Below, one piece after another: positions 1 through 24,411 of a stretch of DNA of 24,411 nt. A program made the translations under genes and the position numbers. Position 1 is the first letter of the stretch; every line of letters begins with the position of its first letter. Origin of the DNA: a virus (taxonomy: Duplodnaviria > Caudoviricetes); the IMG/VR virus record IMGVR_UViG_3300031519_004513, positions 1 through 24,411 of that record; one strand, given 5' to 3'. The notes below the pieces were generated by a model, which saw only the letters and a list, made by a program, of their open reading frames with translations, was not told where the DNA came from and did not search any database.

Positions 1-487
1 CAGTTGCACTACCATTTAATGTTAAGGTGCCTGTAATATTCATTGCGCCAGCTGTAGTGTAAACGCCTGGGCCTAATGTTTCACTGCCGTGTGTTGCCGC
101 GTGATCCGTAACTGTTGCTGTAAGTGCTACTAATCTATCGTACAGAGCAACTAAATCTGTTTTAGCTTGAGCAGTTTCACTAGAGGTAGTGTTTACTGTG
201 AACTGGCTGTTAAAATTTACTAATTGCGGAACGTTGTTTGGAACGTCATGTGTCATGCCCGTAATGATAGTAGGAGTACTAGACGTTATAGCAACTGAAG
301 TATCGTTGTTATCTCTTTTTGTAATTATTCTAGTACATAATCCGTTGCCGCCTGGCGTTTCGCCATCGCTTATTCGAAGTGTATTAGTAATTGAGTCGTA
401 CCATAAACGCCCACGTTGACCTACTCTAGCAGTGCCGTCTTCGATATTGCGGCGTTGCGATCGAAAGTCTTGTGTGAAATCAGACAT
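1..487 (-). CDS. Tail-fibre-like protein, Mtd_N-like N-terminus plus DUF3494 (ice-binding-like) domain; runs off window edge
   Basis: Not in ORF track. ATG at 487 abuts the upstream TAA (488-490) and the frame is open to the edge. Translation MSDFTQDFRSQRR..GRLWYDSITNTLRISDGETPGG..ETAQAKTDLVALYDRL..HAATHGSETLGPGVYTTAGAMNITGTLTLNG. Confidence 0.8.
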   Translation of the reverse strand, partial: MSDFTQDFRSQRRNIEDGTARVGQRGRLWYDSITNTLRISDGETPGGNGLCTRIITKRDNNDTSVAITSSTPTIITGMTHDVPNNVPQLVNFNSQFTVNTTSSETAQAKTDLVALYDRLVALTATVTDHAATHGSETLGPGVYTTAGAMNITGTLTLNGSAT

Positions 488-754
488 TTATTGAGATTTG
501 CTAAGATGTACAATTCTCTTTAGAGTATCGCCGCCATCTTCAGCGCCTATATTGTCTGGTTGTGTAAGTTTGTCTATTACGGGGGATTGTTTGCCTAGGT
601 TGGCTTTTGCTAATTCAAGTTCTTGTTGCTGTGGAGCAACCATAACGGGATTATTGGGTAATCCAGATTGGTCATTATCTGGAGCATTATCTGTATTATT
701 ATCTGTAGCATCTAACGTATCTGCGAACGCTCTTAATATATCTGACATCTTCAT
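488..754 (-). CDS. Hypothetical acidic phage protein (88 aa)
   Basis: AGGAG SD upstream; in series with its neighbours; N-terminus MKMSDIL resembles the head-protein leaders further right. Confidence 0.75.
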   Translation of the reverse strand: MKMSDILRAFADTLDATDNNTDNAPDNDQSGLPNNPVMVAPQQQELELAKANLGKQSPVIDKLTQPDNIGAEDGGDTLKRIVHLSKSQ

Positions 755-766
755 ACTTTGTTCTCC

Positions 767-1228
767 TTATGTCCAGGGTCGGCCTGCTTGCAATGTTTGG
801 GTGTTCTCATCATCGTCTGCATTAACCGCATTTGCTTCGTAAGGATTAGGTAGTCTGTTCTTATTGAATGTTTTTAACGTCCTATAGTAAACAGCATTAG
901 TATCTGCCGCGGCAAGCCCCTCACGTTTAGCTTGTGCAATAGCACCCTTTTGTTCTTGACGTGCTTCTTTATTGCCAGTCTTTAACGGAACACAAACAAC
1001 TAAGTCTGCTTCAACAAGGCCTGCGGCTGTTAATGTTTTTGCACCATCATTAGCTTGATTGATAGCAGGGTTTTTATTAGCACGTACTTCACCGTACATT
1101 CCTACTGTAATAGGAGCGCCTTCAATGGCCCTTATTAGTGCAGTAAGTCCGTTCATTGTAGTTGATGCAAACGTAACAGTTACATCAAACATTACGCCTG
1201 TTAGTCCCTTACATTTAATTGTTGCCAT
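767..1228 (-). CDS. Hypothetical protein with ubiquitin-like (beta-grasp) N-terminal domain
   Basis: GGAG SD and TAAATA upstream. IKCKGLTG..TALIRAIEGAP..DGAKTL aligns by eye with ubiquitin IFVKTLTG..KAKIQDKEGIP..DGRTL. Confidence 0.7.
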   Translation of the reverse strand: MATIKCKGLTGVMFDVTVTFASTTMNGLTALIRAIEGAPITVGMYGEVRANKNPAINQANDGAKTLTAAGLVEADLVVCVPLKTGNKEARQEQKGAIAQAKREGLAAADTNAVYYRTLKTFNKNRLPNPYEANAVNADDDENTQTLQAGRPWT

Positions 1229-1252
1229 GTTTTATACTCCGGTTGTTAAGTA

Positions 1253-1258
1253 TATTTA
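1253..1258 (-). promoter_or_regulatory. Putative late promoter (TAAATA)
   Basis: AATAAATATA on the minus strand 25 nt before ATG 1228; same core recurs before many genes. Confidence 0.6.
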
Positions 1259-1301
1259 TTCAATACTGTAATACTACTGTTTACAGATGATAAGTAATAC
1301 T

Positions 1302-1493
1302 ATGTTAAAGATGATACAAGAGTGGATGAAAGACTATGAAGCAGTTCAAAGTGAACTACGAGATATGGGAATTATCAACTATTGTAGTCCGTGTATAGGA
1401 GTTGTGTCTTGGATAGACCACAAACAATTAGAGAAGTATTTTAATGATAGACAGAACACCGTTTCAAAAGACAATAGAAAAACTAAAAGCTGA
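1302..1493 (+). CDS. Small hypothetical protein (probable start 1302, MLKMIQEW)
   Basis: ORF track 1287..1493. The variant late motif ATAAGTA (1290-1296) lies 5 nt before ATG 1302. Overlaps the hemA start by 50 nt. Confidence 0.55.
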
Positions 1494-2634
1494 AGGCAAA
1501 TATAGAGTCTTTAATGATATTCTCCGTGAGAAGGGAGCGTATCCAAATGCTATCTGGTACGGCCCATATAACATAAAGAACATTGTTAATTGGTGCAGTA
1601 ACGATTACCTAGGCATGGGACAAAATAAAGTAGTGTTAGACGCAATGCATACCGCACTTGATCAAACAGGTGCAGGAGCAGGCGGAACTAGAAACATTGC
1701 AGGCACAAGTCATTATCACGTAGCATTAGAATTACAACTAGCTAGGCTTCATTCGAAGTCAGCGGCACTACTATATACTTCTGCTTATGTTGCAAACGAA
1801 TGGACGTTGGTTGCTCTTAAACAAATCATACCAGACATTGTGTATCTAAGTGACAGCAAGAACCACGCTTCACTTATTCAAGGCATGCGTCACAGTGGTG
1901 CTGACAAAGTAATTTGGACGCACAATGATTTAGAGGACCTCGAGGAAAAGCTAAAGAACGTGTCAGGTACGCCTTGTATCGTTTTTGAATCTGTGTATAG
2001 CATGGATGGAGACGTTTCGCCTATGCTCGACATTTGCAACCTAGCAGACAAGTATGGTGCTATGACATACATTGACGAAGTTCATGCTGTTGGCCTTTAC
2101 GGCATAACAGGAGCAGGCAAGTTAGAAGAACTTGGATTGCAGAACAGGGTTGATATTGTTAATGGCACATTAGGTAAAGCCTTCGGAGTACAGGGAGGAT
2201 ATATTGCTGGGGATGCAATCGTCGTAGACGCTATTCGTTCTGTTGCTTCGGGCTTTATCTTTACGACATCAGCGAGTCCAGTTATATGCGCTGGCGCTTT
2301 GGCAAGCGTTAAGTATGTGATGGACCATAACACGTTGCGTGAGCAACATCAATTACAGGCAACAAAGTTAAAAGAGAAGTTAGCAGAAGCGGGCATTGAA
2401 ATACACCCTAGCTGTACTACTCATATTGTTCCTGTAATGGTTAGAGATCCACTTCGCTGTAAGAAACTGAGTGATGTATTGCTAGAAGAACACGGAATAT
2501 ATTGTCAGTCAATAAACTACCCTACTGTGGAAGAGGGGACAGAAAGACTCCGATTTGCACCGACACCGTTACACACAGATGCGATGATCAGCGAATTGGT
2601 AGACTCATTAAGGAAAGTATTAAATGAACATTAA
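1444..2634 (+). CDS. hemA: 5-aminolevulinate synthase (PLP-dependent, C4/Shemin pathway)
   Basis: [56 protein letters not shown] (PLP lysine), [17 protein letters not shown]. Confidence 0.95.
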
Positions 2635-3040
2635 GAAAATATTTTGGTTCAGCTTAGGCTGTATCTTATTAGGAGTCGCCTTCATTGGTGTCTACCTACC
2701 TGGGCTCCCTTGGAGTACCCCAGCTGTTGGAGCGGCGTATTGCTTTGCTAAGTCAAGCGATCGTATGCATAATTGGATTATGAATCACAAACTGTTTGGA
2801 CCATTCCTAACAGGTTGGGCAGAGAAGCGAGTCTTCCCTACTAAGTTCAAATACTTTATGCTTGTAACAATGAGTTCAAGTGTAGCAGTACTTTGGTTTA
2901 CTACAGGTAATCCTAAGGCTGTACTATGGAGCGGAGGCTTTATGGCCCTTTGTGCCATATGGGCTTGGCGATTTCCGGGATCACATGAAGAACATCAAAG
3001 ACGTAAGGATGCAGGCAAAAAGATCGCCTGGTTAAAATAA
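2624..3040 (+). CDS. ybaN: YbaN/DUF454 family inner-membrane protein
   Basis: [47 protein letters not shown] matches the DUF454 pattern; hydrophobic helices. Confidence 0.85.
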
Positions 3041-3047
3041 AGTCAAT

Positions 3048-3078
3048 AAAAAAGGACACATTAATTTGTGTCCTTTTT
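3048..3078. terminator. Bidirectional intrinsic terminator
   Basis: AAAAAA-GGACACA-TTAATT-TGTGTCC-TTTTT between convergent units. Confidence 0.85.
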
Positions 3079-3083
3079 CTTAT

Positions 3084-3179
3084 TTAAATTACAAAACAAT
3101 AAACAATGTAGATGACTGCTACTAATGCACCAACCATCCCATCGATTGCTTTTGCGTGGGCGTGTTCTTCTTCACTCAT
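3084..3179 (-). CDS. 31-aa single-TM micro-protein
   Basis: MSEEEHAHAKAIDGMVGALVAVIYIVYCFVI*; TAATG overlap with the upstream ORF; ends just before the terminator. Confidence 0.55.
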   Translation of the reverse strand: MSEEEHAHAKAIDGMVGALVAVIYIVYCFVI

Positions 3180-3211
3180 TATTCAAACTCATATTCGTCA
3201 TTAGTCCACAT
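3179..3211 (-). CDS. 10-aa mini-ORF MWTNDEYEFE
   Basis: TAATG overlaps at both ends (3211 and 3179). Confidence 0.4.
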   Translation of the reverse strand: MWTNDEYEFE

Positions 3212-3366
3212 TAGGAATTATACATTGAATGTTTGTGATCAGCAATCTCTTTCGCGGCAGTATAGTGCCCTAGAGTGCGAAGCTGTTGAATGGCCATGCA
3301 GTATGCTCTATACTCTTGTGCTTTGATAAAACGCTTCCAGCCTCTAACTAAAAAGTTATCTTCCAT
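3211..3366 (-). CDS. 51-aa small protein (MEDNFLVRGWKRF...)
   Basis: Start reassigned to ATG 3366, in TGATG overlap with the upstream ORF. Confidence 0.65.
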   Translation of the reverse strand: MEDNFLVRGWKRFIKAQEYRAYCMAIQQLRTLGHYTAAKEIADHKHSMYNS

Positions 3367-3464
3367 CACAAGCCTTCGAGTGTTAAAAAGCCAGCATACG
3401 AACGACAATTTGCTTTTTGCGATGTTTTCCAACGCTTTAATCCTGCTAACAAAAATGTATCCAT
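3366..3464 (-). CDS. 32-aa small protein
   Basis: MDTFLLAGLKRWKTSQKANCRSYAGFLTLEGL*; starts 2 nt after the DUF1127 stop, with GAGGAAG upstream. Confidence 0.5.
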   Translation of the reverse strand: MDTFLLAGLKRWKTSQKANCRSYAGFLTLEGL

Positions 3465-3466
3465 GA

Positions 3467-3688
3467 TTAGTTTCTTCCTCTATCTACAGTTCCGCCACGA
3501 CAGATGTGATTGATGTCACCGCGTGTGATACCAATGTCTTTTAATTCGTAATCGCTTAACCTGCTTAGTTGCTTATAACCCTTGTGGTCGAAACTAGAAT
3601 CAAATCTGCTTTCAGTTACAAATCCTTTGAAGAATTTTGCGACTGTATCACATAATGAACAGTAAACTTGTGTAAGTGCTGTACTCAT
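3467..3688 (-). CDS. DUF1127 (YjiS-like) small protein
   Basis: KQLSRLSDYELKDIGITRGDI is the DUF1127 signature; AGGAG SD; ATGA overlap. Confidence 0.88.
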   Translation of the reverse strand: MSTALTQVYCSLCDTVAKFFKGFVTESRFDSSFDHKGYKQLSRLSDYELKDIGITRGDINHICRGGTVDRGRN

Positions 3689-3867
3689 TTCTCATCTCCT
3701 AGCATAAGCGCTCTGGCTTCTTTGTGCATACCCATACGTGTAAGTTCAGACGCCGCTCTTGCTTTGCCAGCAGACTCGCCGAGTGCCCAAATATTATATA
3801 GTGTTGATGTTGCGATTGATTTAACTGCTTCGCAAATTGAGCAGTAGTAAGTACTAATAGTTGTCAT
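3685..3867 (-). CDS. 60-aa small protein (probable start 3867)
   Basis: TAATG overlap at 3867; MTTISTYYCSICEAV..GKARAASELTRMGMHKEARALM. Confidence 0.7.
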   Translation of the reverse strand: MTTISTYYCSICEAVKSIATSTLYNIWALGESAGKARAASELTRMGMHKEARALMLGDEK

Positions 3868-4088
3868 TATACCCATCCTGTAAGGTTTGTGTTTTGTGAT
3901 TTAAGTGCGCCATCGTTCCAAGGGTGTATATCCTTGCGTGTTGGTGGTGCGCCGTTGTTTTCTAGCATATGCTGATAAGCAAACTGCCAGTCTTTATTAT
4001 ACTCTGTCTTTGCCCATACGAGGTAATCGTTTTTAGAGGATGGTTTAGATCCAAACAATTGCCGTAGGACTGTAAACACTTTTTTCAT
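3867..4088 (-). CDS. 73-aa small hypothetical protein, first gene of the operon
   Basis: CAGGAG SD; DYLVWAKTEYNKDWQFAYQHM. Confidence 0.75.
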   Translation of the reverse strand: MKKVFTVLRQLFGSKPSSKNDYLVWAKTEYNKDWQFAYQHMLENNGAPPTRKDIHPWNDGALKSQNTNLTGWV

Positions 4089-4112
4089 AGTGATCTCCTG
4101 TTTCTATAGTTT

Positions 4113-4220
4113 TGGATGCTTGAGGAATAGCAATACCCCGGAACTTCCCCGGCGGTGCATGTACCTTTGGTACACGTCAATCGCTTTTAAGGCATGTGAT
4201 AAGTGCCCATAGTCTATCCT
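4113..4220 (-). ncRNA. Candidate structured RNA (5' leader or sRNA), family unassigned
   Basis: GC-rich non-coding island with nested stems GGAU/AUCC, GGGCA/UGCCU, AGCGAU/AUUGCU, CGUGUACC/GGUACAUG and ACC-G-CCGGGG/UUCCGG-GGU. G-U pairs favour the minus strand. Confidence 0.6.
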
Positions 4221-4269
4221 ATGTGTCTGTGTGTTGTCAAATCACCATCTAATAGCTCTTTAACACTGT

Positions 4270-4307
4270 TATTTATATAATAGTACACTCTTTATTACTT
4301 AAAGTCG
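4270..4307 (-). promoter_or_regulatory. Leftward promoter: weak sigma70-like plus TATAAATA
   Basis: TCGACT-N16-TACTAT (4307-4280), then a perfect TATAAATA (4277-4270). Confidence 0.6.
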
Positions 4308-4341
4308 ACTCCTTTTTGCATTAATTTGGCAAATACCCGCT

Positions 4342-4356
4342 ATGCATTTAACGCAT
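4342..4356. promoter_or_regulatory. Putative LysR-type regulator site
   Basis: ATGC-N7-GCAT dyad containing T-N11-A, between divergent promoters. Confidence 0.45.
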
Positions 4357-4368
4357 GCCTTAAATCTC

Positions 4369-4404
4369 TTGACTTACACTTGTATTAGTAGTATACTATA
4401 AATA
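4369..4404 (+). promoter_or_regulatory. prs promoter: sigma70 plus late motif
   Basis: TTGACT-N17-TATACT (4369-4397) overlapping TATAAATA (4397-4404). Confidence 0.75.
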
Positions 4405-4444
4405 TAACTTTACAGCAGTTCAACCACAGAGAAGAGGATCCCCA

Positions 4445-5380
4445 TTGAAAATGAAAATCATCACAGGCAATGCTAACCCCGCGTTGGCACAAGAGATTGC
4501 AGAGAGATGCTTTGCAACCTTAGTTCCTGCAAAAGTCAGTATGTTCGCAGACGGAGAAACAAGCGTAGAGTTCCATGATAACATTAGAGGCGAGGATGTA
4601 TTCATTATACAAAGTACATGTACTCCTGTTAACGACAGTCTAATGGAACTGTTGATTATGATTGATTCGGCAAAGCGATCAAGTGCGGCACGTATTACAG
4701 CAGTTATACCGTACTTCGGTTATGCTAGACAGGATCGCAAGAGTGCAAGTCGCACACCTATTACTGCAAAGTTAGTAGCAGACTTGCTTACCACAGCAGG
4801 AGCAAATAGGATCCTTACAATGGACCTACATGCAGGACAGATACAAGGCTTCTTTAACATTCCAGTTGATGACTTAACAAGCCGTTTGGTATTTGCTAAA
4901 GACATTCAGTATAATGTAGGAACAGATGCTACAGTGTTTGTAAGTCCAGATGCAGGCGGTGTTGTTCGTGCTAGAAAGTTTGCAGACATGTTCCACGCAG
5001 ACATTGCTATAGTAGACAAGATGCGTCCTGAAGCAGGTAAGAGTGAAGTTATGAACTTGATCGGCGATGTTAAAGATAAACACGCCATTCTGGTTGATGA
5101 CATTATTGACAGTGGCGGCACACTATGTAATGCGGCAAAGGCTATTATGGATGCAGGTGCGCTAAGTGTTCGTGCATATATTACACACGGAGTATTGTCA
5201 AGCGAAGCATGTCAGAAGGTTGAAAAGAGTGTACTCACAGAACTTGTAGTTACTAATTCAATCGGTGACCGTTGTCCTAAAAACTGTAAAAAGACACGAC
5301 AGGTAAGTGTCGCGCCTTTGTTTGGTGAAGCTATCCGTAGGGTAACTAACGAAGAGTCAGTTAGCAGTTTGTTTGGTTAG
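4445..5380 (+). CDS. prs: Ribose-phosphate pyrophosphokinase
   Basis: FADGE, VIPYFGYARQDRK, MDLHAGQIQGFF, VSPDAGGVVRA, LVDDIIDSGGT, THGVLS. Start is TTG 4445 or ATG 4451. Confidence 0.96.
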   Translation: MKMKIITGNANPALAQEIAERCFATLVPAKVSMFADGETSVEFHDNIRGEDVFIIQSTCTPVNDSLMELLIMIDSAKRSSAARITAVIPYFGYARQDRKSASRTPITAKLVADLLTTAGANRILTMDLHAGQIQGFFNIPVDDLTSRLVFAKDIQYNVGTDATVFVSPDAGGVVRARKFADMFHADIAIVDKMRPEAGKSEVMNLIGDVKDKHAILVDDIIDSGGTLCNAAKAIMDAGALSVRAYITHGVLSSEACQKVEKSVLTELVVTNSIGDRCPKNCKKTRQVSVAPLFGEAIRRVTNEESVSSLFG

Positions 5381-6138
5381 TCTTGGTCAGCTTCGATGTG
5401 CTTGATGTACTCAACCATTGAGTGATCACCAAAGTTATCGATCTTACCTTTCTTGATGCCCATCCACATACCGCGCAGTCTGTCTTTAAACATCTGCCAG
5501 CCTGTAGGCTTACGAACATTTCCGTATGCATTAATGTAATGCTCAGTACCGTGATGTTTAAATCCCATAACAGCAAGAGGAACAGTAGTGACAATGTCGT
5601 TATTGTTCTTCCACCTGTGATGTATAACATTTAAACTGTTGCAATACTCTCTCCAACCCACACGTGGACTACCGTATGTGAATAGTTCAACAGGATCGTT
5701 TAGTTCTACATTATGTTTTGCTCTGCTTGCCATAATAGTTGCCATGGCCGCTCCTAAACTATGTCCACAAAACCAAAGTGTTTTGGTAACATTAGTCTTA
5801 CGATTAATATCTTCTTCAATCATTGGCCAAAGGTCATCTACCTCTGTCTTAAATCCAATGTGTACTCGTCCTACCGTTTCAGCCATTACCGGAATAGCTT
5901 TTAGATCTGCTTTTAGATCGTTAAATTCAGTTGGTTGCGTTCCTCTGCAGGCGATAACCAAATCTGTCTTGTTCATGAAACGGTATGCTTGAGCACCGTC
6001 CTTTTCATAAAACTCTATTGTTGTGAAACCTAACCGTTTTGCTTGACTCTTTGCTTCTTTGGTGTTATTATATGCTATACTTGATAACTTAGCAAACAAC
6101 AAGGATTTTTCTTTGAAACTTAACTTTTCTATTGACAT
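5377..6138 (-). CDS. Lipase class 3 family alpha/beta hydrolase
   Basis: VIACRGT, VHIGF, GHSLG nucleophile elbow, TYGSPRVG, NNNDIVTTVP, DHSM. Confidence 0.9.
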   Translation of the reverse strand: MSIEKLSFKEKSLLFAKLSSIAYNNTKEAKSQAKRLGFTTIEFYEKDGAQAYRFMNKTDLVIACRGTQPTEFNDLKADLKAIPVMAETVGRVHIGFKTEVDDLWPMIEEDINRKTNVTKTLWFCGHSLGAAMATIMASRAKHNVELNDPVELFTYGSPRVGWREYCNSLNVIHHRWKNNNDIVTTVPLAVMGFKHHGTEHYINAYGNVRKPTGWQMFKDRLRGMWMGIKKGKIDNFGDHSMVEYIKHIEADQD

Positions 6139-6162
6139 ACTTCGCCCCCTTCATTATAGTAA

Positions 6163-6188
6163 TATTTATGTTGCTAATCAACTAAATA
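6163..6188. promoter_or_regulatory. Back-to-back late promoters
   Basis: TAAATA on minus (6163-6168, towards the lipase) and on plus (6183-6188, towards 6210). Confidence 0.6.
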
Positions 6189-6209
6189 CCATATAAGGAA
6201 CGTAACATA

Positions 6210-6470
6210 ATGAAAAAAGCTACTAGATCAATACTTGAAGAACTGAATAATCTTAATATTCATCGGAATAAAGAAAGTCTTATTGAAACATCAGGACTAA
6301 ATCTTATCGATAGTACTATTAACTTGTTTAATAAAATTAATGAACACTATTCAGCAGAAGAAGCACTTGAGCTAGAACGTAGGTTTATTAACAGTATTAA
6401 AAGTGCCGACCCAAAGAAGTTCAAACGCGGCCTTGGTAAAATTAATGAGAGTAAAAAAAATGACAAGTAA
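6210..6470 (+). CDS. Hypothetical phage protein (86 aa)
   Basis: AAGGA SD; follows the late motif. Confidence 0.75.
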   Translation: MKKATRSILEELNNLNIHRNKESLIETSGLNLIDSTINLFNKINEHYSAEEALELERRFINSIKSADPKKFKRGLGKINESKKNDK

Positions 6471-8958
6471 TTTATTCGAAGGTGGAAACGTATTTAAAAA
6501 AGTTGAGGGCGGTGAAGTTACACCACTAACACAGCGTATTGCCACAGTTGATGTACAGCCAACAATAGATTGGATCAATGCTACATTTGGTTTTAAGTTT
6601 GTTGATGAAGACATGCTTGGCACAACAGGCAAGAAGACAAAAGAAGATGGAACATTTGAAGAGAACTCGTCGGGTGATTTAGATCTTAATGTTGATGTAA
6701 GAGAATTACCTAAAGAAGAAATAATTGCAAAACTTACTGCATGGTGCCAAAAGCAAGGCATTGATGATTTAGAAATTATGAACAAGGGCAGAACTTTCAC
6801 ACAAGGTTGGGTTGCTAACGCAGGACTTCAAATACATTTTAAAACACCAATCAGGGGTGATGTTAAAAACGGCTTTGTTCAAACAGACTTTATGCTCACA
6901 GATAATCCTGCTCTACAACGTGGAGCCAAGCGTGGCGGAACAGAGCATTACACAGGCGCTGACAGAGCAGTATTGTTATCAAGTTTAGCAAGAGGCCGCG
7001 GATATAAGTTTAGTCCTACAAAAGGCATTGTTGATCCTAACAACGGAGATAATGTTGTTGCAGACGATTGGGATGAAATTGCAAAAATACTATTAGGACC
7101 AAACGCAAGAGAAGCTGACACACATACAGTTGAAAGTATGTTTGCAAAACTTAAAAGCGATCCAGACTACGAAGAGCTAATTGCTCCGTGGAAAGAAACA
7201 ATGGCCAAGGCCGGCAAAGAAGTACCTGAGTCTACACACGGCGTATCTGGCTACAAAACATTTACTAAAGAAATAGCCCGTGTTGCTGAACGCAGTAGCA
7301 TTAGAGCAGGCTTAATGATTGCTGAACAAAGAAAAGATGAAGGCATCCTTGGCGGTATTGGTAAAGCTCTTCAAAAAGGTGCGTCCGCAGTTAAAGGTGG
7401 ATACGCTGTAGGACGAGGTGGTTCACAAAGTATGTCCAAGATGGGCAAGGCCTACAAGGGCGCAGGCGGTCCAAAAACAACTATTGGACAAGTGGCTGGT
7501 ATAGGTACTGGAATTAAAGGTTTGATATTTGGCAAAGATGCTAAAGGTAATACAGTTAAAGTTGATCCAAAGAATCCTAAGAAAGACGTAAAGGTGCTTG
7601 TTAAAAGAGGCTCGCGGACTGAAGAAGTTCCGTTTGCCAAAGTAAATGCTTACTTGAAAAAAGATTGGCAAGTTATAGCAGTAAACGAATCAAACAAACC
7701 ACTAGGCACAGCATTAAAGAAAAAACTAAAAGATGAAGGCGGCGCCGCAGGGTTTGATCCGCTTAAAGCAGTTGCAAAAAAGATGGATGTTAATCTTACA
7801 CCGGCAATGCTAAAAGGCATGCCTGGTATTAGGTTGCACAGAGATGGTGATTACATTTTAGAAGCTTCAAGAATTGATCATGCAGAAGATCTAGCTTACC
7901 TGCAAGGTTCCCAAGGAGCAATAAGAGCGTTACAAAGTTTGCGCAATATGGCAAAAGGCGGACAAGGAAACGTTACACTTAAATGGGACGGATCTCCCGC
8001 AGTTGTGTTTGGCCGCAATGAGAATGGTGAATTTGTATTCACAGACAAAAGCGGATTTGTTAAGTCAAAAGGAGTTGGTAGAACAACTAGCCCAGACGCA
8101 CTTAAACAAGAACTTCTTATGCGTAGTAAAGGAATAAACAAAGATGATCCAAAGCGTATAGCATTTGCAGACAGTATGGCACAGGCATTTGGTGTGTTTG
8201 AAAAAGCAGTACCAAAAAACTATAGAGGTTACTTCAAAGGCGACTTGTTATATTATAACACTCCGCCAGTAATAGAAAAGAACTTTGTATTTAAACCGCA
8301 ACTTGTAGAGTATGCTGTAGATGTTGCAAGTGACTTAGGTAAGAAGATTGCTAAATCAAGTGCCGGTGTAGTTGTACACAGAATGGTAGACCCAGACGGT
8401 AGTGAACACCCACTTAAAGACTTAGAAATATTTGAAGGTGATCAGTTATTAGTTGTGCCGCCTGTGACTATTGAACAGCCAGCACAAGTTCCTAACGAAG
8501 AACTTGATAGACTTGCACAAATTATTAAGAAAGACTCAGCAGACCTTGACAGTTTACTAGACGTAAATAAACTTGCACAAATGAAAATGAAAAACTTTCC
8601 TGATATCATTTATAAGTATATGAACAGTAAAGTAGATACCGGACTTGACAACTTAGGACGAGACTTTACTAAATGGCTTAACACTAGGAAAGATATTAGT
8701 GGTGTTAAACAACAAAAGATTATTGAATACATTAAGCAGAACATGAATGCTTGGACATCGTTGTTTGAAGTTATTACAGGTATAATGAAAGCAAAGGATA
8801 GTATTATTGCTGATCTAGATAAAAATCCAAATGCGGTTAAAGCTAAGACAGATGGTAAAGAAGGCGGCGAAGGGTATGTGTTAGCTCACCCTGAAGGCGA
8901 TATTAAATTAGTTAACAGAGCAGTATTTACGGCCGCTAACAGAGCAGTACAAAGATAA
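6460..8958 (+). CDS. Multidomain protein: PolX/Pol-beta-like nucleotidyltransferase, basic linker, ATP-dependent ligase-like (DUF6267-like) domain
   Basis: LGTTGKK..SSGDLDL..VQTDF..YTG in the N-terminal part; KWDG, KGDLLY, EGYV, IKLV in the C-terminal part. Probable start ATG 6460. Confidence 0.7.
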   Translation: MTSNLFEGGNVFKKVEGGEVTPLTQRIATVDVQPTIDWINATFGFKFVDEDMLGTTGKKTKEDGTFEENSSGDLDLNVDVRELPKEEIIAKLTAWCQKQGIDDLEIMNKGRTFTQGWVANAGLQIHFKTPIRGDVKNGFVQTDFMLTDNPALQRGAKRGGTEHYTGADRAVLLSSLARGRGYKFSPTKGIVDPNNGDNVVADDWDEIAKILLGPNAREADTHTVESMFAKLKSDPDYEELIAPWKETMAKAGKEVPESTHGVSGYKTFTKEIARVAERSSIRAGLMIAEQRKDEGILGGIGKALQKGASAVKGGYAVGRGGSQSMSKMGKAYKGAGGPKTTIGQVAGIGTGIKGLIFGKDAKGNTVKVDPKNPKKDVKVLVKRGSRTEEVPFAKVNAYLKKDWQVIAVNESNKPLGTALKKKLKDEGGAAGFDPLKAVAKKMDVNLTPAMLKGMPGIRLHRDGDYILEASRIDHAEDLAYLQGSQGAIRALQSLRNMAKGGQGNVTLKWDGSPAVVFGRNENGEFVFTDKSGFVKSKGVGRTTSPDALKQELLMRSKGINKDDPKRIAFADSMAQAFGVFEKAVPKNYRGYFKGDLLYYNTPPVIEKNFVFKPQLVEYAVDVASDLGKKIAKSSAGVVVHRMVDPDGSEHPLKDLEIFEGDQLLVVPPVTIEQPAQVPNEELDRLAQIIKKDSADLDSLLDVNKLAQMKMKNFPDIIYKYMNSKVDTGLDNLGRDFTKWLNTRKDISGVKQQKIIEYIKQNMNAWTSLFEVITGIMKAKDSIIADLDKNPNAVKAKTDGKEGGEGYVLAHPEGDIKLVNRAVFTAANRAVQR

Positions 8959-8974
8959 TCACAGGAGAAGTACT

Positions 8975-9397
8975 ATGAAAATGACAGACATACATGAAGC
9001 AATTGGAGATGACTTAGGGCTATCTAATCACGGCATGGAACTAGATGATCCAGACAAGGACATGAAAAAGGGTTTTAAGAAAGAACCAATATCAGGACAG
9101 CTAATGAAAGTATTAGACTCAAGAAGCAATCCAAAGCCAATCACGTTTATTACTACAGACGATGGTCGTCAACACAAGATTGGTCCTAACATGGCATCAG
9201 CATTATTGGCGTTGTTGCGTGGACAAATTGGTGACATGAAGCCACAGGCACGTGAAAGACTTACAGACAAACTGCAAACTTCGCAAGGGCTTGAAATGGC
9301 TATGAGTGCAAAGACAGCCAAAGAGCTGGTTAACATTGCATCAGATCTAATTGGCATGGCCGATACGGATCGAAGCAGAGAGAAAAGCATATACTAA
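8975..9397 (+). CDS. Hypothetical protein, probable head-associated
   Basis: CAGGAG SD; leader MKMTDIHE. Confidence 0.75.
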   Translation: MKMTDIHEAIGDDLGLSNHGMELDDPDKDMKKGFKKEPISGQLMKVLDSRSNPKPITFITTDDGRQHKIGPNMASALLALLRGQIGDMKPQARERLTDKLQTSQGLEMAMSAKTAKELVNIASDLIGMADTDRSREKSIY

Positions 9398-9398
9398 T

Positions 9399-10268
9399 AT
9401 GGACTTCATTAAAGAACTTCACGAAGCTAGACTGACTCGCGGAAGCGGTGCATTAAAGTCTCTTACGTATACAGATTGTTGCGAACGGGCATACTTGACT
9501 ATGCTTATCTTAGAAGTTCTAAGAAGGTTTCCAAACACTGCACCCTACGCACATGGATACGCAAAGAAGACAGCCGGTGCTGACAACTATAAACATTTTA
9601 GAATGTCGTCAACTGATCTTTATAACTTTGTATACTTCATTGAAGGGGACGAAGATGCTCACAGCAAACTCAAAGATCCAGGCGCGGCAAAAAGATTAAG
9701 TGCAACTACGCATTTTCCATTAATGGCGTTTAATCGTTATGTACATGCATTAGGAAATGCTACAGCATCAAGCTCTCGAGACCAACAAACTTTTATTAAC
9801 ATTGAATCTGCATTAAAGATTACTAACACTGATTATAAAGGTATTAGGCGAAACGTTTTTAGTTTTGTTTCTATTTCTGCTGATAGTAAAAAGAAATTGG
9901 TTACTAGACTATTGCTTGCCGCAAGAGCTAAACTACGGTCAAGTGATATTATTGAATACTTAGAGAAGCTGTCAGCAGAAAGAGACCTTGAAGTATATCG
10001 TATAACTGATCCTGAACCAAAAGTAAGTGTTCCGGACATTAACGTAACAGGACAGGACCTAGCAGTATACGCAAGATTAGTAGGATCTAAGAACTTAATG
10101 CTAACAAAGAAGTTTTTAGAACTTGCTAAAGATGGTAAGAGTATACCGGCTAGTGTAGTACAAGCGTACTTGCCTGCTATCGTTATGTTAGATAATATAG
10201 TAAAAGGTGGCCCTAGCTTTATATCACTGCTAAGGACACTAGAAAATCGGGCTCAAAACACCCGATAA
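9399..10268 (+). CDS. Hypothetical protein, probable head-associated
   Basis: Probable start ATG 9399, 1 nt after the previous stop; leader MDFIKELHE. Confidence 0.75.
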   Translation: MDFIKELHEARLTRGSGALKSLTYTDCCERAYLTMLILEVLRRFPNTAPYAHGYAKKTAGADNYKHFRMSSTDLYNFVYFIEGDEDAHSKLKDPGAAKRLSATTHFPLMAFNRYVHALGNATASSSRDQQTFINIESALKITNTDYKGIRRNVFSFVSISADSKKKLVTRLLLAARAKLRSSDIIEYLEKLSAERDLEVYRITDPEPKVSVPDINVTGQDLAVYARLVGSKNLMLTKKFLELAKDGKSIPASVVQAYLPAIVMLDNIVKGGPSFISLLRTLENRAQNTR

Positions 10269-10291
10269 GTCGGCATTTTTATGCAATTGGC

Positions 10292-10297
10292 TAAATA
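10292..10297 (+). promoter_or_regulatory. Putative late promoter
   Basis: GGCTAAATACT. Confidence 0.6.
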
Positions 10298-10360
10298 CTT
10301 ATAACAACTTCATAGAGTAATGAAGATGTCCATTAAGAGAAAATCACAGGAGATTATAAA

Positions 10361-10705
10361 ATGGCAGGACAAGCACAAGGAAACGGCGGATTGGCCGGAA
10401 CAAGTAATGGTTTAGGTGGAAGAACTAGAATCATTAATTTAGCAAAATCAAACATGACAGAAGCAGAACTTAAAGCGGCTCTAAGATACTTAGCGGCAGG
10501 TGACGTAGCTGGAACAAACGATGCACACACAATCGCAGGCGTTGCTCCACTTACAGAATCAGGTATTTTCCTAGGCGGAACTACTGACGCTGTACAAGTA
10601 GCTATTCAAGGTACAGGCGTTGCAACTATGGCGTCAAACTTTGGTACAGGTTCAACTGGTATCACAGCTACATTGATTGCTGATTTTATCGACGCACCAA
10701 TCTAA
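10361..10705 (+). CDS. Small Gly/Ala/Thr-rich probable virion protein
   Basis: Own late motif, CAGGAG SD and strong terminator. Confidence 0.7.
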   Translation: MAGQAQGNGGLAGTSNGLGGRTRIINLAKSNMTEAELKAALRYLAAGDVAGTNDAHTIAGVAPLTESGIFLGGTTDAVQVAIQGTGVATMASNFGTGSTGITATLIADFIDAPI

Positions 10706-10741
10706 GCGTAAAGTAAACGTTAGTTAATAACTAACTTCAAA

Positions 10742-10770
10742 GGGTGTCGTTTTTACGGCACCCTTTTTTT
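10742..10770 (+). terminator. Intrinsic terminator
   Basis: GGGTGTCGT-TTTT-ACGGCACCC followed by T7. Confidence 0.9.
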
Positions 10771-10776
10771 ACGACC

Positions 10777-10784
10777 TATAAATA
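10777..10784 (+). promoter_or_regulatory. T4-type late promoter TATAAATA
   Basis: Exact T4 gp55 consensus, 5 nt before ATG 10790. Confidence 0.7.
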
Positions 10785-10789
10785 CATAC

Positions 10790-11200
10790 ATGAAAGTATA
10801 CTCCCTTATAGACATCACTGAAACTAAACAACGTAGGAATAATAGCGATAACGTTGTTGCAATTGGACAGCAAGCAAACTGGATGACATTTGTACAAACA
10901 ATGATGTTAAGGACTAACATGATGTATGAATCCCCCACAGCAGTAAAGTACACAGCCGCAGAGCTTAAAAAACTAGGCTTTGGTACAGACTACAAAGGCG
11001 GCCATACAGTTTGGGAAGTAGACATTACAACAGACAGCTATCAAACAATGCCAGCTGTTGAATCACTAGAATCTGACTTTAATTTAGTACCAACAGTCGC
11101 CAACTTAACTGAGACAATTAGGATAAATAATAATGTATTCCGAACATCGGACCAGGCAAAAAACATATTATTTAAGGCTACTGAAAACCCATTAGGCTAA
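10790..11200 (+). CDS. Hypothetical phage protein (136 aa)
   Basis: ORF directly after the late motif. Confidence 0.75.
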   Translation: MKVYSLIDITETKQRRNNSDNVVAIGQQANWMTFVQTMMLRTNMMYESPTAVKYTAAELKKLGFGTDYKGGHTVWEVDITTDSYQTMPAVESLESDFNLVPTVANLTETIRINNNVFRTSDQAKNILFKATENPLG

Positions 11201-11260
11201 CGTCAAGTTTACTAATAACCCTTTGAGCAAGGGACTAAAAAATAAGTACCGGAGAATAAA

Positions 11261-11491
11261 ATGGCCACCGAGCTAGAAAAAACAAACCTAGAAGCGCATG
11301 TTGATTTATGTGCAATTAGATACGAAGCATTAGAAAATCGTATGGAAAAGATCGAAGTAAAAGTAGAGCATATTCATATTGATGTACAAGCTGGCAACAA
11401 GTCGTTAATTAAAGTTATTGTTGGTGCTACCGGAACTATTGTAGCAGGCTTGCTTAGTACTATTGTAGTTCTCCTTGTAAACTTTTCATAA
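11261..11491 (+). CDS. Coiled-coil plus C-terminal TM protein (XhlA/holin-like architecture)
   Basis: GGAG SD; heptad-like YEALENRMEKIEVKVE; hydrophobic tail. Confidence 0.65.
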   Translation: MATELEKTNLEAHVDLCAIRYEALENRMEKIEVKVEHIHIDVQAGNKSLIKVIVGATGTIVAGLLSTIVVLLVNFS

Positions 11492-11501
11492 CCTTCCTAA
11501 C

Positions 11502-11507
11502 TAAATA
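11502..11507 (+). promoter_or_regulatory. Putative late promoter
   Basis: ACTAAATACT, 5 nt before ATG 11513. Confidence 0.6.
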
Positions 11508-11512
11508 CTGTT

Positions 11513-11800
11513 ATGCTAATAACAGATATCACACCCAACTCCGACTTAACAGAAAAGCAAATCTGGGGTCGTCGAGGAAAAACACTAGTCCGTAAGTACA
11601 AATGCTCAAGTGGCAATCGTAAAGGACGTATTGTTGCTAAGATAGCACAATGTTTTGCCGCACCAAACATTAAAAAGAAAATATCAATGAAGCGTACTAG
11701 AGCTCGACTTGGTGCTAGAATGGCACGTAAGGCTAAGAGAACTAAGCGCATTAATCCAGCTTCAATTGCTTTAACTAGATTGAATAAGAGAAGCAGATGA
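11513..11800 (+). CDS. Highly basic protein, paralog 1
   Basis: Arg/Lys-rich; RKYKCSSGNRKGRIVAK. Confidence 0.8.
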   Translation: MLITDITPNSDLTEKQIWGRRGKTLVRKYKCSSGNRKGRIVAKIAQCFAAPNIKKKISMKRTRARLGARMARKAKRTKRINPASIALTRLNKRSR

Positions 11801-11913
11801 GAATTCAAGACATTACAGAAGGCGCTGTCGGTATCTTTGGAAGATCCAAAGGCAAAGTAACACGCAAGTATCGTTGCACAAGTGGCACACGTAAAGGACG
11901 TATTGTTGCTAAG
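11618..11913 (+). repeat. 24-nt direct repeat shared by the paralogous genes
   Basis: CGTAAAGGACGTATTGTTGCTAAG at 11618-11641 and 11890-11913. Confidence 0.9.
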
Positions 11914-12114
11914 GCTACAACATGTAATGCTCCAATCAACGTTAAATCTAAACTAGCAATGAAAAAGACTAGAGCAAGAAAAGGCTCAATGATGGGAGTT
12001 AAGTCTAAGTTTACAAAACGTAACAGTCCAACCTCAAAAACTATAAATAGATTAAACAAGACTAGAATGAAACCTACTAAACGTTCAACAGCCAAGCGGA
12101 AGAGAATGAAATGA
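11797..12114 (+). CDS. Highly basic protein, paralog 2
   Basis: RKYRCTSGTRKGRIVAK; ATGA overlap. Confidence 0.8.
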   Translation: MRIQDITEGAVGIFGRSKGKVTRKYRCTSGTRKGRIVAKATTCNAPINVKSKLAMKKTRARKGSMMGVKSKFTKRNSPTSKTINRLNKTRMKPTKRSTAKRKRMK

Positions 12115-12749
12115 GATTAAACGAATTAAACAATCAACGCATTGAAGAACTAACAGCACAACAAATAGCTCAGGCCACAGCCAAAGGAGCAAAGGTAGCC
12201 GGTAAAGCGGCAGTTACCACAGCCCAAGGCGCAAAGATAGCCGGTAAAGCGGCAGTAGGTGCTGTGAAAAAAGTTGCAGGTGGTGCAAAAAAATTAGCCG
12301 ACAAGGGTTTGGATAAGGCCGCAGGCGCATTAGCAAATAAAGCGGCAAGTATGGGTGCAACAGCAGGTGATGTAACCGGAGCACAAAAAGAACTTGGGAA
12401 ACAAGGCGGAGTTGTTGGTAAAGTAGCTAATTCAAAACTTGGAAAAAATATGGCAGGTAGAGTTGCTAAGAAATTACCTGGGCAACAACCTCCCCAAAAA
12501 CTAGATCCTAAAGCAAAGCAATTAGCACGACAACAAGCACAAAGAGCCGCACAGGGTTCTAAACTAGCTGGTGGTAGTTCAGCCGCTAAGTTTCAGCAAG
12601 GTGCAGACGCAATAGGACAAGGAAAAGCTGTAACTGGAATGTTGTCAAAAGAAATGGGTCCACACATTAAAAATTTACAAGCAATTTTAGGCAATCCATC
12701 ACTTAGAATGAAATGGATGCAATTAGTTAAACAGGCAAAAGTAAAATGA
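12111..12749 (+). CDS. Ala/Lys/Gly/Gln-rich probable internal head protein
   Basis: Leader MRLNEL; 14-aa internal repeat; ATGA overlaps. Confidence 0.75.
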   Translation: MRLNELNNQRIEELTAQQIAQATAKGAKVAGKAAVTTAQGAKIAGKAAVGAVKKVAGGAKKLADKGLDKAAGALANKAASMGATAGDVTGAQKELGKQGGVVGKVANSKLGKNMAGRVAKKLPGQQPPQKLDPKAKQLARQQAQRAAQGSKLAGGSSAAKFQQGADAIGQGKAVTGMLSKEMGPHIKNLQAILGNPSLRMKWMQLVKQAKVK

Positions 12750-13198
12750 GATTTAACGAGTTTAAAACTAGAACAGACGAGATTGCACCTCTTGCTCCAA
12801 TTGCGGCAGGCGTAGCCAGAGTTGGTGCAAAGATGATGGGCAAAGGTATTGGCATGGCGGCAAAACTTGGAAGTAAGGGTGCTGGCATGGCGGCAAAAGC
12901 TGGTGCAAAACTTGGAAAGAGTGCAGTAGTTGGAGCAGGTAATTTGGCTAAGAAAGCTGTTGGTACTGCAAAAAATGCAGTTGTAAATAAAGCTATAGCC
13001 AAAGCTGACAGTGTACTACAACAAAAACTATTAACTCCTGGACAAGAACTAGCCGGAGGAGTCATTGACAAAGTAACAGGTAGCGAAGTTACTATAGCAG
13101 ACCCAAAGAACAAACAAGGTCCTAAATCAGTATACGATAAAAAATCCCCAGAAATTAAAGCGGCACTAGACCAATTGTCTCAGGACGCCCAGGCATGA
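12746..13198 (+). CDS. Ala/Lys/Gly-rich probable internal head protein
   Basis: Leader MRFNEF; GMAAK repeats. Confidence 0.75.
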   Translation: MRFNEFKTRTDEIAPLAPIAAGVARVGAKMMGKGIGMAAKLGSKGAGMAAKAGAKLGKSAVVGAGNLAKKAVGTAKNAVVNKAIAKADSVLQQKLLTPGQELAGGVIDKVTGSEVTIADPKNKQGPKSVYDKKSPEIKAALDQLSQDAQA

Positions 13199-13398
13199 AA
13201 ATAAACGAACTCATACAGGAATTCACAATCCAAGCTACGAACGAAGAGCGAGTAGTTATGCAGAAGTGTGACACTGTACGATCATTAGACAGTTTCTCAG
13301 AAAGAGATAGATTCATAATCGAAGCTCTCATACGTAAATCTTTAGTAAGTAAGATAGTACAGAATGGAACAGTCATGGTCGTGATAAATGAGTTTTGA
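13195..13398 (+). CDS. Small hypothetical protein (67 aa)
   Basis: Leader MKINELIQE; ATGA overlap. Confidence 0.7.
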   Translation: MKINELIQEFTIQATNEERVVMQKCDTVRSLDSFSERDRFIIEALIRKSLVSKIVQNGTVMVVINEF

Positions 13399-13816
13399 TA
13401 AAACCCTTGCCCAAGAACTAGAAGATATTGTAGTATCCGGCTTAGCCGAAATACCTTTGCCATACCAAAAAGGCAACAGTATAAGACTAAAGAATGTGGT
13501 TATTCGAAAACATAAAAACGGATACCGTGTGTTTAATATAAGTACTAATAAGCATATACAAACAGTGTTTACAAAAACAGCCGCAGTGGCCATAGCTAAG
13601 TTATACGCACAGAAGCAAGAAGACATGGTTGATAGTATAATTAACCTAGATGATAGAGTAGCAAAGCACTATATGGATGCATTGTTTGCTAAACGAACAG
13701 TAGAGAGTAGCAAAGATAATATACGACGAGAGTCTGCAGAGACAAATTTTGACATCGCACTAGAACGAGCTTGGAGCTCATTAGCGCAGATAGAAAGTTA
13801 TATCTTTGATAAATAA
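13388..13816 (+). CDS. Hypothetical phage protein (142 aa)
   Basis: Co-oriented, overlapping ORF in the operon. Confidence 0.75.
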   Translation: MSFDKTLAQELEDIVVSGLAEIPLPYQKGNSIRLKNVVIRKHKNGYRVFNISTNKHIQTVFTKTAAVAIAKLYAQKQEDMVDSIINLDDRVAKHYMDALFAKRTVESSKDNIRRESAETNFDIALERAWSSLAQIESYIFDK

Positions 13817-13842
13817 ATATATAATGACAAAGGAACAGAACC

Positions 13843-14796
13843 ATGCTTATTAACGAATTTTCAAAACCTATTACAGTTAAGTCTCTAAATGAGAACCTAG
13901 CTAAAAGATATGGTAAAACTATTGATGTAGACAAATTTACAACTGAGCAACTAATGAACGCTCGTAACAAATTACGTACAACACTTTCACAAGTTGAGAC
14001 TAATGAGAGTTTTGATTCTGTTCACACTAGCGATACATATCAAAAGAACAAATTGTTCCTTGAGCTTTTGAACACAGCATTGTCAGAGCGTGATATGTTA
14101 GAAGGTGAAGTACCAGCAGGGCTAAAAGCATACCAAGATAAGAAAGCAGGCAAGAAGCCAGCAGATAAGAAGCCAAAAGACGGCAAGATGCCAATGGATG
14201 ACAATGGCACGCCAGGTGACAAGTCAGACGACAAGCCAGCTTTCCTTAAAAAGAAAGATTCTAAAACTGATGAAGGTTCATACGGTAAGAAGAAGAAGGC
14301 TGTTAAAGAAGGCGCAGAAGAAGAAGCAACTCTTGTTATGGCCGCAAAGGATATGGTTGATCGCATTACTGGTTGGATGGAAGACACAGCAGAAATGCAA
14401 ACTGAATCCATGCTAGAACTAGGCGACAAGATTAGAGACGAGCACGGAGTTGATCAAAGTGAAAACTTTATTAACACAGTTAAGCCTGCATTAGGTTCGT
14501 TGTTTTCATCACTAGAGGTTACCCGTGACGCATTGACATCTGGCGTAGCTATCTTAACAGGCGAAGGCGCACCTCAAACAATGGGCGACGAAGTAGAAGA
14601 TGACGACATGACCGACATGGATATGGACGACACTGATATGGATGCAGACGTTGACGCAGACGACATGGACGACGAGTTTGGTGCGGCAGACGCAAGTGCT
14701 GGTGGAGATGAACCAGAAGATAGAAGCAAGCGCGAGAGTGTAGAACTTTCAAAGCGTTTAGGTCTATTACTGGCTGGCTCAAAAAAAAAGCAATAA
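13843..14796 (+). CDS. Acidic scaffold/prohead-core-like protein
   Basis: TAAATA (13810-13819) and AAGGA SD; leader MLINEF; several [ILV]xE sites; D/M-rich acidic tract. Confidence 0.7.
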   Translation: MLINEFSKPITVKSLNENLAKRYGKTIDVDKFTTEQLMNARNKLRTTLSQVETNESFDSVHTSDTYQKNKLFLELLNTALSERDMLEGEVPAGLKAYQDKKAGKKPADKKPKDGKMPMDDNGTPGDKSDDKPAFLKKKDSKTDEGSYGKKKKAVKEGAEEEATLVMAAKDMVDRITGWMEDTAEMQTESMLELGDKIRDEHGVDQSENFINTVKPALGSLFSSLEVTRDALTSGVAILTGEGAPQTMGDEVEDDDMTDMDMDDTDMDADVDADDMDDEFGAADASAGGDEPEDRSKRESVELSKRLGLLLAGSKKKQ

Positions 14797-14823
14797 GTGA
14801 AAGTGTTTCAGACAGCCTTTCAC
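14784..14823 (+). other. Putative -1 programmed ribosomal frameshift signal
   Basis: In-frame A_AAA_AAG (14784-14790), 6-nt spacer, stem GTGAAAG (14797-14803)/CTTTCAC (14817-14823). Confidence 0.7.
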
Positions 14824-15089
14824 AAATCATACATTTAAAATTACAACAAGGTGCCGGCAAAATTAGCTGGGACGAACTAAACGATTACCTTAGTAACACC
14901 GAAAGTGAACACTTTGATAGAGAAAGTTTTGTTGTTGCATATAACAGTGACCAGCGTTTACAAAATCTAGTTAATAACTTTGACGAAAACGGACTTGTAC
15001 TTGCTGGTAGTCAAGACATTCGGTCTGAACCAGAAGACAAAACTGTCGATAACATGGCTGACAGAGCTACAGCCAACGCAATGAAATAA
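14790..15089 (+). CDS. Start-less -1 frame ORF (99 codons), probable frameshift extension
   Basis: AISESVSDSLSQIIHLKLQQGAGKISWDELNDYL..DNMADRATANAMK*; no ATG/GTG/TTG between the in-frame TAG at 14721 and 15054. Confidence 0.7.
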   Translation, partial: AISESVSDSLSQIIHLKLQQGAGKISWDELNDYLSNTESEHFDRESFVVAYNSDQRLQNLVNNFDENGLVLAGSQDIRSEPEDKTVDNMADRATANAMK

Positions 15090-15103
15090 CCCCAAAATAA
15101 CAC

Positions 15104-15132
15104 TTGACTTCTTAACTTTATGATTGTATAAT
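15104..15132 (+). promoter_or_regulatory. Sigma70-type promoter
   Basis: TTGACT-N17-TATAAT. Confidence 0.85.
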
Positions 15133-15154
15133 AGTATACATATAGGAGTTAAGA

Positions 15155-15754
15155 ATGAGTTTACTTAAAAATATCAATGGAATAGAACTATACGTAGTTC
15201 CTAATCAACATTGGATTGTAAGTGCAATATATCCGTATTATAAAGATCTAGAACATTTGTTTGACTTTTCGTCACACGATATGACTGCAGGTCATTGTAC
15301 TGTTAACGGAATTCAAAAGCCTTTACTACCAGATGAGTGGACACGAGAACGTGAAGACTATCGTATGTGGATGTTAGATATATTTAAACAAGTAAGTGTG
15401 CCTATTAAAGAAATTAACGATAGAGACATCGGACCTGAGTATAAAGCATGGACTATTAATTACTTTCCAGGAGGCTGGCAAGCAGGACATTTTCATTCTA
15501 TAGATAAAATGTCACAGGATAATGATAGATTTGCTTCTAGTGTTATGTTCTTTGATCACATCAAACCAAAAAAGCGTAACAAGTTCAACGGAGCATTGTA
15601 TACTACAATGCAAAGTCTTTCAGGTTATACATATGATCACAAGTTTTATCCTGAACCCGGAAGAGTAGTAATCATGGACGACAGGGTGTGGCACGGTGTG
15701 TACCCAACTGAAGATAACAGACGCTCCCTAGTATGGGACTTTGACATAGCATGA
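15155..15754 (+). CDS. 2OG-Fe(II) oxygenase-like (double-stranded beta-helix) protein
   Basis: AWTINY..GHFH..SSVMFF..PEPGRVVIMDDRVWHGVYP..RRSLVWD. Confidence 0.7.
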   Translation: MSLLKNINGIELYVVPNQHWIVSAIYPYYKDLEHLFDFSSHDMTAGHCTVNGIQKPLLPDEWTREREDYRMWMLDIFKQVSVPIKEINDRDIGPEYKAWTINYFPGGWQAGHFHSIDKMSQDNDRFASSVMFFDHIKPKKRNKFNGALYTTMQSLSGYTYDHKFYPEPGRVVIMDDRVWHGVYPTEDNRRSLVWDFDIA

Positions 15755-16494
15755 GAGTAGGCGTACGAGGAAGTAAACTTGCAATAGCATACGCAGAACG
15801 TGTATGCAACGAGTTGCCTTGCGACACAGAGATAGTTATTATCAAAACACTAGGAGACTTAAATCCTGATGTACCTATACATGAGATAGGTGGCAAGGGT
15901 GTTTTCTGTAGCGCAATCGAAAACGCATTGTTTAACAACGAAATTGACATAGCAGTACATAGTTTAAAAGACATGCCCGGCGATGTTGAACATCCTGACT
16001 TAGAGATTAGCGCAGTACTACAGCGCAGTAGTCCTTATGATGTATTGTTAGGCAAAGTGTTTGATGGAAGTACAATTGGCACTAGTAGTCCTAGGCGCAC
16101 AGCACAACTAACACAATTATATCCTAATAGTAAAATATTACCAATTAGAGGTAATATAGATTCTCGCCTAAATAAACTTGACAACGGGCAGTATGATGCT
16201 ATAATACTAGCACAAGCAGGATTAGATGCTTTAAACATTCATCGAGATGACATAACAATACTACCAATTGTTCCAGCAGTGGGTCAAGGTATTATTGCAT
16301 TACAAACAAGACAAAATAGCAAAGCAAGTAAGATTGCCAAGCAAGTAAATCACACACTAACTTTTGCACAAGCACAGTTAGAAAGAGCATTGCTTAAAGG
16401 TATTGCAGGAGATTGCCAAACACGAATAGCGGCACACGCTACAGGAAGCAATCCAATCAAACTAGAAGCAGTATATTACACGGAGAATTTATGA
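15751..16494 (+). CDS. hemC: Hydroxymethylbilane synthase (porphobilinogen deaminase), C-terminally short
   Basis: RGSKLA, GGKGVF, DIAVHSLKDMP, GTSSPRR, IRGNIDSRL, PAVGQG, ER..GDCQ (cofactor Cys). Confidence 0.93.
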   Translation: MRVGVRGSKLAIAYAERVCNELPCDTEIVIIKTLGDLNPDVPIHEIGGKGVFCSAIENALFNNEIDIAVHSLKDMPGDVEHPDLEISAVLQRSSPYDVLLGKVFDGSTIGTSSPRRTAQLTQLYPNSKILPIRGNIDSRLNKLDNGQYDAIILAQAGLDALNIHRDDITILPIVPAVGQGIIALQTRQNSKASKIAKQVNHTLTFAQAQLERALLKGIAGDCQTRIAAHATGSNPIKLEAVYYTENL

Positions 16495-17201
16495 GTAGTT
16501 TAATTACCCCCAAGTACGACTATAAGCCTATAAGCCGCAAACAAGTTGAAGGCAAGCGTAAGTACATGACGCCGGACGGAGGAGCCGTAGCAAGCGTTAC
16601 GACTATCTTAGACGCCACAAGTGACAAGTCCGGACTAATGGCTTGGCGCAAGCGTGTAGGTGAAAAGAAAGCACAAGAAGTTGTTACTGAGGCCGCAGGT
16701 GTTGGCACACGTATGCACAAGTATCTTGAAGACTATGTTGACTTTGGTGAGCTACCTACGCCAGGTGGCAATCCGTTTGCTAAGAAAGCACACAAGATGG
16801 CACAGGAAGTAGTTAAACATGCTATGTGCGATGTAGATGAGATCTGGGGTAGTGAAGTTGCTCTGTATGTTCCGCAGATGTATGCAGGCACTACTGACCT
16901 TGTTGGACAGTACAAAGGCCAACCTTGTATAATGGACTTCAAACAAACCAACAAGCCTAAGAAGCTAGAGTATGTACAAAACTACTTCCTACAGCTAGTA
17001 GCTTATGCAGAAGGACACAACGAAATTTACGGCACTAACATTCGCGAAGGACATATCTTTATGTGTAGTCGCGGAGATGATGGCATGGAACTTGGTGGTG
17101 AAACATATCAACAGTTTGATGTATGGCCAGATGAATATGATGAATGGCGCCATGAATGGTACAACAGAGTGTATACCTATTACGAGAAGCACAATACTTG
17201 A
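16491..17201 (+). CDS. PD-(D/E)XK exonuclease (T4-like phage/MGME1-like)
   Basis: SVTTIL, GTRMHKYLE, YAGTTDLVG..IMDFKQTNK, YFLQLVAY. Probable start 16491 (ATGA overlap). Confidence 0.85.
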   Translation: MSSLITPKYDYKPISRKQVEGKRKYMTPDGGAVASVTTILDATSDKSGLMAWRKRVGEKKAQEVVTEAAGVGTRMHKYLEDYVDFGELPTPGGNPFAKKAHKMAQEVVKHAMCDVDEIWGSEVALYVPQMYAGTTDLVGQYKGQPCIMDFKQTNKPKKLEYVQNYFLQLVAYAEGHNEIYGTNIREGHIFMCSRGDDGMELGGETYQQFDVWPDEYDEWRHEWYNRVYTYYEKHNT

Positions 17202-17225
17202 AGGCAATGATACAGACTTTAGGGC

Positions 17226-17231
17226 TAAATA
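17226..17231 (+). promoter_or_regulatory. Putative late promoter
   Basis: GGCTAAATAT before the tail-type gene. Confidence 0.6.
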
Positions 17232-17259
17232 TGTATAATAATACATTTAGGAGAATGAC

Positions 17260-18876
17260 GTGGCTGTAGTACAGATATCGAGAATTCAGGTTAGAAGAGG
17301 TAAAGGCACCAACGGTATTCCGCAGTTAGCTGGCGGAGAATTTGGTTGGGCAGTAGATAATAGAGCATTATTCATTGGTAACGGCAGTGTTGCTGAAGGA
17401 TCGCCGGCAGTAGGTAATACTAAGATTATTACTGAGCATGACGATTTGTTTACATTAGCTAACACTTACACATACCTAAACGGTCAAACTGTACAAACAG
17501 GTACTAGTGCCACTGCTCCGATTAAAAGAACACTACAATCAAGGCTAGACGAAATGGTTAACATTAGGTCGTTTGGAGTAGCAGGCGATGGATTAACAGA
17601 CGAAACTGTTGCAATCCAACGTGCTATGGACCAACTGTATCTTAACAGTGCAACTAAAGGTACGCCACAAAGTAGAGTAGAACTTGTATTTCCAGCAGGC
17701 ACGTATAAAGTATCTAGCATAATTTACATTCCTCCTTACGCTACAATCAAAGGCGCAGGCATGAGCAAGACAGTCTTTAATATGACTGGCAACGGAACAG
17801 TATTCCAAACTGTAAACAGTTCAAGTACTCCGGGTACATATGCAAACGACAGTACAAGTACAACACTAAACCAAGCAACCAATGTACACATTGAAGGAAT
17901 TAGTATTCAAACAGTATCAACTACTGCTCCTGCAATACTATTGCAAAGTTGTAAAAACAGTCACTTTAAAGAAATTGGCATTACAGGTCCTTGGACTACA
18001 GGCACAGCAGTTACTACAGCTAACGCAGGTATTGAACTAGGTTCACTGAGTAGCATTGTAGGAACACAAAAGAACAAGTTTGATCATGTTATGTTTAATG
18101 GTCTAAGTGTTGGCATTGCTAGTGACGATGATGTTTATAATAATCACTTCCATTGCTGTTACTTCCAAAACTTAGGCAATGGTGTATTGTTTGGCGAAGG
18201 AACTTCATTAGGTGCGCAAGGACAAACAACTGCTCCTTGTAAGAACAAGATTAGTCAGTGTGACTTTACTGACATCGATAAAGAAGGCATTGTAGTTACA
18301 CAGGGTGTTAACAATGTTAGTTCTCACAACAACTTTGAAGGTGTAGGTAACGTAGGCGGCAACGAAGGCAATGCACAGTATAGTATAATTGACTTTAACA
18401 AAGCAGGCAACAGCAGTGTTGAAGACTACTTTGCAAGAACTGCCCTACTTGGATATAATCAAACTTATATCTCAACATTCAAATACGTATCAGAAATTAA
18501 AGGTGCAGTAAATGCTACACTAGGTGGTATGAACACACTAGAAGTACAAGAAGCTAGTTCGTCGACTTACTTCTTTAGATTACCAGGCGATTATAGCAGA
18601 ACTTATAAACTTGCTTACAGTTACAAAAGTGCAGTTGCTAATGCTCAACGAGCAGGCACAATGACATTTATGTTAGATGCTGGCACAAACACACTATTGT
18701 TTGAAGACGAGCATGATTATCAAGGTGATGCTAATTATGAAACAGCGTTAACCTTTACTGCAACAACTGTCAACACAGATGGAGTATCAGGGGTTGACAC
18801 GATCATAGTTTCTATGTTAAACTCAATAACAAATGATCAAGGTGAATTTAATTACAAAATCAAAGTTTTGAGTTAA
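17260..18876 (+). CDS. Tail/baseplate-associated protein, Mtd_N-like plus pectate-lyase-like beta-helix
   Basis: RIQVRRG..LAGGEFGWAVD..LFIGNG; VNIRSFGVAGDGLTDETVAIQRA..LVFPAGTY; AGGAG SD, GTG start. Confidence 0.8.
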   Translation: MAVVQISRIQVRRGKGTNGIPQLAGGEFGWAVDNRALFIGNGSVAEGSPAVGNTKIITEHDDLFTLANTYTYLNGQTVQTGTSATAPIKRTLQSRLDEMVNIRSFGVAGDGLTDETVAIQRAMDQLYLNSATKGTPQSRVELVFPAGTYKVSSIIYIPPYATIKGAGMSKTVFNMTGNGTVFQTVNSSSTPGTYANDSTSTTLNQATNVHIEGISIQTVSTTAPAILLQSCKNSHFKEIGITGPWTTGTAVTTANAGIELGSLSSIVGTQKNKFDHVMFNGLSVGIASDDDVYNNHFHCCYFQNLGNGVLFGEGTSLGAQGQTTAPCKNKISQCDFTDIDKEGIVVTQGVNNVSSHNNFEGVGNVGGNEGNAQYSIIDFNKAGNSSVEDYFARTALLGYNQTYISTFKYVSEIKGAVNATLGGMNTLEVQEASSSTYFFRLPGDYSRTYKLAYSYKSAVANAQRAGTMTFMLDAGTNTLLFEDEHDYQGDANYETALTFTATTVNTDGVSGVDTIIVSMLNSITNDQGEFNYKIKVLS

Positions 18877-19301
18877 TGAATGAAATAAAATTTGAACAAA
18901 AAGTAAAACTGTGGAAGAACTTACGAGTTAACCTCGAGTCTCATCCGAGACCATTTAGCTTGCTAACACAGTTTACAAGTACGTTAAAAACAAGTAGCAG
19001 AAAAGACTCTCCGTGGGATCCAAAAAGTGTCATACACCCTTGGAACTTAATAGAGAATAACTCATTTACTGAGTATGAAATTGCGCTATTAACTTGCTAT
19101 ACTTTACAGTTAACAGACCGTTTTTGTCTAGCAGAAGTAGAGATACATATCAGTAAGGACTTAGAAAACGAACAAACCATGTATCTAGTGTACTTGGACA
19201 AAAGTATAGTCTTAGGATACAACAATGAAGTACTAACAATGAACGACTTACCGGAAAACATTATATCACAAAAGACGATACCAATGCCTCCACTACACTA
19301 A
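18876..19301 (+). CDS. Hypothetical phage protein (141 aa)
   Basis: TAATG-coupled to the upstream gene. Confidence 0.7.
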   Translation: MNEIKFEQKVKLWKNLRVNLESHPRPFSLLTQFTSTLKTSSRKDSPWDPKSVIHPWNLIENNSFTEYEIALLTCYTLQLTDRFCLAEVEIHISKDLENEQTMYLVYLDKSIVLGYNNEVLTMNDLPENIISQKTIPMPPLH

Positions 19302-19330
19302 ATAATTTTGAAACAAGGGAAAGAAGTAGA

Positions 19331-21646
19331 ATGAAATCAGATCTCAATATTTTAAAACGTAACGGCGAACGTACTACGTTAGACATTAATAAAATACACA
19401 AAGTAGTAACACATGCCTGTGACGGACTAGCAGGAGTGAGTAGTAGTTTAATTCAAATGAATGCAGGCATCCAGTTTGCAGACAACATGACAACAACTGA
19501 CATCCAAGACTTGCTAGTTAGATCTGCAAATGACCTAATCTCGTTAGAAAGTCCAAATTATCAATTTGCCGCGGCACGTTTGTTGTTGTACGGTCTGTAT
19601 AAAGATGTATTCGGCACGTTTGAAAAGACACCATTGATTGATATGATTAATCAAAATGTAGGCAAAGGATTGTATGATCCGGAACTATTAGAAAAATACA
19701 CAGCAGAAGAAATTGCAACACTAGACAGCTATATCCGTCACAAGCGTGATGAGAACTTTACCTATGCAGGCTTGCGCCAAGTAGTAGACAAGTATCTTAT
19801 TCAGGATCGTAGCACAGGAGATCTATTTGAATCTCCACAACACATGTACATGATGATTGCGGCAACATTGTTCGCTAATTATCCTGCATCAGAACGTATG
19901 CATTATGTAAGGAGATACTACGATGCGACCTCACTATTTAAAATCAATATCCCAACGCCAGTTATGGCAGGCGTCCGTACTCCGGTTCGTCAGTTTGCCT
20001 CTTGCGTTCTCGTTGACGCTGATGACACCCTCGATAGCATCTTCGCTTCAGACATGGCCATTGGCCGCTATACTGCTCAGAGAGCAGGAATTGGAATCAA
20101 CGCAGGAAGAATACGTGGAGTAAACGCCCGCATTAGAGGTGGTGAAGTAGCACACACAGGTATTGTCCCGTTCCTAAAGAAGTTCGAAGCAACTGTACGT
20201 TGTTGTACACAAAATGGTGTACGTGGCGGAAGTGCTACTACACACTTTCCTTTTTGGCATCAAGAGATTGAAGACATTCTTGTACTAAAAAACAACAAAG
20301 GTACAGAGGACAATCGTGTACGCAAGCTAGACTATTCAATTCAGCTTAATAAAACTATGTACGAACGATTGTTATCTGGAGGCGATATAACTTTGTTCTC
20401 GCCGCATGATGTACCTGGATTGTATGAAGCATACTTTGGTGATGCTGACAAGTTTAAAGAACTATACGAAAAGTTTGAGCGTTCAACTAAGATTAAAAAG
20501 AAAACTATTTCAGCAATGGACTTGTTTAGTGCGTTAATTAAAGAACGTGCAGAAACAGGCCGCATTTATATTATGAATGTTGATCATTGTAACACACATA
20601 GTTCATTCTTAGACACAGTTTACATGAGTAATTTGTGTCAAGAGATTACACTACCAACTAAGCCGCTTACTCATATTGATGATCCAGATGGTGAAATTGC
20701 ATTGTGTATCCTAAGTGCTATTAACGTAGGTATTATTAGGAACTTAGACGAGCTAGAAGAACTATGTGAACTGGCAGTACGTGCGCTAGAAGAAATTATT
20801 GATTACCAAAAGTATCCAATCAAAGCCGCAGAGATTAGTACCAAAGCAAGACGTAGTTTAGGTGTAGGCTATATTGGACTTGCACATTACCTTGCTAAGA
20901 ATCAAGTTAAGTATGACGATCCTAAAGCATGGCAATTAGTACACGACTTGAGCGAAGCGTTCCAATACTATTTGTTAAAGGCGTCAAACACTCTTGCAAA
21001 AGAACGTGGCCCTTGCGAATACTACGACCGAACTAAATACTCAGTAGGCATACTTCCAATTGATACATACAAAAAGGAAGTAGATACTATTGTGGAGAAC
21101 AAGTTAAATTATGATTGGGATAGTTTACGGAATGACATCAAAGAATATGGAGTCAGGCACAGCACTTTGTCCGCACAAATGCCTTCAGAGAGCAGTTCCG
21201 TTGTGTCGAACGCAACCAATGGAATCGAACCACCTAGAGGATACTTGTCCGTTAAAAAGTCCAAAAAAGGGCCTCTTAAGCAAGTTGTTCCGCAGTATCA
21301 AACACTAAAGAATCACTACACATTATTATGGGATATGCCTAGTAACGAAGGGTATATCAATGTCGTTGCAGTAATGCAAAAGTTTTTTGATCAAGCAATT
21401 AGCGGCAACTGGAGTTATAACCCAACACAGTTTGAAAACAATGAAGTACCAATGAGTGTAATGATCGGCGACTTGCTGAACACATACAAGTACGGCTGGA
21501 AGACATCTTACTATCAAAACACATACGACTATAAGACAGACGGCGACTTAGCTGATGTTGAGCCAGAAGTAGAACTAATGGCAAGAGATGAGTTTAGTGG
21601 TACTGATGATGAGTATGATGAATTTTGTGACAGTTGCGCAATTTAA
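19331..21646 (+). CDS. nrdA: Class Ia ribonucleotide reductase alpha subunit
   Basis: N-terminal ATP cone, PTPVMAG, QFASC, SNLCQEI, KTSYY, C-terminal CDSC. Confidence 0.97.
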   Translation: MKSDLNILKRNGERTTLDINKIHKVVTHACDGLAGVSSSLIQMNAGIQFADNMTTTDIQDLLVRSANDLISLESPNYQFAAARLLLYGLYKDVFGTFEKTPLIDMINQNVGKGLYDPELLEKYTAEEIATLDSYIRHKRDENFTYAGLRQVVDKYLIQDRSTGDLFESPQHMYMMIAATLFANYPASERMHYVRRYYDATSLFKINIPTPVMAGVRTPVRQFASCVLVDADDTLDSIFASDMAIGRYTAQRAGIGINAGRIRGVNARIRGGEVAHTGIVPFLKKFEATVRCCTQNGVRGGSATTHFPFWHQEIEDILVLKNNKGTEDNRVRKLDYSIQLNKTMYERLLSGGDITLFSPHDVPGLYEAYFGDADKFKELYEKFERSTKIKKKTISAMDLFSALIKERAETGRIYIMNVDHCNTHSSFLDTVYMSNLCQEITLPTKPLTHIDDPDGEIALCILSAINVGIIRNLDELEELCELAVRALEEIIDYQKYPIKAAEISTKARRSLGVGYIGLAHYLAKNQVKYDDPKAWQLVHDLSEAFQYYLLKASNTLAKERGPCEYYDRTKYSVGILPIDTYKKEVDTIVENKLNYDWDSLRNDIKEYGVRHSTLSAQMPSESSSVVSNATNGIEPPRGYLSVKKSKKGPLKQVVPQYQTLKNHYTLLWDMPSNEGYINVVAVMQKFFDQAISGNWSYNPTQFENNEVPMSVMIGDLLNTYKYGWKTSYYQNTYDYKTDGDLADVEPEVELMARDEFSGTDDEYDEFCDSCAI

Positions 21647-21649
21647 AGG

Positions 21650-21678
21650 TTGACATGCACAACAACATATGTTACACT
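21650..21678 (+). promoter_or_regulatory. Sigma70-type promoter for nrdB
   Basis: TTGACA-N17-TACACT. Confidence 0.75.
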
Positions 21679-21709
21679 AGTATAATGTTAAAAGGGGAAA
21701 TGAGATAAC

Positions 21710-22813
21710 ATGGCAAAGACAGTATTTAATCAGGACAAAGTTGATTTCACCAAGAGCACAATGTTCTTTGGTCCAGATCAAAACACACAGCGATATGATG
21801 TGTTTAAATTCCCAGAGTTTGATAAACTTAATCAAACTATGCTTGGGTACTTTTGGAGAGCAGAAGAAGTGAGTCTACAAAAAGACCGTGCTGACTTTGC
21901 AAACTTTCGTCCAGAACAAAAGCACATTTTTACAAGTAATTTAAAGTATCAAACATTGCTAGACAGTGTGCAAGGACGTGGACCCAGTTTAGCGTTTTTG
22001 CCTTATGTATCGCTTCCTGAACTAGAAGGGTGTATTGTTACTTGGGACTTCTTTGAAACAATTCATTCACGTTCGTATACACATATTATGAAGAACGTAT
22101 ATTCTGATCCAAGTGAAGTGTTTGACACTATCTTAGATGACAAAGAAATTCTAAAACGTGCAACAGCAGTTACTAAAAACTATGATGCATTTACAGAAGC
22201 GGCAGATGCTTGGTTCCATCGAGGAGAAGGCACTCTGCGAAATGTTAAGAAGTTAATGTTCTTAGCAATGATGAATGTAAACATTTTGGAAGGCTTGCGT
22301 TTTTACGTTAGCTTTGCATGTACGTTTGCATTCGCTGAGTCAAAAGTAATGGAAGGGTCTGCAAAGATTATTTCGCTTATTGCTAGAGACGAAGCAACAC
22401 ACTTAAACCTATCTACACAGATCCTCAAGCATTGGCTTAAAGGTAACGATGATCCAGAGATGGCAAGCGTTGCTAAAGAGTGCGAAGAAGAGATCTACGA
22501 GATGTGGCGTACATGTGTTGAAGAAGAAAAAGCATGGGCGGATTACTTGTTTAAGGACGGAGCAATCATTGGCCTAAACGAAGAACTACTATATCACTAT
22601 GTGGAGTATATTGCTAACCGCAGACTTAAAGCACTAGGTTACAAGACCATATTTGATCGTCCAGTTAATACTAACCCACTACCTTGGACACAACATTGGT
22701 TGAGTTCGTCAGGCTTGCAGGTCGCTCCCCAAGAGACAGAGGTCGAATCGTACATCATCGGCGGCATCAAACAAGACGTGGACAAGGAGTCATTGAAAGG
22801 CTTTAGTTTATGA
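21710..22813 (+). CDS. nrdB: Class Ia ribonucleotide reductase beta subunit
   Basis: FWRAEE, LLDSVQ, ETIHSRSY (radical Tyr), LEGLRFYVSF, RDEATH, APQETE. Confidence 0.97.
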   Translation: MAKTVFNQDKVDFTKSTMFFGPDQNTQRYDVFKFPEFDKLNQTMLGYFWRAEEVSLQKDRADFANFRPEQKHIFTSNLKYQTLLDSVQGRGPSLAFLPYVSLPELEGCIVTWDFFETIHSRSYTHIMKNVYSDPSEVFDTILDDKEILKRATAVTKNYDAFTEAADAWFHRGEGTLRNVKKLMFLAMMNVNILEGLRFYVSFACTFAFAESKVMEGSAKIISLIARDEATHLNLSTQILKHWLKGNDDPEMASVAKECEEEIYEMWRTCVEEEKAWADYLFKDGAIIGLNEELLYHYVEYIANRRLKALGYKTIFDRPVNTNPLPWTQHWLSSSGLQVAPQETEVESYIIGGIKQDVDKESLKGFSL

Positions 22814-23091
22814 ACAATCAAGAAACTATTGTGTACAGTAAAGTAAACTGTCCTTCTTGTGTAAAAGCAAAGAGGGTACTAGATAACTTGAACGTGCCGT
22901 ACACTTTACAAACGCTAGGAGAAGATATTCAACCTAGCGAGCTTATGGAACTCTTTGAACAGAAAGGTTTGCCAGCACCAAGAACTGCGCCGCAAATCTT
23001 CCTTAACGGAGATTACATCGGAGGCTATGAACAACTAGTCTCTTATATCGAAGACACCGGGTTCAATGGAACCGGACACTCATTATCATAA
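22810..23091 (+). CDS. Glutaredoxin
   Basis: CPSC, TAPQIF, YIGGYEQL; next to nrdAB. Confidence 0.9.
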   Translation: MNNQETIVYSKVNCPSCVKAKRVLDNLNVPYTLQTLGEDIQPSELMELFEQKGLPAPRTAPQIFLNGDYIGGYEQLVSYIEDTGFNGTGHSLS

Positions 23092-23106
23092 AAGTAGGAA
23101 TAAAAT

Positions 23107-23397
23107 ATGTTAATTGAAGTACCGTACAAAGACGGCGATACTATTACTTTTAAAACTGTAGCAGGTGAAGAAGTAATTGCTCGCTTAGTACAAAAAGCAG
23201 AGGATTCAATGAAGATCAGTAAGCCAATGGCACTTACTATGAACAAAGATGGACTAGGACTAGTACCTTTTATGTTTACAGTGTCAAAGGATAGTGACGT
23301 AATTATTAATTTAACTACTGTCGTCTTTATTGCCAAGACCGAAAAAGGTATGGCAGATCAATACATTGAATCAACAACATCAATCAAACTAGTTTAA
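23107..23397 (+). CDS. Hypothetical protein, possible Sm-like fold
   Basis: GDTITFKTVAGEEVIARL beta-strand pattern; TAGGA SD. Confidence 0.65.
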   Translation: MLIEVPYKDGDTITFKTVAGEEVIARLVQKAEDSMKISKPMALTMNKDGLGLVPFMFTVSKDSDVIINLTTVVFIAKTEKGMADQYIESTTSIKLV

Positions 23398-23411
23398 AGG
23401 AGAAACAAACT

Positions 23412-23585
23412 ATGACAATACATGAAGAAATCGTTGCACAATTTGAAGCGTACCTAACAGAGAATGAAAAATTTGAAGGTGGTACAAAAGCCGCGGCCGC
23501 AAGAGCTCGTAAAGCACTTGGCGATCTAGGCAAGCTAACTAAAGCGAAACGTGCTGAGATTCAAGACAAAAAGAACAATATGTAA
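23412..23585 (+). CDS. Histone H1-like (Hc1-type) small protein, 57 aa
   Basis: Not in ORF track. AAGGAG SD; EKFEGGTKAAAARARKALGDLGKLTKAKRAEI. Confidence 0.8.
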   Translation: MTIHEEIVAQFEAYLTENEKFEGGTKAAAARARKALGDLGKLTKAKRAEIQDKKNNM

Positions 23586-23598
23586 TAAATATTATACT

Positions 23599-23625
23599 GG
23601 GCGCAAGTCATTAGGATTTGCGCCC
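23599..23625 (+). promoter_or_regulatory. Stable hairpin upstream of csp
   Basis: GGGCGCAAGTC-ATTAG-GATTTGCGCCC; no U tract; follows TAAATA at 23586-23591. Confidence 0.6.
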
Positions 23626-23645
23626 TATATATTGAAGGGCAACTC

Positions 23646-23870
23646 ATGACACAACAGGGCAAATTAAAATGGTACAACCACGTGAAAGGTTACGGCTTTA
23701 TTGGGCGTGAAGAAGGCCAATCAGATCTGTTTGTACACATATCCGAATTCCGCAAAATAGGCATCAAGAAAGTTATAGACGGTATGCATATCGAATACGA
23801 TCTAGATGACCACAATGGCAAACCAATTGCTATTAATCTTAAATTAATTCACACTCCAGAACCAAAATAA
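23646..23870 (+). CDS. Cold-shock domain protein
   Basis: GKLKWYN..KGYGFI (RNP1)..DLFVHIS (RNP2). Confidence 0.92.
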   Translation: MTQQGKLKWYNHVKGYGFIGREEGQSDLFVHISEFRKIGIKKVIDGMHIEYDLDDHNGKPIAINLKLIHTPEPK

Positions 23871-23873
23871 TAC

Positions 23874-23902
23874 TTGACTTCTTATTAATTTAGTGCTATA
23901 CT
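23874..23902 (+). promoter_or_regulatory. Sigma70-type promoter
   Basis: TTGACT-N17-TATACT; shares ACTTGACTTCTTA with the 15104 promoter. Confidence 0.8.
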
Positions 23903-23926
23903 AAATGAAGTAATAAGGAGAATCAA

Positions 23927-24265
23927 GTGAAGTACGTGATTGATATCGACGGCACCATTTGCAAGGAAGTAATTATTCCTGACAGTGGTGGAAAGAAAGA
24001 TTACGCTAATCATATTCCAATGCCGGACCGCATTGCAAAAGTAAATGCATTGTATGATGCAGGACACACTATCAAGTATATGACAGCCCGTGGATGCGTA
24101 AGTGGCGTAGACTATTACAAACTTACACATGCACAGCTAATACGTTGGGGTGCAAAGCATCACGAACTAAGCGTAGGTGAAAAAGAAAACTACGACATCT
24201 GGATCGACGACAAAGCATTCTGGAGTGAAAACTTCTTTAGAGAAACAGGAGAAAGCTATGAGTAA
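23927..24265 (+). CDS. Small capless HAD-superfamily phosphatase
   Basis: IDIDGT, MTAR, K..IWIDDK; AAGGAG SD, GTG start. Confidence 0.85.
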   Translation: MKYVIDIDGTICKEVIIPDSGGKKDYANHIPMPDRIAKVNALYDAGHTIKYMTARGCVSGVDYYKLTHAQLIRWGAKHHELSVGEKENYDIWIDDKAFWSENFFRETGESYE

Positions 24266-24411
24266 TATTAGAGAATGGGTATTTGATTGTTGGAATAGTG
24301 TAATGGATAGCGAAAAGAATCCATTAAGTGTTATTCCGGACTTTAGTACACGCCATATGATTATGCAAGTGTTGGCATGGATGTGGTGTATTGCATTTGC
24401 TATAATTGTAG
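24258..24411 (+). CDS. Hypothetical membrane protein, partial
   Basis: CAGGAG SD; MSNIREWVFDCWNSVMD..QVLAWMWCIAFAIIV runs to the edge. Confidence 0.7.
   Translation, partial: MSNIREWVFDCWNSVMDSEKNPLSVIPDFSTRHMIMQVLAWMWCIAFAIIV

Follow-up and report, generated by a model that had tools for sequence, protein, structure and literature searches.

A small-protein operon in a jumbo phage

The window, by which we mean the whole 24.4-kb (24,411-nt) stretch of virus DNA analyzed here, carries genes for ribonucleotide reductase, virion proteins, hemA, hemC, prs, DUF454 and DUF1127. Because one of its structural genes is matched by PA5oct-like and other phages of 285–470 kb, and because two contigs related to it are complete genomes (328 and 343 kb), we assign the window to a jumbo phage. 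The best plasmid matches to hemA are at 55–57% and are alphaproteobacterial throughout among the 12 matches listed, which, together with the DUF1127 gene, suggests an alphaproteobacterial host; a Roseobacter host is possible. The haem-pathway genes encode a hemA-type aminotransferase and porphobilinogen deaminase (1444–2634 and 15751–16494), and the window also encodes prs, a lipase and a cold-shock protein.

Positions 4113–4220 are the core of a leader of a small-protein operon in this marine phage. The leader runs on the minus strand from a T4-type late promoter to the start of ORF1 (4088), and its length of ~180 nt confirms that given in a first-pass annotation made from the sequence. The promoter, TATAAATA (4270–4277, minus strand), which we take to match the T4-type late-promoter consensus, presumably marks the start of the leader. 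Just before it lies a sigma70-like -10 hexamer, TACTAT (4280–4285, minus strand), which was read from the sequence and was not among the eight sites called by a promoter scan. Upstream of both promoters is a LysR-type dyad, ATGC-N7-GCAT (4342–4358, minus strand), with one mismatch to the LsrB/VtlR consensus described as GCAT-N3-TG-N3-T (PMC8844928). A loose version of the dyad pattern was found in 54 of 69 related loci, compared with 8 of 69 for control sequence. The operon promoters may be regulated by a host LysR-type protein. A second late promoter (4397–4404, plus strand) faces the opposite way and drives prs, so that 4089–4444 is a divergent late-promoter region. In many relatives (L001, L002, L020, L023, L031–L033) a 319-aa membrane protein replaces prs as the divergent neighbor.

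All genes of the operon are on the minus strand. The Shine–Dalgarno (SD) sequence AGGAG (4095–4099) precedes ORF1 (3867–4088), a 73-aa protein of a ‘KTEY’ family that has no Pfam or PHROG assignment; its model is helical (pLDDT 69), and fold searches gave no match, the Atlas returning only clusters of ORF1’s own kind. ORF2 (3685–3867, 60 aa) belongs to a ‘RARAASEL..MG.H’ family recognized from its motif and from comparison of long contigs, and its Atlas matches all scored below 0.9. The third gene (3467–3688) encodes a 73-aa DUF1127 protein (PF06568, E = 1.6e-9). The ORF list places two more small frames within 3084–3432, at 3211–3432 (ORF2-like by eye) and 3084–3179, neither with a family match. 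A bidirectional hairpin resembling an intrinsic terminator (3048–3079, both strands), called by a terminator scan, ends the operon. In three relatives (L023, L027 and L033) the small-protein cluster is followed by a gene that we take to be pseudoazurin-like.

Homologous leaders and their possible transcription

Protein and pattern scans of viral contigs yielded 7, 11, 17, at least 120 and at least 119 loci, the last two estimated at about 210 and 250. Filtering with an anchor in the 3′ part of the leader gave 165 matches, 92 of them distinct, and removal of three that were judged by eye to be chance matches left 89 distinct homologous leaders. The late-promoter motif ATAAATA was found upstream in 83 of these 89. 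To avoid the circularity of anchor-based selection, loci were also selected by protein: an ORF1 relative was encoded in 284 of 304 stretches, and the best 80 of these 284 supplied 50 distinct upstream regions. The late promoter is present in 48 of the 50 and the canonical 3′ element in 46; two regions have a variant 3′ hairpin, GGAUG/CAUCC, that retains a UUCCC-rich loop, and two lack the element altogether. The leader element is thus an add-on to ORF1 loci.

Among 185,579 species genomes the 3′ anchor occurred only in two contigs of a single metagenome-assembled genome (MAG). One such contig (L275/L276), 335 kb long and carrying this phage operon, lies in a Marinimicrobia MAG and is probably a misbinned phage. 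No similar DNA was found in cultured phages, and no description of the leader or its hairpin unit was found in the literature searched, which lay mostly outside subscription journals. RNA libraries from four studies contain contigs over the leader, some of them free of mismatches, including one of 264 nt that spans the leader into ORF1. As these contigs carry neither strand nor end information and could derive from DNA, they are consistent with transcription of the leader; their depth and uncovered parts were excluded as evidence.

The first gene behind the 89 leaders is of ORF1 type in 74, DUF3563-like in 4 and DUF1127 in 2, with no clear SD in 7 and truncation in 2. A DUF1127-like motif occurs downstream of 32 of the 66 leaders with enough flanking sequence, and PF06568 was sought in two complete genomes with the leader and found in neither; in one of them, G001, ORF1 is absent as well. 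ORF2-type is the only cluster gene type common to all three long contigs, and by a loose motif it was found in 56 of 66 members. No single operon gene of a known RNA-binding family is common to all carriers. In the three contigs of 328–343 kb, the array of hairpins described below occurs at this single locus per genome.

Structure of the leader RNA

The leader is a conserved, folded RNA. The 108-nt piece alone is no more stable than its shuffles (z = -1.10, 28/200), and the whole leader is modestly more stable (z = -2.11, 5/200); the structure was settled by the homologues. In an alignment of 34 sequences of the window’s subtype, a five-helix, 26-pair model is 85.7% paired versus 75.1% after shuffling (0/500), slid controls reach 38–47%, and 13 of the 26 pairs show changes on both sides. 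Since RNAalifold predicted only 2 pairs from this gappy alignment, alignment-free parsing of the members was added.

From its 5′ end the minus-strand RNA begins with a terminal hairpin of variable sequence (4233–4266), found by folding and member comparison. Unit 1 (4208–4227) consists of GACA, a 5-bp stem CAUAG/CUAUG and the loop GAUAGA; its stem is 93.5% paired, with both-sided changes in 3 of 5 pairs. A variable hairpin, H2 (GGCA/UGCC, 4191–4207), has a pair probability of 0.8–0.98, and all four of its pairs change on both sides. The 5′ strand of a junction helix, P1 (4180–4185), was placed by alignment and subtype parsing. It is followed by unit 2 (4159–4179), in which UGACG precedes a stem UGUACC/GGUACA with both-sided changes in 4 of 7 pairs and a variant, CAAAG-type loop, homologues having CAAAGA at this position. 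Unit 3, the last (4135–4158), has a CCGG/CCGG stem and a variant GGAAGU loop; in the 89-member parse at least three stem pairs form in all 89 leaders, with 15 different stem sequences, and the last-unit loop ends in AGA in 66 of them.

The first-pass annotation had proposed an unassigned multi-stem RNA here, and all the strands that it named were located on the minus strand within 4113–4220. Covariation bears out its hairpins GGCA/UGCC, UGUACC/GGUACA and CCGG/CCGG and its junction helix AGCGAU/AUUGCU, of which all 42 subtype leaders keep at least 5 of the 6 pairs. Its closing helix GGAU/AUCC fails, with no compensatory change and a pair probability of 0.00; the 5′ strand of that helix belongs instead to the covarying hairpin CAUAG/CUAUG, a fourth hairpin that had been overlooked. 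Both pairings suggested for the segment UUCCUC are likewise left without covariation: that with GGGGAA is formed at 78.1% versus 78.7% after shuffling (437/500), and that with the SD averages 4.23 pairs versus 4.31 when loops are shuffled among members (990/1000; n = 82).

The idea that the leader is a novel, uncatalogued structured RNA is supported. Rfam gave no match above the gathering threshold in the window, and none of 13 weak matches overlaps the leader. Rfam 15 also gave no match in 20 member loci, and in 36 unit-bearing loci it matched only tRNA or 16S sequences.

Across members, the unit consists of an unpaired GRCR, a freely varying stem of 4–5 bp and a G–C-closed loop ending in AGA. 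The stems covary and swap freely while the GRCR flank and the AGA of the loop stay fixed. A leader comprises one to five copies (by loose count, one in 10 leaders, two in 33, three in 39, four in 6 and five in 1) and, on the 3′ side, a hairpin in competition with the junction helix; by strict count at least one unit is present in 88 of 89. Unit 1 is the one strict unit of the window; units 2 and 3 have variant loops at positions where relatives keep the canonical loop. Minimal leaders have one unit and the 3′ hairpin, with no P1. Ahead of the first unit, where the window’s subtype has an A/C-rich linker, 32 of 89 leaders have an H-type pseudoknot that covaries and whose second stem occurs in five paired versions. 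The pseudoknot, seen for instance in L038, L042, L061, L063, L096, L097 and L099, has an A-rich linker, and its first loop, too, mostly reads GAC. Constancy of flank and loop, combined with stems and copy numbers that vary freely, is the pattern of a protein-binding array.

Two further possibilities were set aside. Complementarity between the loops of unit 1 and H2, which would allow them to kiss, was seen by eye in some members only, and letters like those of the 16S decoding region are not conserved across members.

A 3′ element with two predicted alternative folds

The 3′ element (4117–4134, minus strand) comprises the 3′ strand of P1, AUUGCU (4129–4134), and an overlapping hairpin, P5 (UGCU/AGCA, 4117–4132), whose loop, UUCCUCA, is pyrimidine-rich. 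The two helices share UUGCU and are mutually exclusive, and in the window the alternative folds lie 0.3 kcal/mol apart (-25.9 versus -25.6). P5 dominates in 50 of 89 member ensembles and upstream pairing in 18. In the 42 subtype members P1 occurs in 10 strand combinations, mostly through one-sided wobble changes, and in four related members its 3′ strand is itself changed. P5 shows no compensatory change in the 34-sequence alignment; its support comes from invariance and from insertion variants that keep a stem. As modeled, this is a two-state element in which the SD would take no part. The RNA would probably refold co-transcriptionally from P1 to end in the P5 hairpin, with no switching of the SD.

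The first-pass annotation had suggested a translational switch. In one form of such a switch, a ligand or a protein would drive folding into P1 or P5 and so hide or free the SD. The near-equal energies of two folds that share UUGCU speak for it, as does the persistence of P1 throughout the subtype, and so does the window ensemble, in which pairing of the SD with the UCC that follows P5 reaches about 50%. However, only 53 of 89 members retain the CC after P5, the pairing of the loop with the SD, no better than shuffled, is reduced to three pairs or fewer in 25 of 82, and minimal leaders do without any P1. In the minimum-energy fold unit 1 also pairs with the region around the start codon; this pairing is not conserved (5/5 pairs in 6 of 76) and was rejected. 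Covariation does not support the SD and GGGGAA pairings, and a translational switch is in our judgment an improbable account of the leader.

The unit outside the small-protein operon

A search of viral contigs with a unit-1 pattern returned 85 distinct matches, of which 23 were members of the leader family (23/23 paired) and 62 were not. Both free pairs are kept in 50 of the 62 non-members versus about 14% expected by arithmetic, although these matches are not independent because they come from a limited number of phage families. A tandem pattern retrieved 38 metagenome contigs; the hairpins pair in 29 of 29 distinct contigs with flanking sequence, in 2–5 copies. A second tandem pattern retrieved no viral contigs. 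The arrays lie close to promoters in 9 of 29 versus 5 on the antisense strand, which is unconvincing.

The unit thus occurs in unrelated phages, and the genes behind it are diverse: major head, portal, DUF1376 replication, DUF2828, phrog_13908 (part of the head module and possibly a scaffold), reductive-dehalogenase-like (just below the Pfam cut-off) and camelysin-like. Five unit-bearing loci have tRNAs nearby. In gut-type phages or prophages (L452, L457, L458, L461, L464, L466, L472, L476 and L484) arrays of 2–5 units around positions 1501–1539 directly precede the SD of a phrog_13908-type gene (6 of 9 proteins scanned). Two-unit arrays in L480 (17–53) and L481 (859–895), before the reductive-dehalogenase-like and camelysin-like genes, are apparently bacterial. 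In L161, L162, L174, L175, L193, L222 and L228 the unit is part of a longer conserved non-coding stretch (around 1450–1700; no Rfam match there in L161) that is followed by a DUF2828/DUF7788 gene (phrog_850, RNA-binding). Two more conserved non-coding families contain the unit (L160, L167, L176, L202, L203, L237 and L240; L173, L211, L231, L235 and L256), and one of them precedes DUF1376 replication genes. No hairpin-forming unit was found in PA5oct, Phosso or Vibrio phage 2.275.O. Matches to the pattern in E. coli K-12 and in 201 Marinisomatota genomes are no commoner than in controls and fail to pair.

This distribution bears on whether the leader is a new class of metabolite-sensing riboswitch. 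A multi-stem junction, conserved unpaired nucleotides, a position in a 5′ UTR and the pseudoknot of 32 leaders are all features that a riboswitch would have. Free gain and loss of units between one and five copies, and single units in unrelated contexts, misfit one ligand pocket; moreover, neither an expression platform nor a conserved, covarying SD-sequestering helix was found, the genes downstream have no metabolic role, and the 3′ anchor is confined to one MAG among the species genomes. A riboswitch is therefore very unlikely. We give still less credence to DNA-level operators or neutral palindromes: the fixed GAC repeats and the dyad in the 3′ element could be protein–DNA sites, but G–U pairs throughout, compensatory stem changes and a covarying pseudoknot speak for RNA.

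The unit in bacterial rRNA leaders

Two of the unit-bearing contigs, L474 (424–620, minus strand) and L478 (690–810), are rRNA-operon leaders of Ruegeria/Tritonibacter type in which an array of tandem units lies between the promoter and boxA; tandem units have this position in the rRNA-operon leaders L519, L531 and L532 too. Ruegeria sp. TM1040 and Tritonibacter mobilis each have two strict units, with different stems, in this interval of the rRNA leader, giving 2–3 strict units per positive leader (L474, L478, TM1040 and T. mobilis). No unit was found in 11 other alphaproteobacterial rRNA leaders or in 30 Marinisomatota 16S loci. The resulting count of 2 of 13 named alphaproteobacterial leaders describes lineage-restricted presence rather than enrichment, since both positives were found by likeness to L474, itself selected by the unit pattern. 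In five Roseobacter-group replicons, all six matches with a 5-bp stem are rRNA leaders (30 of 32 matches examined).

The unit thus occupies the position of boxB in some Roseobacter-group rRNA leaders. A boxA adjoins the unit only in these bacterial leaders; by a loose boxA pattern, it lies near none of 51 non-member units and near units of 4 of 89 members.

Comparison with known RNA systems

Several known RNAs resemble the leader in part. The order of rrn signals is boxB–boxA–boxC, with boxB mostly dispensable, as described in PMC8632103. Like the nut/boxB and rrn signals, the leader has a small purine-loop hairpin near the 5′ end; unlike them, it has tandem copies with a fixed GRCR flank, no boxA beside the phage units and no identified N-like protein, and a boxA reading of the 3′ element gave no match. 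The put RNA of HK022 is described as one ~70-nt, two-stem fold with a base-paired 5′ AGACG and a triplex (PMC9378689). Both would be phage cis-acting RNAs, possibly working on RNA polymerase without a phage protein, whereas in single units GAC is unpaired and the unit is ~20 nt long and repeated; the leader folds do not match the described ~70-nt fold, and identity with put was rejected. Sponges of the CsrB/RsmZ type and T4 autogenous operators consist of short hairpins in varying number whose loops have fixed letters, and the leader shares with them fixed loop letters, free stems and variable copy number; unlike in CsrB/RsmZ, a fixed GGA is confined to unit 1, and the remaining loops begin with C or A.

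Another parallel is CIN1 (cuckoo/CcsR/NfeR, Rfam ar14), in which a small-protein operon that includes a DUF1127 gene likewise carries repeated hairpins in a UTR; a CCU loop rich in pyrimidines and an alphaproteobacterial setting are also shared. Cuckoo RNAs carry CCUCCUCCC loops, and in S. meliloti the DUF1127 protein CcaF1 binds RNA and CcsR RNAs can derive from a 5′ UTR, as described in PMC8034643. The repeated loops of our leader, by contrast, are purine-rich and end in AGA, and the leader stands under a phage late promoter, treats DUF1127 as optional and has no Rfam match; CCUCCUCCC is absent from the 12 loop types found over 89 members, the single CU-rich loop included. On the features tested, the leader is not a member of the cuckoo, nut, put or riboswitch families.

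An operon product could nonetheless act on the leader as in CIN1: an ORF2-type, DUF1127, DUF3563 or ORF1 protein would bind it, and the leader would either be cut off as an sRNA whose CCU-rich 3′ loop would act as the anti-SD loop of cuckoo RNAs does, or serve in autoregulation of the operon by the protein. The tie between the leader and the small-protein cluster at one locus per genome fits such a scheme, as do the RNA binding and the 5′-UTR origin described for CcaF1 and CcsR (PMC8034643), the CC retained in the P5 loop of all 89 members, and the wide occurrence of ORF2-type genes in the long contigs and in 56 of 66 members. Against it stand the lack of a CCUCCUCCC loop or a cuckoo match in Rfam, the limit of one CU-rich loop per leader, and the repeated units that occur far from any such operon gene. 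The first-pass annotation had suggested DUF1127 as the ligand, and this choice is weakened by the failure to detect it in either complete genome, by its motif following only 32 of 66 leaders and by the unit’s unrelated contexts. Overall, binding by an operon product, whether it leads to a processed sRNA or to autoregulation, is a serious but somewhat unlikely explanation.

A host factor as the candidate ligand

The reading that we favor, tentatively and on comparative sequence analysis, is that the leader is an array of hairpins that binds a host factor and raises RNA output. The repeated units would be bound by an RNA-binding or transcription factor that the host encodes, and the bound factor would raise the processivity or the stability of the small-protein transcript. 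We infer that the protein would read the GRCR flank, which is unpaired, together with the loop on its AGA side, as both are fixed while the stems swap freely. That the factor would be of the host, and its effect non-translational, is suggested by the unit’s presence near tRNAs and in rRNA leaders. The latter contain no ribosome-binding site that could be regulated, so units there favor an effect on RNA output that leaves ribosome access unaffected. The gut-prophage arrays whose last unit abuts the SD fit translational control equally well, and convergence of so short a unit on several unrelated ligands is possible.

More speculatively, and with less confidence than in either of the two protein-binding schemes above, GRCR–stem–AGA may be an unrecognized cross-phylum RNA signal, used in Roseobacter-group rRNA leaders and read by a core factor of the host’s transcription or RNA-turnover machinery, that many unrelated phages have borrowed as arrays for their most abundant RNAs; marine jumbo phages would have fused the array to a two-state 3′ hairpin and to a host LysR-controlled promoter that runs a DUF1127-like microprotein cluster. 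A motif of ~20 nt common to bacterial rRNA leaders and to phage leaders of several host groups points to an unassigned host RNA-binding activity. It bears on the role of upstream rRNA-leader hairpins in bacteria other than E. coli and on the means by which microprotein operons are controlled in jumbo phages. The phages are uncultured, but Ruegeria TM1040 and Tritonibacter can be grown, which allows a direct search for the ligand.

An 8-mer of the leader, GGAAAGAC, also appears in a 23S A2058 construct described in PMC12116650 and is treated as a coincidence. A possible relative is DNAVirus_2114 (Fremin et al. 2023, PMC10690425), one of a list of anonymous viral RNA candidates, described there as a 77-nt candidate in 57 marine tailed-phage sequences, with DUF1127 within 25 bp downstream in 28 of the 57. 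Compared by published description, the two may belong to the same family; DUF1127 is the first gene behind only 2 of our 89 leaders, which argues that DNAVirus_2114 is a sister element or a sub-group.

Follow-up and report, generated by a model that had tools for sequence, protein, structure and literature searches.

Within the window, the whole 24,411-nucleotide stretch of tailed-phage DNA, a gene on the plus strand at 13843–14796 encodes a 317-residue protein and ends TCA AAA AAA AAG CAA TAA. Shortly before its stop codon (TAA, 14794–14796, plus strand) lies a run of nine adenines (A9; 14781–14789, plus strand), the sole run of nine A or T residues in the window. The heptamer A_AAA_AAA occupies 14781–14787, and A_AAA_AAG, which takes in the G that follows the run, occupies 14784–14790. 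The −1 frame is open across this junction (14790–15089, plus strand), beginning with GCA at 14790 and closing with TAA at 15087–15089; its 99 codons start with the residues AISE and include no ATG, GTG or TTG ahead of the first helix that is conserved in relatives. A −1 slip at the run would join 316 residues of the upstream protein to these 99, giving a fusion of 415. The initial annotation of this DNA, which proposed a programmed −1 frameshift extending a scaffold-like head protein, had described the same gene end and open frame, and our re-derived coordinates agree with it. It also placed a promoter after the extension, where we find a sigma70-like sequence matching the consensus at 11 of 12 positions (15104–15132, plus strand) that would serve the downstream genes and marks the end of the unit.

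A 10-bp hairpin is predicted at 14797–14823 (plus strand, −7.9 kcal/mol). It begins 6 nt 3′ of the heptamer, as the initial annotation stated, and its inner pairing is predicted to comprise 3 bp instead of the 4 bp given there. Across folds its energy ranges from −7.9 to −9.4 kcal/mol, with z-scores of −2.4 to −3.0 and 2–6 of 200 shuffles as stable, and the 81-nt stretch 14770–14850 has a fold z of just −0.6. A search of Rfam gave no match in the window. In the 0 frame directly after the stop (14797–14835), GTG AAA GTG TTT CAG encodes V-K-V-F-Q, which resembles the MKVFE leader of stand-alone forms of the extension described below and stops after 13 codons; the resemblance is possibly due to chance. 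The large phage genome of which the window is a part encodes a ribonucleotide reductase and an exonuclease, and it carries virion-type as well as host-like metabolic genes. Near-identical matches to the window occur in marine and brine metagenomes.

Homologues of both proteins in cultured jumbo phages

The 317-residue protein matches a PHROG family of virion structural proteins (phrog_14154, E = 2e-14), has no PDB, Pfam or NCBIfam sequence match at the usual thresholds, and is predicted to be entirely helical with acidic, disordered linkers (pLDDT 66). It contains 70 Asp or Glu residues and four [ILV]xE sites, and thus displays the traits of a scaffold of the T4 gp22 type, which is helical, acidic and dotted with protease sites. 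A tblastn search of cultured phages with this protein, the 99-residue extension and a relative's protein gave no matches; the route to jumbo phages of the PA5oct/RaK2 type came through a neighbouring 86-residue gene, gene order and profiles. The profile of the 317-residue family finds a gene, here called X, in each of the nine cultured phages on which it was tried, at E values between 1e-16 and 1e-5, and identifies the protein as a homologue of PA5oct EST35_0237 and RaK2 ORF135. In PA5oct, X is followed by a second gene, Y, then by one gene, the exonuclease, a structural gene, a 144-residue gene and ribonucleotide reductase; the window has the same order, except that two metabolic genes are inserted before the exonuclease. 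The X/Y pairs are EST35_0237/0238 in PA5oct, ORF135/136 in RaK2, 27/28 in 121Q, 298/299 in CBB, 324/325 in Munch and 8/7 in SCTP-2. These phages share with the window a homologous upstream protein, the order ahead of the exonuclease, and a downstream gene of similar size with a similar C-terminal motif. They differ from it in that X and Y are two separate genes with no A-run, as found in all nine cultured phages inspected.

In PA5oct both positional orthologues are listed among virion proteins by mass spectrometry (PMC7318152). EST35_0237 is represented by 9 peptides covering 27% of the protein and was found in a 43-kDa virion band that also contains the major head protein, and EST35_0238 (gene Y) is represented by 2 peptides in the virion table. 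The protein annotated there as scaffold and protease is gp152, the product of a different gene (PMC7318152). The 317-residue product can be called a virion protein, probably one of the head core or interior. The virion part of the initial description as a scaffold-like head protein is borne out by homology, and its scaffold part is left unproven, with the PA5oct homologue staying in purified virions.

For the extension, structure prediction suggests a winged-helix-like domain followed by a C-terminal helix with the motif D-x-V-D-x-M-A (pLDDT 73). Its top matches among solved structures are mostly winged helices, the best with a Z-score of 6.1 (rmsd 2.8 over 64 residues), a middling value in the range common by chance. 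Sequence searches of PHROG, and of Pfam, NCBIfam and PDB at the usual thresholds, gave no match; Foldseek against viral models returned nothing at E ≤ 0.001, and at scores of at least 0.9 the ESM Atlas gave unnamed viral clusters only. Its relationship to gene Y is weak by hmmsearch, in which 6 of 8 Y proteins were listed at E = 0.002–0.46 and that of PA5oct scored below the reporting limit; hhalign gave P = 3.6e-4, against P = 0.18 for a reversed control, with a probability of 37%. The extension and Y also share their position and size, and are alike in their leader and C-terminal motif. The domain may bind nucleic acid.

Conservation of the A-run and the −1 frame

We assembled 391 sequences (390 loci and the window; the first 80 loci have 50–74% identity to the window's 317-residue protein), of which 386 contain both domains and yield 173 distinct junctions. 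The alignment of the extension was too variable to serve for a locus scan. At 150 of the 173 junctions an A-run of at least 8 precedes the stop by 0–22 nt and the domain follows in the −1 frame, which is conserved over roughly 100–130 codons; the runs consist of 138 A9, 11 A10 and one A8. A more distant lineage contributed 25 further run-bearing junctions (23 A9, one A10 and one A11) from 174 loci, among which 104 had no match to the upstream-protein profile, 3 lacked the core and 33 were duplicates. Altogether, runs of at least nine adenines are present in 174 of 175 junctions (149/150 in close relatives and 25/25 in the distant lineage), counts that exceed the number of independent events because the junctions share ancestry. 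The absence of a start codon in the window's extension, remarked on in the initial annotation, is also general: 132 of the 150 run-bearing junctions have no ATG, GTG or TTG ahead of the first conserved helix. A C-terminal KKK/KKN pattern is matched by 61 of 150 representatives taken at 50% identity. When extensions of the window type are compared with nine more distant relatives, most differences affect the third base of −1-frame codons, which shows that this frame is coding. The conservation check suggested at the outset thus came out in favour of the run, the stop and the −1 frame, and against the window's stem, which is not conserved. Together these comparisons support a conserved recoding site that would give products of 317 and 415 residues.

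A minority layout is found at 22 of the 173 junctions, where there is no long run and the domain has a gene of its own, whose ATG lies 4–16 nt beyond the stop and can fall in any one of the three reading frames. Homologues initiated independently in the absence of a slippery site had been named in advance as grounds for rejecting the frameshift; since those junctions lack the A-run, we regard them as an alternative gene layout and not as a refutation of recoding. They carry an M-x-x-x-D/E-I-x-E leader, and leaders such as MRVSDIILE and MKVFELCEE occur among them. On our trees (FastTree, and a quick 78-row tree) the separate-gene forms require at least 3–4 changes, and a rooted tree, which carries long-branch warnings, puts them within A9 lineages. 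In eleven of the 150 junctions (L270, L275, L278, L281, L285, L286 and L300–L304) A9 directly adjoins a GTG codon and a leader-like sequence, V-[RK]-I-x-E-[IV]; by their sequence these look like intermediates that could both slip and re-initiate. At nine junctions of a sister clade there is no run, and the gene directly downstream is unmatched by the extension profile. In one relative (L029, about 2545–2665) some 40 additional residues precede the C-terminus, and TC-A9-G stands at the new end.

A protease-type motif follows the junction

Near the start of the extension lies I-S-E (14793–14801, plus strand, −1 frame), which fits the L/I-X-E motif cleaved by the T4 gp21 protease and is the predicted point of its release. 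The initial annotation had recognised AISE as a protease-type site, an assignment that the relatives strengthen: of 114 distinct sequences, 110 have [ILV]xE within the first 14 residues past the junction, versus 1–12 of 108–118 further in. Overlap with the stop codon partly forces the [ILV] of the motif but not the glutamate, which lies two residues past the stop-overlapping codon in 67 of 117 sequences. In T4, internal proteins are directed to the head by short leaders, and gp21 cleaves behind the sequence L/I-X-E (PMC9026906). Because the motif so regularly follows the junction, the fusion likely delivers the winged-helix-like protein into the head.

Slippage by the polymerase or by the ribosome

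A fusion protein would not in itself discriminate between a slip during transcription and one during translation, since both routes yield the same protein. The reading we favour, to which we give roughly one chance in two, is that RNA polymerase slips on A9 and adds one A in a minority of transcripts. What is conserved is the length of the run rather than its phase or the residues that it encodes. The run survives a change of phase in 12 junctions that read TCG AAA AAA AAA G, and it survives residue changes in others among the 150, with AAC (Asn) in two, GGA (Gly) in one and CCA (Pro) in one; the more distant lineage adds a CAA-led A11 (Gln) and more GGA cases. A_AAA_AAG is present in 125 of the 150 junctions, while the 25 that keep the run without it are spread on several branches. 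The A10 form accounts for 7 changes on the tree, at least 4 of them forced, and the TCG form for 5 changes, at least 4 forced, with FastTree, or 4 changes, at least 2 forced, with the quick 78-row tree. Only one junction retains A_AAA_AAG with the run lost, an outcome that four single synonymous changes could bring about. The protein can do without these lysines, as the separate-gene forms end without KKK. Elsewhere long A-runs are avoided: internal KKK triplets are written AAA AAA AAR in 3 of 122 cases, against 70% use of AAA for Lys, and there are two other A9 runs in 579 kb, a rarity that is also compatible with avoidance of ribosomal slips.

Published work is consistent with a role for the polymerase. 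Nine is the run length at which many bacteria show selection against slippage, and Thermus thermophilus dnaX slips on a run of nine (PMC1088944); PA5oct is described as relying on host RNA polymerase (PMC7318152), and little sliding of ribosomes on A9 or A10 was reported in vitro (PMC4363877). RNA contigs from two runs of one study (X15 and X16) span the site and carry plain A9, and such contigs drop minor variants; two other RNA runs (X17 and X18) leave the site uncovered. Provided that these are genuine RNA libraries, the contigs suggest no more than that A10 does not predominate among the transcripts. In two respects the same X15 and X16 contigs depart from the window: position 14808, in the hairpin loop, reads G in place of T, which turns Ser into Ala in the −1 frame, and the extension's stop at 15089 is followed by one or two additional C residues.

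The principal alternative is programmed −1 ribosomal frameshifting, in which pairs of tRNA-Lys would slip on A_AAA_AAA and then on A_AAA_AAG, aided by the closeness of the stop and by 3′ structure of varying form, and the same 415-residue protein would result. We rate this explanation, helpers included, a serious contender at somewhat under even odds. All 150 junctions hold a perfect in-phase heptamer, and the commonest form, TCA AAA AAA AAG (122/150), consists of exactly two overlapping heptamers. The third lysine codon is AAG in 125 of 150 junctions despite the 70% share of AAA among Lys codons, and a second A_AAA_AAG stands just ahead of the stop in four. A_AAA_AAG ranks among the best slip motifs in E. 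coli and, together with A_AAA_AAA, makes up 72% of the heptamers of IS1 and IS3 elements (PMC4066793), while the recoding described for phage structural genes is ribosomal (PMC5009743). The window's hairpin lies 6 nt downstream, and RNA contigs with A9 are in line with this model. Structure 3′ of the run is modestly enriched more generally. Folds within 0–120 nt have z below −2 in 16–20 of 81 cases, versus 4–6 of 81 further on; the first 120 nt downstream are more structured than a synonymous-recoding null (mean z about −1), with no conserved stem position; and hairpins of −8 kcal/mol or lower at 4–10 nt occur in 18 of 80 representatives, versus 5 of 80 controls.

Several features fit the ribosome less well. 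A single heptamer takes up 6–7 adenines, yet 174 of 175 runs have nine or more, and the TCG lineage gives up A_AAA_AAG and keeps A9. An internal Shine-Dalgarno sequence is an optional stimulator of −1 frameshifting of the dnaX/IS3 type, and a Shine-Dalgarno-like element was found upstream of the site in 5 of 81 cases versus 8 of 81 in the control and 36 of 77 at true starts. A hairpin of −6 kcal/mol or lower at 4–10 nt is absent from 53 of 80 representatives, which share no conserved stem. The initial annotation had read A_AAA_AAG with its 3′ stem as the dnaX/IS3 signal. We do not find that signal established, given the 25 junctions without the heptamer and the variable stem; its slippery site stands insofar as every junction keeps an in-phase heptamer, but the element retained is a run of at least nine adenines and not A_AAA_AAG. 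Transcriptional slippage, which was not considered there, fits at least as well. The invariant run length, the incomplete retention of the heptamer, the unconserved hairpin and the lack of an internal Shine-Dalgarno element tip the choice towards the polymerase. Both kinds of slip may also act on the same A-run.

Much less probable is that no fusion is made and that ribosomes re-initiate at the codon overlapping the stop, the A-run serving as an unstructured enhancer of initiation. The 11 junctions with GTG straight after the run and a leader-like sequence next would suit such a mechanism, as would the GTG with which the downstream gene of PA5oct opens immediately past the stop and the ATA that overlaps TAA in the window. 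Against it, the stop-overlapping codon is frequently GTA, CTA or TTA, most junctions offer no start codon ahead of the first conserved helix, and none of the 175 junctions with a run has the domain in any frame but −1, whereas the 22 separate genes use all three frames. Finally, the notion that the true gene is a single A10 reading frame, or that genomes flip between A9 and A10, is largely refuted and very improbable: one junction (L345) is in frame via A10 and in-frame fusions P0123, P0167 and P0181 exist in protein collections (P0240, a third profile match, appears to be a frame artefact), but contigs of four DNA runs from four studies bridge A9 with no gaps, which rules out the missing A of which the initial annotation had warned, and A9 or A10 with the identical frame break is found in 149 of 173 distinct junctions of relatives, the break being held in all 175 with a run.

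Discussion

Our analysis points to a real, conserved recoding site at the end of a phage virion gene, with a mechanism that leans transcriptional. We infer that slippage takes place, that it is transcriptional, that the product is located in the head and that it is cleaved. RNA polymerase would slip on A9 and add one A to a minority of transcripts, from which a 415-residue fusion would be made alongside the 317-residue protein. As part of the fusion, the 99-residue winged-helix-like domain would travel into the phage head and there be released by the head protease through a cut at I-S-E. The fusion appears to take the place of the N-terminal leader of the stand-alone gene, and it would set how much of the minor protein is made for a given amount of the major one. 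Taken as a whole, we propose tentatively, with the odds somewhat against the entire chain being correct, that in a large and widespread clade of marine jumbo phages a slip of the host RNA polymerase on A9 is a packaging device: it would hook a winged-helix nucleic-acid-binding protein to a head-core protein, replace its leader and set its copy number, the protease would free it, and the clade would have switched several times to or from a separate, leader-bearing gene through A9-GTG intermediates.

The closest parallels for the proposed slip are T. thermophilus dnaX and Shigella mxiE, in which a run of nine A in the sense strand near the gene end gives two products with a common N-terminus and, for mxiE, the longer product requires the slip (PMC1088944). 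Unlike those genes, ours is a phage virion gene with a putative slip, and its extension corresponds to an entire protein that has its own gene in other relatives. With E. coli dnaX and the IS3 family it shares an in-phase A_AAA_AAG or A_AAA_AAA, an overlap in the −1 frame and, as far as the window itself is concerned, a hairpin that starts 6 nt past the heptamer (PMC4066793); it differs in having no Shine-Dalgarno stimulator and no conserved stem, and in the invariance of run length instead of the heptamer. Frameshifts described for phage structural genes produce tail chaperones or extensions of capsid or tail-tube proteins, and lambda G-GT, gene 10 of T3 and T7, and phages A2, A118, A500 and PSA resemble our site in that one morphogenesis gene gives a short major and a longer minor product (PMC5009743). 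In contrast to these, the window's gene encodes no tail chaperone, capsid or tail-tube protein, and its extension is not Ig-like but predicted to be winged-helix-like and apparently cut off again. As with the internal head proteins of T4 (PMC9026906), many neighbouring genes and the stand-alone form start with a short leader that closes with I/L-x-E, and the motif recurs immediately past the junction. We found no homology in sequence to proteins of T4, and in the A9 form a whole upstream protein takes the leader's place.

No description of this site was found in the literature searched, whose coverage stopped short of subscription journals and bioRxiv supplements, and the papers searched gave no case of a tailed-phage virion gene whose product arises through slippage in transcription. 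The extension escapes gene callers in this clade, so that annotations of a large marine jumbo-phage family lack a conserved virion protein. The 175 natural variants reveal which features of an A-run are kept by selection and bear on how polymerase slippage can be told from ribosomal frameshifting, while the fused, separate and apparently intermediate layouts show in what way recoding can take over from a targeting leader. The function of both proteins is open to experiment in cultured relatives such as PA5oct, 121Q and RaK2.

Other features of the window

Three metabolic genes score above NCBIfam cut-offs: 5-aminolevulinate synthase (1444–2634), PRPP synthetase (4445–5380) and hydroxymethylbilane synthase (hemC, 15751–16494), so that two steps of the haem pathway are encoded within one phage. 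The genes inserted between the extension and the exonuclease are hemC and a 2OG-Fe(II) oxygenase-like gene. On the minus strand, 3211–4088 holds four short tandem reading frames of 63–73 residues; one belongs to DUF1127, and two others resemble it by eye and have no DUF1127 match. The 5-aminolevulinate synthase and DUF1127 genes may point to an alphaproteobacterial host. Two adjacent, very basic and mutually similar reading frames of about 100 residues at 11513–12114 have the motif C-x-S-G-x-R-K-G-R-I-V-A-K and no Pfam or PHROG match. Genes for a class 3 lipase (5377–6138), a histone H1-like Hc1 protein (23412–23585) and a cold-shock protein (23646–23870) are also present. Between 8975 and 13843, several successive genes open with similar leaders that resemble the capsid-targeting sequences of T4: MKMTDIHE, MRIQDITE, MRLNEL, MRFNEF, MKINELIQE and MLINEF.
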